Made by a program: the position numbers and the translations under genes. A stretch of 64,000 bases of DNA from an uncultured Verrucomicrobiae bacterium. Its GTDB lineage: Bacteria > Verrucomicrobiota > Verrucomicrobiia > Chthoniobacterales > UBA10450. Below are positions 1-64,000 of the stretch, in pieces. The notes beneath the pieces are model-generated. The model was given only the letters and a program-made list of their open reading frames with translations, searched no databases and was not told the DNA's origin. The stretch lies in NCBI GenBank assembly GCA_963834385.1, contig CAWIBO010000003.1, positions 64,001 through 128,000 of the forward strand, read 5' to 3'. The first letter of the stretch is position 1; each line of letters begins with the position of its first letter.

Positions 1-165
1 ATCTTTTACGCGGGCAGGGCGACCCGAAATTCGCGGCGCGGCTGGCCGGTGAGAACAAATCAGTGCGGCGCTCCGTGCTCTCTGCCTTGGATTATGCGGG
101 CTGGGTTCCCGGACAATATCCGAAAACGGCTGCGCTGCGGTAAGGCGGGCGCGGAGCGCCCCCGG

Positions 166-528
166 TTATTTTTTTCGCGTCTTCTCGCCTTCCTCGATCA
201 GCTTCCAGAACTCGCGGTTCTTCGCCAGTTGGTCGTCTTCCGCCAGCGGCAGTTTGCTCCGGAAAAGGAAATCCCGGAAAGTGTTTTTGTGCAGGACGCG
301 GTGAACCGCAATTCCTTCCGGCCGCTTCTCAAAGTAAATCCGGTAGTCCTTTGCCCGATAACGGAAAAGTTTCTTTCCCTCCCGCTTCACTGTCCCGAAA
401 CGGCTTGCGTCCAGCTTCCCCATGTCGTCCGGCAGAACCTGAAACTCCGCCAGAAGCTCGAGCTGGAGGGTCTTGGGCAGGGCCGACATCTCCGCGGCGC
501 TGATTTCGTTGAAAACGATCTGGAACAC
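166..528 (-). CDS. RelE/ParE-like small protein (toxin fold), no adjacent antitoxin seen
   Basis: GTG start 2 nt after the alr stop; FQIVFNEIS N-terminus and LFRYRAKDYRIYFE motif resemble RelE-type proteins. Confidence 0.55.
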   Translation of the reverse strand: MFQIVFNEISAAEMSALPKTLQLELLAEFQVLPDDMGKLDASRFGTVKREGKKLFRYRAKDYRIYFEKRPEGIAVHRVLHKNTFRDFLFRSKLPLAEDDQLAKNREFWKLIEEGEKTRKK

Positions 529-530
529 GG

Positions 531-1638
531 TCAGGACAAATACACGCGGCGCACGCGGCTGCCAATGCCGGTGAAAATTTCCCAGGGAATGGTCCCGGCC
601 CACTCCGCCACCTCGGAGGCCAGGATGGTCGTGTTTCCCTGCTCGCCGAACAGGACCACCTCATCGCCGACTGCCGCCTCCGGCGTTTCCGTCAGGTCGA
701 CCATCAGCAGATCCATCGTGATGCGGCCCAGGACCGGGCACCGTTTTCCCGCCACCAGGAGATGCGCACCCCGATTGGAACAGGCTCGCGGATAACCGTC
801 GGCATAACCGGCTCCGACCGTTCCCACCCGCATCGGCCGCGGCGTGATAAAGGTGCGTCCGTAACTGATGGAGGCGCCCGCCGGCAGATCGCGAATGAGA
901 ACAAGGCGCGATTTCAACGACATCACCGGGCGGAGCTCTGCCTGAAAACTGGGCAGCGGGGAAATGCCGTAGAGCATCAAACCGGCCCGGACGATGTCGT
1001 AGGGCGTCCCGGCGAAAGCGAAGATGCCGGCGCTGAGAAGGGCGTGGATTTTGGTCGCGGATGGAAGGTCGGCGCGAACGTCCCCGACGAGGCGGGCAAA
1101 CCGGGCCAGTTCCTCGCGGGTGTAATCGGCGTCCTCGTCCGCCGCGGGAAGATGGGTGGAAATGCTGTGGAGTTCCGCTTGCGGGAGCGCGGCGATGCGC
1201 CGGATCATCCCCGGGGCGTCCGGTTCCGGCATCCCCATTCGTCCCATGCCGGTGTCGATCACCGCGTTGAGCCGTGCTTTTTGACGGCGCGCCGGCCGCC
1301 TCCGAGAAGGCCGCCGCCTCCGCGGCGCTGGAAACGGAGGCAATGAAGCCATGCCGAACGATCTCGGCCCGCTCGTCCGGCAGAGCCGGGCCGAGGATCA
1401 TGATCGGTTGGGCGACGGAATCACGCAGCTCGAGGGCCTCGGCCAGATTGGCCACACCATAAATGTGCGCCTGTTCCTTCAGCGCGGCCGCCACGGGCGT
1501 CATGCCATGGCCGTAGCCATTGGCTTTGACCACGGCCATGAGCGCGGCCTGGCCGATGCGCGCACGCGCCACCCCGGCGTTGTGCCGCAGCGCGTCCCCG
1601 CTGATCTCCGCCCAGCAACGATGATGGATCGTGCTCAC
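531..1638 (-). CDS. alr: Alanine racemase (frameshift near 1280, probably sequencing error)
   Basis: N-part WAEIS...AVVKANGYGHG (PLP lysine) in one frame; C-part IDTGMGRMG, VRAGLMLYG, GYADG, GRITMD in another. Confidence 0.92.
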
Positions 1639-2240
1639 GGGTTGATGGGTCGCGGAGCGGTGATGTGCGGCGGTCGCAAATAAATCGGCTCCAGCGGCGG
1701 CCGGGCAAACTCCAAATCGGCACGTCCAACCAGGCCGGCCAGGAGGGAAGCCTGCGGATGCCGCAGCTCCGCGGCCGCAAATCCCGGCACGGGCGCCGGA
1801 CAAAACAGGGGCCGAACCGATTCGTGGGCCAGCAGCTCCGTGACCTCCCCGGTTTCGAGGAGCTCGGGTCCCCGGGAAAGGGCGTGTTCCTTCACGACGG
1901 CAAACATAAACGAATTTCGGCGGGCATCGGCGAGCACTCCATATTCGCCCACGGCCATTGCGCAAATGGAGGGATACCCAAGAAGGGCCGCCCCGGTGCC
2001 GAGGGAAAGGCCAAGAGCGGCGGAGACGGCGATCCGGCAGCCGGCGTAGGAGCCGGGACCCAGACCCACGACGATGGTTGAGCGGGCGTCGAGCCGGGCG
2101 GAATGTTTGCGCAGCTCCTCGAAGAATGCGCCGGAATCCTTGCGATCGTTCGGGAAGGTGGCCGAGGCCTCCATCGTCCCGCCGCACCGCACCGCGATGC
2201 TCCCGACAGGTGACGACAACTCGAGCGCGAGGACGATCAT
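1635..2240 (-). CDS. tsaB: tRNA t6A biosynthesis protein TsaB
   Basis: MIVLALELSS, GLGPGSYAGCRI, DARR, EPIYLR motifs; next to tsaE. Confidence 0.88.
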   Translation of the reverse strand: MIVLALELSSPVGSIAVRCGGTMEASATFPNDRKDSGAFFEELRKHSARLDARSTIVVGLGPGSYAGCRIAVSAALGLSLGTGAALLGYPSICAMAVGEYGVLADARRNSFMFAVVKEHALSRGPELLETGEVTELLAHESVRPLFCPAPVPGFAAAELRHPQASLLAGLVGRADLEFARPPLEPIYLRPPHITAPRPINP

Positions 2241-2653
2241 CGGTCCTCCGTGATGGTGCGGGCCGATTCGCCGGTGATGGCGAACCGAAGCCACCAGGCG
2301 CCGGTCGGCATGGCCTCCGGAAATTTGTCCGCCCATTCCACCAGGGAGACGCCTTCGCCGAAAATGTAATCGTCGAACCCGATCTGCATGAGCGCCGCCG
2401 CATCGGGCAGCCGGTAAAAGTCGAAGTGATAAACCGGGAGGCGTCCGCCGGCATACTCGTGCACCAGGGTAAAGGTGGGACTGGTGGCGGGCTCCGGGCT
2501 GCCGAGGGCGGTGAGGAAACCGCGCACGAACTGCGTCTTGCCCGCACCGAGATCGCCCTGCAACGCGAAAACGGCGCCCGGGCGCGCCGTCGCGGCGAAT
2601 CGTCCGCCCAGGGCGGCGGTCTCCTCCGGGCTATTTGAAGTGAACGTAGCCAT
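2237..2653 (-). CDS. tsaE: tRNA t6A biosynthesis ATPase TsaE
   Basis: GDLGAGKT, SPTFTLVHEY, HFDFYRL, VEWA motifs. Confidence 0.95.
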   Translation of the reverse strand: MATFTSNSPEETAALGGRFAATARPGAVFALQGDLGAGKTQFVRGFLTALGSPEPATSPTFTLVHEYAGGRLPVYHFDFYRLPDAAALMQIGFDDYIFGEGVSLVEWADKFPEAMPTGAWWLRFAITGESARTITEDR

Positions 2654-3515
2654 GGAGTTTCGCACCGCTGTTTTTGTCCCTGGTCAGGGTGCCGATCCGC
2701 GTAAGCGGAAGGCGGGGGAACCGGCCCTTCCAGCGACGCTCCAGGGCGGAAGACTCCTTTGGCGGCAGGGCGAAAAGCAGTTCGTAGTCTTCGCCATCGG
2801 AGAGAGCTTCTTCCACGGTGCAGCCGCGGTTCCTCGGCACGGCGGCGCGCTCGAGCCGGAATCCGACGCCGCTGGCCTGCGCCAGGCGCGGCAGATCGGC
2901 GCCCAGCCCGTCGCTCAGATCGATCATGGCATGAATCGAAAACCGTTCGGTCAGCCAGCGGGCTTCCTCGAGCCGCGGCACAAACCGGAGGTGTCGCCCT
3001 TTGCCCGACCCGCCCAGCCGGCCGGTGACGTAAAGAACATCGCCATTTCGTCCGCCGCGGCGGGTGGCCATGCGCTTCTCCGGGACGGTCCCGGTGAGGC
3101 TGATGGAGATGACGGCCGGGCCCTTGATGGCGCTTGTCTCGCCGCCGACAAGACCCACTCCGAATTGCCGGGCGGCCTTGCCGAGGCCCCGGTAAAGTCC
3201 GCGGACCCAACCGGCCTTGGTGGCGCCGGCGACCACGAGCGTGATCAATCCGTGCCCCGGCCTCCCGCCCATGGCCGCGATATCGCTGAGCGCGCGGGCC
3301 AGCGCCTTCCATCCGACTGCTTCCGGTTTTTCTCCGCGCCGAAAGTGGATCCCTTCCACGATGCAATCGGTCTTGAGCAAAAGCAGTTCCTGCGCGCCCG
3401 GGAGGCGCACCGCGGCGCAATCGTCGCCCGCGGTCACCACGGTTTGCCGGCCGCGGGGGAGGTCCGCCAGGAGCGAGCGGAGGAGCCGATCCTCGCCGAG
3501 CTCGCTCAGTTTCAT
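2631..3515 (-). CDS. thiL: Thiamine-monophosphate kinase
   Basis: GE near start, GDDCA, SDIAAMGG, DLSDGL, GEDYELL motifs. Confidence 0.95.
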   Translation of the reverse strand: MKLSELGEDRLLRSLLADLPRGRQTVVTAGDDCAAVRLPGAQELLLLKTDCIVEGIHFRRGEKPEAVGWKALARALSDIAAMGGRPGHGLITLVVAGATKAGWVRGLYRGLGKAARQFGVGLVGGETSAIKGPAVISISLTGTVPEKRMATRRGGRNGDVLYVTGRLGGSGKGRHLRFVPRLEEARWLTERFSIHAMIDLSDGLGADLPRLAQASGVGFRLERAAVPRNRGCTVEEALSDGEDYELLFALPPKESSALERRWKGRFPRLPLTRIGTLTRDKNSGAKLHGYVHFK

Positions 3516-4306
3516 TGCGGGAAGATTTCCGGGAAGGCGAGGAAAACGAGCGCGGTCGAGTTGAAGAGCGCGTGCATGGTCATGGCCACAAGGATCGACC
3601 CGCTCCATTCGAAGGCAATGGTGAGACACATCCCGAGGACGAAAAGCGGGATAAACGAGGGACGATGCCCATGAACCGCGGCGAAGATGAGGGCGTTCCC
3701 AATGATGCCGGCCCAGCGCCCGGCAAACCGCTTGATCGTTCCGTGCAGGAAATACCGGAAAATGAACTCCTCCGCGATCGGGGCGATGGCCACGGCAATG
3801 ATGATGATGATCGCGCGTTCCTGCATGTTCTCGGAGTTGCTGAAGAGCTGGACGATGTCCTGCCGGCTGACCGTTTCGTCGAGAAACCGGCGGGTCAGGA
3901 AGTCCGCCAGCCCGACCAACGGGTAGGCGGCCAGGAGCAGGATCGCGCCCGTGCCGAGGGAACGGCCAAAGCCGAGGCGGGAGAGGCCGGCCGTTTCGGA
4001 CAGGTCAAAGCCGCGCAGGCGGAGAAAACCGACCAGGCCGAGAATCAGCGCAATGGAGAAAATGGCGGAACCGGCCGGATCCGGCAGGCGGTCCGATTTG
4101 CCGGCCGCATAGACGCTGGCCACGAAAAAGGTGGTGAGCAGCACCGCGATGATGACCTCGGGCCGCCCGAAGCGGCGGCGGGTCGGATCGGGGACCTCGA
4201 CCTCGCGCAGGGAGATCTGGCGGGCGAGCGAGCCGTAAACATAGACCGCCGCGAGAATGAAAAGGGCATTGAGGAGAAGCCCGAGCCCGGCATAGAAATC
4301 AGACAT
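3512..4306 (-). CDS. CPBP/Abi family intramembrane metalloprotease
   Basis: Multiple TM segments; APIAEEFIFR, FAAVH, HALFN motifs. Confidence 0.9.
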   Translation of the reverse strand: MSDFYAGLGLLLNALFILAAVYVYGSLARQISLREVEVPDPTRRRFGRPEVIIAVLLTTFFVASVYAAGKSDRLPDPAGSAIFSIALILGLVGFLRLRGFDLSETAGLSRLGFGRSLGTGAILLLAAYPLVGLADFLTRRFLDETVSRQDIVQLFSNSENMQERAIIIIIAVAIAPIAEEFIFRYFLHGTIKRFAGRWAGIIGNALIFAAVHGHRPSFIPLFVLGMCLTIAFEWSGSILVAMTMHALFNSTALVFLAFPEIFPQ

Positions 4307-4311
4307 TGCGC

Positions 4312-5310
4312 CTAGGGGGCATAGAAACCCGGCAGATAATAGGCGCGACCGGTCTCGAGCTGGGAAGTGAGGTTCTTCGGCAGAAGCTCGATTCGCGTCT
4401 CCTGCCCGAATACCTGCAGAATTCGTCCGAGGGCAAACGGCGGCCCATACTTGACCACGGCGGCGTTGGGCGCGTGGCCGAGTTCCCGCGCCTTGGCGTA
4501 GGCGTCCTCGATCTGCCCCAGGCCGTCGATCAATTTTTCCTGCAGCGCGATCTTGCCGGAAAGGATGCGCCCATCGGCCACGGTGGTGCGCAGAACGGTG
4601 GCGTCGAGCCGGCGTTCACGCGCCACCACGCCGAGAAACTTGTCGTAAGTTTCCATGACGAATCCCTGGATGTAATCGCGCTCCTCCTGGGTCATCGGCC
4701 GCGAGCCGCTCAGGATATCCTTGAACTTGCCGCTTTTGAAAACCACCGCGCCCAGGCCGATTTTTTCGAGCAACCCCTCGTAGTTCAGGGTTTGGATGAT
4801 GACGCCGATGCTGCCGGTAATGCTGGTCTCGCTGGCCATGAGATAGCCGCCCCCGCAGGCAACGTAATATCCGCCCGAGGCCGCGACTGAGTTCATGTAG
4901 ACGACCACCGGTTTTTGCGCCCGCGTCAGGGTGACGGCGTGGTAAATACTGTCGGAAGCGGTGACCTCGCCGCCGGGCGAATCGATCTCGAGTATCACCG
5001 CCTTGACGTTGGCATCGTCGCGGGCCTGCCGGAGGGCGGCGCGCAGGTCGTCCACCATGGATTCGCCGACGTTGCCGGAGATCGAGGAGCTGATCAGGCC
5101 GCGCAGCGTGATCAGGGCGATCTTGTCGCGACTGCCGCGCGACGCCTCTTCCAGGCGCACTTCACGAAAAAGAGGAAAGGGCACTTCTTCGGCGCGGGTC
5201 CCGCCGAAGCGGGCCGCCGCCGTCAGGCCAAGGAGGAGATTGACCGCGAGGCTGCCGCAGAGGGCCACGAAAAGAAAGATGCTGAGACATCCGAGTTTTC
5301 GGTTCGCCAT
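4312..5310 (-). CDS. sppA: Signal peptide peptidase SppA (S49)
   Basis: IDSPGG, AASGGYY, TGSIGV, KSGKFKD motifs; N-terminal TM. Confidence 0.92.
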   Translation of the reverse strand: MANRKLGCLSIFLFVALCGSLAVNLLLGLTAAARFGGTRAEEVPFPLFREVRLEEASRGSRDKIALITLRGLISSSISGNVGESMVDDLRAALRQARDDANVKAVILEIDSPGGEVTASDSIYHAVTLTRAQKPVVVYMNSVAASGGYYVACGGGYLMASETSITGSIGVIIQTLNYEGLLEKIGLGAVVFKSGKFKDILSGSRPMTQEERDYIQGFVMETYDKFLGVVARERRLDATVLRTTVADGRILSGKIALQEKLIDGLGQIEDAYAKARELGHAPNAAVVKYGPPFALGRILQVFGQETRIELLPKNLTSQLETGRAYYLPGFYAP

Positions 5311-5426
5311 GAGGCCCGAACGTGGCGGAGAAGGTCCCGCCAGACAAGCCATTTCACCCCCGGCGCCCCGGGGCGGCGCGGCATCGGCCGCGGGCTTGGC
5401 CTGCAAGCTGCTTTTAACAGGCGAAC

Positions 5427-5651
5427 ATGAACTCAAGCGCTCATCTTCCCGTCAGCGAATCGGCTGCCCGCCGTGTTCGCCGGACCAAGGCGAGACGCGC
5501 CGCCGGCCGGGGCCGCCCCCGCGCTGTCGTGGAGAAGAATGGCGCGGCCAGGCCGCAACCGGCCGTGGGCACCCTGCAGCGGACCAAGACATTGCTCCTG
5601 GCCGCCCTCAAGGTCTGGGAACTGAAACACCGCGTCACCACCACCGAGTAG
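5427..5651 (+). CDS. Small hypothetical basic protein
   Basis: ATG-started 74-aa ORF filling the gap between sppA and the tRNA; no recognisable motif. Confidence 0.3.
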   Translation: MNSSAHLPVSESAARRVRRTKARRAAGRGRPRAVVEKNGAARPQPAVGTLQRTKTLLLAALKVWELKHRVTTTE

Positions 5652-5704
5652 GTCCGGTCTTCCCGCTTGCGCCCCGCCGCACCGCGCCGCACCTTCGTCC
5701 CGTG

Positions 5705-5778
5705 GCGCCCGTAGCTCAGCCGGATAGAGCAACGGATTTCTAATCCGTGGGTCGGGTGTTCGAGTCACCCCGGGCGCG
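5705..5778 (+). tRNA. tRNA-Arg (anticodon UCU), CCA not encoded
   Basis: GCGCCCG/CGGGCGC acceptor stem, TAGCTCAG..GGATAGAGC D arm, ACGGA-TTTCTAA-TCCGT anticodon arm, GTTCGAGTC T loop. Confidence 0.96.
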
Positions 5779-5825
5779 CTTCCTGATTTGCCCTGATGAG
5801 GTTCTGCCGACCCACAGGGAAAATT

Positions 5826-6066
5826 GAATTAGGAAACCAGGAAATCAGGAAAAGCGGGAATTGAATCAGGAAAGCAGGAACTGAGGAAGAAGCGGGTCTT
5901 TGGTTACCTTCCTGTTTTCCTGGTTTCCAAATTCGTTCTCTTTCTTCTCCTGTAGGGGGAGAGACCTCACGCAGAGATCGCGGAGGGCGTAGAGAATGGA
6001 ATCAGGCAGGAACTGAGGAAGAAGCGGTCTCAATCACCTTCCTGTTTTCCTGGTTTCCAAATTCGT
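5826..6066. repeat. Purine/pyrimidine-skewed inverted repeat cluster built from ~8-mer AGGAAANC units
   Basis: GAATTAGGAAACCAGGAAATCAGGAA (5826-5851) pairs with TTCCTGTTTTCCTGGTTTCCAAATTC (5909-5934), which recurs at 6039-6064. Confidence 0.85.
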
Positions 6067-6136
6067 CCTTCTTTCTTTTATGTGGATAAGCGGCCGCCAC
6101 TTGCGTCGTCGCCTGCTTCTGCTTCGGTGCACGACA

Positions 6137-7378
6137 GTGCTCCGTTTTCTTCTCATCCTGCCACTTGGTCTTGCCCTCTGTGGGTGCGCCCTGAAATCGG
6201 GCAGCGGCATCACCCAGGAGGTGACGCCGCTTTACTCCGCGGGTTCACCCAACTTCCAGCGGGCGGCCGGTTCGCTGCTCAAGCGGGAGTTTCTCGCCGG
6301 CAACGAGATCACCACGCTCGTGAACGGGAACGAAATTTTCCCGGCCATGCTGCGCGAAATTCGCCGGGCCCGTCGCTCGATCAGCTTTGAAACCTACATT
6401 TTTTCCCATGGCGAGATGGGCGAACAGTTCGCCGCAGCCTTTGCGGAGCGGGCCGCCGCCGGGGTTAAGGTCCGTGCCATTTTCGACGCGCAAGGCTCCA
6501 AGGCGGGGCGGGATGACATGCGGCGCATGGAAGCGGCCGGCGTGGAGGTGGTGAATTATCACCCGTTCTTTTATCCCGATCCGCGCCGGTTCAATAACCG
6601 GACCCATCGCAAGCTCCTGATCATTGACGGGAAGGTCGGTTTCATTGGCGGCGTCGGCATCGCCGATGAGTGGATGGGCGATGCCGCGGCGCCGGGCCAA
6701 TGGCGGGAGAATCATTACCGCGTGACCGGGCCGGTGGTGGCGCAAATGCAGGCGATCTTCGCGGAAAACTGGCTCAAAACCCGTGGGGAAGTGCTGCATG
6801 GCCCGGATCTTTTTCCGCCGCTGGCCGCCACCGGTTCCCTTGTCGCCTCCGCTTTTGGAAGTTCACCCCGCCAGGGGAATCGCGAGATGAACCTGATGTA
6901 TCTGCTGGCGATCGCCTCTGCGCAGAAGACGCTCCGGATCGAGAACCCCTATTTTCTTCCCGATGAATTGACCCGGGAGGCGCTCGTCGCCGCCGCGCGG
7001 CGCGGGGTCAACGTCGAGGTTCTGCTGCCGGGATCGAAGATCGATCAAAAGCTGGTCCGGCTCGCCTCGAAACGGCACTGGGACGAGCTGATCGAGGCCG
7101 GGATAAAAATCTATGAGTACCAGCCCACCATGGTGCACGTAAAGCTGCTCATCGTGGATGACGCCTTTGTCTCGGTCGGCTCCGCCAATTTTGATAATCG
7201 TTCGGTGCGCCTGAACGACGAGGCGAACTTGAATGTGCTCGACCGGGGCTTTGCTGCGCGCCAGATCCGGTTGTTTGAGGCGGACAAGGCCCGGTCGCGG
7301 CAGGTGATGGTGAAGGACGGCGACCTGCTCTCCGTGCCGTTGCAACAGGCGGCCGGCCTGGCGGCGCCGCAATTGTAG
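6137..7378 (+). CDS. Cardiolipin synthase / phospholipase D family protein
   Basis: Two HKD motifs (HRKLLIID, HVKLLIVD), GSANFD; lipobox-like LALCGC. Confidence 0.9.
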   Translation: MLRFLLILPLGLALCGCALKSGSGITQEVTPLYSAGSPNFQRAAGSLLKREFLAGNEITTLVNGNEIFPAMLREIRRARRSISFETYIFSHGEMGEQFAAAFAERAAAGVKVRAIFDAQGSKAGRDDMRRMEAAGVEVVNYHPFFYPDPRRFNNRTHRKLLIIDGKVGFIGGVGIADEWMGDAAAPGQWRENHYRVTGPVVAQMQAIFAENWLKTRGEVLHGPDLFPPLAATGSLVASAFGSSPRQGNREMNLMYLLAIASAQKTLRIENPYFLPDELTREALVAAARRGVNVEVLLPGSKIDQKLVRLASKRHWDELIEAGIKIYEYQPTMVHVKLLIVDDAFVSVGSANFDNRSVRLNDEANLNVLDRGFAARQIRLFEADKARSRQVMVKDGDLLSVPLQQAAGLAAPQL

Positions 7379-7393
7379 GTCGCTTCCGGACCC

Positions 7394-7442
7394 GGACAGG
7401 ATTAACAGGATTCTGCAGGATGAAGGATTGAATCAGGAAAGC
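7394..7442. repeat. ACAGGATT ~9-mer tandem motif
   Basis: GGACAGGATTAACAGGATTCTGCAGGAT, nearly identical to 38504-38531. Confidence 0.75.
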
Positions 7443-7451
7443 ACGTTTCCA

Positions 7452-7501
7452 TGTAGGGCGTCTGTGCCAGACGCCATGGCGTCTCGCAGAGACGCCCTAC
7501 A
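7452..7501. repeat. GTAG-REP inverted doublet, family A
   Basis: GTAG-GGCGTCTG-TGC-CAGACGCC-AT-GGCGTCTC-GCA-GAGACGCC-CTAC. Confidence 0.93.
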
Positions 7502-7964
7502 GGTCTTGTTCGTGGGTGCCAAGGGCGCCAGTTTCGCGGAAACCGGCCTGATAGGGCCAATCCATAACGTTTTGCACCAGCCCTGCCCGAACTGGATTCT
7601 CGCGGAGGTAAAGCCATTTCTCGTACGCAGATTCTTCGTGGCGGAGTAATCGATCAAAACCCCCTTCCTGCCACCGCCACTCTGGATGCTGATAGGTCTC
7701 GTTGAACCACCTTTTGAACCACTTCAAGAATTGAGAGACGCTGTGATCTCTCTCTCGCGGCGCCACTAAGAGGTGGAGATGGTCCGGCATCGCAAGCGCC
7801 GCAACCGCGGTCCAGCGCTCGAGCCGGGCAAGCGTGCAGGTGATGGCTTTCCAACATCCCGGGTTTGCCAGGACAGAGATGCGAGGCTGCACGGCGATGG
7901 TGAGAAAATAGATGATTTCAGAGCCGCTGGATAACAGGACAGGAATCCGAGGCGGCCTCGCCAT
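7497..7964 (-). CDS. REP-associated tyrosine transposase (RAYT/TnpA-REP, HUH Y1 family)
   Basis: YFLT, MPDHLHLL (HUH), WQEGGFDRLLR, YLRENPVRAGL (catalytic Tyr), DWPY; flanked both sides by REP doublets. Confidence 0.92.
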   Translation of the reverse strand: MARPPRIPVLLSSGSEIIYFLTIAVQPRISVLANPGCWKAITCTLARLERWTAVAALAMPDHLHLLVAPRERDHSVSQFLKWFKRWFNETYQHPEWRWQEGGFDRLLRHEESAYEKWLYLRENPVRAGLVQNVMDWPYQAGFRETGALGTHEQDL

Positions 7965-8007
7965 GAAGAAGTTTAGATGGCGGCGAAGTCGCCGCGCAAG
8001 CCCGCTT

Positions 8008-8057
8008 TGTAGGGCGCCTGTGCCAGGCGCCACGGCGTCTCGCAGAGACGCCCTACA
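8008..8057. repeat. GTAG-REP inverted doublet, family A
   Basis: GTAG-GGCGCCTG-TGC-CAGGCGCC-AC-GGCGTCTC-GCA-GAGACGCC-CTAC; compensatory change relative to the 7452 copy. Confidence 0.93.
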
Positions 8058-8077
8058 GGCATGCGTCGAGAGCAGAG

Positions 8078-8185
8078 CCTCACGCAGAGATCGCGGAGGA
8101 GGGCGCAGAGAGGGGAGAGTTGAATCAGGAAATGAGGAAAATGCGGTTAATCACACTTTCCTGTTTTCCTGGTTTCCTAATTCGT
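8078..8185. repeat. Second copy of the composite repeat at 5965-6066
   Basis: Identical CCTCACGCAGAGATCGCGGAGG start and near-identical TTCCTGTTTTCCTGGTTTCC(T/A)AATTCGT end. Confidence 0.85.
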
Positions 8186-8214
8186 TTTTCTCTTCCTTCT
8201 TTTCAGGGTGCGCG

Positions 8215-8679
8215 TTACCAGCGGTGGAAGGCGGGGTGGCCTTCTTTCACGGCTACGAAGGTGCCCCGGCAGGTGGCGCACACTTTGCCTTTTGCGGTCA
8301 GGGTGCCTTCGATCACGGCCCGGTCATGGGCGACTTCAACCGCTTTCGCACTGAGCTGGACCGGACCGTCCGTCGGGCAGGGACGCAGCAGCTTGATCGA
8401 GTAATCAGCCGTGACGGTGCAGGGCGGCTGGTCCGCGCCCGCCTTTTGCATCAGGGTCCAGGCCGCGGTCCAGTTGCAATGACAATCGAGCAGGGTGCCG
8501 ATGATCCCGCCGTTGAGCACACCCGGGAACGCCTCGTATTTCGGCTGCGGCGTCCATTCCGCCACCACTTCGTCGCCTTGCGCGAAGCTTCGCACCCGCA
8601 CGCCCTCGGGGTTGGCCGGGCCGCAGCCGAAGCAGGCGTTGCCCGGCGCGAACTGTTCCTGGAGCGACTTCCCCTCCAT
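8215..8679 (-). CDS. PaaI family (hotdog) thioesterase
   Basis: CFGCGPANPEG, GVLNGGII..LLD, hotdog-fold pattern. Confidence 0.85.
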   Translation of the reverse strand: MEGKSLQEQFAPGNACFGCGPANPEGVRVRSFAQGDEVVAEWTPQPKYEAFPGVLNGGIIGTLLDCHCNWTAAWTLMQKAGADQPPCTVTADYSIKLLRPCPTDGPVQLSAKAVEVAHDRAVIEGTLTAKGKVCATCRGTFVAVKEGHPAFHRW

Positions 8680-8687
8680 TTGGATGG

Positions 8688-9839
8688 TCAGGCGCCGTTG
8701 CCGTTTTTCTTCGCTTTCGAACCGGGGTACGGCCGCAGTTCCGGACCGGCATAGAGCGAGCGAGGCCGGATCAACCGATTGTTATCGTGCTGTTCGACCA
8801 CGTGGGCGCACCAGCCGGCGATGCGGGAGGCGGCAAAGATCGGGGTGTTCAGGGCCGGGTCGAACCCGAACATGGTGAAGACCGGCGCGGCATAGAGATC
8901 GACGTTGGCGCAGAGCTGTTTCTCCTGCTCCATCGTCTGCTCGAGGTTCTCGCAGATCGGCACCCATTGTTCCTTGCCCACCCGTTTCCCGAGGTCGCGC
9001 GCGATCTCGCGCATGATCGGCACCCGCGAATCGCCTTTCTTGTAAACGCGATGGCCGAATCCCATGATCTTGGCCTTTTTCCCGAGCTGCTCCTTGAGCC
9101 AGCTCCCGGCGCGATCCGGCGACTTGATCTCGTCCAGCATCTTCATCGATTCCTCGTTGGCGCCGCCGTGCAGCGGGCCCTTGAGCGTCCCGCAGGCGCT
9201 GGTGACGGCGGCATACATGTCGGCCAGGGTGGAGGCGGTCACGCGCGCCGCGAAGGTCGAGGCATTGAATTCGTGGTCGGCATAAAGGATGAAAATCGTG
9301 TCCATCATCCGGATCTTCCAGTCCTCCGGCACTTCGCCGTCGAGTTTGTAGAAGAAGTTTCCGGCCAGGGTCAGGTCGGGCCGTTCCGGGAGGGGATCCT
9401 TGCCGTTCTGGATGCGGTAACCGTCGGCGATGAGGGTGCTCGTTTTGGCGATCAGGCGCATGGCCTTGCGCACGTTGGCCTCGTGCGAATGGTCGTTCAG
9501 ATCGGGGTCATGCGGTGCCAGCATGGAAACGCCCGTGCGCAGCATGTCCATCGGGTGCGTCTTCTTCGGCATCAGACGCAACGCTTCCAGCACTTCCTTC
9601 GGCACACTCCGCTGCTCCGCCATGTCGCGGGTAAAGGTGGCCAGCTGGCCGCTGTCGGGCAGCTCGCCTTTCAGGAGCAGGTAGGCGACCTCCTCAAAAC
9701 TGGCTTTCTCCGCCATCTCGTGGATGTCGTAACCGCGATACATCAGCCCGGCATTGGGATCGACCCAGCAGATCTTGGTTTCGCCTGCGATGACGCCGGC
9801 GAGGCCGGGACTGTAGGATGGTTTTTCGGTGGTGCTCAT
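8688..9839 (-). CDS. prpC: 2-methylcitrate/citrate synthase
   Basis: GLAGV, YRGYDI, DHEFNAST, GPLHGGANE, GFGHRVY motifs; in operon with prpB/prpD. Confidence 0.88.
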   Translation of the reverse strand: MSTTEKPSYSPGLAGVIAGETKICWVDPNAGLMYRGYDIHEMAEKASFEEVAYLLLKGELPDSGQLATFTRDMAEQRSVPKEVLEALRLMPKKTHPMDMLRTGVSMLAPHDPDLNDHSHEANVRKAMRLIAKTSTLIADGYRIQNGKDPLPERPDLTLAGNFFYKLDGEVPEDWKIRMMDTIFILYADHEFNASTFAARVTASTLADMYAAVTSACGTLKGPLHGGANEESMKMLDEIKSPDRAGSWLKEQLGKKAKIMGFGHRVYKKGDSRVPIMREIARDLGKRVGKEQWVPICENLEQTMEQEKQLCANVDLYAAPVFTMFGFDPALNTPIFAASRIAGWCAHVVEQHDNNRLIRPRSLYAGPELRPYPGSKAKKNGNGA

Positions 9840-9940
9840 GGATAACTTTCTCTTTCGGACGAAACCGGCCTCCCCGCGGGCCGGCATGGCGGCGGGTGTT
9901 TCGGCCAGGCTCAACATGACGAGCGCAGCCGGCTTCTCAA

Positions 9941-10780
9941 CTACTTTGCCGGATCGTAGTCCAAGAGCCGGTAAAGGTCCTGCCGGGTCTGCATCCGCTC
10001 CAGCCAGTCGGTCTGCCGGCCATGCTTGCGGAGATCGCGCAAAAAATTCTCCGTGGCGTGCATGGCCACACGCAGCGCGCTCTGCGGGAAGATGACCATG
10101 CGGTAACCGAGATCCTTCAGTTCCCCGAGGGAAAGCAGCGGGCTTTTGCCGAACTCGGTCATGTTGGCCAGGAGCGGCACCCGCACTTCCCGGGCGAAAT
10201 CGCGAAACTCCTCCGGGGACTGCAGCGCCTCCGGGAAAATGGCGTCCGCCCCGGCTTCCACATACTGTTGGGCCCGTTTAACCGCGCTGGCGAAATCTTC
10301 GACCCCGCGCGCGTCGGTCCGGGCGATGATGAGAAAATCGGGGTCGCGCCGGGCCGCGGCGGCCGCCCGCAGTTTGTCGCACATGTCCGCCGACTCAATC
10401 AGCGCCTTGCCCGCAAGATGGCCGCAGCGCTTCGGAAATTCCTGGTCTTCGAGGTGGCAGCCGGCCAGGCCGGCCCGCTCCAGTTCATCAATGGTGCGCG
10501 CCGCGTTCTCCGCCCCGCCGAAACCGGTGTCGGCGTCCACAATCGCCGGGATGGTCACGGCTTTGGCCGCGTAGCCCGCCAGCCGCGCCACCTCGGTCAG
10601 GGTGAGCAGGCCGATGTCGGGCACGCCGCCGGTGAAATTGGAGAGGCCGGCGCCGCTGATGTAAACCGCGTCGAACCCGGCCTGCTCCACCTGGCGGGCG
10701 AGCAGGGCATTGGGCACGCCCGGCATGGCCACGCAATCCTGCGCGATCAGTTCCCGGAGCCGGGCCGTTTTCGACTTCAT
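9941..10780 (-). CDS. prpB: Methylisocitrate lyase
   Basis: DADTGFG, EDQEFPKRCGH, ARTDA, NMTEFGK motifs. Confidence 0.93.
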   Translation of the reverse strand: MKSKTARLRELIAQDCVAMPGVPNALLARQVEQAGFDAVYISGAGLSNFTGGVPDIGLLTLTEVARLAGYAAKAVTIPAIVDADTGFGGAENAARTIDELERAGLAGCHLEDQEFPKRCGHLAGKALIESADMCDKLRAAAAARRDPDFLIIARTDARGVEDFASAVKRAQQYVEAGADAIFPEALQSPEEFRDFAREVRVPLLANMTEFGKSPLLSLGELKDLGYRMVIFPQSALRVAMHATENFLRDLRKHGRQTDWLERMQTRQDLYRLLDYDPAK

Positions 10781-10781
10781 C

Positions 10782-12179
10782 TTATTGCGCGGGCATGACG
10801 GCGAGCCGCATCAGCTCGTCGACCGATTTCTGTTTGTCGAGTTCCCAGGCATGCGTCATGAAAACGCGGCAGGAGGGCTCGCCGGCGAGCGGGCCGACCA
10901 GCTTGATGAACTTGGTTTCGAGCTGCTCGTCGCTCACCGGGTTCTTCGCGTTGCCGAGCGGATAATCGACCCGCTTGGAGAGGGTGCGCCCGTCCGCCAG
11001 GGTGATGTGGACGATGTTGGCGACGGCCTCGGCGTAAATCGCGCTCAGTTCATCGTTCCGGTCCACCTTCACGTTCTCGAGGAACTTGACGATTTTCGGT
11101 TCGGTGAAGCGGGCCGGCTCAAACTGCGCGTCGGTCACGTCGCCGTCGAAAAGCGCCACCGCCGTGATGTAAGGGAGGCTGTGGTCGGCCGTTTCCCGGT
11201 TCTGTGGCCGCCATTTTTCCGGTTCGCTTCCGATGATATCGACCGAGGCGTCGTGGCTTTCAATCCGCATCGATTTGACCTGGGAAAGGTCGCCGATCTG
11301 CGGCCGCAGGAAGAGGGCGGCCTCGATGGCGCTCTGGCTGTGGTACTCGGCCGGCCAGTATTTGATGCTGGTCTTGAGGATCATGGAGGCGGGACCTTTG
11401 CCCGGGACGGCTTCCGCCTTGACGTCGAAGACGCTGGCGACGTCGCCCAGCGAGACGCCGAGCTGTTTTTCAAAACCCATCTGGCCCTCGAAAATCGGGG
11501 CGGGCCCGGTCATGCCGGCGCGGGCCAGGAGGGCGGAGTAGACACCGTGCCGCGCGGCGTTGGCGAAGGCGACGCCTTTCCAGTGCGAAAGCTCACCCAC
11601 GCGCGACTGCCGCATCCCCATCCCGGCCACACCGGCGATGTTGACCGCGTGCCGCGTCTTTTCGGAATCGAGTTTCATCAATTTGGCCGCGGCCAGCGCG
11701 GTCGAGAAGGCGCCATAGGTGGGATGGTCCCAGCCGCGGGCGCGAATGCTGGCGGCATCGCAGAGACGGCATTGCACCTCGTAGGCGAGGGCGGCCGCCG
11801 CGATCACTTCCTGGCCGGTCGCGCCCACGCTTTCGGCCACGGCCAGGACCGCGGCGAGGTTGTCGCTGGGATGAGCCGGTTCCTTCGAGAGATAGGTGTC
11901 GTTGTAATCAAAATAGCGAATCCCGCAGCCGGAAGCGAAAGCGGCCCAGTCCGCCGGGGCCTTGTGCTTGGTGCCGATGATGGTGCCGCCCTCCTTGGCG
12001 GAGAAATCGAAGGCGACCTTGCGCGCGATCTGGAACGGTTCCTCGTTCCAGGCCCCAAGGGCGCAGCCGAAGGAATCGATCACCCGGCGTTTTACCTCGT
12101 GCACGACGTCGGGCGATAGATCTTCAAAGCGCAGGGCGCAGGCGTAATCGGCAAGCTGATGGGCGAGTGTGGTGGTCAT
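10782..12179 (-). CDS. prpD: 2-methylcitrate dehydratase (MmgE/PrpD)
   Basis: RYFDYNDT, HPSDN, GELSHWKG, ETADHSLPY motifs. Confidence 0.92.
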   Translation of the reverse strand: MTTTLAHQLADYACALRFEDLSPDVVHEVKRRVIDSFGCALGAWNEEPFQIARKVAFDFSAKEGGTIIGTKHKAPADWAAFASGCGIRYFDYNDTYLSKEPAHPSDNLAAVLAVAESVGATGQEVIAAAALAYEVQCRLCDAASIRARGWDHPTYGAFSTALAAAKLMKLDSEKTRHAVNIAGVAGMGMRQSRVGELSHWKGVAFANAARHGVYSALLARAGMTGPAPIFEGQMGFEKQLGVSLGDVASVFDVKAEAVPGKGPASMILKTSIKYWPAEYHSQSAIEAALFLRPQIGDLSQVKSMRIESHDASVDIIGSEPEKWRPQNRETADHSLPYITAVALFDGDVTDAQFEPARFTEPKIVKFLENVKVDRNDELSAIYAEAVANIVHITLADGRTLSKRVDYPLGNAKNPVSDEQLETKFIKLVGPLAGEPSCRVFMTHAWELDKQKSVDELMRLAVMPAQ

Positions 12180-12239
12180 GATAAAGGGAAGCCTGCAATC
12201 TGGCGGGGAAAGCGCCGCGGGCAAGGGGGAGAGGGGAGC

Positions 12240-12292
12240 GGTGGATGGTGAGTGGTGAATGGTGAATGGTGAATGGTGAATGGTGAATGGTG
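12240..12292. repeat. Heptamer tandem array (GGTGAAT)n
   Basis: Five perfect plus two degenerate GGTGAAT units in the divergent intergenic region. Confidence 0.9.
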
Positions 12293-12329
12293 CGTGACCG
12301 GGGGAAGCCGGGCTGGCACGATGCGCCGC

Positions 12330-14000
12330 ATGCGATTGCTTGGTGCGTTTTTTCTATTTGCTGCGGTGACGGTGTTTGGCCAGGGCGAATCCTACGATGT
12401 GATCATCCGGGGCGGGACTGTCTTTGATGGGACCGGGTCCGCCGGGAGACGGGCGGACGTGGCCATCCGGGGCGACCAGATCGCCGGGATCGGCGATTTC
12501 GCGGACGCGAAGGCGAAGAAGGTGATCGACGCCGCGGGCCTCGCGGTGGCTCCCGGTTTCATCAACATGCTTTCGTGGTCGACCGAGTCGCTCCTGGAGG
12601 ATGGCCGTTCCCAGAGCGAGCTGCGTCAGGGCGTGACCACCCAGATCATGGGCGAAGGTTGGTCGATGGGGCCGTTGAACGAGCGGATGAAGAAGCGGAT
12701 GCTCGACGAACAGAAAGACATTCGGTTCGAGATTGAGTGGACCACCCTGGCGGAATATTTGCGGCACCTCGAGAAGCGGGGCGTCTCCTGCAACGTGGCT
12801 TCGTTCCTCGGCGCCACCACCGTGCGCGAACATGTCATCGGCCTCGATAACAAGCCGCCCACGCCGGCGCAGCTCGAGCAGATGCGCGGCCTGGTCGAGC
12901 AGTCCATGCGCGAGGGCGCGCTCGGGATCGGTTCCTCCCTTATTTATCCGCCCGCCTTTTACGCCAGCACGGAGGAGCTGATCGAGCTTTGCAAGGTGGC
13001 GGCCAGATTCCAGGGCAAATACATCTCCCACCTGCGCAGCGAAGGGAACAAGTTGCTCGAGGCTTTCGAGGAATTGAAACGAATCAGCCGCGAAGCCGGC
13101 ATCCCGGCCGAGCTTTATCATATCAAGGCGGCCGGGAAAGAGAACTGGCCGAAGATGGACGAGTTGCTTCGGCGGATCGAGGCGGCCCAGCAGGAAGGGC
13201 TCAAGATTACCGCGAACATGTACGCCTACCCCGCCGCCGGCACCGGGCTCGATGCTTCCCTCCCGCCCTGGACCGGCGCCGGCGGTTACCCTGAGCTGTT
13301 CAAACGGCTGCGCGATCCGGCCACGCGCAAAAAGATCGCGGAGGAGGTGATGACGCCTTCGCAGGAATGGGAGAACTTTTATCTCGCGGCCGGTTCCCCG
13401 GAGCGGATCATCCCGGTCGGGTTCAAATCGGAGAAACTGAAACCGCTTACCGGGAAAACGCTGGCGGAAATCGCGAAAATGCGCGGGAAAGACCCGGTGG
13501 AGACGCTGATGGACCTGATCGCCGAGGACGAGTCGCGCATCGACACCATTTATTTTCTGATGTCGGAAGAGAACCTGACCAAACAGCTCGCGAAACCGTG
13601 GATCACCTTCGGATCGGACGAGGCGTCCCAGGCCCCGGAAGGCAACTTTCTCAAGAGCAACCCGCATCCGCGCGCTTACGGCAATTTCGCGCGGGTCCTG
13701 GGCAAGTATGTGCGGGAAGAGAAAGCGCTCACGTTGGCCGATGCCATTCATCGCCTGAGCGGCCTGCCCGCGGAACGGCTTGGGCTCGACCGGCGCGGTT
13801 TGCTCAAGGAAGGAAATTTTGCCGATGTGGCGGTGTTCGATCCCGCGACGATCCGCGACCACGCGACGGTCGATAAACCGCACCAGTACGCGACGGGCGT
13901 GAAACACGTCTTCGTCAACGGTGTACAAGTGCTGAAGGACGGCGAGCACACCGGCGCGAAGCCCGGCCGCGCCCTGTGGGGCCCGGGCCGGCGCGAATAA
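12330..14000 (+). CDS. N-acyl-D-amino-acid deacylase family amidohydrolase with signal peptide
   Basis: DVIIRGG..DGTG, APGFINM, HLRSEG, HPRAYGNF, ADVAVFDP motifs. Confidence 0.88.
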   Translation: MRLLGAFFLFAAVTVFGQGESYDVIIRGGTVFDGTGSAGRRADVAIRGDQIAGIGDFADAKAKKVIDAAGLAVAPGFINMLSWSTESLLEDGRSQSELRQGVTTQIMGEGWSMGPLNERMKKRMLDEQKDIRFEIEWTTLAEYLRHLEKRGVSCNVASFLGATTVREHVIGLDNKPPTPAQLEQMRGLVEQSMREGALGIGSSLIYPPAFYASTEELIELCKVAARFQGKYISHLRSEGNKLLEAFEELKRISREAGIPAELYHIKAAGKENWPKMDELLRRIEAAQQEGLKITANMYAYPAAGTGLDASLPPWTGAGGYPELFKRLRDPATRKKIAEEVMTPSQEWENFYLAAGSPERIIPVGFKSEKLKPLTGKTLAEIAKMRGKDPVETLMDLIAEDESRIDTIYFLMSEENLTKQLAKPWITFGSDEASQAPEGNFLKSNPHPRAYGNFARVLGKYVREEKALTLADAIHRLSGLPAERLGLDRRGLLKEGNFADVAVFDPATIRDHATVDKPHQYATGVKHVFVNGVQVLKDGEHTGAKPGRALWGPGRRE

Positions 14001-14006
14001 AGCGAA

Positions 14007-14057
14007 TCCCGGGTAGGGTGGGCGTCCCGCCCGCCGGTTTCGGCGTCTCGCCGAAAC
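14007..14057 (+). repeat. Solo double-hairpin GTAG-REP arm, family B (same as the alaS inserts)
   Basis: TCCCGGGTAGGGTGGGCGTCCCGCCCGCCGGTTTCGGCGTCTCGCCGAAAC immediately after the stop codon. Confidence 0.92.
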
Positions 14058-14101
14058 AATCTTTTCCGCCGCGACCCCGCCGAGTGGCAGAGTCAAAGTT
14101 C

Positions 14102-14180
14102 GTCCACAGATTTCGCAGATTTACGCAGATTTCTGTCGGGCTCTTCAAATCTGTGAAAATGGCTCCGGTAATCTGTGGAC
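14102..14180. repeat. Miniature inverted element of CAGATT ~9-mer units
   Basis: GTCCACAGATT...AATCTGTGGAC perfect 11-bp terminal inverted repeat; internal CGCAGATTT repeats. Confidence 0.8.
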
Positions 14181-14415
14181 CGGTCCTCTATTTCCCAGAT
14201 CGGCATTCGGCGTTCGAAAATTAGAAATCTGTCGTGAACGCGCACCTCAACCGATCATGAAGGATGTTGTTGTGGCGGCTCTGGAGTGTAGCCTTCTCAT
14301 TGTCCCACCCATCGTCGGCGCCATGCGTCCCAAAGCTCATCCCTTTCCGAAGCGAGCAAGGTGGCTTTGTTGCGGCGCGTCGTAGTTTCTCCTTAGTCCC
14401 CAATCCTCCCTGACC

Positions 14416-15543
14416 ATGCGTTCAAAGACTCACTTCTTCCCGAAACGAACTGTGGCTTTCTGCGCCGTGGCCGCGGCGATCTGGCTGTGGCCGGTCGCGC
14501 CGGCCTTTGCGCGGTCCGGGGTTGAGGAGATCGGCTCGCTCCGGAATGCCAAGATCGCTCTCCCGGTTCCGGACAAGAAGACCGAGCTGACCTACTTCGC
14601 GGACTCCTTTTCGAAAGAAGAACTGGCGGAACTGGCGAAGCTCGCGCCCAACCTGCGCATCGTCACCGGGCTGAGCCCGGCGGAGGCGCTGGCGCGCGCA
14701 GAGGAGGCGCACGGTGTGGAAGCGGGCTACGCCACGCGCGAGTTTCTGGCGAAGGCGAAGAACCTGGTCTGGGTGCAGGCGATGAGCGCCGGGGTGGACA
14801 GGCTGACCGCACTGGAGCCGCTGGTGAAGAACGAACGCATCGTGCTGACGAATCATCGGGGCGTGCACGGCCCGGCGATCGCGGATCACGCCATGGCGCT
14901 GCTGCTTGTGCTCACGCGCGATTTGCGGTTTTACGAGGCGAACCAGGCGAAGAAAGTGTGGGACCGCGGGGATCCGGAGCTTGCCCCCATCGCCCTGGAT
15001 GGACGCACCATGCTCGTCGTGGGCCTGGGCGGGATCGGGAGCGAGATCGCGCGCCGCGGGAAAGCGTTCGGCATGACGGTATGGGCCACGCGCCGGAGCG
15101 AGGCGCCGAAGCCGGACTTTGTGGATCGGGTGGAGCTTTCCCCGGCGCTGTTTTCCATGCTGCCGCAGGCGGATGTGGTGGTGATCGCCGCGCCCCTCAC
15201 GCCGGAAACGCGGGGAATGTTTAACAAGGAAGCGTTCGCGGCGATGAAGAAAGGCGCGTTTCTGGTGAACATCGCGCGCGGGGCCATCGTGGTGCAGGAG
15301 GAACTCATCGCCGCGCTGCAAAGCGGCAAGCTGGCCGGCGCGTGCCTGGATGTGACCGACCCCGAACCGCTGCCCGCCAGCAGCCCGCTCTGGGGCATGC
15401 GCAATGTGGTGATCACGCCGCACGTGGCGGCGCAGGCGGAGGTGACAGAGACACGGCGCTGGGCGCTCTTGCGGGAGAACCTGCGCCGGTTCGCCGCGGG
15501 CGAGCCGCTCTATAACGTGGTGGATAAGCAGGCCGGTTATTAG
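14416..15543 (+). CDS. D-2-hydroxyacid dehydrogenase family protein with signal-peptide-like N-terminus
   Basis: SAGVD, GLGGIG, NIARG, LDVTDPEPL, TPHVA motifs. Confidence 0.9.
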   Translation: MRSKTHFFPKRTVAFCAVAAAIWLWPVAPAFARSGVEEIGSLRNAKIALPVPDKKTELTYFADSFSKEELAELAKLAPNLRIVTGLSPAEALARAEEAHGVEAGYATREFLAKAKNLVWVQAMSAGVDRLTALEPLVKNERIVLTNHRGVHGPAIADHAMALLLVLTRDLRFYEANQAKKVWDRGDPELAPIALDGRTMLVVGLGGIGSEIARRGKAFGMTVWATRRSEAPKPDFVDRVELSPALFSMLPQADVVVIAAPLTPETRGMFNKEAFAAMKKGAFLVNIARGAIVVQEELIAALQSGKLAGACLDVTDPEPLPASSPLWGMRNVVITPHVAAQAEVTETRRWALLRENLRRFAAGEPLYNVVDKQAGY

Positions 15544-15575
15544 GGCCGCGCAACACAGGACCGCTGCGCGGTCAG

Positions 15576-15607
15576 CGTGAATCGTAAATCGTAAATTGTG
15601 AATCGTG
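15576..15607. repeat. Heptamer tandem array (CGTRAAT)n
   Basis: CGTGAAT CGTAAAT CGTAAAT TGTGAAT CGTG. Confidence 0.8.
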
Positions 15608-15724
15608 GCTGTGACGTGAACACGGTCTCTCCTGCTCTCCCGGGAAGTAGGCGCCGCGTGGCTGCGTGGCTTCCGGAGATTTCATCTGTGTCGATCTGGG
15701 AATCTGTGGTTAAAGTCCTTCTCA

Positions 15725-17080
15725 ATGAGCAAGGTTTATTCTGATGCCACGGCCGCGCTCGACGGCCTTCTGCACGACAACATGACGATCGCCGCGGGCG
15801 GGTTTGGCCTCTGCGGGATCCCGGAAAACCTGATTGCCGCGTTGCGCGACAGCGGGGCCAAGGGGTTGACCATCGTCGGCAACAACGCCGGCGTGGATGG
15901 TTTCGGCATGGGCGTGCTCCTGAACACGCGCCAGGTGAAAAAGGTGATGGCCTCCTACGTGGGCGAAAACAAGGAGTTCGAGCGCCAGGTGCTCGCGGGC
16001 GAGCTGGAACTCGAGCTGATTCCGCAGGGGACGCTGGCGGAACGGTTGCGCGCCGGCGGCGCCGGCATCCCGGGCTTTTACACCCGGACCGGTTTTGGCA
16101 CCAAGCTGACCGAGGGAAAGGAAACGAAAAAGTTCGGCGACCAGGATTATGTGCTCGAACCGGGGATCAAGGCGGATGTCTCGCTGGTGAAAGCGTGGAA
16201 AGGCGACAAGTCGGGCAACCTGATCTTCCGCAAAACTTCCCGGAACTTTAATCCGATGATCGCAAGCTGCGGGAAGGTTTGCGTGGCCGAGGTGGAGGAA
16301 TTGGTCGAAGTCGGCGAACTCGATCCGGACCAGGTTCATACCCCGGGCATTTTCGTGGACCGGATCATGCAGGGGGCAAAGTACGAGAAGCGGATCGAGT
16401 TCCGCACCGTGCAGGGGAGCGGCGGCGCACAGAAGGAGAACCCGATGCGCGAGCTGCTGGCGAAACGAGCCGCCCAGGAGTTGCGCGAAGGGTTTTACGT
16501 CAACCTTGGCATCGGCATCCCGACCCTGGTGGCGAATTATATTCCGGAGGGGATGAACGTGACCCTGCAATCCGAGAACGGTTTGCTCGGGATCGGGCCG
16601 TTCCCGACGGAGGAAGAGGTCGACCCCGACCTGATCAATGCCGGGAAGCAGACAATCACGACCCGGCCCGGCTCGGCCTTTTTCTCGAGCGCGGATTCGT
16701 TTGCCATGATCCGGGGCGGCCACATTGACCTGGCCATCCTGGGCGCGTTCGAAGTGACGGACCGCGGCGACATCGCGAACTGGATGATCCCGGGAAAGAT
16801 GGTGAAAGGGCCAGGCGGCGCGATGGATCTCGTCGCCGGGGTGCAACGCGTGGTGGCGGTGATGGAACACACTTCGAAGGACGGCAGCCCGAAGATCTTG
16901 AAAGAGTGCACCCTGCCGATCACCGGCCTGGGCGTGGTCGATTTGATCATCACCGAGCTGGCGGTGTTTGAGGTGAAGGAGGGAGGCGGACTGGTCTTGA
17001 TCGAGCTGCAACCGGGCGCGGAGCTGGAGGAGGTGAAGGCGAAAACGGGGGCGGGGTTTGAAGTAAGAATTAAGAAGTAA
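15725..17080 (+). CDS. 3-oxoacid CoA-transferase, fused alpha/beta subunits
   Basis: [39 protein letters not shown] motifs. Confidence 0.93.
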
Positions 17081-17119
17081 GAGTTAAGAACTAAGAAGTA
17101 AGAAGGCAGAATGCAGAAG
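17064..17119. repeat. Heptamer array (TAAGAAG)n, left flank of the four-helix-bundle gene
   Basis: Six TAAGAAN-like units plus two GCAGAAN units; overlaps the upstream stop and the downstream ATG. Confidence 0.88.
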
Positions 17120-17458
17120 AATGACTTGCGCGAACGCACCAAGGCTTTCGCGTTGCGAATCATTCGCTTGTCCGAATCCTTGCCCAGATCGAGCGAGGCG
17201 CAGGTTCTTGTCCGGCAGATATTGCGTTCCGGCACTTCGATCGGAGCGAATTACCGCGAAGCGTCCCGCGCCCGCAGCAAAGCTGAGTTCATCTCAAAAT
17301 GCGGCGAGTGTCTCCGCGAAGTGGACGAAACAGCTTATTGGCTGGAACTCCTGGCGGAATCGGGGTTGGCGCCCGCCAGAAAACTGCAGCCGCTGCGCGC
17401 GGAATGTGACGAGATAACCGCAATTTTCGTCACGATCGTAAAGCGGGCCAAGGGCTGA
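17111..17458 (+). CDS. Four helix bundle protein (23S rRNA IVS-protein-like / TIGR02436-type)
   Basis: DLRERTKAFALRII, QILRSGTSIGANYREA.RARSKAEF, ETAYWLELL motifs. Confidence 0.92.
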   Translation: MQKNDLRERTKAFALRIIRLSESLPRSSEAQVLVRQILRSGTSIGANYREASRARSKAEFISKCGECLREVDETAYWLELLAESGLAPARKLQPLRAECDEITAIFVTIVKRAKG

Positions 17459-17459
17459 T

Positions 17460-17497
17460 CTTTTTCCTTCAGCCTTCTCACTTCTTCCTTCTTACTT
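17460..17497. repeat. Inverted heptamer array (CTTCTTA)n, right flank of the four-helix-bundle gene
   Basis: CTTTTTC CTTCAGC CTTCTCA CTTCTTC CTTCTTA; reverse complement of the left array unit. Confidence 0.8.
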
Positions 17498-17502
17498 TCC
17501 CC

Positions 17503-18930
17503 ATGACTTCCCCTTCCCCCGAACGTCCGGGCCTGCTCGCGCGCATGGCTTTGGGCATGACGGCCTGGACCGAGCGCTGGGTGCCTGATGCGTTTATTTT
17601 TGCGCTGGTCGCCACGGTGATCGTGGTGGTGGCGGGGGTGGCGTTCACGCCCTCGAGCCCGGCGGAAGTGGTGGACGCATGGGGGAAAGGTTTCTGGGAG
17701 CTGATCCCGTTCACGCTCCAGATGGCGCTGATCATCATCACCGGCCATGTGCTCGCCACCTCGCGGCCGATCGGAAAGGTTATTCGCGCCATCGCCACGT
17801 GGCCGACGACGCCGCGGAACGCGGTTGCGCTCGTGGCCTTTTTCGCCATGACCAGCTCGTGGTTCAACTGGGGGTTCAGTCTCATCTTCAGCGCCGTCCT
17901 CGCCAAGGAGGTGGCGCGCCGGGTCGTCGGGGTGGATTATCGGGCGCTGGCGGCCGCGAGTTTTCTCGGGCTCGGCAGCGTCTGGGCGCAGGGCCTGAGC
18001 GGGTCGGCCGCGCTCCAGATGGCGACGCCGGGCGCGCTCCAGCCGCAGATCCGCGACATCGTCGCGGCGGGAGGGATCGTGCCGGACGGAATCATTCCAT
18101 TCCGCGACACCATCTTCCTCTGGCAGAGCCTGGTCTCGGTCGTGGTGGAGATCGTTATCGTGACGGCGGTGATGTGGCTGGTGACACCGCCGGCCGGACG
18201 CGGGAAGACGGCGGCTGATCTCGGGATTGAGCTGGGCCGTGGCGAAATGGAGCCGCCCGTGACCGTGGAGAAACCGGTGCCGGGCCAGTGGCTGGAGCAT
18301 TCCCCCATCCTGAACTGGCTCATCGTTCTCATCGGCGGGACCTATCTGGTCCGTTATTTCATGCAGGCGAGCGAGCCGTTGAACGCAATCAATCTCAACA
18401 TCGTGAACCTGACGTTCCTGCTGCTCGGTTTTCTTCTGCACAAAACGCCGGCCCGCCTGATGCACGCGGTGCAGGGGGCGACGCCTGCCGTCTGGGGGGT
18501 GATCCTGCAATTTCCGTTTTATGCCGGGATTGCGGGCATCATCGTCTCGACCGCGTTGAGCCAGCAGATCGCGCATGCTTTCGTCGGGATTTCGACGGCA
18601 CAAACGTTTCCGGCGGTGGTGGCGATTTACTCGGCGGTGCTGGGGGTGTTTGTGCCGTCGGGCGGCTCGAAATGGGTGGTGGAAGCGCCTTACGTGATGG
18701 CGGCGGCGCATGAACTGAAGGTGCACCTCGGCTGGGTGGTGGCGGCCTACGACCTGGGGGAGGCGCTGGCCAACCTGGTGCAGCCCTTCTGGATGCTGCC
18801 GATCCTCGGCCTGTTCAAGCTGCGGGCGCGCGACATCATGGGCTACACCTTTGTGGTTTTCCTGGTGCTGGTGCCGGTGGTGCTGGTCCTTGTCACCGTC
18901 CTCGGGGCGACGCTAAAATATCCGTTATAG
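17503..18930 (+). CDS. atoE: Short-chain fatty acid transporter (AtoE family)
   Basis: ERWVPDAFIFA, WGKGFW, VDYR, GLSGS, QFPFYAGI, PSGG, QPFW motifs. Confidence 0.88.
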   Translation: MTSPSPERPGLLARMALGMTAWTERWVPDAFIFALVATVIVVVAGVAFTPSSPAEVVDAWGKGFWELIPFTLQMALIIITGHVLATSRPIGKVIRAIATWPTTPRNAVALVAFFAMTSSWFNWGFSLIFSAVLAKEVARRVVGVDYRALAAASFLGLGSVWAQGLSGSAALQMATPGALQPQIRDIVAAGGIVPDGIIPFRDTIFLWQSLVSVVVEIVIVTAVMWLVTPPAGRGKTAADLGIELGRGEMEPPVTVEKPVPGQWLEHSPILNWLIVLIGGTYLVRYFMQASEPLNAINLNIVNLTFLLLGFLLHKTPARLMHAVQGATPAVWGVILQFPFYAGIAGIIVSTALSQQIAHAFVGISTAQTFPAVVAIYSAVLGVFVPSGGSKWVVEAPYVMAAAHELKVHLGWVVAAYDLGEALANLVQPFWMLPILGLFKLRARDIMGYTFVVFLVLVPVVLVLVTVLGATLKYPL

Positions 18931-19037
18931 CGCGCCGGCACGGGGGGCGGGACGTTGACGTGTTCCCGCCCCATCGTAGGTTCGGGCGCGCATCGTTCCG
19001 CCCACCGTGCGCGTATTTCAGGGGCCTCTCTTTTTCT

Positions 19038-20225
19038 ATGATCAAACTTGAACATCCGCTCGACGACGAATCACGCGCCTTTCTCAAAACCGTGGAGGAA
19101 TTTGCGCAGAAGGAAGTGGCGCCGCACGCCGACAAGTGGGATCACGACGAGCAATTGCCGCGCGAGATTTTCACCAAGGCGGGCAAGATCGGGATGATGG
19201 GGATGGTGGCGCCGAAGGAGTTCGGCGGGCGCGGCCTGAACTATGTCACCGCCGCCCTGGCGGTGAAGGAACTGGGGAAACACATGGCGGCGCTGTCGAT
19301 GGACATCGCGGCGCACAACGCCCTCGCTGTCGGCCAGATCAACATGTACGGCACGGCCGAGCAGAAGAAGAAATACCTGCCGAAACTGATCAGCGGCGAA
19401 TGGCTGGGCGCCTGGTGTCTGACCGAGCCGAACGCGGGGAGCGACACCGGCGGGATCGAGACGCGCGCGGAAGAGCACGGCGAACACTGGCACATCAACG
19501 GCCTGAAACATTTCATCACCAGCGGCCGGGTGGCTGATCTGCTGGTCGTCATCGCCACCACCGGGCGGAGCGAGAAGGGGAAGAACGAGATCAGCGCCTT
19601 TATCACCATGAAAGACCAGGTGGAAGGCGTGCGAAAGATCCACACCTACGGGATGCGGGCGAGCGAGACCTCGGAGTTGCGCTTCAATAATTCCAAGGCG
19701 GAAATCCTGGGCGAACGCGGCCGTGGCCGGGAACAGGCGCTTTCCGTGCTCGACCGGGGACGGATCAGCATCGCGGCGCTGGCCGTGGGGATCGCGGAGG
19801 CGGCCTTTGACCGGGCCAATTCCTACGCCAACGCGCGTAAACAGTTTGGGCATCCGATCGGAAGCTTTCAGGCGGTGCAATGGATGCTGGTCGACTCGGC
19901 CATGGAACTCGAAGCGTCCGAAGTGATGACGATGCACGCGGCGCACCTGCAGGATCTGGAGCAGAACACGACCAAGGAATCGGCCATGGCCAAGTTGTTC
20001 GCCTCCGAATCAGCGGTGAAGATTTGCGATCGCGCCATGCAGATCCACGGCGGTTACGGTTACAGCCGGGACCTGCCGATCGAGCGGTATCTGCGGGACG
20101 CGAAGCTTTGCACGATCGGTGAAGGGACCTCGGAGGTGCAGCGGCTGGTCATTGCCCGGCACGTCCTGAAGGAAGCCAAGCCGCTGGCGCTCGCGCATCG
20201 CGAACCGCGCCAGCCGAATGCCTGA
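19038..20225 (+). CDS. Acyl-CoA dehydrogenase
   Basis: LTEPNAGSD, RKQFG, QIHGGYG, IGEGTSEVQR motifs. Confidence 0.94.
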   Translation: MIKLEHPLDDESRAFLKTVEEFAQKEVAPHADKWDHDEQLPREIFTKAGKIGMMGMVAPKEFGGRGLNYVTAALAVKELGKHMAALSMDIAAHNALAVGQINMYGTAEQKKKYLPKLISGEWLGAWCLTEPNAGSDTGGIETRAEEHGEHWHINGLKHFITSGRVADLLVVIATTGRSEKGKNEISAFITMKDQVEGVRKIHTYGMRASETSELRFNNSKAEILGERGRGREQALSVLDRGRISIAALAVGIAEAAFDRANSYANARKQFGHPIGSFQAVQWMLVDSAMELEASEVMTMHAAHLQDLEQNTTKESAMAKLFASESAVKICDRAMQIHGGYGYSRDLPIERYLRDAKLCTIGEGTSEVQRLVIARHVLKEAKPLALAHREPRQPNA

Positions 20226-20335
20226 ATAAGGGATGCGTCCCCGTGGGACGCCACAAGCGGTTCCCATCCTGGCCTTCCAAAGGACAACGTCGCAAATTCG
20301 GTTGAGCGCGCCCGTCCCGCTGGGGAGGCTGGGAA

Positions 20336-20812
20336 ATGAAGACCGACTTTATTCTCACCGCTCTGCCGAAGGAGACGTTCGAGCGGTTCTTCGCCCTGTC
20401 GGACGGGCAACTGGCGGCGGTTCAGGGCCGGAGGATGATCGCCGATGCGGCGCCGGGGTTCCCGTGCCGCGTCAGCCTCGAGGATGCGGCGATCGGAGAA
20501 ACCGTTTTGCTTTTGAATTTTCGCCATCAGCCGGCCGATTCGCCCTATCAGGCATCAGGCCCGATCTTCGTGCGGGAAAAGGCGCGGCAGGCGCAGCTGG
20601 CTCCGAACGAGGTGCCGGAGGCGATTCGTCGCCGCCTGCTCTCGCTGCGGGGTTATGATGACCGCGGTTTCCTGGTGGGGGCGGACGTGGTCGAGGGGCG
20701 GGAACTCGAGAAGGGGATCGCGCGTCTCTTCGCGGAAAAGCGCGTGGCCTATTTGCATCTGCACCATGCCAGGCCCGGATGTTACGCCTGCCGGGTGGAC
20801 CGGGTGGAATGA
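20336..20812 (+). CDS. DUF1203 family protein
   Basis: PGFPCRVSLEDA, SPY..SGPIFV, LRGYD, HHARPGCY motifs. Confidence 0.8.
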   Translation: MKTDFILTALPKETFERFFALSDGQLAAVQGRRMIADAAPGFPCRVSLEDAAIGETVLLLNFRHQPADSPYQASGPIFVREKARQAQLAPNEVPEAIRRRLLSLRGYDDRGFLVGADVVEGRELEKGIARLFAEKRVAYLHLHHARPGCYACRVDRVE

Positions 20813-20834
20813 CGGAGAATGGTGTGAGGGCGTC

Positions 20835-22869
20835 TCATCGCGACGTCCCGCAGGTTGTCTCTCTCTGGAACTGCGGGTGTTGACGGATGGCGTGCGCGAA
20901 GTCGGCGTGATCCGACGGGTCGATCTCGTCGGGAAACTTCGCCTGGGAACGCTCCCAGCGCTCCAGCCAGGTGTGATCAAGCAATTCCCGGTCGTGCTGG
21001 GGAGCCGTCGGCGTCAGCGCGATGGTGGTCTGTTCCTTCAGGCCCATGGCGGTGCCGCGCGCGACAAAGAAACCGGCGGCGAGAAGGCGGGCGCGCACGG
21101 CGGTGGAACGGCTGTAGGTGAAAAGTTCGACGGCCCGGTGGCCGCAGACCGCAAAGAGTCGGCGGAAGGTGGCGAGCGTCCAGGCGTCCCCGGAAGTTTT
21201 TCCCGAGAACATGTCGTAAAAGATGAGGTCGGGTGGAGTTGCGGCCTCCGGGATGGTGGCCGGGAAGTCACCGGAAACGAGGGACCAGCTTACGCCGGGA
21301 TGATGTTTTGATTCCCAGGCGCCGTTTCCGAGGAGCGCGGGCGGCCCGGCATGGCGCAAATAGGGGAAAACGTTCCGGTGCAACAGCGCAAGCCGAAGCG
21401 AATCGAGATCGTTTTCGAAGCTCACGAGGTGAAGCGGACGGACCGGGCCGACCTGCGCCTGTTCCTCGTAACAACGGATCGCGGCCATGGCGTTGGCGGC
21501 GGCGCCGAGACCAACGTCCCAGATGACGAGCGGCTCGCCCGGTTCGCGCAGGCGTTCCGCCAGGCGGGCCTGGTCGACATAAAGGGTGCGCGCCTCTTCC
21601 ATCGGGTCGGAACGCGAATGCATGATCTCGCCGGAAGCGACGTGCCGGATGCTGGCGAAACCTTCCCAGGCCTGGTGCACCTCGTAGGCGCCGAGGGATG
21701 GTGCGCCGCTTCTTGTTCGGCTTGGGCGCCACGATCGGATTGTCGAGGTCGTTCTCGTGCAGGAAGGCGCGCTTCTTTTCGTAAAGCTCGAGGAAACGAT
21801 CCTCCAGGATGCTGGCGCGGATCTCGCGCATGAGCTGGTGATAAAAGTGGATGTTATGTTTGCCGAGCAACTGCCAGCCGAGCGTTTCCGCGCTTTTCGT
21901 CAGGTGATGGAGATAGGCGCGCGAATAACGGGCACAGGTCGGGCAGCCGCATTCGGGGTCGAGCTTCTCCTCCGCGAACCGGTAAATGCCGCGCCGCATC
22001 TGCAGGAACCCGCGCGAGGTGAAAACAGCCCCGCGCTGCGCGAGCTGGGTCGGCATGATGCAGTCAAACATGTCCACGCCGCGATGGACCGCCTCGAGCA
22101 GATCGAGCGGCGTGCCCACGCCCATGAGGTAGCGCGGTTTGTCCGGGGGCAGCAGCTCGGCGGTGAAGGCGCAGACATCTTCCCGTTCGCTTTTGCTTTC
22201 GCCCACGGCCAAACCGCCGATGGCGTAGCCGTCGAAGGCCATCTCGCGGAGGGCGGCGGCGCTTTCGCGGCGAAGCTTGGGGAAGAGCGCGCCCTGCACG
22301 ATGCCAAAAAGGGCCTGGGGCGAATCGCCGCGGGCGGCGAGGCTGCGGGCGGCCCAGCGGTTGGTCACCTCGAGCGCCTCCCGCGCGGTCGCCTCGTCCG
22401 CGGTGGAGGCAATGCACTGGTCGAGCGCCATCATGATGTCGCTGCCGATGGCTTTCTGGGTCTCGATGCTCACCTCAGGGCTGAGCAGGATGGTTTTGCC
22501 GTCGAGATAGCTCTGGAAAAGCGCCCCCTCCTCGCCCAGCGAACGCGCGTGCGGCAGTGAGAAGATCTGGTAACCGCCGGAATCGGTCAGGACCGAGCGT
22601 TCCCAGCTCATGAACTTGTGGATGCCGCCGAGTTTCCGGAAGACCTCGACGCCCGGCCGGAGAAGAAGGTGATAGGTATTGGCGAGGAGGATCTGGGAGC
22701 CGGCCTCCTCGAGGGTCCGCGTGAGCTGGGCTTTCACGGTGCCTTTCGTGCCGACCGGCATGAAGAGCGGGGTCAGCACCTCGTTGTGCAGGGTGCGAAA
22801 ACGGGCCGCTCGCGCGCGGGAACCGGTGGCCTGCGCCTCCAGCCGGAAATCAAGCCGCGCCTCGCTCAT
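20835..22869 (-). CDS. tgt: tRNA-guanine transglycosylase with C-terminal MnmC/MnmD-like SAM methyltransferase domain (frameshift near 21700)
   Basis: TPLFMPVGT, NTYHL, TDSGGYQ, GIVQG, GGLAVGE, zinc CxCxxC; then WDVGLGAAAN, FYDMFS, TYS in the +1 frame without its own ATG. Confidence 0.85.
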
Positions 22870-22885
22870 GGTTTGCCGCTCTGCG

Positions 22886-24196
22886 CTAGTCCCGGGTCGT
22901 GACCACCGTCTCATCCTCGGGCGCGACCGCGAGAAAAGGAGCGAAGAGATCGAGCGAACGCGCGGGGATGGTGGCCTGGACGAGGGTGAACCCTTCCTCG
23001 TAGGAGAGGTCGAGCACGGTCCCTTCCCGATGCAGCCGGGCGAGGAGGTCGCCCCGGTCGGACGGCACCCGGAGCGCAATGGTCATCGCATCGCGCGCGA
23101 CAAAGTCCGAGATGCGCTCGACGAGGACGTCGATACCGGCACCGGTTCGGACGGAGATGAAGAGGGCCTCCGGGAAATGACGGCGCAGCTCGGCCAGTTC
23201 GTCGGGGTTCGTCACCTTGTCGATCTTGTTGAAGACAACCAGCATTCGCTTGGTCTCGGCGCCAAGGTCCTTCAGGACCCGCATGGTGGTGTTGTAAAAC
23301 TCCATCACGGCCGGTTGCGAGGCGTCGAGGACGTGGATGAGAAAGTCGGAGAACGCGGCCTCCTCCAGGGTGGCGTTGAAGGCTTCGACGAGCTGGTGGG
23401 GCAGGTTCCGGACAAAGCCGACCGTATCGGTCAGGACGAGCGGCTGCTTGTTCGGCAGAGCGATTTTGCGGGTGGTGGTGTCGAGGGTGGCGAAAAGCTT
23501 GTCTTCGATGAATACGTCCGCGCCGGTGAGCCGCCGCAGGAGTGAGGATTTGCCGGCGTTGGTATAGCCGACGATGGCGGCGTTGGGCACGGGCGCGCGT
23601 TTCCGGTCCTTGCGCTGGGTGGCGCGGGCGCGGCGCACTTCCTCGAGCTCGCGTTTCAGACGATCGATCTGGAGACGGATCTTGCGTTTGTCCTGTTCGA
23701 GCTGGCTTTCGCCTTCGCCCTTGGCCCCGATGCCGCCGCCCTGCTGGCCAAGGTGGCTCCAGGCCCGGGTCAATCGCGGCATGGAGTATTGCATCCGGGC
23801 GAGGTCGACCTGGATGCGGGCTTCGCGGGTCCGGGCGCGGGCCCCAAAGATGTCGAGGATGATCTCGTGGCGGTCGGCCACCGTGATCCCGGAAAGTTCC
23901 TCCCAGTTGCGCTGCTGCGACGGGCTCAGTTCGTTGTCGAAAATGAGGACGTCGCATTCGTTCGCTTTCGCGAAATCGACGATTTCCTGCGCTTTGCCCG
24001 ACCCGATGAGGTAGCGGGCATGGTTTTCCCGGTGAGAGATGAGTTTCCGGGCGACGATGGGAATCCCAAGCGTTTCGACGAGCTCGGCCAGTTCCGCGAG
24101 GAGATCTTCCGCCTCCGGTTTCGCGAGGGGATCGATGTAGGCCCCGAGAAGGAGAGCCCGCTCCACCATCTTCTCCTTCTGTTTGATCTCAAACAT
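22886..24196 (-). CDS. hflX: GTPase HflX
   Basis: GYTNAGKS, LFATLD, DTVGF, NKID motifs. Confidence 0.96.
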   Translation of the reverse strand: MFEIKQKEKMVERALLLGAYIDPLAKPEAEDLLAELAELVETLGIPIVARKLISHRENHARYLIGSGKAQEIVDFAKANECDVLIFDNELSPSQQRNWEELSGITVADRHEIILDIFGARARTREARIQVDLARMQYSMPRLTRAWSHLGQQGGGIGAKGEGESQLEQDKRKIRLQIDRLKRELEEVRRARATQRKDRKRAPVPNAAIVGYTNAGKSSLLRRLTGADVFIEDKLFATLDTTTRKIALPNKQPLVLTDTVGFVRNLPHQLVEAFNATLEEAAFSDFLIHVLDASQPAVMEFYNTTMRVLKDLGAETKRMLVVFNKIDKVTNPDELAELRRHFPEALFISVRTGAGIDVLVERISDFVARDAMTIALRVPSDRGDLLARLHREGTVLDLSYEEGFTLVQATIPARSLDLFAPFLAVAPEDETVVTTRD

Positions 24197-24292
24197 GCGA
24201 GGGCAGTATAGCAGAGGACGCGGCGTTTGCCGGGGGTGAGGGGATGAACGCGGGAACGTGCGGAGCGAAACAGAAATGGTGGATCTGCTCCC

Positions 24293-24317
24293 AGGCTCGA
24301 CGGAGTCTCGCCCTACC
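24293..24317 (-). repeat. GTAG-REP, family C
   Basis: Minus strand GGTAG-GGCGAGAC-TCC-GTCGAGCC; identical copies at 38617 and 38792. Confidence 0.88.
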
Positions 24318-24332
24318 GGGGGAGATGAGGAG

Positions 24333-24364
24333 CGTGAATGGAGGATGGTGAATCGTGAATGGTG
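24333..24364. repeat. Heptamer tandem array (SGTGAAT)n
   Basis: CGTGAAT GGAGGAT GGTGAAT CGTGAAT GGTG. Confidence 0.75.
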
Positions 24365-24379
24365 CAGCAGCAGGTGCCG

Positions 24380-26218
24380 CTACACCATCGGCCGGAAACG
24401 ACCGACGGATTCCTGCAGGCGGGCGGTGATCTGGCCGAGGGAACAGACTTCCACGGCCTCGAGCAGGGCGGGGAATGAGTTTTCGCCGCGCTCCACCGCG
24501 TCCGCGAGCTTGTCCAGGGCCGGGCCGGACTTGGCGGCATTCTTCTTCTTGAACTTCTTGAGCCGCTCAACCTGCAGCTTCTGTCGCGCGCGCGGGGTGC
24601 GGGCGAGCTCGAATTCCGGCATTTCCTCGTTTCCGTTCCGGTAGCGGTTTAAACCGATGATCGGGCGGGTTCCGTCGTAAATCTGCTGTTCGTAGCGGTG
24701 AGCCGCGCTCTGGATCTGGCTGCGCTGGTAACGATTCTCCACCGCGGCGAGGACGCCGCCGAGCCGCTCGATCTCGCGGAACTCGTCCAGGATGGCCTTT
24801 TCCACCGCGCGTTCGACCGCCTTCATGCCGGGCGATCCGCTGAGCATGTTCATGGTGTGCTTAAAGATGCCTGATTCCTCGAGCAGGATGGCCTGGCCAT
24901 GCGCGGCCAGCCGGATCCATTCCTCGCTCGGGGTGGTGAAGGGCTCGTCCGCGCTGTTTGAATGGCAGGAGTTGGTCCCGTTCATGTAGGCGAGCATCAA
25001 CTCGACCGCGGTGCGGGTAAGGTTATTCTTGAACTCGGCGGCGATGAGGGACCGGCCGCTCGTCTGCGTATGCAGCTTGAACATCTGGCCGCGCGGCCCG
25101 GCGCCGAAAACGTCACGCATGCCGATGGCCCAGATCTTTCGGGAAACCCGCGAGAGGGCGATGTATTCCACCTCGAGCCCGCAATCGAGGAAGAAGGAAA
25201 GACGCGGGGCGAACTGGTCGACGTCGAGACCGCGCGCCGCCAGCATTTCCGCGTAGGCGAATCCGTTCGAGAGGGTGTAGGCCGCCTGCTGCACCGGGGT
25301 GGAGCCGGCTTCCTGGATGTGATAACCGCTGATCGAGACCGGATACCAGCGCGGCATCTGTTCGCTGCTCCACTCGATCATGTCGCACAGGAAACGCAGC
25401 GACGCTTCCACCGGGAAGATGGTCTCGTTCTGCGCCTGCACTTCCTTGAAGATGTCGGCCTGGATGGTGCCGCGAAGTTTCGGGACCACGCCCGGGCCAA
25501 AGCGGCGTTTCGCGGCCGCGATATACATCGCCATGATGATCGGGGCCGGGCCGCTGATGGTCATGGAGGCGGAGAAATCGGGCGAGCCGACGTCGAACCC
25601 ATCGTAAAGCCGGACCATGTCCTCGACGGTGTCGACGGCCACGCCGCCCTCGCCAATTTTGCCGAAGACGCCGTCGGCATCCGAATCGATGCCGTAAAGC
25701 GTGGGACCGTCAAAAGCGGTGCTGAGGCGCTTGGATCGCTGGTGGGCGCTGAGAAAATGGAAACGCTTGTTGGTGTCCTCCGCCAGCATCAGCCCGGAGA
25801 AGAGGCGGGTCGGTTCCTCGGGCGGACGGGCCCCGTTTTTCGCTGCCGGCGCCGCGGCGGACTGACCGTTGCCGCCAGGGCGCGCCTTTTCCAGGCTGCC
25901 CTGTTCGATTGGCGGTTGCGGGAGCGGTTCCAGGTACATCTCGCGGTAGGCGCCGTTGAGGAAGGGGAATTCACCGGGCAAACCTTCGCTGAAAAAATAG
26001 CGGGCGATCTCGCCCGGTTCATCGATCTCAGGGAGGGCCAGGCGCGGCAGCTCGAGCCCGGTGGGGGCACGGGTGACCGGGGTTTCGGCCTTGATCTTTT
26101 CCCAGCGCGCCTGCAATTCGCGCGCGAATTTTTCGTCGGTCCGCGCTTTTTTCACCTGTTCGAGCACGAATTTCCCGTGCTGATCCACGGCTTCGATGAC
26201 AGCTCCGAGTTTGCTCAT
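24380..26218 (-). CDS. B12-dependent acyl-CoA mutase, substrate-binding subunit (IcmF C-terminal-like)
   Basis: PGEFPF, PTRLFSG, RLSTAFD, GTIQADIFKE, SISGYHI.EAG, QTSGRSL motifs. Confidence 0.88.
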   Translation of the reverse strand: MSKLGAVIEAVDQHGKFVLEQVKKARTDEKFARELQARWEKIKAETPVTRAPTGLELPRLALPEIDEPGEIARYFFSEGLPGEFPFLNGAYREMYLEPLPQPPIEQGSLEKARPGGNGQSAAAPAAKNGARPPEEPTRLFSGLMLAEDTNKRFHFLSAHQRSKRLSTAFDGPTLYGIDSDADGVFGKIGEGGVAVDTVEDMVRLYDGFDVGSPDFSASMTISGPAPIIMAMYIAAAKRRFGPGVVPKLRGTIQADIFKEVQAQNETIFPVEASLRFLCDMIEWSSEQMPRWYPVSISGYHIQEAGSTPVQQAAYTLSNGFAYAEMLAARGLDVDQFAPRLSFFLDCGLEVEYIALSRVSRKIWAIGMRDVFGAGPRGQMFKLHTQTSGRSLIAAEFKNNLTRTAVELMLAYMNGTNSCHSNSADEPFTTPSEEWIRLAAHGQAILLEESGIFKHTMNMLSGSPGMKAVERAVEKAILDEFREIERLGGVLAAVENRYQRSQIQSAAHRYEQQIYDGTRPIIGLNRYRNGNEEMPEFELARTPRARQKLQVERLKKFKKKNAAKSGPALDKLADAVERGENSFPALLEAVEVCSLGQITARLQESVGRFRPMV

Positions 26219-26234
26219 GGTCTGGTTCTTTCTC

Positions 26235-27485
26235 CTAGCGGCGGGCGCGCCCGGCGGCCTGGGCGCGTTTCCTGGGGCGTGGTGAGTCCGCTCTGCGCGT
26301 CTTTGCCCGGGCCGGTCTGGTGCCGTTGCGATCGCTCGCGGCGGCCGATTCCTTTTCGGTCTTCCTGATCAGTTGATAAAGTTTATCGACCCCGGCGTCG
26401 CGGTGTCGTTTTGCCACGGTGGCGACGATCTGCTGTGCGCGCTTGTTCTGGGTCAGGCGCTGCTCGATCTCGGAGAGCGCAGCCTTGGCCCGGTCGAGGT
26501 CGGTCTTGTTCACCACCACGATATCGGCCACGTCGAGCATGACGATTTTCTGCAACTGCAGGCGCGCGCCGTAGTCGGGGTTCATCACGAGGATGGTCTG
26601 GTCGACCAGCCGGCTGCGGAACGGGAGGGCTTCCTGGCCGGTGCCGACCGTCTCGATGATGACGTAATCGAAACCGGAATGGGCGAGGAGTTCGAGACAG
26701 CTCTCGGTCGCCGGGGAAAGTCCGCCGGCCTGGCCGCGGGTGGCCATGCTGCGCATGAAAACGCGGTCGTCCTGCGAATTGATCATGGTGGCGCGGTCGC
26801 CGAGGAGGGCGCCCTCGCCCACCACGCTGGGATCATGCGAAAGGATGGCAAGGCGCGCCTTCGGTTCGTGCCGGAGAAAACGGAGGATCAATTCGTCGAT
26901 CAGGGTGGTCTTGCCGGCGCCGCCGGGGCCGGTGAAACCGATCACTTTGGTCTCGGCGGCTTTCGACTCCCGATTTTGAACTTTCGATTTCCCGGGGCGT
27001 TTGCCCCTGGCAAAGGCGTCCTCGATCTCGGTGAGCTGGCGCGGGAGAGCGAGCGCCGGTTTCCCGGCCGGCCGGCTTTTCCGGCCTTTGCCGTAGTGCT
27101 TGCGCACGTACTCGACCATGTCGGTGAGGGAGGTGCCGGCGAAAAAGATCTGGTCGACACCTTTCGCCTTCATCAGGCGGGCATCATCGTGCGTGATGGT
27201 GCCGCCACCGCCCCCGAAGACCTTGATGTCGCCGGCGCCGGCCTTGCGGAGCTGGCGCACGACCTCGGCGAAGAACTCGATGTGCCCGCCGTTGTAACTG
27301 GAGATGCCGACGGCGGCGACGTCCTCCTGGATGGCGGCGCGCACGATGTCGCTGACGTAGCGATGGAATCCAAGATAAACCACCTCGATCCCGTGCCGGA
27401 TAAACTCGAGGTTGATGGTGTTGATGGCACTGTCGTGCCCGTCACAGATCGGCACCGCGGTCAGGACGCGAATGGGAGCAGCCAT
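26235..27485 (-). CDS. Cobalamin-binding domain fused to MeaB-type GTPase (IcmF N-terminal-like)
   Basis: DGHDSAIN, SSYNGGH, GGGG, then GPGGAGKT, GALLGDR, ETVGTGQ, NKTD. Confidence 0.88.
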   Translation of the reverse strand: MAAPIRVLTAVPICDGHDSAINTINLEFIRHGIEVVYLGFHRYVSDIVRAAIQEDVAAVGISSYNGGHIEFFAEVVRQLRKAGAGDIKVFGGGGGTITHDDARLMKAKGVDQIFFAGTSLTDMVEYVRKHYGKGRKSRPAGKPALALPRQLTEIEDAFARGKRPGKSKVQNRESKAAETKVIGFTGPGGAGKTTLIDELILRFLRHEPKARLAILSHDPSVVGEGALLGDRATMINSQDDRVFMRSMATRGQAGGLSPATESCLELLAHSGFDYVIIETVGTGQEALPFRSRLVDQTILVMNPDYGARLQLQKIVMLDVADIVVVNKTDLDRAKAALSEIEQRLTQNKRAQQIVATVAKRHRDAGVDKLYQLIRKTEKESAAASDRNGTRPARAKTRRADSPRPRKRAQAAGRARR

Positions 27486-27546
27486 GGGAAGGCAAACTAC
27501 CGGCAAACGCTTGTCCGGCAACCTTTCGGGCCTAAGCTCGCGCGGA

Positions 27547-28440
27547 ATGCACCGGTTCGGACTTGTGGCCTGCGCCCGCTGGGAAAGCGCTCATGTGGCG
27601 GAGTGGCTCGGCTACCACCGGTCGATCGGTTTCGACCACGTCTATCTCTATTGCAATGACGATGACCCGCGGGAAATGGCGGAGGCGGTCCGGCCTTTTG
27701 GCGATGTTCTGACCTTCCGGCACTGGCGCGGCCAGGGCGAGCAGGTGCTGATGTATCACGATTTCCTGCGGCGCGACCGGGCGGAATGCGAATGGATCAT
27801 GTTCCTCGATCTTGATGAGTTTCTTTGTCTGCGCGGCCTGGATGATCTGCCCGCCTTCGTCGACTCGTTCGAGGAGCGGGCCGACGCGCTCTTCTTCAAC
27901 TGGCTGAACTTTGGACCCGGCGCCTTCCGGGAACGCCCGCCGGGAAGTGTCCTCGAGCAGTACACCCGGCGAACCCGCTGGGTTCATCCGTTCACCAAGG
28001 TGCTTCTCCGGAGCCGCGCGGTACCCGAGGCGGAGGCGGGGTTGCGTCGCGGTTTCTGGCATCATTGGGGGGCGGCGGCAGGCCGCAAAATCAACGTGCT
28101 CGGCGACGAGATGTCGCATTACTACGACGATTTCCCGCAGGCGGCGGAGGCGTATCTGGGCCGGCCGGGGGTGCACGAGCGGATCATCGCCACCGCGCAG
28201 GTCTGCCATTTCTTCATGAAGGCCGAGAGCGATGTTCATCGCCGGGTGGCGCGTGGGCTGCGGGGGGATTACGACGACCAGGGGATGTGGCGGGACGAGT
28301 TTGAGAAGGGGAACCTGGGCCGTGTTTTCGCAGAGATGAACGCGGTGGAGGATTTGTTATCTGCGCGATTACTGGCGGCGGCAAAAGAGCGCCGCGGGCC
28401 ATCTTCGCGGTTGACGGGGCGGGCCGGCTGCGCTGGGTGA
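27547..28440 (+). CDS. Glycosyltransferase (GT2/GT92-like); 3' end possibly frameshifted
   Basis: EWLGYHRSIGFDHVYLY.ND, WIMFLDLDEF (DxD), NWLNFG motifs. Confidence 0.75.
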   Translation: MHRFGLVACARWESAHVAEWLGYHRSIGFDHVYLYCNDDDPREMAEAVRPFGDVLTFRHWRGQGEQVLMYHDFLRRDRAECEWIMFLDLDEFLCLRGLDDLPAFVDSFEERADALFFNWLNFGPGAFRERPPGSVLEQYTRRTRWVHPFTKVLLRSRAVPEAEAGLRRGFWHHWGAAAGRKINVLGDEMSHYYDDFPQAAEAYLGRPGVHERIIATAQVCHFFMKAESDVHRRVARGLRGDYDDQGMWRDEFEKGNLGRVFAEMNAVEDLLSARLLAAAKERRGPSSRLTGRAGCAG

Positions 28441-28447
28441 CGGAAGC

Positions 28448-29203
28448 ATGAACGATCCATTGAACTTCGAGGGGAAAACAGTGCTGGTGACCGGGAGTTC
28501 GCGCGGCCTGGGGGCGGCCATGATCCGGGCTTTCGGGGAACGCGGGGCGCGGGGGGTGGTGAATTACATCAGCGACCCGGAAGGGAAGAACAAGGCGGAG
28601 GCGGAAACGGTGGCGCAGGACCTGCGCAATCCGCTCCTGCTCGAGTGCGATGTGACCCAGCCGGAGAAGGTGGAGGCGATGATGCAGCAGATCGCCGAGG
28701 CGTGCGGCGGCCTTGATATTCTGGTGAACAATTCCGGGATCATCCGCGATCGGACGATGAAGAAGATGACCCTGGAGGAATTCGAGAGCGTGGTGCGGGT
28801 CAATCTCGCCGGCACCTTCAACGTGACCAGGGCGGCGGCGGGGATCCTGCGGCAGGGCGGGCGCGTGATCAACCTCTCCTCCGTGAGCGGGCAGATGGGA
28901 CTCTTCGGCCAGGCCAACTATTCCTCAAGCAAGGCGGCGATTATCGCGCTGACGAAAGTCTCGGCGCGCGAGCTGGCGCGGCAGGGGATCACGGTGAATG
29001 CGATTGCGCCCGGGTTTATTGATGTGGGCATGAGCAAGGGCATGCCTGATGAGGTGACGGAAAACTTCAAGAAACAGATCCCGCTGGGCCGGCTCGGTGA
29101 AGCCTCAGAGATCGTGGACGCCGCTCTTTTTCTCGCCTCACCGATGGCCAGCTACATCACCGGCCATGTCTTGAACGTGAACGGCGGCTTTTACATGGGC
29201 TAA
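28448..29203 (+). CDS. FabG-like 3-oxoacyl reductase (SDR)
   Basis: TGSSRGLG, NNSG, GQANYSSSK, NAIAPG motifs. Confidence 0.9.
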   Translation: MNDPLNFEGKTVLVTGSSRGLGAAMIRAFGERGARGVVNYISDPEGKNKAEAETVAQDLRNPLLLECDVTQPEKVEAMMQQIAEACGGLDILVNNSGIIRDRTMKKMTLEEFESVVRVNLAGTFNVTRAAAGILRQGGRVINLSSVSGQMGLFGQANYSSSKAAIIALTKVSARELARQGITVNAIAPGFIDVGMSKGMPDEVTENFKKQIPLGRLGEASEIVDAALFLASPMASYITGHVLNVNGGFYMG

Positions 29204-29245
29204 AGGCCCGCCCCCGCTTCTCGCGCGGGGAAGAAGCAGAAAGGC

Positions 29246-30151
29246 TCAGGGCGGATCGTTCGGATTCTTTTGCTTTTTCTTTCCGCGCGGCGAGGGGCCC
29301 GTCGCGGCACCGCTCTGCCCTGGCGCGTTCTGGTTGGGTTGCCCCGAAGCCGCCCCGGGACGCGGCCGGCCGGGGACAACCGGCCCCGGCCCGCCGCCAA
29401 CCGACCCGAACCCACCAAAAGTCGGAGTAAACCCGCCGGCCGTGCCGCCCACGGGACGTCCCTGATAAACCGGCCCCCCGGCAGCGCCGCCGCTTTGCTC
29501 ATCAATTGTCTGGGCAATGAGATCCTGGCTGGGCAGGGGCGCGAAGCCGACAATCAGCGGATGGGTGCGCATCACCTTTGCCACATCGATCTTTTGCACG
29601 GCAGGAAGGCGGGTGGCACCCGCGGGAACGTCCAGCATCTCGCCGCCTCGGACGGTGGCCGACTGGCGGGGATTCTTGCGCAGGGTCAGTTTGGACGTGC
29701 CCTCGAGCATCAGGAGCCGGCTGCGGCCGTTCCGCGGGCTTTCCAGGATAAGCGTGGTGCCGGTGACCCCGACGGTGACCGCGGGGGTGCGAATACTGGC
29801 GCCGCCGACGCCTTTCGGCACACGCAGGAGCATGGCCCCGCCGCCGAGGTCGGTGATGCGTCCGGCGGATTTGAAACTGAAGATCGAGTTCTCGCCCAGG
29901 CGGGTGATCGTGAAATCGGGGAAGGTCAGCTCCGACTTGGAGCGCGAACCGGTGCGCAGGGCGTTGGCTTCCGTGACCTGGTCGTTGACCGTGGCCGCCC
30001 GGCGGGAGGCGTCGCCTTCGAGGAGGTTGACCTCGCGGATGACGCGGGTGACGCGCGCTTCCTTTTTCGAGGCGGCGCTGTTCTCCCCGTGGGGGAGGAC
30101 AACGGCGGCCAGGACGAGGCCGGACGCCAGCAGGCGGGGCGCGCGTTTCAC
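29246..30151 (-). CDS. FecR-domain secreted protein with low-complexity tail
   Basis: Signal peptide; LRTGSRS.SELTF.D..TRLGENS, IRTP..TVGVTGT motifs. Confidence 0.75.
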   Translation of the reverse strand: MKRAPRLLASGLVLAAVVLPHGENSAASKKEARVTRVIREVNLLEGDASRRAATVNDQVTEANALRTGSRSKSELTFPDFTITRLGENSIFSFKSAGRITDLGGGAMLLRVPKGVGGASIRTPAVTVGVTGTTLILESPRNGRSRLLMLEGTSKLTLRKNPRQSATVRGGEMLDVPAGATRLPAVQKIDVAKVMRTHPLIVGFAPLPSQDLIAQTIDEQSGGAAGGPVYQGRPVGGTAGGFTPTFGGFGSVGGGPGPVVPGRPRPGAASGQPNQNAPGQSGAATGPSPRGKKKQKNPNDPP

Positions 30152-30195
30152 GGCGCGAGATTCTCAAATCGAAAGGCCGGCGTCGAGCCGGAAAT

Positions 30196-30663
30196 TCAGG
30201 CCTTGCGCCGGGGTGGCGGCACCGCGAGCGCGCGGTAGGCGATCGAGAAAAAGAGGCAGAACATGAAATGCGCCAGGAAAGTGTGCAGCTCGTTTCCCCC
30301 GAGGCCGGCGCCCATCGCGAAGATGAGATAGTTCACTCCGTAAAGGGGAAGGGTCAGGGCTGTGCCGAGCAGGATGCCGCCGCTGGTCGGCAGGCGATAA
30401 ATGGCGAGGGCAATGATCCAGGCGTAAACGAACGCGACCATGAAATGGCCGATCAGGTCGACCACCATGTTTTTGGTCAGGACCCGGCCCATGACGTTGG
30501 TGAAGGCTTCCGTCGACATCCAGGGACCACCGGTGGGGACTACGAAGACGAGGACGGCGGCAATGGCGGCGGCGCGGAGGAGGGCCCCCACCCGCAGGCG
30601 GCGGCGCGCCCGGGCTTCCTGTTCCTCGAACGACTCGAGCTTGGCGGGATCTTCCAGCTTCAC
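30196..30663 (-). CDS. Hypothetical 4-TM membrane protein
   Basis: Four hydrophobic segments, coding-like composition. Confidence 0.7.
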   Translation of the reverse strand: MKLEDPAKLESFEEQEARARRRLRVGALLRAAAIAAVLVFVVPTGGPWMSTEAFTNVMGRVLTKNMVVDLIGHFMVAFVYAWIIALAIYRLPTSGGILLGTALTLPLYGVNYLIFAMGAGLGGNELHTFLAHFMFCLFFSIAYRALAVPPPRRKA

Positions 30664-30749
30664 ACGGGAGATTTCGCAGCCGCGCTTCCCGGCGGTCGGC
30701 AGGAAATCGCGCCGGGATTGGAAGATTGCGGGGGCGAACCGGCCGCGCG

Positions 30750-31796
30750 CTATTTCAGCGAGGCCATGTCGATGACAAAGCGATATTTCACGTCGCTCTT
30801 GATCATGCGCTCGTAGGCCTCATTGACCTTGTCGATCGGGATCATCTCAATCTCGCTGGTGATCCCCTTCTCGGCGCAGAAATCGAGCATCTCCTGCGTC
30901 TCCGGGATGCCGCCGATGAGCGATCCGGAGAGGGTGCGCCGGCGCCAGATGAGCGGAAAGGCGGCCACCGGGATCGGCTCGGGCGGAACGCCCACCAGGG
31001 TGAGCTTTCCATCCCGCTTCAGGAGCTCGAGGTAAAGGTTGATGTCGTGTTTGGCCGAGACGGTATCGATGATGAAATCGAAGGTGCCGTTGTGCTTTTT
31101 CACCGCTTCCTCGTCCTTGGAGACGACCACTTCATTGGCACCGAGTTTCTTGGCATCAGCGGTCTTACCCGGCGACGTGGTGAAGAGGACAACTTCCGCG
31201 CCGAAAGCGTGCGCGAACTTCAGGGCCATGTGGCCGAGACCGCCGAGACCCACCACGCCGACCTTTTGGCCGGCCTGCACTTTCCAGTGGCGCATGGGCG
31301 AATAGGTCGTGATCCCGGCGCAAAGGAGCGGCGCGGTCGCGGCGAGATCGAGCTTGTCGGAAATGCGCAGGACGAAATCCTGGTCCACTACGATCCGCTG
31401 CGAGTATCCGCCGAAGGTCGGTCCACTGCTGTGCTTGTCCTCGCTGTTGTAGGTGAACACGGTGCTGTCGCAAAATTGTTCGAGGCCCTCCTCGCAGGAG
31501 GGGCATTTCCGGCAGGAATCGACCATGCAGCCGACGCCGGCGAGATCGCCTTCCTTGAATCGTGTCACCTTGCCGCCCACTTTCGTGACGCGCCCGACGA
31601 TTTCGTGCCCGGGCACGCAGGGATACATGGTGCCGCCCCATTCGCCGCGCGCGGTGTGGATGTCGGAATGGCAGACCCCGCAGAAGAGGATCTCGATCTG
31701 GACGTCGTTCGGTTTCGGGTCGCGCCGCTCAAAGGAGAACGGCTGGAGCGGCGAAGTGGCGGACTGGGCGGCGTAGGATTTGGTCGTGGAGGGCAT
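30750..31796 (-). CDS. Zn-dependent NADP alcohol dehydrogenase (YahK/cinnamyl type)
   Basis: CGVCHSD, PGHE, PLLCAGITTY, GLGGLGH, YRFVID motifs. Confidence 0.94.
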   Translation of the reverse strand: MPSTTKSYAAQSATSPLQPFSFERRDPKPNDVQIEILFCGVCHSDIHTARGEWGGTMYPCVPGHEIVGRVTKVGGKVTRFKEGDLAGVGCMVDSCRKCPSCEEGLEQFCDSTVFTYNSEDKHSSGPTFGGYSQRIVVDQDFVLRISDKLDLAATAPLLCAGITTYSPMRHWKVQAGQKVGVVGLGGLGHMALKFAHAFGAEVVLFTTSPGKTADAKKLGANEVVVSKDEEAVKKHNGTFDFIIDTVSAKHDINLYLELLKRDGKLTLVGVPPEPIPVAAFPLIWRRRTLSGSLIGGIPETQEMLDFCAEKGITSEIEMIPIDKVNEAYERMIKSDVKYRFVIDMASLK

Positions 31797-31873
31797 AAGG
31801 AGTGTTCGGTTTCGCTTTCCAAGCGGACGCGTCTGCCAGTTACCACCATCTCGCGCAGCGCGCGAATTCCGTC

Positions 31874-32667
31874 TCAGGGCGAAGGCGCATGGAGGCGGCC
31901 CTCGAGATGGGTCAGCGCGCGTCCGCCCACGGCGATCCGCGCACCGCGGTCCTCGCAGAAGAGTTCGCCGCCCCGGGCGGAGAGCTGTCGGGCACGCAGG
32001 TTCACGCGCCCGAGCCGGGCCGACCAGTAGGGCACTAGGGCGCAGTGGGTCGAGCCGGTCACGGGATCTTCCGGAATGCCCGCCGCCGGGGCAAAATAGC
32101 GGGAGACGAAGTCGCAGTCGTCGCCCGGGTGCGGTCGCGATCAGACCCTGGGCATCGAGCTTTGCCGTCAGCGCCAGGTCGGGCCGAAGCTCGGCAATCT
32201 CGCGCGTGTTGGCGAACACTGCCAGGTAGTCGCGTCCATGGTGAAGTTCGCGCGGGCCGCGCGCCCAATGCGGCCACGACAGCTTCGCTGACCGGCACCG
32301 CTGTTGTGGGCGTGGCGGGAAAATCGAGCACCAGGAGATCGTTTGCGCGGCTTACGGTCAGTTCGCCGCTGCGCGTATGAAACCGGAGAAGCGGTTCCGG
32401 CCGGCCGAGATGGTGGAAAAGCACATGACCGGAGGCGAGGGTGGCGTGTCCGCAGAGATCGACCTCAACGGTTGGCGTCATCCAGCGCAGGTCGAAATGG
32501 CCGCCCCGATCAATCAGGAACGCGGTCTCGGCGAGATTGTTCTCGTGAGCAATTGCCTGCATGACGGCGTCCGGGAGCCAGGCGCCGTCGAGCAGACAGA
32601 CGCCCGCGGGGTTGCCGGTGAACGGCCGGTCGGTGAAGGCAGCGACCTCGTAATAAGGTATGAGCAT
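31874..32667 (-). CDS. PhzF family epimerase-like protein (two frameshifts)
   Basis: AFT..FTGNPAGV, ETAF, EVDLCGHATLA, and EDPVTGS..C spread over three frames. Confidence 0.85.
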
Positions 32668-32759
32668 GGCGTTGCTCACTGGAGCAGTCGCACCGGGGAA
32701 GGGTCAAGCCGCCGCGGTTTTCCTCTTGTCAGCGGCGGCGGGTGACTTATGACTTCGGG

Positions 32760-32990
32760 ATGGACGAGAAACTTTCGCCGGCGCCGGGGCGGCGCACCTT
32801 TTCCGCCGAGGCGGTCATCGGCTGGGGCATCACCATGGCATCGACCGGGATCCTTTTTCTGCTCCTGGGCTGGGCACAATCAATGCGCCAGGTGCCGGAT
32901 GCGGCGCTTGTCCTGGCCATCATTGGCGCGGTCTTCTTTGTGGTGGGCCTGATCATCACGCTGGCGGGGCGGAGTCGGGGACGACGCTAG
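32760..32990 (+). CDS. Small 2-TM hypothetical protein
   Basis: Two hydrophobic helices, basic C-terminus. Confidence 0.6.
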   Translation: MDEKLSPAPGRRTFSAEAVIGWGITMASTGILFLLLGWAQSMRQVPDAALVLAIIGAVFFVVGLIITLAGRSRGRR

Positions 32991-33076
32991 GCGTTCCCCC
33001 GACGCCTTCTTCTCTTCCTTTCTTTTTTTCTTGTCCGTTGGCCCGGTCCCGCCGCAGGCTGGTGGCGGAGGACCTT

Positions 33077-33799
33077 ATGAAATCAATACTTCGCGCCCTG
33101 ACCTGTTTGCTCTTTCTCAGCTTCGCCTGCCTGGTGCCGGCGGCTCCGCCCGTGACCGCGGCGGATGTCGGTGATACAGGATCGTTCGGCCGCGCCTCAA
33201 AATACATGGGCGTGGCCAGCGGGTTTGTTCGACTGCTGAATGATTGCACGGTGGCGCCCGGTTCGCCGCCGGACGACGTCTGCATCGATATCACCCCCGC
33301 CCCGGGGTCGACTGCAATCAACGCGACGAATATCTGCCGGGTCCGGCTGCCGAAGAAGGCGACGAAGTCGATCGTCTACCCGATCATCACGATCTTTCAT
33401 ACCTATCAACTCCGGAACGATACCGGCGTCGATCAGCCTAACGCCCTCTTCAATTACTTTGTGGCCATGACGATCGAGAGCGACGCGCTACTTGATCCTT
33501 CCTACATCGATCCGTCACTGGAACGCCCGGAACGGGACGGTATACCGTCGATTTTTGGTCGGTATCGCGACGATCGCACCTGGCGGATCAATGAACGGAG
33601 CCGGCAGCAGCAGAATTATACCCGGTCCGGAAACGCAGGCATCAACAAGGAGTCGCTGATCGCCCAGGGAATTCCGGTCGCGGTGGTGAATGCGCTGTTT
33701 CGACGGCCCGATGGTGATCAGTCTCGATGTGAGCGGCAGCGCGCCCGCTTTCTCACGGACGGCAGTATCACGGGCAACCTGCGGCTCTTCGGGGATTAG
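33077..33799 (+). CDS. Hypothetical secreted protein (may contain local frameshifts)
   Basis: GGAGG RBS, ATG, signal peptide MKSILRALTCLLFLSFA. Confidence 0.65.
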   Translation: MKSILRALTCLLFLSFACLVPAAPPVTAADVGDTGSFGRASKYMGVASGFVRLLNDCTVAPGSPPDDVCIDITPAPGSTAINATNICRVRLPKKATKSIVYPIITIFHTYQLRNDTGVDQPNALFNYFVAMTIESDALLDPSYIDPSLERPERDGIPSIFGRYRDDRTWRINERSRQQQNYTRSGNAGINKESLIAQGIPVAVVNALFRRPDGDQSRCERQRARFLTDGSITGNLRLFGD

Positions 33800-33905
33800 A
33801 GGCACGGCCACCTGCTGAAGTTTTCGCGGGGACGGCGGCTGTTTACCCACGGCTCCCGCCGGCGATGCTGTTTGACCCCGACCCGTGGAACCGGTAAATA
33901 GGACC

Positions 33906-36304
33906 GTGTTCCGTCCCTCGCTCCCCGCGGCGATCGTGCTGGTCGCGTTCCATCCTCTTCTGGCCCAGCAACCTGAAGAGCCGCCACGGCAGGCGCAAAA
34001 AACAGCGCCCAGCTTGCTCCTGCGGAGGGATCCACCGCGTCGGGCATGACCCGTCCCACGGCTACGCCCGTGCCCGGTCGGCCTCCCGGAATGGCGGGGA
34101 ACCAGGACACGGTCACGCTGCAGTATCCGAACAGCGATGTGCAGGACGTGCTCCACCTTTACGGCCAGCTCACCGGGAAGAACCTCGTCATGGACAATTT
34201 CGTCCAGGGCAAGGTGAACATTTTCATCAGCAAACCGGTGCCAAAGGACGAGGCCATCCGGATCATCGAGATGAACCTGCTCATGAATGGCTATTCGCTC
34301 GTGCCGGCCGAGGGCGACATCGTCAAGGTCATCGGCACCGGCAAGAACCCGCGCACCGCCGGCGTGCCCATCATTTCCGAGGAATCGGAGATCCCGGCGG
34401 GGGACAAGGTGATCAGTTATCTCTTCAAGCTGCGTTATGCCGATCCGCAGGAACTGCAACAGGTGCTCGGGCAGTATCTTTCGCCGCCGCAGCCCTACAC
34501 CTCGCTCCTCGCCCTGCCGAAGTCGTCGGCGGTCCTGGTCACGGAAAACTCCAGCGTGGTCCGCCGGCTGGCCAACATCATCAACCAGGTCGACATCCCG
34601 CCCGCGGAAGTCGTGAGCGAGTTCATCCGGCTCGACCGGGCGGACGCGGCCAAGGTGGTGGAGTTGCTCGAGAGCATCTTTGAACAGCAGGGCCAGCCCG
34701 GCACGACGAGCGCGCCCGGCACCCGCGGCGTGCGTCAGGTGGCCGCCGGGCCCCAGCAGCCGGTGCCGCCCGAGGCGGAAGTGGTCGGCCCGGGATTCAC
34801 CGCGCTCTCCGAGGATTCGGTGGTCGTCGGCAAGATCAAGATCGCGGCCGATGTGCGGACAAACCGGATTCACGTCATCACGCGGCCGATCAACATGCCG
34901 TTTGTGCGCAAGCTGATTTCCGAGCTGGACGCGAATGTGGAGTTCGCCAAACCGGTCACGCGTTCGCTGCGCTACATCTCGGCGGGGGATGTTCTCCCGG
35001 TGCTGGTGCAGGCGCTGACCGAGCCGGGACAGGACCAGCAGCAGGGCGCTGCGCCGGCGCCGGGCGGTCAGCCGGGGCAGAATCAGCAGCAATTACGGAA
35101 TACGGCTTCCACGGCCGGCAACCTCGGTGGAACCAGCAGCCTCGGTGGCCAGGGCGGCGGCATTGACGTCTCCGAGGAACTCTCCACGCAGCCCGTCGAC
35201 ACCGCGCCGCAGGCGGTCACGGTGGGCAACACCAAGATCATCGCCGACCAGCGCTCCAACTCCATCATCGTCCTGGGCAACCGCGAGGTGGTTGTGAAAG
35301 TGGAGAAGATTCTCGACGAGATGGACGTGAAGGCGCCGCAGGTGGCGCTGAGCACCGTCATCGGCGAACTGACCCTCGATGCGGGCGAGGAATTTGGGGT
35401 CGACTGGTTCCTGAAATACAAAAACAAGGTCGCCGGCGTGTCACGGAACACGGATGCGCCCCTGCCTTTCCCCTCCGTGGCCCCCAGCGCTTCACCCGGC
35501 ACCTCCGGCGGCATCCTCGACCCGGGCGGATTGGTGAACTTCGGTTCCATCCTGCAGGCGGCCTCCGCCGCCGGCGGCACCAGCGTTTATGTGGCCGCGG
35601 GCAACTATCTCTCCGCCGTGGTGCGCGCGATGGAATCCACCGGGCGGTTCAAGGTTCTTTCGCGCCCCATGGTTTTCACGAGTAACAACAAGAAGGCCAT
35701 CATCGCCTCCGGACGCGAGATCCCGGTCCCGGTGAATACGCTCTCCAACGCCGTGAACGTCAGCGGCATCGCGCAGTCGACCAACATCCAATACAAGCGC
35801 GTCGCCCTGCAGCTTGAAGTTGTTCCCCTGATCAATTCGGAGAAGGAGGTTTCGCTCGATATCCTGCAGAAGGTCGACAACATCGCCGGAAGCACGATCA
35901 TCGACGGTAACGCCATCCCGAACGTGGCCACGCGTTACATCCGAACCCATGTTTCCGCGCCAAACAATTGCACCATCGTCCTTGGCGGTTTGGTCATCGA
36001 TTCGACCGATAAGAATTACAGCGGCATCCCGGTTCTGAGCCGGATTCCGCTCATCGGGTCCCTCTTCCGGACCAACACGAAGACGAAATCGCGGCAGGAA
36101 TTGATCGTGATGATGCGCCCGGAAGTGACCATGACCAAGCTTGACCAGCATCTGCTCAAGCAGAAGGCCACGGAGAAGACGCACTTTGGACCGGAACTCG
36201 ATGAGACCGACTGCCCCGATTGCACGGAGGAGGAACGGGAGCAGATGCGCCAGGACAAGCTGATCATGGAACCCGATCTGCCGCCGTTGACGGACGCCCG
36301 ATGA
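33906..36304 (+). CDS. gspD: Type II secretion secretin GspD-like (signal peptide in a shifted frame)
   Basis: N0 and N domains (LRYAD, ADVRTN), C-terminal secretin IVLGG..GIPVLSRIPLIGSLFR..ELIV. Confidence 0.85.
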
Positions 36305-36717
36305 ATCTCTCCCCTTTCTCCTGCGCGCGCACCGGCCTGGCTGGACTGGCCCTCGTGCTTCTCGCGGCTTCCGCCGAGGCTGGGTTTCCTTTCCAATCGG
36401 CCGATCCGCTGGCGCAACGCGATGAATGGGGCCTGCTCCACCAGACCCGCGACCTGAACGAGGTCGATTATCTGCCACGCCGGTATCAGCCGCGTTTCAT
36501 CTACAACCTGACGGGGCGCAATTCGCTCACCCGTAATCGCGCCTACGTCGGCGCACTCCAGGATGCGCTCCGTCGCCGGGGCCTTTATTGCGGCCCGATC
36601 GACGGCCTCTTTTCCCAGGAGGTCAGCGACGCCATCGCCCGGTTCCAGAAAAACTCCTCGATGCGCGTAACCGGCAGCCTGACCGTGCCGGTGCGGCGCG
36701 CGCTTTACCTGCCGTGA
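36301..36717 (+). CDS. Secreted peptidoglycan-binding-domain protein
   Basis: LQDALRRRGLY.GPIDG...AIARFQ..LRVTG-like PG_binding_1 pattern. Confidence 0.8.
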   Translation: MNLSPFSCARTGLAGLALVLLAASAEAGFPFQSADPLAQRDEWGLLHQTRDLNEVDYLPRRYQPRFIYNLTGRNSLTRNRAYVGALQDALRRRGLYCGPIDGLFSQEVSDAIARFQKNSSMRVTGSLTVPVRRALYLP

Positions 36718-38462
36718 GCGGCACGCCCAGCCAGTCGCTCATCAAGCTTCTCCTGGAGAGCGGCGTCTCTTCGCAGGAGGAAGCGACGGAGCTGGCCCGC
36801 AATCTCAACGGCGGCTCCTGGACTTCGCAGGTGCTCGACTCCGGCAAGGTCGACGAACAGCGTTTCCTGCAGGCCATCGGCGCTTATTTCCGCGTGCCGG
36901 TCCTGGCCATTGACGCCAAGAAGATTGATCGCCAGACGCTTTCCATCCTGCCGAGCCGATTCGTCTTTCAGCACCACATTCTTCCCCTCGAGGTCAGGGA
37001 AAACGCCGTGGTCCTCGCCACCTACGACCTGTTTAACTCCGTCGCGCGCCAGCTCGCCTCGCAGCTTTTGAAAAAGCCGGCGGAATGGGTCCTCGTCCCC
37101 CGGGCGCAGATCCTGCGCGCGATGAAAACGCTTTACGGCGTCGGGGCCGAGACTTTCGACGAGATTCTCAAGACCAACCGCTCGTTCGAGGCCGACCAGG
37201 ATATCGAATTAAGCACCGATCTGAATGCCGACGATCCCGAGGCTTCGGTGGTCAAGTTCGTCAACCAGATCATCCGGGAGGCCATCGTGGAGCGGGCCAC
37301 GGATATCCACGTCGAGCCGCTGGAAGGGGACCTGCGGATTCGTTATCGCATTGACGGCATCCTGCACGAGGTGGCGGTGCCGCCGCAGCTTCGGCTGCTC
37401 CAGGCCGCCATCATCTCCCGCCTCAAGGTCATGGCGCACATGGACATCGCCGAGCGTCGCCTCCCGCAGGATGGCCGGATCAACCTGCAATCCAGCGGCC
37501 AGAACATCGACGTGCGCGTTTCCACCATTCCCACGGTCAACGGCGAATCGATCAGCCTCCGTCTCCTCAGCCGCGATCAGCAGCAGGAACAGTTCGGTTT
37601 TGAACGGCTCGACCTCAGCAAAAAACACGCGCGCATCGTCCAGTCGCTCCTGTCGCAGCCCAACGGGATCGTTCTGGTCACCGGCCCGACCGGGTCCGGC
37701 AAATCGACCTCGCTCTATTGTTTCCTCAGCAGCATCAATTCGGTGCAGCGTCGCATCATCACGATCGAGGAACCGGTCGAATACCGGCTTCCCGGCGTCT
37801 CCCAGATCGACGTCAAACCGGAGATCGATCTCACCTTTGCCAAGGGCCTGCGGCATATCCTTCGCCAGGATCCGAACGTCATCATGGTGGGCGAGATTCG
37901 TGATTTCGAGACGGCCGAGATCGCCATCCGCGCGGCCATGACCGGTCACCTTGTCTTCAGCACCCTGCACACCAACGATGCCGTCGGTGGCATCACCCGT
38001 CTGCTCGACATGGGGGTGGAACAGTTCCTTCTCGCCTCGACCGTGCGCGCTTTCCTGGCCCAGCGGCTCGTGCGCACCATCTGTCCCGATTGCGCCGAGA
38101 AAGTGGAGTATCCGCGCGATTACCTCGCCGAGATCGGGTTTCCCCTGGCCGAAATGGGGACGGTTTTTCAGCGCGGCGCCGGCTGCGACAACTGCCGGCA
38201 GACCGGTTACCAGGGACGCCTGGCCATTTTTGAGATCTGCGTCATCAACGACGCCATGCGACGGATGATCGTGGAAAAACGGGATGGCAGCGAGCTGAAG
38301 CAATGCGCCATCGCCCAGGGAATGGAAACCCTCCGGCAGGATGGATGGCGGCATGTCGCCGGCGGCCGCACCACCATCGAGGAAGTGGTCCGGGTGACGC
38401 AGAATGATGAGTTGATGACCGAGACCACGGAGACGGCCGAGCCCGCCATTTCCGAGCGGTAA
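36714..38462 (+). CDS. GspE/PilB family secretion ATPase
   Basis: ATDIHVEP, RLPQDGR, GPTGSGKS, LRQDPNVIMVGEIRD, tetra-Cys motif. Confidence 0.94.
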   Translation: MSGTPSQSLIKLLLESGVSSQEEATELARNLNGGSWTSQVLDSGKVDEQRFLQAIGAYFRVPVLAIDAKKIDRQTLSILPSRFVFQHHILPLEVRENAVVLATYDLFNSVARQLASQLLKKPAEWVLVPRAQILRAMKTLYGVGAETFDEILKTNRSFEADQDIELSTDLNADDPEASVVKFVNQIIREAIVERATDIHVEPLEGDLRIRYRIDGILHEVAVPPQLRLLQAAIISRLKVMAHMDIAERRLPQDGRINLQSSGQNIDVRVSTIPTVNGESISLRLLSRDQQQEQFGFERLDLSKKHARIVQSLLSQPNGIVLVTGPTGSGKSTSLYCFLSSINSVQRRIITIEEPVEYRLPGVSQIDVKPEIDLTFAKGLRHILRQDPNVIMVGEIRDFETAEIAIRAAMTGHLVFSTLHTNDAVGGITRLLDMGVEQFLLASTVRAFLAQRLVRTICPDCAEKVEYPRDYLAEIGFPLAEMGTVFQRGAGCDNCRQTGYQGRLAIFEICVINDAMRRMIVEKRDGSELKQCAIAQGMETLRQDGWRHVAGGRTTIEEVVRVTQNDELMTETTETAEPAISER

Positions 38463-38472
38463 CGAATCCTTC

Positions 38473-38817
38473 AGCGCGGCGAGGGCTGCCCCGTCCTTTT
38501 TTAGGACAGGATTAACAGGATTTTGCAGGATTGGGGGAAGGAGGTGTGCGGTCTCTCGGAGGCTTGTCTTTAAGATCCTGTCTTCTGGATCCTGTCTTTG
38601 GCGGCTCTGTCGCTCTCAGGCTCGACGGAGTCTCGCCCTACGGTGGGTGGTAGCGCGGCGAGGGTGTGCAGCGTCTTTTTAGATTAACAGGATTTTGCAG
38701 GATTGGGGGAAGGAGGTTGCGTCTCTCGGAGGCTTGTCTTTATCCTGTAATCCTGTCCTCTGGATCCTGTCTTTGGCGGCTCTGTCGCTCTCAGGCTCGA
38801 CGGAGTCTCGCCCTACC
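38473..38817. repeat. ~175-bp tandem duplication, each unit = ACAGGATT/ATCCTG inverted motif array + family C REP
   Basis: Units 38473-38641 and 38652-38816 highly similar; each ends CAGGCTCGACGGAGTCTCGCCCTAC. Confidence 0.9.
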
Positions 38818-38835
38818 GGAGAATGCGCCGCGGGC

Positions 38836-39496
38836 TCAGCCGCGCAGGGCGGTAATGGCCGCGGCGTAATCGTTCGTTCTTGAAGATGGAGGTGCCGGCT
38901 ACGAGGACGTCCGCGCCGGCGGCGCGACAGATTGCCGCCGTCTCGGCGGTGATCCCGCCATCCACCTCCAGATGGAGCCCCGGTTTGTGTTTCTCCCGCC
39001 AGGCGTGGGCCCGTTTCACTTTCTCCATCATCTCGGGACGAAACGACTGCCCGCCGAACCCCGGGTGCACGGTCATGATCAGCAGCAGATCGAGCTGCGG
39101 CAGATGGGGCTCCAGCGCCTCAAACGGCGTGGCCGGGTTCAGCGTCAGGCCGGCCCGGCAACCGGCGGCCTTGATCGCCTCCAGTGTTTTCGCGACGTCG
39201 TGCTCCGCCTCCGGTTCCACGTGCACCGTGATCCCGTCCGCACCGGCCTTCAGGAAACGCGGCAGGAAATGGTCGGGGCGGGTGATCATGAGATGCACGT
39301 CCAGCGGGAGCCGGGTCAACTGGCGCACGGTCGCGACCAGGGCAGGTCCAAACGAGATGTTGTCCACGAAATGGCCGTCCATGATGTCGAGATGCATCCA
39401 GTCCGCCCCGGCCTTTTCCACCGCGGCCACCTCGTCGGCCAGCCGGGAAAAATCGGACGCGAGCAGGGAAGGGGCGATGAGGACTTGGTGGGGCAC
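38836..39496 (-). CDS. rpe: Ribulose-phosphate 3-epimerase (frameshift near 38875)
   Basis: IAPSLLASDF, HLDIMDGHFV, MTVHPGFGGQ, VDGGI motifs. Confidence 0.95.
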
Positions 39497-39750
39497 GGCG
39501 CAGCCTAGGCGGGGAAGTTGGGGCGAGGCAACGCCGAAGCGCTTCGGCCGCTGGCGCGGAATATTTTCAGCCGGCGCAAGTTATTCACAACCTTTCCCTT
39601 GACGGAGTTCCCCGGTATTTCTACATACTAGCGCGTTCTCAGGCGGTAAAAAAATCGCGCTTGCCGGAAGCGGTGGGCGTGGAGCGAGGCCCCACCGCGC
39701 ATTTACGCTGCCCGAAACGCGCGCGATCGGTCTAACTCAATCTCCCTCTC

Positions 39751-40788
39751 ATGTTCAACGGACTCTTCGGCTGGCTCTCGAGCGATATCGGCATCGATCT
39801 GGGCACGGCCAACACCCTCGTCTACGTCAAGGACCAGGGAATCGTCCTGCGCGAGCCGTCCGTCGTGGCCGTCCAGGCCGGCACCAACAAGGTCCTGGCC
39901 GTCGGCGACGAGGCCAAGCGCATGCTCGGGCGAACCCCGGCCAACATCGTGGCCGTGCGCCCGCTGAAGGATGGGGTGATCGCCGATTTCGAGGTGACGG
40001 AGGCGATGCTGCGGCATTTCATTTCCAAGGTGCACAACCGGAGAGTCCGGGCCCGTCCGCGCGTGGTCATCGCGGTCCCATCCGGCATCACCGAAGTGGA
40101 GAAACGCGCGGTGCGCGAATCGGCCACGCACGCCGGCGCCCGTGAAGTTTACCTGATCGAGGAACCGATGGCGGCGGCCATCGGCGTGGGTCTGCCCGTG
40201 CAGGATCCGGCGGGGAACATGATCATCGACATCGGGGGCGGCACCACCGAGGTGGCGCTGATCTCGCTTTCCGGCATCGTTTTCAGCCGGAGCGTGCGGG
40301 TGGCGGGCGACGAACTGGACGAGGCCATCGTGCAGTATATGAAACGCGCCTATAACCTCATGGTGGGCGAGCGCACGGCCGAGGAGATCAAGATCAAGAT
40401 CGGTTCGGCCTATCCGACCGAGAAGGAGACCAGCGTGGAGGTGAAGGGGCGCGACCTGGTCGCGGGCCTGCCCAAGACGCTCATGATCACCTCGCAGGAA
40501 GTGCGCGAGGCGCTTCTCGAGCCGATCTCGACCATTGTCGACTCGGTTCGCATCACCCTGGAGCGGTGTCCGCCGGAGCTTTCCGCCGATCTGGTCGATC
40601 GCGGCCTGGTCCTGGCGGGCGGCGGCGCGCTTCTGCGCGGATTCGATAAACTTTTGAGCGAGGAGACCGGTTTGCCTGTCCACGTTGCCGAAGACCCGCT
40701 CAGCGCGGTGGCCGAAGGAACCGGCAAATGCCTCAATGAAATCAAATTTTTGCGTCAGGTGGCCGCGACCGATCGGGCGTGGCGCTGA
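39751..40788 (+). CDS. mreB: Rod shape-determining protein MreB
   Basis: [27 protein letters not shown] motifs. Confidence 0.97.
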
Positions 40789-40852
40789 TATCGCCCCACC
40801 GTTCACGGTTTGGGCTGCCGGCGGCCTCGCCGGGGTCGCGACACGGTAGAAG

Positions 40853-41656
40853 ATGAACCGCACGAGCATTGTCGCCCTCCTGGTCTTCGCCGCGGTGGTG
40901 GGCTATTTCCTCACCTTCAGTCCGGCCACGACGCAAAAGGTCCAGGCCGCCGTTTACGGACTGCTTTCGCCCTTCCTCAAGACCGGGTCGAGCCTGGAAC
41001 GGCAGATCACCCAGGTGAAGACCGGCCTCAAGTCCCTCGAGGAACTGGAGAAGGAGAATTCGCAGCTCCGGGTCGACAACCGCGCTCTCCGCGCCAGCAA
41101 CGAGGCGCTCCGGGACGTCGAGAGCGAGGTCAACCGCCTGCGCAAGGCCCTGAACTACCGCGAACGCTCGCTCTTCAAGCTGATCCCGGCCCAGGTCGTG
41201 ACCCGGGACGCCTCCAGCTGGTGGCGCACCATCACCATCAACCGCGGGCGCGAAGACGGGATCGAGCCCGACATGCCGGTGCTGACGGACGAGGGGCTCG
41301 TCGGCAAGACCACCACCATCAGCGACTCCATCTCGGTCGTGCTTCTGGTTTCGGATGAAAACTGCCGGGTCGCCGCCACCGTCGAAGGAACACGCGAGCA
41401 GGGCATCGTCAGCGGCGAGCGTGTGGTCACCAGCCTGAACCCAATCCTCCTGCTCAATTTTCTCTCCAAACAGGCGGAACTGAAGCCGGGCCAGAAAGTC
41501 TACACCAGCGGCGTCGGCGGCGTTTTCCCCTCGGGCCTGCTGGTCGGCTCCGTCCTGAATTACCGGGTGCGTGAGCTCGACGGCCAGGCCCGGGTCACCC
41601 CCGCGGTGGACATGGCCCGGCTCGAGGATGTCTTCGTTGTGATCGGCCGGAAATGA
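40853..41656 (+). CDS. mreC: Rod shape-determining protein MreC
   Basis: TM plus coiled coil, GLVGK, TSGVGGVFPSGL; operon position. Confidence 0.93.
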   Translation: MNRTSIVALLVFAAVVGYFLTFSPATTQKVQAAVYGLLSPFLKTGSSLERQITQVKTGLKSLEELEKENSQLRVDNRALRASNEALRDVESEVNRLRKALNYRERSLFKLIPAQVVTRDASSWWRTITINRGREDGIEPDMPVLTDEGLVGKTTTISDSISVVLLVSDENCRVAATVEGTREQGIVSGERVVTSLNPILLLNFLSKQAELKPGQKVYTSGVGGVFPSGLLVGSVLNYRVRELDGQARVTPAVDMARLEDVFVVIGRK

Positions 41657-42195
41657 TCTTCTTTCTTCTTCTCGTCCTTGGCACCGTCCTGGCGCAGATC
41701 ACGCAGCTTTTCCTGCCGCCGCTCGATTGGATGTACGGGGCGCGCATTGTCCTGGTCCCGATCATTGTTTTCTACGGGGCCATGGCGCTGCCGTTTCCCC
41801 TCATGCTGGTCCTGGCCTTCCTCGCCGGCCTTCTCCAGGACGTCATGACCGTGCAGGTCATCGGCGACAAGGTTGAAATCGCCTTTGGATGGTCGATACT
41901 CCTTTACGGCGTTCTTGCTGGGATCATGCACGGCCTGCGGCCGCTGTTTATACGCGGGCGGTGGGAGGTGCATTGCCTCCTCAGCGGCGTCGGCACCTCG
42001 GCGATCCTTCTTGTGCAATACCTAATGATCAGTTTCCGGCGGGGATCGCTCGATTTTACCCGGGAAGTGTGGTGGCAGATCGGCGGGCCCGGCCTGCTCG
42101 CTCTGCTCATCGCCCCGGTCGCCTTCTGGCTGCTCCACTGGGTCGCCCGCGCCACTTCGCCCTCCTACCTGCCTGACGGGGAGGTCTATCGATGA
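41653..42195 (+). CDS. mreD: MreD-like membrane protein
   Basis: Multi-TM, GLLQD motif, between mreC and mrdA. Confidence 0.75.
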   Translation: MIFFLLLVLGTVLAQITQLFLPPLDWMYGARIVLVPIIVFYGAMALPFPLMLVLAFLAGLLQDVMTVQVIGDKVEIAFGWSILLYGVLAGIMHGLRPLFIRGRWEVHCLLSGVGTSAILLVQYLMISFRRGSLDFTREVWWQIGGPGLLALLIAPVAFWLLHWVARATSPSYLPDGEVYR

Positions 42196-44474
42196 ACCGG
42201 CGTCGTCTCAGCCCGCGCCTCCGCCTCCAGCTCGTCGCCTTCCTCATGCTCCTCGGCATGGGCGCGATCGTCTTCAAGCTCTGGCTCGTCCAGGTCGCCC
42301 ATGGCCCGGAATGGACCGCAAAAATCCGCGGCAGCTCCGAGGTCACCGTCCGCATCCCGTCGGTTCGCGGGGAGATTCGCGACCGCGATGGCGTGGCCCT
42401 CGTGCAAAATCGCGCCAGCTACGAGGTCGATTTTTATCTGCCGGAAATGGTCAAGGGCTACCGGCAGCGGGTGGGGCGTCCGCCGTTGACCGAGTATCGC
42501 GGCAGGGTCAACGGCATGCCGAAAGACCTGAAGGAGCCGGATATCGTCAAGATCGTGAACGAGGGGATCGTCCCCCGACTCGATGAGCTCGATCTGGCCC
42601 GGGATTACAACGCGAACCGCCTCCAGAAGCATTACCGGACCAACACGGAAGTGCCGTTCTCCTACATGAAGGACATCGACTTCGCCACCATGGCGAAGTT
42701 TTCCGAGCATGACGTCGGCCTGCCCGGGGTGGACATCGCGATCAAGCCCGTGCGCTCCTACGTTTACGGTTCCCTCGCGGCGCATCTGCTCGGTTATGTC
42801 GGGGCCCCGGACGAGACCAACAAGGAGGAGGCCCGGAAGTTCAGCTTTTACCAGGCGGACGTGGAGGGGAAAACCAACATCGAGAAGACCATGGACGAGT
42901 ATCTCCGGGGCAAACCGGGGGTGCGTTACATGCGGCGCAATGCCAAGGGCACCATCGATGGCGTGCTGCGCGAGGAACCGCCCCAGGCTGGCGCCAATGT
43001 CGTCCTCACGATCAACGCCCGGCTGCAGATGATCACGGAAGAGGCCCTGCGCGCGGCCGGCCGCGCCGCCGCGGTCGTGATCGACCCGAGCAATGGCGAG
43101 ATCCTTGCCATGGCCTCGGTCCCCTCCTTCGACCCGAACACTTTCATCCCCAGCATCAAGGCCAAGGACTGGGAGATCCTCCGGAAGAACGAGGCCAATC
43201 CGCTGATCAACCGTGCCGTCAGTGGTTTTCCCCCCGGGTCCACTTTCAAGCTGGTGACCGCGCTGGCCGGGTTGCGGAAAAACCTGGCGGACGCCCGTTA
43301 CAGCTGCGGCGGGGGCGTCTCCTACGGCGACCATTATTTCCGCTGCTGGGTCTCGGAGAAAGGCTACACCCACGGGACCATCGGCCTGGCCGACGCGATC
43401 AAGGTCTCGTGTAACTCCTACTTTTATCAGCTCGGCAACGCCGCCGGCATCAATGCCATCGTCGAGACCGGCACCACCCTTAACCTCGGGGAAGCGACCG
43501 GGATCGAAATCACCGGCGAGCAACCGGGCGTTCTGCCCGGGCCCGACTGGATGCGCATCCATTACCCGAATGAACGCTGGACCTCCGCCTATACCGCCAA
43601 CGTTTCCATCGGCCAGGGCTACGATCTGGTCAGCCCACTGCAGCTCGCGATGGTTTACGCCACCGTGGCCAACGGCGGCGTCTCCTACTATCCGCGGCTG
43701 ATCAAGGATGTGGTCGACGCCGAGGGCCGGTCCCTGGTCAATTCTTCCGGCCGCCTCGTCATCCCGCGTGAACCAAGGGTGCATGGCGACCTGCGAACCG
43801 ATTTCACCCCGGCTCAGATCGAGCTGGCCCGCCGTGGCCTTTGGAAAGTGGTCAACGAAGCGGGCGGAACCGGCGGGAAGGCACGGCTGGAGAACATCGA
43901 GGTCGCGGGCAAAACCGGCTCGGCCCAGGCCATGACCGACGGCAAGAGCGATACCATTGCCTGGTTCGCCTGCTTCGCTCCGTATAACAACCCTCGCTAC
44001 ACCATTGCCGTCATGGTGCAGGGCGGCAAAGGCGGTGGCGCCGTGGCTGCGCCCATCGCCAACCGCATCCTGGAGCGCGCCCTGGCCATGGAGGAGGGCC
44101 GCTTCGAGCAGAAGGTCGCCTGGGTGGAGCCGGCCCAGAAAGCCGATCCTTTTGCCTTCATCGAGGCCATCGATTTCGCTTCAACCGGCCCCAACGTCCC
44201 CGGGGCGGATGGCGGCGACCCAGCCACCAGCCAGACCGCCAACGTCCAGCTCGCAGCTGAAGGCGCCAGCCCCGATGTCGAACCGGAGGCCGATGCCCGC
44301 GGCCAGGTCGCCTCGCGCCCCGTCCGGGCCGCGCGCGCCACCGCCGTGCGCCGCCCGGCCGCGCCTCCGCAGCAAACCCGCAAACCCAACTTTTTCGATC
44401 GCCTTTTCGGCCGGCGCCCCCAGCCGACTCCGCCGCCCCGCCCGGTTCGGCGCCAGCAGCAGCCGCGCCGCTAA
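42192..44474 (+). CDS. mrdA: Penicillin-binding protein 2
   Basis: RGEIRDR, STFK, SCN, KTG motifs. Confidence 0.92.
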   Translation: MNRRRLSPRLRLQLVAFLMLLGMGAIVFKLWLVQVAHGPEWTAKIRGSSEVTVRIPSVRGEIRDRDGVALVQNRASYEVDFYLPEMVKGYRQRVGRPPLTEYRGRVNGMPKDLKEPDIVKIVNEGIVPRLDELDLARDYNANRLQKHYRTNTEVPFSYMKDIDFATMAKFSEHDVGLPGVDIAIKPVRSYVYGSLAAHLLGYVGAPDETNKEEARKFSFYQADVEGKTNIEKTMDEYLRGKPGVRYMRRNAKGTIDGVLREEPPQAGANVVLTINARLQMITEEALRAAGRAAAVVIDPSNGEILAMASVPSFDPNTFIPSIKAKDWEILRKNEANPLINRAVSGFPPGSTFKLVTALAGLRKNLADARYSCGGGVSYGDHYFRCWVSEKGYTHGTIGLADAIKVSCNSYFYQLGNAAGINAIVETGTTLNLGEATGIEITGEQPGVLPGPDWMRIHYPNERWTSAYTANVSIGQGYDLVSPLQLAMVYATVANGGVSYYPRLIKDVVDAEGRSLVNSSGRLVIPREPRVHGDLRTDFTPAQIELARRGLWKVVNEAGGTGGKARLENIEVAGKTGSAQAMTDGKSDTIAWFACFAPYNNPRYTIAVMVQGGKGGGAVAAPIANRILERALAMEEGRFEQKVAWVEPAQKADPFAFIEAIDFASTGPNVPGADGGDPATSQTANVQLAAEGASPDVEPEADARGQVASRPVRAARATAVRRPAAPPQQTRKPNFFDRLFGRRPQPTPPPRPVRRQQQPRR

Positions 44475-44541
44475 ATCATGATCGCCCGCTCCACTCTGCC
44501 GCCATCCTCACGGGACCGGCTCGCCCTCATCCCATTTCAAT

Positions 44542-46116
44542 ATGATAGACAAAGTGAAAAAAATTCTCGGACTGTCGCCTCGCAAAACCGGCAACAAACT
44601 CGTGGTCAGCGTCGAAAAACTCGAGCGGCGCGTGGCCCTGCTGGAGAACGGTCGGCTCGAGGAATATAGCGTCGAGCGCGACACTTCGCGCAACATCGTC
44701 GGGAGCGTCTTCAAGGGGAAGGTGCGCAACATCGAGATGGGCCTGAAGGCGATGTTCGTCGACATCGGGTTCGAAAAAAACGCCTTTCTGCATTTCTGGG
44801 ATGCCCTCCCGGCCGCGCTCGACAGCGGCATCGAGGAGATCGACCGGCCCGACCGCCGCAAGCCCAAGAAGCGGATCACCGCCAAGGACATCCCCAGCAT
44901 CTATCCGGTCGGGTCGGAGGTGATTGTGCAGGTGACCAAGGGGCCCATCGGCACCAAGGGCCCGCGCGTCACCACCAATCTCAGCTTCGCCGGCCGTTAC
45001 CTGGTCCTGATGCCCTTCAGCGACCGCAGCGGCATCTCGCGCAAGATCGAGGACCCCAAGGAGCGCGAGCGGCTGCGCAAGATCCTGCGCCAGCTCGAGA
45101 TCCCGGACGGCTTTGGCGTCATCATCCGGACGGTGGGCGAGGGACAGCGGGCTCGTTACTTTGTGCGCGATCTCGGGTTCCTCATCGAGCAATGGGCCCA
45201 GGTCGAGCAGATGATCAAGGATAACCCCGCGCCCTGCCGGGTCTTCGAGGAGCCCGATCTGGTTGAGCGCACGGTGCGCGACTTCCTCACGGACGAGATT
45301 GACGAGGTCCTGTGCGACGACAAGGAGGCGACCGAGCGCATGGCAGACATCGTCGGCCAGATCTCGCGCCGCGCCCGCGGGCGGGTGCGCCATTACGAGG
45401 GCGCGACGCCGATTTTCGAGATGTTCGGGGTGCAAAAGCAGATCGACGATGCCTTCCACCGCCAGGTCTGGCTGAAATGCGGCGGCTACATCGTGATCGA
45501 TGAAACCGAGGCGCTGGTGGCGGTGGACGTGAACACCGGGCGGAACAAGGGCGGGCGCGACGTCGAGAAGACGATCCTCCAGACCAACCTCGAGGCGGCC
45601 GACGAAATCGCCCGGCAACTCCGGCTCCGCAACATTGGCGGCCTGATCATCGGCGATTTCATCGACATGAAGAACCGGCGCGACCAGCAGACGGTTTACA
45701 ACCTGATGAAGGAGCGCCTGAAACGGGACAAGGCCCGCACCCATGTGCTGCCACTTTCACCGCTGGGGCTCATGGAAATGACGCGGCAGCGCGCCCAGGA
45801 AAGCCTGAGCGACTCGATCTACGAGAACTGCCCCTATTGCCAGGGGCGGGGCGTGGTCAAGACGTCGATGACCACCAGCGTGGAGCTGCATCGCGAGCTC
45901 AACAGTGTGATGCGCAAACACCAGGACACCGTCCACGAGATCCGGGTGATCGTGAATCCCGATGTGCTGAAACGGTTGAAGGAGGAGGACGAGGAGATGC
46001 TGATCGACCTCGAGCGCCGTTACGCCGGCCGTCTTCTCTTCCGGGGCGATCCCAGCTATCACCACGAAAAATTCACCATCACCGACGCCTCCTCCGGCGC
46101 CGAGTTGAAATCCTGA
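44542..46116 (+). CDS. Ribonuclease E/G family
   Basis: S1 domain, KGPRVTT, DVNTG, LRNIGGLI..DFIDM, CxxC. Confidence 0.94.
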   Translation: MIDKVKKILGLSPRKTGNKLVVSVEKLERRVALLENGRLEEYSVERDTSRNIVGSVFKGKVRNIEMGLKAMFVDIGFEKNAFLHFWDALPAALDSGIEEIDRPDRRKPKKRITAKDIPSIYPVGSEVIVQVTKGPIGTKGPRVTTNLSFAGRYLVLMPFSDRSGISRKIEDPKERERLRKILRQLEIPDGFGVIIRTVGEGQRARYFVRDLGFLIEQWAQVEQMIKDNPAPCRVFEEPDLVERTVRDFLTDEIDEVLCDDKEATERMADIVGQISRRARGRVRHYEGATPIFEMFGVQKQIDDAFHRQVWLKCGGYIVIDETEALVAVDVNTGRNKGGRDVEKTILQTNLEAADEIARQLRLRNIGGLIIGDFIDMKNRRDQQTVYNLMKERLKRDKARTHVLPLSPLGLMEMTRQRAQESLSDSIYENCPYCQGRGVVKTSMTTSVELHRELNSVMRKHQDTVHEIRVIVNPDVLKRLKEEDEEMLIDLERRYAGRLLFRGDPSYHHEKFTITDASSGAELKS

Positions 46117-46496
46117 CGCTTTCCGCCCGGGTCATCCGCCGCCTGCCCCTTGCGAAGTTTTTGGGAGAGGCCGGCCCCGGCGGCTCCCTCCGAACCAGCG
46201 ATTTCAGCTGGCATTTTATGACCCGGGAGGACTCGATTTTCGGCAGGGCCCGAAGCGGCCTGACCTTGCGCCCTTTAGCGTCCCGGCAGGGACGCGGAAG
46301 CGACCGGGGCCGGGCGCCGAAAAGGGCCTTTCCGGCCCCTTGCATTTCGTTGTTGCCCTTTCCCTGTTCGCCGTTTTAGTCTGCGGGCGAACGGTCAACC
46401 GGAAGGCCCCTTTTCCCCTCGTAGAGAAACAATCGGGGAAAATGGTTTTTTTTGTTGACTACCTTGGTCAATTCACCTATTCGCTCAGCCAACCTT

Positions 46497-47193
46497 ATGA
46501 AAAAACTTACCTTAACCTTGTGTGGGCTCGTGGCCCTCATGACGGCTGCCTACGCTGGCTCGGAGGCCTACTCCGGCAAAGAAATGAAGCAGACCGTTCC
46601 TCCGCCCTGCCCTGAATTCTATCAGGACTACGAGTTTAACCTCGGCGTCTGGGGCGCCGTTGGCTTCGCCGGACATGATCATCCTGATCATGCGCTCGTC
46701 GGTCACCTCGCTGGTGGCGGCGGCATTGACGCGAAGTATTTCTTCCGTCGTTACTTCGGCGTCGGCCTCCAGGGTTTCGGCCTCTTCAACTTCGAAGATC
46801 GGCACGATTACACTGCGACCGAGAACAACCTCGCGAATCAGTTCCGCACAGGACCTCGACCGTTCCGCCAATGATTTCGCTGGTGCGGTCTCCGCGACCT
46901 TCACGCTGCGTTATCCTTTCCCCTGCCATCAGTTCTCGCCTTTCGTCGTTACCGGCGTCGGCGCTTACTTCGGGCAGGACGCCAAGGACAACATCGACTT
47001 CGATGAAGACGATAACGAATTCGAGTTTTCGCGTGGCGATAACGACGCGCACATCGGCACCCACGTTGGTGGCGGTGTTGAGTGGCGCTTCACCCCGAGC
47101 TTCTCGGCCATCAGCGACTTCACCTGGCATTGGGTCGAAGGTCACGACAACAACTTCGGCATGTTCAAGGCCGGCCTGAACTTCGCGTTCTAA
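46497..47193 (+). CDS. Outer-membrane beta-barrel protein (frameshift near 46860)
   Basis: Signal peptide, YSGKEMKQ N-terminus, amphipathic strands, terminal LNFAF. Confidence 0.75.
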
Positions 47194-47215
47194 GAACCGA
47201 ACAGGATAAAGCTTC

Positions 47216-47257
47216 AAACGCCGGGAACACTGCATGTGTTCCCGGCGTTTTGCTTTT
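47216..47257 (+). terminator. Intrinsic terminator
   Basis: AAACGCCGGGAACAC-TGCAT-GTGTTCCCGGCGTTT plus T-rich tail between convergent genes. Confidence 0.8.
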
Positions 47258-47928
47258 CAGGCTAGGAAGGAGCTGATCTCCCCCAGCGGCTTCCGCGTGA
47301 TCGCGGGCACCCGGGCGTCGCGCGCCGGATATCCCACCACCAGGAGCAGGAACGGCTTTTCGTAGGCCGGACGCCCCAGGATCCGGTTCAGGAACGCCAT
47401 CGGGCTCGGCGTGTGGGTCAGCGAGGCCAGGCCGGCCTGGTGCAGCGCGCTGATCAAAATGCCCGTGGCAATGCCGACCGACTCGGTCGCGTAGTAATGC
47501 TTCATGGTCGTGCCGTCCGGCAGTCGCCGGTGCGGCTGTGAAAAAATGGCAATGAGCCACGGGGCAATCTCCAGGAACGGCTTGCGCCAGTCGGTCCCGA
47601 TCGGGGCCAGCGCTTCCAGCCAGGCCGCCGGGGCGCGATGAGTGTAAAATTCGCGTTCTTCCTCCTCGGCCGCCTGCCGGATCTCCTTTTTGCGCGCCGG
47701 GTCGCTCACCGCGACGAAGTGCCAGGGCTGGAGATTGGCGCCCGCTGGGCGCGCTGCCGGCCGCGGCCAGGCAGTGTTCAATGATCTCCCGCGGCACCGG
47801 GTCAGCGGAAAAATCGCGGACGGTGCGGCGCTGGCGCCATCATTTCGTGAAAGCCGCGCGCACGCTCGAGTACTTCCGACGCGGGGCGATACGTCAAAGG
47901 AGGAAAGGGGAACGGATTCGACGGCCAT
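47257..47928 (-). CDS. Nitroreductase family (iodotyrosine deiodinase-like), 5' frameshifts
   Basis: [34 protein letters not shown] motifs. Confidence 0.85.
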
Positions 47929-48000
47929 GCCGCATCCTAACGGCCGGGCTTGGCCTCTCCAAGGATTTGCGGGCGCGCGTGACCGGACACACTGTTAGGC

Positions 48001-49110
48001 ATGTCGTTCGCCGACGTTTTGCACAAGGCGCCGCCCCCGGAAAGGGTGCGCCGATTCGAGAGCCTGCTTTCTCCCATGGAGGATGCCGCGCTCGATCGCC
48101 TCGCGCACCGGGCCACGCTCCTGACCCGCCAGAATTTCGGCCGGGCCATGCGGCTCTTTGCCCCGCTTTATCTTTCCAACGAATGCATCAACAACTGCGC
48201 CTATTGCGGTTTCTCCCGCGATAATCCCATCCTGCGGGTGACTCTCGGGCTCGACCAGGTCGCGGCGGAAGCCAGATACCTCGCCGCCGAGGGGTTCCGC
48301 CATATCCTCCTCGTGACCGGTGAACATCCGAAGTTTGCCGGGAAATCCTACCTGGCTGACTGCATCCGCCGGCTCGCCCCCGATTTTGCCTCCATTTCGA
48401 TCGAGGTGGGGCCCATGGAGACCAGTGAATACGAGGCGGTGGTGCGGGCCGGGGCGGAAGGCCTGGTGGTTTACCAGGAAACCTACGACCGGACGGTTTA
48501 TGACGAGGTCCACACCGCGGGACCCAAGCGCGACTTCAACTGGCGCCTGGAATGTCCGGAGCGCGGTTATGCCGCCGGCTTTCGTCGGCTTGGCGTGGGC
48601 GCTCTTCTCGGCCTGGCCCCCTGGCGGCAGGAGGCCATGGCGCTGGCCTGGCATGTCGATTACCTCCTCCGGCACTGCTGGAAGGCCCAGATCACCGTCA
48701 GTCTTCCCCGGTTGCGTCCCGCCGCCGGTGGCTACGCCCCCGCGCACTCGCTGGGCGACCGCGAACTGGCCCAGCTGATCTGCGCTTTTCGAGTCACATT
48801 CCCGCAGGTCGGGATCGTTCTGAGCACGCGGGAGCCGGCTCCGCTGCGCGATGCCCTGGCGCCACTCGGGATCACCATGATGAGCGCCGGCAGTCACACC
48901 GAGCCCGGCGGTTACACGCACCAGGGCGCGGACGACCTTCACCTGACGGTCCGCGGCCGGATTGTCCCGCCGGAATCCCCGGCCGGGAATGCCACGAGCC
49001 AGTTTGAGATCAGCGACGCCCGTTCCGCCGCGGAGGTGGCGGCGGCCCTGCAGGCGAGCGGTCTGGAGCCGGTCTGGAAGGATTGGGACATTGCCCTGAC
49101 CGGTTCATGA
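48001..49110 (+). CDS. thiH: 2-iminoacetate synthase (radical SAM)
   Basis: APLYLSNECINNCAYCGF, YQETY, SLPRLRP, LSTRE, EPGGY motifs. Confidence 0.93.
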   Translation: MSFADVLHKAPPPERVRRFESLLSPMEDAALDRLAHRATLLTRQNFGRAMRLFAPLYLSNECINNCAYCGFSRDNPILRVTLGLDQVAAEARYLAAEGFRHILLVTGEHPKFAGKSYLADCIRRLAPDFASISIEVGPMETSEYEAVVRAGAEGLVVYQETYDRTVYDEVHTAGPKRDFNWRLECPERGYAAGFRRLGVGALLGLAPWRQEAMALAWHVDYLLRHCWKAQITVSLPRLRPAAGGYAPAHSLGDRELAQLICAFRVTFPQVGIVLSTREPAPLRDALAPLGITMMSAGSHTEPGGYTHQGADDLHLTVRGRIVPPESPAGNATSQFEISDARSAAEVAAALQASGLEPVWKDWDIALTGS

Positions 49111-49307
49111 CGGTGACGTTAAACGGGGCAGCCACGGAGACCGAGGGGGCCGCGACCATCAGCGAACTCGTCCGACGGTTGCAGCTCCCGCCGGCCGCCA
49201 TCCTCGTGGAACACAACGGGGTGGCCTTACGGCCGCGCGAATGGGACGGCACGAGCCTGGCCGAGGGTGACCGGATCGAAATGATCCGGGTGGTGGCCGG
49301 TGGCTGA
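49107..49307 (+). CDS. thiS: Sulfur carrier protein ThiS
   Basis: 66 aa, LNG, VEHNG, C-terminal VAGG. Confidence 0.92.
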   Translation: MTVTLNGAATETEGAATISELVRRLQLPPAAILVEHNGVALRPREWDGTSLAEGDRIEMIRVVAGG

Positions 49308-49313
49308 GGAAAG

Positions 49314-50708
49314 TCAGGGCGCCGGCTGGACCACCACGCGCATGCCGTCCGTTTGCGTGATGACCACCCGCGCCTCGGCCGGGATAAAATCGCCGCTCGA
49401 GACGACGTCCACAATCTGGTCATCAAACCGGGCTTTGCCGCTGGGCCGGAGGGTGGTGAGGGCAACGCCTTCCATGCCGGAGCGAACATGCACCCCAATG
49501 GCCACATCGCTCCCGGCCCCAATGGAGGGCCCGGTCGGGATCTCGCTCATGAGCGCGAACCGGCGATAAAGGCTGGTGCGCGGGAGATAGCGCGCCAGCA
49601 GAAACATGGAGGCGGCGGCGGCGATCAGCGCGAGCATGAGGTTGCGCAGCGGAATCTCGAGCATGTTGCCGGTCGGCCACCAGTCCTGGCTCGGGTAGCG
49701 GTCCACCATGGCCATAAGGAGCGACCCGAGGACAAGGAGCACGCCGATGATGCCGAAAACGATGCTGGAGCTGGCAAAAAGGAAGATTTCCAGCGCGATA
49801 AAGATCAGGCCAAGGACAAAGAGGGCGACCGTTTCCCACCCGGCCAGGCCGGCCAGGTAATGGCCGAGGAAAAACAGCACGAAACAGACGGCCGAAATGA
49901 TGCCGAAAACGCTGATGCCGGGAATCTTGAACTCAAGGTAGGCGCCGATGATTCCGACCAGCAGAAGGACCGGGGCGAGCGCGGTGATCCAGAGCGCCAG
50001 CTGCTCGAACCCGCTCGGGCTCCAGCGCACGATTTCCCCTTTCAGCCCCGCCTTCTTCACCACCTCTTCGATGGAGTCCGCGATGCCGGCCGCCAGGACC
50101 GGTTTGCCGCCCAGGACCTGCGCCGCCTCCTGCGCGCTGAGGGTCAGGACCGTGCCTTTTTCGTGCACCACTTTGTCGCCGATCCGCACCTCTTTCTCCT
50201 TGTTCATGAAGGCTTCGCCCACGTCGGGGTTGTGCCCCTTGCTCGTGGCCGACGCGCGGATCAGGGCGGACCAGTAGGAGATCGTTTTTTCCTTGGCCGT
50301 GGCCGGCAAATCCTCGCCTGTGGATAGAATCGGCGCGGCTGCCCCGATGGCGCTGACCGGCGCCATGTAAATCTTGTCGGTGGCGAGCGCGATAATGGCC
50401 CCGGCGGAGCCGGCATTGGTGTTGATGTAACTGTAGGTCGGGATCTTGAGCTGGCCGAGCACTCCGGTCAGCTTCTCCGCGCTGTCGAGGCGGCCGCCGT
50501 AGGTGTCGAGATCGAGGATGACCGCGCTGGCCGAGGCGGCTTCCGCAGCCTTTGTCGCCCGGCGCAGCAGCAGGACCTGCGCGGGCGCGATCTCGCCTTT
50601 GAGGGGGATGACGACGATGTCGCCCTTTTCGATCTCCTCCTGCGCGTCCAAAGCGGGGACCAACGCGGCGGCGAGGAGCGCGAGGAGACACAGGGAGATT
50701 TTTTTCAT
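49314..50708 (-). CDS. NfeD family membrane-bound serine protease
   Basis: DTYGG, AGSAGA, IGAA, TM bundle, C-terminal LRPSGKA OB-fold. Confidence 0.9.
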   Translation of the reverse strand: MKKISLCLLALLAAALVPALDAQEEIEKGDIVVIPLKGEIAPAQVLLLRRATKAAEAASASAVILDLDTYGGRLDSAEKLTGVLGQLKIPTYSYINTNAGSAGAIIALATDKIYMAPVSAIGAAAPILSTGEDLPATAKEKTISYWSALIRASATSKGHNPDVGEAFMNKEKEVRIGDKVVHEKGTVLTLSAQEAAQVLGGKPVLAAGIADSIEEVVKKAGLKGEIVRWSPSGFEQLALWITALAPVLLLVGIIGAYLEFKIPGISVFGIISAVCFVLFFLGHYLAGLAGWETVALFVLGLIFIALEIFLFASSSIVFGIIGVLLVLGSLLMAMVDRYPSQDWWPTGNMLEIPLRNLMLALIAAAASMFLLARYLPRTSLYRRFALMSEIPTGPSIGAGSDVAIGVHVRSGMEGVALTTLRPSGKARFDDQIVDVVSSGDFIPAEARVVITQTDGMRVVVQPAP

Positions 50709-50781
50709 CGTTGGAAGCGGGGAGACGCTGCGGTACCTTGGCACCCCCCGCGGTCTTATCGAGGAAAAAAGTGGCTTAAAA

Positions 50782-52596
50782 ATGGGCAGCATACCCGAGG
50801 AAACCATCGAGCAGGTTGCCGCCGCCAACGATATCGCGGACGTGATCGGCTCCTACTTTCCGCTGAAACGCGCGGGCGCCAATTTCAAGGCGCTCTGCCC
50901 CTTTCATCAGGAGAAGACCCCCTCCTTCCATGTCAGTCCGGCGCGCCAGACCTTTCACTGTTTCGGCTGCGGCGTCGGCGGCTCCGTTTTTCGCTTCGTC
51001 ATGGAATACGAGCACATCGATTTCCCGGCGGCGGTGCGACGCCTCGGCGCCCGCGCGGGCATCCCGATCGTTGAGGAACGGTTCTCCACCGCGGAGGGCG
51101 ACCGCCAGCATGAGACGCGCGCCCTGCTCCTGCGGCTCCATGCCGAGGCCGCAGAATGGTTTCATCATCATCTCATGAAGGCGGAGGCCGGCGCGGCGGC
51201 CCGCCAGTACCTGAAAGGGCGCGGGATCGACGGCCGGGTCGCCAAAGCCTGGCAGCTCGGGTTTGCCCCCGATTCCTGGGAGGCCTTTCTCAAGTGGGCG
51301 CGCGAGAAGGGGTATCGCCGCGAACATCTCCGGCAGAGCGGCCTGGTGAAGCTGCGCGATGAGGACCGCCCCGAAGGCGAGCTCTACGATCGCTTTCGCG
51401 GCCGGATCATGTTCCCCATTTGCAACGACATCGGCGAGGTGGTCGCCTTCAGCGGACGGGTCCTCGAGAAGGAAGCGGAAGGCGCGAAATACCTGAACTC
51501 GCCTGAAACCCCGCTTTTCCGGAAGGGGAATATCCTTTTCGGGCTGCACCGAACGAAGCGCGGATTGATTGAGGCGGGGTGCGCCATCGTCTGCGAAGGC
51601 CAGCTGGACCTGATTTCGCTCTTTGAAGCCGGCTTCACCAACGTGGTCGCGCCGCAGGGCACTGCCTTCACCGAAGCGCAGGCCCGCGTTCTGAAGCGCT
51701 ACGTGAACGAGGTTGTCCTTTGTTTCGATTCCGACAGCGCCGGGCAAAAGGCGGCCGAACGCTCGCTCGACGCGCTGTTGCAGAACGATCTCGTCATTCG
51801 CGTGGCCACGATGCCTCCAGGGGAGGACCCGGATTCACTCGTCCGGAACAAGGGGCGCGACGCCTTTGCCGAACGGATCAGCGCGGCGCGTGATTTTTTC
51901 GAGCATTGGATCGAACGCGAAACCGAGGGCGAGAACACCCATTCGCTGGTCGCCCGGACCAAACTGGCCCGGCGCCTTGCCGAAATGGTCGGCCGGATCC
52001 AGGACACCTTTTTGCGCGGCGAAGTGGCGGGCCGGGCCAGCGCGCAGCTCGGGCTGCCCTTGCGCGAGTTTGAAAAACTTGTCCCGCGCGACAACACGCG
52101 TCGTGCAGAGCGTGCGGACCGGGCCGAGCCGGCCGAGCCGGCGCCGGCTCCCTCCCATGAGATTGCCATGATCTGCCTGCTGGCTTTGCGTCACCGCGAG
52201 GCCCGGGATTTTCTCCTCGCGCAGGACTGGCGGGAGCTGCTGGCGCAAACGCCCGGCTCGGAACTGTTGCAGCGCATCCTCGAAGGCTCCTTTGATCCCG
52301 CCGAGCCGAGTTCACTCAACGTCTTCATGGCCGGCCTTCCGCCCGCGGAGGAATCGATCATGGCCGGCTGGCTTCTGCGGCCGATGCCGACCAACCCGCT
52401 CGCGGTGGCCGAGGGATGGTGGCGGGGCCTCCAGCAAAGCGCCCTCCGGCGCCAGCTCCAGGTGGCCGAGCACCGGATGAAACTTCCGCAGCTTACCCCC
52501 GGCGAGGTGGTCAATTTGCAGAAACAAATCCTTGACCTGCAAAAGCAGCTCCGCGAGCTTGCGCAGCTTTCGTCCCCCCGCATTGTCGACCATTGA
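50782..52596 (+). CDS. dnaG: DNA primase
   Basis: CPFH.EKTPSF, CFGC, DRFRGR, KYLNSPET, EG..D, FDSD.AG, DPD motifs. Confidence 0.96.
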   Translation: MGSIPEETIEQVAAANDIADVIGSYFPLKRAGANFKALCPFHQEKTPSFHVSPARQTFHCFGCGVGGSVFRFVMEYEHIDFPAAVRRLGARAGIPIVEERFSTAEGDRQHETRALLLRLHAEAAEWFHHHLMKAEAGAAARQYLKGRGIDGRVAKAWQLGFAPDSWEAFLKWAREKGYRREHLRQSGLVKLRDEDRPEGELYDRFRGRIMFPICNDIGEVVAFSGRVLEKEAEGAKYLNSPETPLFRKGNILFGLHRTKRGLIEAGCAIVCEGQLDLISLFEAGFTNVVAPQGTAFTEAQARVLKRYVNEVVLCFDSDSAGQKAAERSLDALLQNDLVIRVATMPPGEDPDSLVRNKGRDAFAERISAARDFFEHWIERETEGENTHSLVARTKLARRLAEMVGRIQDTFLRGEVAGRASAQLGLPLREFEKLVPRDNTRRAERADRAEPAEPAPAPSHEIAMICLLALRHREARDFLLAQDWRELLAQTPGSELLQRILEGSFDPAEPSSLNVFMAGLPPAEESIMAGWLLRPMPTNPLAVAEGWWRGLQQSALRRQLQVAEHRMKLPQLTPGEVVNLQKQILDLQKQLRELAQLSSPRIVDH

Positions 52597-52659
52597 AGTC
52601 GCCGGGGATGCGGGCGAAATCACGGGCGCAAAGCCTACTCGAAACCTCGACAGCACCCC

Positions 52660-54531
<1,872 letters not shown>

Positions 54532-54577
54532 AAATTCCTGCAACTTTCCGCGGGACCGGCTGTTTAATCACCGTCCA

Positions 54578-54928
54578 ATGAAACGTGATGATGATCAGGC
54601 GCTCTGGGATCTCCTGGGTCGCGCCACCCCCCCGCCGGTTTCCCCTTTCTTCTCCCGTAACGTCCTGCGGCAGATCAGGCTGGCAGAGCCGGAGCGCCCT
54701 GCTTTTCTTCGGCTTTTCTGGCGTCGCGTGCTCCCGGCTGCCGCCGTCGTGCTGGTCGCCGCCAGCCTCCTCCTTTTTCGGTCTTCCTCCCCGGAGGAAC
54801 AGGTCGATCCCGAATTGGTGGCCGAAATCTCGGAGATCGGGGCCCAGAATTTCGACGCCTTTTTCGAGCTCGACGACATCCTCCTGGCCGACGAGGGCAG
54901 TTTCTGGTCGGACGACGCCGTGCTCTGA
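54578..54928 (+). CDS. Hypothetical single-TM protein (anti-sigma-like layout)
   Basis: LWDLLG..SPFFSRNVLR, one TM, acidic tail. Confidence 0.6.
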   Translation: MKRDDDQALWDLLGRATPPPVSPFFSRNVLRQIRLAEPERPAFLRLFWRRVLPAAAVVLVAASLLLFRSSSPEEQVDPELVAEISEIGAQNFDAFFELDDILLADEGSFWSDDAVL

Positions 54929-54968
54929 GGCGGTTTGACGCCCGCGGGGCCGGGCGGTAGATGGTCGG

Positions 54969-55526
54969 GTGCCATCGCAGGGAACGAGCCGGCTCGTGCT
55001 CATCGCCACCAGTCTGGCGGACGATTCGCGCTCGCAAATTGTCGCGCGGGAAGCCCTGGCCCTTGCTGGAAAAAACGAAGGGCACGAGGCTTCGCTGGTC
55101 GATCTCCGGCGCCTTTCGCTCCCGTTCTGCGGGCCGGAGGCAAGCTGGAGCGACACCGCCGTGGCGGACCTGCGCCAGGAGCTGTCGGCGGCCACCCATC
55201 TGATTTTCGCGGTCCCGATCTACAATTACGATGTCAACGCCGCGGCCAAGAACGTCGTCGAGCTGATGGGGGGCGACGTCTTCGCAGGCAAAACGGTCGG
55301 GTTCATCTGCTGCGCGGGCGGCCGGGGGTCTTACATGTCCATTCTCTCGTTCGCCAATTCCCTCATGCTCGACTTCCGCTGCTGGATCGTGCCGCGCTTC
55401 GTCTATGTGACGGGTGAGGACTTCAAGGGGGACGAACTGGCCAATCCCGAGGTCCGCGAACGTCTGCAACTGCTCCTGCAGGAGGCGCTGACCGGTCCCG
55501 GTGGCCCGGTCAGGAAGAAACGCTGA
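54969..55526 (+). CDS. NADPH-dependent FMN reductase family
   Basis: S....SRS, VPIYNY...AAKN, GG motifs. Confidence 0.85.
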   Translation: MPSQGTSRLVLIATSLADDSRSQIVAREALALAGKNEGHEASLVDLRRLSLPFCGPEASWSDTAVADLRQELSAATHLIFAVPIYNYDVNAAAKNVVELMGGDVFAGKTVGFICCAGGRGSYMSILSFANSLMLDFRCWIVPRFVYVTGEDFKGDELANPEVRERLQLLLQEALTGPGGPVRKKR

Positions 55527-56556
55527 CCTCGCCGGCCCCGGGCCACTCGGCGGTCACGCAAACGTCGGAGCCGATCCGCTCGAAATCCGGCGCCACCAGT
55601 CGCACCCCCTCCGCCGTCGTCGCCGCCCCGCGTCCGCCGAAGGCCAGCACAGGGCCCCCGGTCAAAAGCGGCGCGAGATAGATCCGGACCCGGTCGGCCA
55701 GCTTCTCCTCCAGGGCCTGGCTCAGGATCTCGCCGCCACCCTCGATCAGGACACTGGTGATTTCGCGGCGGCCCAGCTCGGAAAGCGCGGCCCGCAGGGT
55801 CAATCCCCGCAGGACGATCGTCCGCTCCCGGTGAGAGTCGGTCAAAAGGCGGGCTGCCGGGGGCAGTTTGCCGGAGCGGGTCAGGACCACCCGCCACGGC
55901 TGGCGACCTGCGGTCGCCAGGGTCAGGCGCGGATCATCTTTTCGGACGGTGCCCGCCCCGACCAGGATGGCATCAAATCTCCCCCGCTCCCGGCGGGCTT
56001 GCCGGCGGGCTGCCGCGCCGGTCAGCCAGCGCGATTCCCCCGGAGCGCGCGTCAGCCGTCCATCCAGGCTCATCCCGCATTTTAAAGTGACGTGCGGCAG
56101 GCCAGTCCGGATCCATTTGTTAAACCCGGGGTTGAGCGCCGTGGCGTCGTCGGCCAGCACCCCGTCTCTCACCTCCAGCCCGCCGGCTTCGAGCAGGGCG
56201 CGGGCGCGGCCGGAGTGACGGGGATTTGGATCGGTCCCGGCAAAAACCACGCGTTGCACCCCGGCGGCAATGATCGTTCCCGTGCAGGGCGGAGTCCGGC
56301 CGGTACTGCTGCACGGCTCCAGCGTGACATAGAGGGTCGCATCGGCGGGAAGCCGGCCTTTCGCGCGGGCCAGACAGGCCGCTTCGGCATGGGGCGTTCC
56401 CGGGCCGCCATGAAAGGCGCGGGCAAGAATTTTACCCTTTGAGACGAGAACGGCGCCGACGGCAGGATTGGGGCTGGTCAAGCCGGTCCCTTTGCGAGCC
56501 TCGGCCAGCGCGGCGCGCATGAAACGGATGTCCGGGTCAGCGTCTTTTTGTCTCAT
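55510..56556 (-). CDS. ribD: Riboflavin biosynthesis deaminase/reductase
   Basis: PNPAVG, HAE, TLEPC..PPC, SLDG, DDPRL, IEGG motifs. Confidence 0.95.
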   Translation of the reverse strand: MRQKDADPDIRFMRAALAEARKGTGLTSPNPAVGAVLVSKGKILARAFHGGPGTPHAEAACLARAKGRLPADATLYVTLEPCSSTGRTPPCTGTIIAAGVQRVVFAGTDPNPRHSGRARALLEAGGLEVRDGVLADDATALNPGFNKWIRTGLPHVTLKCGMSLDGRLTRAPGESRWLTGAAARRQARRERGRFDAILVGAGTVRKDDPRLTLATAGRQPWRVVLTRSGKLPPAARLLTDSHRERTIVLRGLTLRAALSELGRREITSVLIEGGGEILSQALEEKLADRVRIYLAPLLTGGPVLAFGGRGAATTAEGVRLVAPDFERIGSDVCVTAEWPGAGEVSVSS

Positions 56557-56688
56557 GGGTTCAAGGTGAACCAAGTTACTAGGTGCGACAGAAATTCACA
56601 GTTTGGGAAGGAGAAAAATGGGACACTGAAGTGGTTAATGATCTCGAAAAGAGGGAGTTGTGAATCTCAACGGGTGCCGGTGCATTCA

Positions 56689-56704
56689 TGGCATTCGTGA
56701 CGCT
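56689..56704 (+). promoter_or_regulatory. Possible sigma54-type -24/-12 promoter
   Basis: TGGCAT-TCGTG-ACGCT: GG-N10-GC spacing about 47 nt upstream of the hsp20 ATG. Confidence 0.3.
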
Positions 56705-56750
56705 TAACAAATGGCAGCAGTAACCCATTAACGAAAGGAGTTCTTACATC

Positions 56751-57218
56751 ATGAGTTTAATCCGTTACCAGACACCAGAGTTGGGCAACTGGCGAGCCGT
56801 GGACCAGTGGTCGCAGTTGCGTGATGAGATCAACAGTCTCTTTGAAGGGCCGCTGTGGGCCGGTTATGCGCGCACGCCCCAGCTTTTCAACGGCTGGACC
56901 CCTGCGCTCGACCTCTACCAGGACAACGACAACGTCGTCGCCATGGTGGAGCTCCCGGGCCTGCGCAAGGAGGACATCGAGATTTCGCTGCACGACGGCA
57001 CCCTGACCATCAGCGGGGAGCGCAAGAGCGAGCCGAGGGAAGGCGAGAAGCCGGAGAAGACCGAACGCTTCGTGGGCCGGTTTCGCCGCAGCGTCACGCT
57101 GCCGAGCCGCATCGATGCGGACAAGGTCAACGCCGGTTACAAGGATGGCATTCTGACCGTGACCATGCCGAAGGCGGAGGAAGCGAAGCCGAAGCGGATC
57201 GCGGTGAACGTCGACTGA
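56751..57218 (+). CDS. Hsp20/alpha-crystallin small heat shock protein
   Basis: PALD, ELPG, LTISGER, FRRS.TLP, YKDGILTV.MPK; AAGGAG RBS. Confidence 0.94.
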   Translation: MSLIRYQTPELGNWRAVDQWSQLRDEINSLFEGPLWAGYARTPQLFNGWTPALDLYQDNDNVVAMVELPGLRKEDIEISLHDGTLTISGERKSEPREGEKPEKTERFVGRFRRSVTLPSRIDADKVNAGYKDGILTVTMPKAEEAKPKRIAVNVD

Positions 57219-57269
57219 GAAACAACGGGCGGGGCTGCGGCCCCTCCCGGCAACTTTAAGGAGGAAACG

Positions 57270-57641
57270 ATGGAAACAATGGTTCGAGAAAATCAAAACG
57301 GCACCACGGCGCGCCCGGAACGCTTTGTCACGCCCCGGGCGACCCTGCGGGAGACCGGGGAGGGCTACACCCTCGAGGTGGAGATGCCGGGGGTGACCCG
57401 GGAAGGCCTCGAGGTCTCCGCCGAGAACAATGAGCTGACGATCACCGGTCGCCGCTCCCTGCCGAAAGTGGAGGGAACGCTGCTGCATCGCGAATCGCGC
57501 CCGGAAAACTTCCGGCGCGTGTTCGAGATCGATCCTTCGATCGACCTCGGTCGGATTGGCGCCCGGCTGGACCAGGGGATTCTGACCCTGTCGCTGCCGA
57601 AGGCGGAGCACGTCAAACCGCGCAAGATCTCGGTGGAATAA
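57270..57641 (+). CDS. Hsp20/alpha-crystallin small heat shock protein
   Basis: EMPGV, LTITG, FRRVF, GILTLSLPK; AGGAGG RBS. Confidence 0.92.
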   Translation: METMVRENQNGTTARPERFVTPRATLRETGEGYTLEVEMPGVTREGLEVSAENNELTITGRRSLPKVEGTLLHRESRPENFRRVFEIDPSIDLGRIGARLDQGILTLSLPKAEHVKPRKISVE

Positions 57642-57663
57642 CCGGAAAATCAGTCTCAGCCGG

Positions 57664-57701
57664 GAAGCCGCGGGTCGAAGGACTCGCGGCTTCTTTGTTT
57701 T
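57664..57701 (+). terminator. Intrinsic terminator
   Basis: GAAGCCGCGGGTC-GAAG-GACTCGCGGCTTC followed by TTTGTTTT. Confidence 0.75.
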
Positions 57702-57763
57702 CCATCGGGAAACGCTTTTAAGCTTGGCGGAGAGGGCCGAAGGGGGGTTACCTTACCGCGACC

Positions 57764-58802
57764 ATGGCCACGAAAACCGAAGAAAAATCGAGCGCGGACA
57801 AGGTGACCGCGGCCCGGAACAAGAATCTCGACCTTGCCCTCCAGCAAATCGCAAAGGATTACGGCGACGGCGCCATCATGCGCCTGGGGGATAGCAACAT
57901 TGTCGAAATCGATGTCATTCCCACAGGCAACATTTTGATCGACCGGGCCCTTGGCGTGGGCGGCTTTCCCCGAGGCCGGGTAGTGGAGGTCTACGGACCG
58001 GAATCATCCGGAAAGACCACGCTCACCCTGACGGTGATCGCGCAGGCGCAAAAGCGGGGTGGCCTTGCCGCCTTTGTTGATGTGGAACACGCCCTCGACC
58101 CGCAATACGCGCGGCGCCTGGGGGTGAACATGGACGACCTCCTCGTTTCCCAGCCCAGCTCGGGCGAGGAAGCGCTTCGCATCGTGGAAACTTTGGTCCG
58201 CTCCAATGCCCTCGACGTCATCGTGCTCGACTCCGTGGCCGCCCTCGTGACCAAGCAGGAACTCGAAGGGGAGATCGGCGATTCCACCGTCGGCGCCCAG
58301 GCCCGTCTGATGAGCGCGGCCATGCGCAAGCTGACCTCGCTCATCTCCAAGGCCCGCACCTGCTGCATTTTCACCAACCAGATCCGCGAAAAGATTGGCG
58401 TCATGTTCGGCAACCCCGAGACCACCCCCGGCGGCAAGGCGCTCAAATTCTACGCCAGCGTCCGGGTGGATATCCGCCGCATCGGCGCGATCAAGCAGAC
58501 CGACGGCGTGGTCACCGGGAACCGCACCCGCGTGAAGGTGGTGAAGAACAAGGTCGCGCCCCCGTTCACCGAGGCAGAGTTCGATATCATGTATAACGAG
58601 GGCATTTCCTCGACTGGCGCCCTGATCGATCTCGCCCTGGAAAAACAGATCATCGAGAAGCGCGGTTCCTGGCTCAGCTACAAGGGAACGCAGTTGGCGC
58701 AGGGTCGCGACGCGGCCAAGGAAGCGCTCAAGGCGGATGCCGGCCCTCTACGAGGAGATCGAAACCGCGGTCAAGGCGAAGCTCGACGAGGAAAAAGAAT
58801 AA
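57764..58802 (+). CDS. recA: Recombinase A (frameshift near 58743)
   Basis: [33 protein letters not shown]; corrected end [18 protein letters not shown]. Confidence 0.97.
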
Positions 58803-58809
58803 CGCCCAC

Positions 58810-59460
58810 CTATTGGAAGACGATTTCGGTCTCGAACTGACCCGCCGGCTGCCGGTGCAGCTCGAGAAATTTCGGCGCGATCTTCTCGGGATCAAAACGG
58901 GTCCCGGGTTTTACGAACCCGCCGATGGTGACGGTGGCGACATGAATTCCTTGGGGGGCAAGTTCGCGCGCCAGGACAAAAGCGAGGTTGCGGAGAGCGG
59001 CCTTGCCGATCCCCACGGAGGCGAACTGCGGCATCGGTTCGAGCGCCAGAATGCCGCCGGTGAAAAGAATGGTGCCGCGCCCCGCCTTTTTCATCCCTTC
59101 GAGAACGCAGCGGGTTGAGACCAGCGCACCGACCAGGCTGAGACGCAGATCCTCTTCGAGTTGTTCGGGGGAAAGCGCGCTAGCGGGCGCTTTGCGAAAG
59201 GCAAAGGCGTTGTAAACCAGAACCTCCGGCGCGCCCAGCTCGGCCTCGATCTGCCCGAAAACCGGGACCAGCTCGTCAGCCTTTGAGGCATCGGCCGCGA
59301 AGAAGCGCGCGCCGTTATCCTCCAGCTCCTTCAGTTGCTCTTCTTTGCCCGTGCGAGAACGCGCGACCAGCCCAAGCTGAAAACCCTCCCCGGCGAAGAC
59401 GCGGGCGATCGCATGGCCGTTCCCCGGTCCAAATCCGATAACTGCGCAGACTTTGCTCAT
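58810..59460 (-). CDS. Short-chain dehydrogenase/reductase
   Basis: [21 protein letters not shown] motifs. Confidence 0.85.
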
Positions 59461-59570
59461 CTCTCCCATGGTTCGTCCGGGAAAGGCAGGCGGATGAGCC
59501 AAACTGGCCTGAAAGCCCGGATTGGCCCGGCGCTTTACCCCGGCCCTGCGCCGCGTAATCTTCGCGCGTG

Positions 59571-62500
59571 ATGACCAGCGCGCAGATCCGGCAAAGCTTC
59601 CTCGATTTCTTTCGCGAGAAGCAGCACACCATTGTGCCCTCCTCCTCGCTCCTCCCGGATTCGCCCAACCTTCTTTTCACCAACGCCGGGATGAACCAGT
59701 TCGTCCCGATCTTTTTGGGGCAGCAATCCGCGCCCTGGTCGCCGCCGCGCACGGCCGATACGCAGAAGTGCATCCGGGCCGGCGGCAAACACAACGATCT
59801 CGATGATGTCGGGCTCGATACGTATCACCACACGTTCTTCGAGATGCTGGGGAACTGGAGCTTTGGCGATTACTTCAAGAAGGAGGCCATCGAATGGGCC
59901 TGGGAACTGGTGGTGGAGAATTGGAAACTGCCGCCGGCGCGCCTTTACGCGACGGTTTACCGGCCGGGCCCGGGCGATCCCGCGGAGTTCGATCAGGAGG
60001 CGCACGATCACTGGGCGCGTTTGTTTAAGAAGGCGGGGCTCGATCCCGCGGTGCAGATCGTGGACGGCAACAAGAAGGACAACTTTTGGATGATGGGCGA
60101 GACCGGCCCGTGCGGACCGTGCAGCGAGCTGCACATCGACCTGACGCCGGACGGCGACACGAAAGGTGCGCTCGTGAACATGGGCGACGCCCGCTGCATC
60201 GAGATCTGGAACCTCGTCTTCATCCAGTTCAACGCCAACGCCGATGGCACATTCGTTCCGCTGCCCGCACGCCACGTCGATACCGGGATGGGTTTCGAAC
60301 GCGTCACCGCCATGATCCAGGGGACGAAAAATTTCACCGATTTCAGCGGCATCATCTCAAATTACGAGACCGATGTCTTCCGCCCGATCTTCGACGAGAT
60401 CGAAAAGCAGAGCGGCAAACGGTATAGGAGCACATTGCCCGTCCCGGGTAGGGTGGGCGTCCCGCCCGCCGGTTCAGGCGTCCCGCCTGAACGAACTTTC
60501 GCACCTGAACAAAGGACCGCGCCCCAGGCGCAAAAGACCGGGCTGCAAGATGCAGCCCTCGGCGGGCAGGATGCCCACCCTACCCGGGACAATGCCCGCG
60601 CCACGTCAGATCAGCTCGCCACCGACATCGCGTTTCGGGTTATCGCCGATCATATCCGCACCCTCAGCTTTGCCATCGCCGACGGCATCCAGCCCGGGAA
60701 CGAAGGCCGCGGCTATGTCCTGCGCCGCATCCTGCAGGCGCGCCGTCCGCTACGGCCGCACCCTCGGCTTCCACGAGCCCTTTTTCTCCAAATTGGTCGG
60801 CGTGCTCGTCCGCAGCCTGGGCGATGTCTTCCCCGAGCTGCGCGAGAAGCAGGTCACAATCGAGGAAACATTGAAACGCGAGGAAGAGTCGTTCAACAGA
60901 ACCCTCGACCGCGGCATCGAACTCTTCGAGCGCGAAGCCGCGCGCCTCTCGGGTAGGGTGGGCGTCCCGCCCGCCGGTTCAGGCGTCTCGCCTGAACAAA
61001 CTTCCGAACCCACCAAAGGCGCCACCTACACCCGTCGCCGTCGTCTCCCTCATTTCGAGCAACCATGGGCCCTCTACGCCTTGACCATTTCGACCGCCAA
61101 CCGCCGCAAACTGCCGCCGGAGTCGCGCACCATCGTCCTGGACGCCCTGCGCCATTTCGACGAATCGCGCTATACGCTTATCGCCGCCTGCGTCATGCCC
61201 GACCACATCCACGCTCTTCTCCAGCCGTGGCCAAAAGAACAGAACGAGCAGGGCGAAACGGTTTTCTGGTCGCTCAGCGAGCTGATGCACTCGCTCAAAT
61301 CATTCACGGCCAAGGAGATCAATAAGGCCGAAGGCACAACAGGCCCGGTCTGGGAGCAGGAACGGTTTGATCGCTATGTGCGTGGCGACCGGGACCTGGA
61401 GGAGAAGTTTCAGTATATCGTGACCAATCCTGAGCGGGAGGGGCTCGGGACGGACTATCCCTGGGTTTGGACTCGGGAAGATCGTTCAGGCAGGATGCCT
61501 GAACCGGCGGGCGGGACGCCCACCCTACCCGGGAGTGGAGAATCCGCCGCTCATGTCATCTCCGGTGAGTTCGCTTTCCGGCTTTACGACGAACAGGGAT
61601 TTCCGCTCGATCTCACGGAGTTGATGGCGCGCGAACGCGGTCTCACCGTTGACACCGCCGGTTTCGAGAAGCTGATGGAGGAACAGCGAACGCGGGCGCG
61701 CGCGGCGCAAAAGAAGACAACGATCGAGTTGGCGGAAGGCAGCGAAGCGGACGCACGCACCAACTTTCTCGGTTACGAGCACGACCATACCGGCGCCGAC
61801 GTGGAAGCCGTGACCCCGGCCAAGGGAAAGACTGCCGTTATTCTGAACAACACCGTTTGCTACGCGGAGATGGGCGGACAGGTCGGCGACACCGGGGAGC
61901 TGGCCGCGGGCGAGAAACGCTGGCGCATCCTCGATACCCGCAAGGCCGGCCACGCCTGGGTCCATCTCGTGGACAACGCCGACGCCCTCGCCCCGGGCGC
62001 GCACGTCACCGTGCGCTACGACGCCACCCGGCGGCGCGCCATTGAACGGCATCACACCGTGACCCATCTGCTGCACTGGGCGCTGCATGAGATCGTCTCG
62101 CGCGAAGCCGTGCAAAAGGGCAGCTATGTGGGCCCGGAAAAGCTCACCTTTGATTTCTCGAGCGCGCCCCTGAGCAAAGACCAGGTGGCCGCGGTGGAAA
62201 AAAGGGTCAACGAACGGATCGCGGAAAACGCCCCGGTTTCGTGGACGGAGATTCCCTACGCCGAGGCCAGGAAGCGCGAGCGATATCCAGCAATTTTTCG
62301 GCGACAAATACGGCGAAAAAGTCCGGGTGGTGCAGATCGGCGGCAAGGCGGGAGAATTGAACGGCTACTCGATGGAACTCTGCGGCGGCACCCATGTGCG
62401 CGCCACGGGCGAGCTGGGCTGGTTCAAGATCACTGGTGAAGCCGCCATCGCCGCCGGTATCCGGCGCATCGAGGCTGTCGCGGGCACGGCCGTGGCCGAC

Positions 62501-63070
62501 TGGGCCCGGACGGAAAGTGCCCGTCAGGACGAGCGTTTCTCCGGTTTGCTGCGCAAGAAAAATGAGCTGCCGCCGTTGCCGGAGATCCGGCAATGGGATC
62601 AACCGGCGACGTTACTGGAAGAGATCGAGGCCCGGGCGACGCATTTGCGCCGACTCGAAGGCGAGGTGCACGACTGGGAAAAACAGCAGGCCAAGGCGGC
62701 CGAATCCGCGTTGCAACAGCGCGCCGCTGCGGTCGCGGAGGAGCTGGCCGGGAGCCTGGCCGGGGCGACGTCGTGCGTGGCCCATGTGCCGGAGGCTGAA
62801 GGCAACCTGCTCCAGGCCGTGGCTGACCTTCTCAAGACCCGGGTGCCGGGCCCGGTGGTCCTGGCCGGCTCGCACGACGGCCGGGTGCACCTGGTGGCGA
62901 ACGTGCCGAAGGGCGTGACCCCCGGGGCCAATCAGATCATTCAGGAGATGGCGCCGTTGGTGGGGGGCAAAGGGGGCGGCCGCCCGGAAAACGCCCGGGG
63001 CTCAGGGAAAGACGTTAGCCGGATCGACGAGGCCCTGGCAAAGGCGCGGCTGCTGCTCGGGCTCGCCTAA
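59571..63070 (+). CDS. alaS: Alanine--tRNA ligase with two in-frame REP-bound insertions (frameshifts near 60735 and 62280, likely errors)
   Basis: [77 protein letters not shown] motifs. Confidence 0.95.
60441..60590. mobile_element. 150-bp non-autonomous REPIN-like element (family B), in frame in alaS
   Basis: 31-bp terminal inverted repeats with 2 mismatches; inner hairpins TTCAGGCG-TCC-CGCCTGAA and GGGCTGCA-AGA-TGCAGCCC. Confidence 0.88.
60951..61530 (+). mobile_element. REP-flanked RAYT (HUH Y1 transposase) cassette, family B, fused in frame within alaS
   Basis: 47-bp inverted arms (60951-60997, 61484-61530); [38 protein letters not shown]; no internal stop. Confidence 0.92.
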
Positions 63071-64000
63071 TCGGGCAACGCGAGGGTGACAAGGAAGGTG
63101 GCGAGCAAGGCGGCCAGCAGGACAAAAAGATAGACGATGCCGCCGAGGAGGAATTTCACCGTGGTGAGCAGCCAGCCCTGGCGGTAGACGGTGCGGATGG
63201 AGCGGAAAATCTGGGCGACAAAAGCGAGCCAAAGGAAAAAGACGATCCATTCGCCCAGGCCCGCGAAACCGGCCCGGTTGAACCCGAGCTGGAGCAGAAT
63301 GATCGCGACTGTGCCGAGATAGGCGAAGGCGTGGACGATGAGGGCGTAAATGAGGTGATCGACATAATAGATCTTCCGAAAGAGATAGAGTCCCTTCAGG
63401 ACGAGAGCGAAGAGCGGGATGCAGGCGAGCATCATGTAAGGGAGGTTGTTCAACACGGACATCAGAAAGAGCTGCAATTGTCCTCCCTGAGGGCCCAACC
63501 TTTCGCGGCCGCGTTTTTCCAGCCATTTTTCGAAATCGGTCCGGGGCGGCCGCTCGCTCGAGCCGAAGTGAAGAGTGGGTTCGCCGCTTTCACGGGCCAG
63601 CGCCGTGCGAAGCTGGCGGCGGCTTTCCGGCGAGAGCTTTTCCATGGCCGTCTCGATTCGGGCTTTGACCTCAGGCGAGATGGTTTTGTCGGTGACAATC
63701 GGCGCCGGTGAATCTGCGGCTGGGGAGGGTGATGCCGCCGCCGGGGTCCCGGCGGTGACCGGCGGCCGGGCTTGCCCGCTCCAGTTTCAGCAGGTTCTTG
63801 AGCCTTTCCCGGTCGGATTCGGTCAGTTCGGAGCGGTCGAGCTCGGCGGCGATCTCCGCCCGCATTTGGTCTGTCAGGCCGACCCCCTGAATGTTGGCCG
63901 ATTTCGCCCAGTAGGTGACGGCGAAGAAAAAGAGAATGCTTGCGACCAGGTAGAGGCGGAGGGGATGGAAATAGCGCTGGCGCATGCCGGCAATGAAATT
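63067..64000 (-). CDS. DUF3667-like membrane protein, 5' end outside window, frameshift near 63700
   Basis: [39 protein letters not shown] motifs. Confidence 0.75.

Follow-up and report, generated by a model that had tools for sequence, protein, structure and literature searches.

The alaS gene (alanyl-tRNA synthetase) in a 64,000-nt stretch of contig CAWIBO010000003.1, from an uncultured Verrucomicrobiae bacterium (genome G000; the whole stretch is referred to as the window), contains a complete REP-flanked RAYT transposase of the Y1/HUH type that is read in the frame of alaS. We consider it fairly probable that this REP-RAYT-REP cassette is a host-translated, non-splicing, intein-like REPtron, whose translation and activity we infer. 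Judged by the sequences of its relatives, the alaS case is one instance of a widespread RAYT habit in Verrucomicrobia and not a one-off.

The cassette, designated insert 2, spans positions 60946..61535 on the plus strand, with ends that are uncertain by a few nucleotides because no close empty allele is available. An inverted-arm search delimits two 60-nt arms, at 60946-61005 (+) and 61476-61535 (−), with 90% complementarity; an earlier reading of this DNA from its letters alone (the sequence-only reading) had described 47-bp arms with three mismatches, a count that agrees with ours, and the arms extend to 60 nt. Both arms are translated. The left one is a GTAG-tagged double hairpin that matches the REP family and encodes residues predicted to be disordered (pLDDT <50), and the right one is an inverted copy that matches the REP core. 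This 25-nt core (GGGTAGGG...CGCC) occurs with 0 mismatches at 60951-60975 (+) and 61506-61530 (−) and has five matches in the window, versus 0.00 expected by chance. The motif TCYC stands next to GGGTAGGG at both cassette ends and therefore probably belongs to the element. Between the arms lies the folded RAYT core (61072..61491, +; residues 41-180 of the 201-aa insert model, as delimited by AlphaFold2, Foldseek, and NF047646), which includes the HUH motif (His-Ile-His, CAC ATC CAC, 61204..61212, +) and the catalytic tyrosine of QYIVTNP (61414..61416, +), both read from the sequence in the cassette frame and both intact in the frame of alaS at the positions first given for them.

A single open frame, 60373-62439, holds the cassette and matches AlaRS Pfam models on both flanks as well as Y1_Tnp. 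The insert adds ~195-200 aa between FEREAARLS and VISGEFAF, close to the ~190 aa originally estimated, at a site that corresponds approximately to residues 382-391 (AKLSGDTLDG) of the Escherichia coli AlaRS fragment 3HXZ and where the linker is only 16-36 aa long in most relatives without an insert. It has neither a stop codon nor a usable start of its own and follows the alaS frame throughout; the sole in-frame ATG 5' of the HUH motif encodes the Met of VMPDHIH, which precedes the motif by three codons and comes too late for the domain. The inverted GTAG REPs at its flanks are also dispersed genome-wide, as is characteristic of a RAYT, whereas the gene is not free-standing and extragenic, as RAYTs are, and lies in frame inside alaS.

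To assign the inserted domain, we used profile and structure searches. NCBIfam NF047646 (REP_Tyr_transpos) matches insert 2 with 79.4 bits (cut-off 80; E 2.4e-22) over profile positions 4-138 of 146, and a free-standing relative (L069) reaches 85.4 bits, above the same cut-off of 80; Pfam PF01797 (Y1_Tnp) gives 22.9 bits here (cut-off 23), with relatives reaching 49 bits. For insert 2 both profile matches are significant and fall just short of their cut-offs. An IS200/IS605 insertion sequence was considered and rejected, the corresponding NCBIfam model (IS200, NF033573) yielding 20.5 bits versus a cut-off of 55. The core blocks of the AlphaFold2 insert model have pLDDT values of 86-98, and Foldseek ranks the E. 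coli RAYT structure 4ER8_A first (E 3.9e-7, probability 1.00, TM 0.50/0.59), followed by the IS200/IS608/ISDra2 TnpA structures. The fold search was needed, as a sequence-only search of the PDB with a six-sequence profile returned 2FYX alone (E 0.0027). Across 71 aligned RAYT domains, the second His of the HUH motif never varies, and conservation of the first reaches at least 90%; the catalytic Tyr (Y155), located within helix 145-162 of the model, is likewise invariant. These results bear out the RAYT identity proposed from the letters. G000 contains one RAYT of this clade, its other Y1 matches being 30-48% identical.

The host gene extends from 59568 to 63070 (+), as defined by its ORFs and by Pfam PF01411, PF07973, and PF02272, and as assembled it lies in three frames (59568-60956, 60373-62439, and 62327-63070) and not in one ORF. 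Comparison with relatives shows that two 1-nt insertions account for this state: relative to five in-frame relatives, there is one extra base near 60736 (+1 frame break at 60733..60739, +) and another near 62282 (second +1 frame break at 62279..62285, +). In the same genome, metH also has two frame changes and leuS is interrupted as well. Because both alaS breaks are 1-nt insertions and metH and leuS are similarly hit, the breaks are probably assembly errors; a recent break of the gene itself is a less likely alternative. The sequence-only reading, correct in what it described, had overlooked this three-frame state, along with a second in-frame insert in alaS (insert 1) and the recurrence of the arrangement elsewhere.

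The two frame breaks, together with an estimated genome completeness of 89.6%, could be taken to mean that the arrangement is an artefact of misassembly, or that alaS is a dying gene whose function is supplied from elsewhere. This explanation is largely refuted, and we regard it as exceedingly improbable: the in-frame architecture recurs in dozens of independent assemblies, no second alaS was found in G000, and frame changes likewise affect metH and leuS in this assembly. Short metagenome contigs from other runs, in three DNA datasets of a single soil study (the window likewise derives from a soil bacterium), agree with the assembled joins: the passage from alaS into the REP of insert 1 is reproduced exactly, one contig bridging this left junction with 0 differences, and alaS sequence continues into the left arm of insert 2. 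These contigs give thin cover that extends over neither frame break nor the whole cassette, and none of them shows a joint that skips it. Of the refuting outcomes named by the sequence-only reading, none was observed, an HMM having assigned the insert to the RAYTs.

Insert 1 is a RAYT-less inverted REP pair (REPIN-like) of 150 nt, or 50 codons, at 60441..60590 (+), in frame within the AlaRS catalytic region, between Pfam positions 263 and 264. Its arms (60441-60471 and 60560-60590; 31 nt, 94%) belong to the same REP family as those of insert 2, with core matches at 60446 (+) and 60561 (−), and in other genomes its site is occupied by a full RAYT (loci L139, L140, L144, and L124). A single extragenic REP of the family is found at 14011..14070 (+), directly after a stop codon. 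The family forms a small population of 24 copies in G000, and the second hairpin of these copies occurs as at least nine different stems, all of them complementary through compensatory changes. The genome has eight paired elements, counting the cassette, and a long open frame runs through each of them. For seven the gene could be identified (alaS, dnaE, or a double UvrA), and the eighth lies in an unnamed 316-aa frame; thrS holds a single REP of the family. Insert 1 and both arms of insert 2 are thus intragenic REPs, and the family is also in frame in dnaE, the double UvrA, and thrS.

RNA folding indicates that the arms of insert 2 can pair as a stem of >50 bp, with the RAYT sequence enclosed between them (MFE −293.8 kcal/mol, z −6.9 vs. 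shuffles). Such a stem would suit a scheme in which the mature enzyme lacks the insert owing to its earlier removal, by RNA excision via the arm hairpin, translational bypass, protein splicing, or partial excision at the DNA level; moreover, RAYT-type enzymes reportedly cut at REP ends. We judge removal very unlikely, since an RNA-level route needs no stop-free, in-phase insert, yet in every complete case examined the insert is free of stops and keeps the phase of the host sequence that follows it. A test for an intein (a Hint splicing domain, Cys/Ser/Thr at both junctions, and a terminal His-Asn) was negative as well, in agreement with the original remark that splicing motifs are lacking: Pfam shows only tRNA-synt_2c and Y1_Tnp, and the junctions, which read ...RLS|GRVG... 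and ...TLPG|SGES... (Gly...Gly|Ser), lack the required residues.

To place the alaS cassette in context, we surveyed its relatives. The AlaRS alignment shows a RAYT at the same site in 6 of 35 sequences, representing six genera. In five relatives AlaRS and RAYT occupy one open frame of 1114-1329 aa, that of G000 being split by its two breaks, and a relative with a 100% complete genome (G020) has the RAYT-bearing alaS and no other. When the 150 best family matches were taken from 201 genomes of the family, 131 proved to fall within open frames that reach 430 aa or more. At E <= 1e-20 there are 1129 matches among independently called proteins, which measure 353-2000 aa and have the Pfam architectures of AlaRS, ThrRS, RecG, or MetH, and JGI auto-annotation names include [quoted passage not shown] The in-frame hosts of the clade are alaS (many Verrucomicrobiota, same loop), thrS, recG, metH, carB, leuS, pyruvate formate-lyase, and an MmeI-like enzyme, and the loops used comprise two sites each in AlaRS and MetH and others in ThrRS, RecG, LeuRS, and CarB. 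The same loop is occupied across several orders of Verrucomicrobiota, and the host-embedded state seems to be the usual one in Chthoniobacterales. A phylum-wide sample gave matches at E <= 1e-25 in 6 of 401 genomes and is hardly informative, the clade being concentrated in a few families; representatives at 50% identity gave 329 matches at E <= 1e-30, and the 150 best of these include 44 that reach 400 aa, with length a poor guide here because many of the remaining entries are fragments. What had been taken for a singular event is instead a habit of the lineage, which uses several hosts and repeatedly returns to the same loops. The accompanying suggestion that the element shelters in an essential gene is weakened, because the hosts include the probably non-essential MmeI-like restriction-modification enzyme and pyruvate formate-lyase.

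The dN/dS of the RAYT part, a check that the sequence-only reading had proposed, is 0.047-0.29 in 11 of 11 pairs, compared with 0.14-0.32 for the host part; the RAYT domain is under purifying selection and conserved as a translated domain. In the RAYT tree, host labels cluster (18 changes vs. 57 when shuffled), and G000 falls in a clade of 5 alaS, 14 thrS, and 1 other RAYT (SH-aLRT 98). A single origin of the alaS-embedded RAYTs is rejected (AU p 1.5e-30, in a test grouped by host gene and run after the tree was seen). The alaS RAYTs do not form a single clade, which means that colonisation or refilling of the loop has happened repeatedly. Genomes G612 and G613 have RAYTs in both alaS and thrS, each gene with a different RAYT/REP lineage, which rules out mutual exclusion between the two sites. 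Recent intragenomic copy-and-paste was not detected: the alaS, metH, and recG RAYTs of G108 and the RAYTs of G095 are 59-67% identical at the nucleotide level, while between G108 and G095 the orthologous copies in alaS share 97.9% identity.

Strong purifying selection and long persistence in the same loop across several Verrucomicrobiota orders would also fit an exapted domain, in which the RAYT fold serves the host proteins (e.g., in nucleic-acid binding or regulation) and is no longer a REP transposase; RAYTs are generally seen as domesticated single-copy genes (Bertels et al. 2017, PMC5581495). Exaptation nevertheless appears unlikely, given that occupancy is patchy among close relatives (the 6 of 35 aligned AlaRS), that the hosts (AlaRS, ThrRS, RecG, MetH, CarB, PFL, and the MmeI-like enzyme) are unrelated and have no obvious common need, that genome-specific REP arms matching the dispersed REPs are kept, and that RAYT lineages replace one another at one site. 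The AlaRS loop is also an indel hot spot, with unrelated inserts of 40-130 aa in G008, G009, G010, G016, G019, and G028. A loop that accepts insertions, combined with the difficulty of clean removal, could therefore retain the cassette as a tolerated passenger, selected only to be folded and harmless, with a transposase that is dead or irrelevant; the small REP population and the lack of detectable recent intragenomic copies agree with this. The purifying selection and the conserved residues could stem in part from keeping an inserted domain folded and not from catalysis. We nonetheless hold a mere passenger to be improbable, since folding alone requires neither the Tyr and second HUH His that are invariant in the 71 domains nor the first His that is conserved in at least 90% of them, the REP arms are near-perfect relative to the dispersed REPs (0 mismatches in the 25-nt core), and the loop has been colonised repeatedly.

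We therefore return to the host-translated, non-splicing REPtron as the preferred explanation. The cassette would sit in a permissive surface linker within the helical tRNA-recognition part of AlaRS, having given up its own start and stop, so that the ribosome making AlaRS would also make the transposase as an internal domain. The translated REP arms would supply Gly/Pro/Ala-rich flexible linkers, which would let the HUH core fold independently. The tethered RAYT may then bind and cut REP hairpins in single-stranded DNA and may thereby maintain the small REP/REPIN population of the genome. The element would persist since its expression comes from the host and since any loss other than an exact in-frame one would disable the host gene. 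In the short term the cassette would be inherited with the host gene, and in the long term cassettes of different RAYT/REP lineages would enter and be lost from one small set of docking loops. More tentatively, and as a possibility that we would not yet favor, these elements might form a distinct mobile class of translation-dependent REPtrons that home as RAYT-plus-REP units into a few docking loops of large conserved proteins, with the RAYT itself carrying out insertion and precise replacement on single-stranded DNA.

Inteins and homing-endonuclease introns are selfish in-frame elements of conserved, often essential, multidomain proteins; they are expressed by the host, are patchily distributed, and reuse their sites. 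The cassette resembles inteins by analogy, as an in-frame selfish coding element with host expression, patchiness, and site reuse. It differs from them in that it has no splicing domain or junction residues and apparently stays in the mature protein, and in that it encodes an HUH transposase and not a homing endonuclease. IS200/IS605 TnpA proteins have the Y1 HUH fold and perform hairpin-guided chemistry on single-stranded DNA, and IStrons avoid harming the genes they enter. The cassette shares the fold and would share the hairpin-guided chemistry and the avoidance of harm; neither TnpB nor an intron was seen with it, and its neutrality would be achieved by in-frame translation, unlike that of IStrons, which depends on RNA splicing.

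The closest relatives are the described REPtrons (E. coli YafM, PDB 4ER8; Bertels 2017, PMC5581495; Corneloup 2021, PMC8266576), with which the cassette shares a Y1 fold with HUH and Tyr, inverted GTAG REP hairpins on both sides, dispersal of the same REPs, one copy per REP family per genome, and mostly vertical inheritance between close relatives. Whereas the described RAYTs are free-standing and extragenic, the alaS cassette lacks its own start and stop, its REP arms are translated, and the unit is internal to a host protein. Intragenic REPs and Rickettsia palindromic elements, as covered by the available part of Di Nocera 2013 (PMC3733652), are also palindromic repeats in frame in housekeeping genes; insert 1 belongs with them, as do the REPINs in dnaE, UvrA, and thrS. 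The repeats described in that part are short and encode 20-80 aa, and it mentions no full transposase between repeats that is read with the host. In the literature outside subscription journals and bioRxiv supplements, we found intragenic REPs and no description of an embedded RAYT.

Earlier descriptions present RAYTs as single-copy, free-standing, domesticated transposases and place REPs outside genes; in the present case the transposase seems to be produced solely as an internal domain of housekeeping enzymes. According to Quentin 2018 (PMC6006769), "unexpectedly long proteins" were set aside in surveys of Y1 transposases because they were taken for fusions or annotation errors, and embedded RAYTs, if our reading is correct, would explain such proteins. 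This reading would also mean that natural insertions of ~200-aa domains are tolerated in aminoacyl-tRNA synthetases, RecG, and MetH, which would be useful for protein engineering, and that the role of RAYTs becomes testable via natural fusions with host-tied expression. Should the more tentative homing proposal hold, it would represent a DNA-level counterpart of intein homing without splicing, and RAYTs, held to be immobile and domesticated, could still move as units. More generally, host-translated REPtrons would join introns and inteins as a third means by which selfish genes reside in essential genes, one that dispenses with splicing.

The alaS gene of the window (59568-63070, + strand) contains two foreign segments. 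The larger, insert 2, is bounded by 60-nt inverted arms at 60946-61005 and 61476-61535 that are 90% complementary and whose 25-nt cores (60951 on the + strand, 61506 on the - strand) are identical; this core has five matches in the window against 0.00 expected by chance. The stretch enclosed by the arms encodes, in the alaS frame, a Y1 transposase domain that has an HIH (HUH) motif at 61204-61212 and the tyrosine of QYIVTNP at 61414-61416, both on the + strand. The sequence-only reading had proposed a REP-flanked RAYT cassette at 60951..61530, and its coordinates, mismatch count, and motifs all proved correct when checked on the sequence. The smaller segment, insert 1 (60441-60590), consists of two inverted REPs of the same family that together span 150 nt, likewise in the alaS frame and lacking a transposase. 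Insert 2 stands in place of a short linker (site 2) that matches the E. coli AlaRS fragment 3HXZ at approximately residues 382-391, AKLSGDTLDG; insert 1 interrupts the AlaRS Pfam domain between its positions 263 and 264 (site 1). As RNA, the arms of insert 2 are able to pair as a stem of >50 bp (z -6.9).

The NCBIfam profile REP_Tyr_transpos matches insert 2 at E 2.4e-22 with 79.4 bits, 0.6 below its cut-off; the IS200 profile gives 20.5 bits, and Pfam Y1_Tnp scores 22.9 bits (cut-off 23) for insert 2 and up to 49 bits for its relatives. An AlphaFold2 model built with 71 homologues has a confident core at residues 41-180, mostly with pLDDT >90, and low pLDDT in the residues that the REP arms encode. 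The closest PDB fold is 4ER8_A, the E. coli RAYT with a bound REP hairpin (E 3.9e-7), followed by the TnpA proteins of IS200, ISDra2, and IS608. The arms belong to a 24-copy REP family in the genome, characterized by a GTAG tag, a constant first hairpin, and a second-hairpin stem that varies with compensatory changes; the alaS copy is the only RAYT of this clade in the genome. Profile, fold, arms, dispersed REPs, and single clade copy together fit the signature of a REPtron (a RAYT gene with its two inverted REPs); however, one defining feature is absent, since the gene is not free-standing. The alaS insert is a real feature rather than an artefact, a REPtron in frame within its host gene, and its anatomy is well supported.

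The assembled alaS undergoes two frame changes, each due to one base more than in five relatives whose alaS is in frame. We consider these breaks quite probably consensus errors. The metH gene of the same assembly (G000:C5:744904-748772), which has no RAYT insert, also contains two frame changes, supporting a rate of about one indel error per few kb; recG, thrS, and carB contain none, and leuS is interrupted. No second alaS was found in this genome, whose assembly comprises five contigs and is 89.6% complete. The final ~35 residues of the recA product (window 57764-58840, + strand) appear unlike RecA, which may reflect another single-base assembly error.

Each of the eight inverted-pair elements of the REP family, counting the cassette, spans a long open frame. 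Named genes host seven of these: two in alaS, one in dnaE (G000:C2:562077-565517, L151), and four, all in frame, in a 2101-aa frame with two UvrA-like halves (G000:C2:783349-789651, L152); the eighth is in an unnamed 316-aa frame. One single REP lies inside a ~135-nt insert of thrS (G000:C5:159086-161233, L155), at the position that a complete same-clade RAYT occupies in relatives, and resembles a remnant or a vacant docking site. The six remaining single REPs follow stop codons or lie in short frames (e.g., window 14011). A different in-frame RAYT-like domain (RNLPHW...VMPNHVHVL...YFDR) occurs in leuS (G000:C2:733557-735692; ~3555-5693 of L064, - strand), with similar peptide repeats (EHGFSSRED..VENPGS) on either side; here YIAMNP, the Tyr motif, falls in a second frame and the C-terminal part of LeuRS in a third, reflecting either assembly indels or decay. 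The window also encodes a conventional stand-alone RAYT-like gene, a 178-aa Y1/HUH-like ORF at 7497-8033 on the - strand (AMPDHLHLLV ... FDRLLR ... YLRENP) with just ~35% identity to the alaS insert.

We aligned 35 AlaRS sequences of the family and order. A RAYT occupies precisely site 2 in six of them (G000, the genome studied here, G004, G007, G020, G021, and G024; five without G007, an unpublished genome), and these represent six different genera. In the five relatives the gene is a single open frame of 1114-1329 aa, whereas our copy is split by the two breaks. The carriers share 43-70% identity in their RAYT parts and 67-80% in the remaining AlaRS. In four other genomes (G008, G009, G010, and G016; L025, L023, L026, and L030), site 2 is filled by a different insert of 50-65 aa; these inserts are alike among themselves (...W(R)xF....P.(I/V)SG) and show no REP or RAYT features. 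The site 2 loop is generally prone to indels.

A profile built from the six inserts matches 160 of 201 family genomes at E <= 1e-10. The best 150 matches, four of which come from G151, G171, and G188 (unpublished genomes), comprise 131 whose open frames measure 430-1663 aa and 19 whose frames reach 361 aa at most. We sampled 20 places, 18 picked for long open frames and two for free-standing size, a selection owing to which the host split is no measure of embedding frequency: recG (9), metH (5), thrS (2), carB (1), leuS (1, that of our genome), and free-standing ORFs (2). The metH copies occupy two inter-domain sites, both of which are filled in one gene (L052, G048:C11).

Scanning one genome per GTDB species revealed >487 relatives. 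Nearly all of the best 80 loci come from MAGs labelled Verrucomicrobiota (Chthoniobacterales, Udaeobacter, Limisphaerales, Opitutaceae, and Pedosphaera). The RAYT-bearing frames at these loci are in alaS (29), recG (27), thrS (15), and leuS (2). Ten frames lacked a BLAST host; seven of them measure 197-271 aa and another 337 aa, and Pfam later placed the remaining two in a pyruvate formate-lyase and an MmeI-like restriction-modification enzyme. Precomputed Pfam annotation alone adds PF01555, a DNA methylase family, and PF00202, an aminotransferase (entries for these four additional hosts: L141, L096, P0019, P0024, and P0044); thus, hosts are not confined to essential genes. Most alaS cassettes are at site 2, with site 1 occupied in L139, L140, L144, and L124, the last being one alaS with RAYTs at both sites. 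In five seemingly free-standing relatives (L069, L070, L087, L107, and L108; 217-229 aa), the frame runs through both REP arms, in some cases from a start only a few codons ahead of the left arm. REPs appear always to lie within the coding frame in this RAYT clade.

Independent gene calls include 1129 proteins of 353-2000 aa that match the insert at E <= 1e-20, several with the JGI name 'alanyl-tRNA synthetase/REP element-mobilizing transposase RayT'. The composite is thus visible in automatic database names, yet unremarked: full-text literature searches and RAYT/REP papers yielded no description of an embedded RAYT. The intragenic REPs reported in the consulted passages of Di Nocera et al. 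(PMC3733652) include those in uvrA genes of Opitutus terrae, with no embedded transposase in that account, and Quentin et al. 2018 (PMC6006769) state that unexpectedly long TnpA-Y1 proteins were dropped as gene fusions or annotation errors.

dN/dS is 0.047-0.29 for the RAYT part in 11 of 11 pairs and 0.14-0.32 for the host part, ratios that are rough because dS is high (0.6-2.1). In a tree of 107 RAYT domains, host genes are strongly clustered (18 changes vs 57 with shuffled labels) and no host forms a single clade; forcing the 36 alaS rows into one group lowers the log-likelihood by 459 units (AU p 1.5e-30). Our RAYT and four other alaS copies are nested in a mostly-thrS clade with the same REP type (SH-aLRT 98), and in G612 and G613 thrS and alaS hold two different RAYT/REP lineages. 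RAYT copies across the hosts of one genome share just 59-67% DNA identity, against 97.9% for orthologous alaS copies of two congeners. These results indicate that inheritance of the cassettes is vertical in the short run, with gain, loss, and refilling of the same loops in the long run.

Removal of the insert at the RNA or protein level is unlikely, since every complete copy is stop-free and in the downstream host phase, and insert 2 has no intein signature. The sequence comparisons establish that the frame runs on through the insert, that the catalytic residues are intact, that purifying selection acts on the domain, and that the arrangement recurs with reuse of the same sites. We infer that the RAYT would be translated with AlaRS as an additional domain, the REP-encoded segments serving as flexible linkers, and that its target may be REP hairpins in single-stranded DNA. 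The element would persist because its expression is supplied by the host and because no deletion other than an exact in-frame one would be viable.
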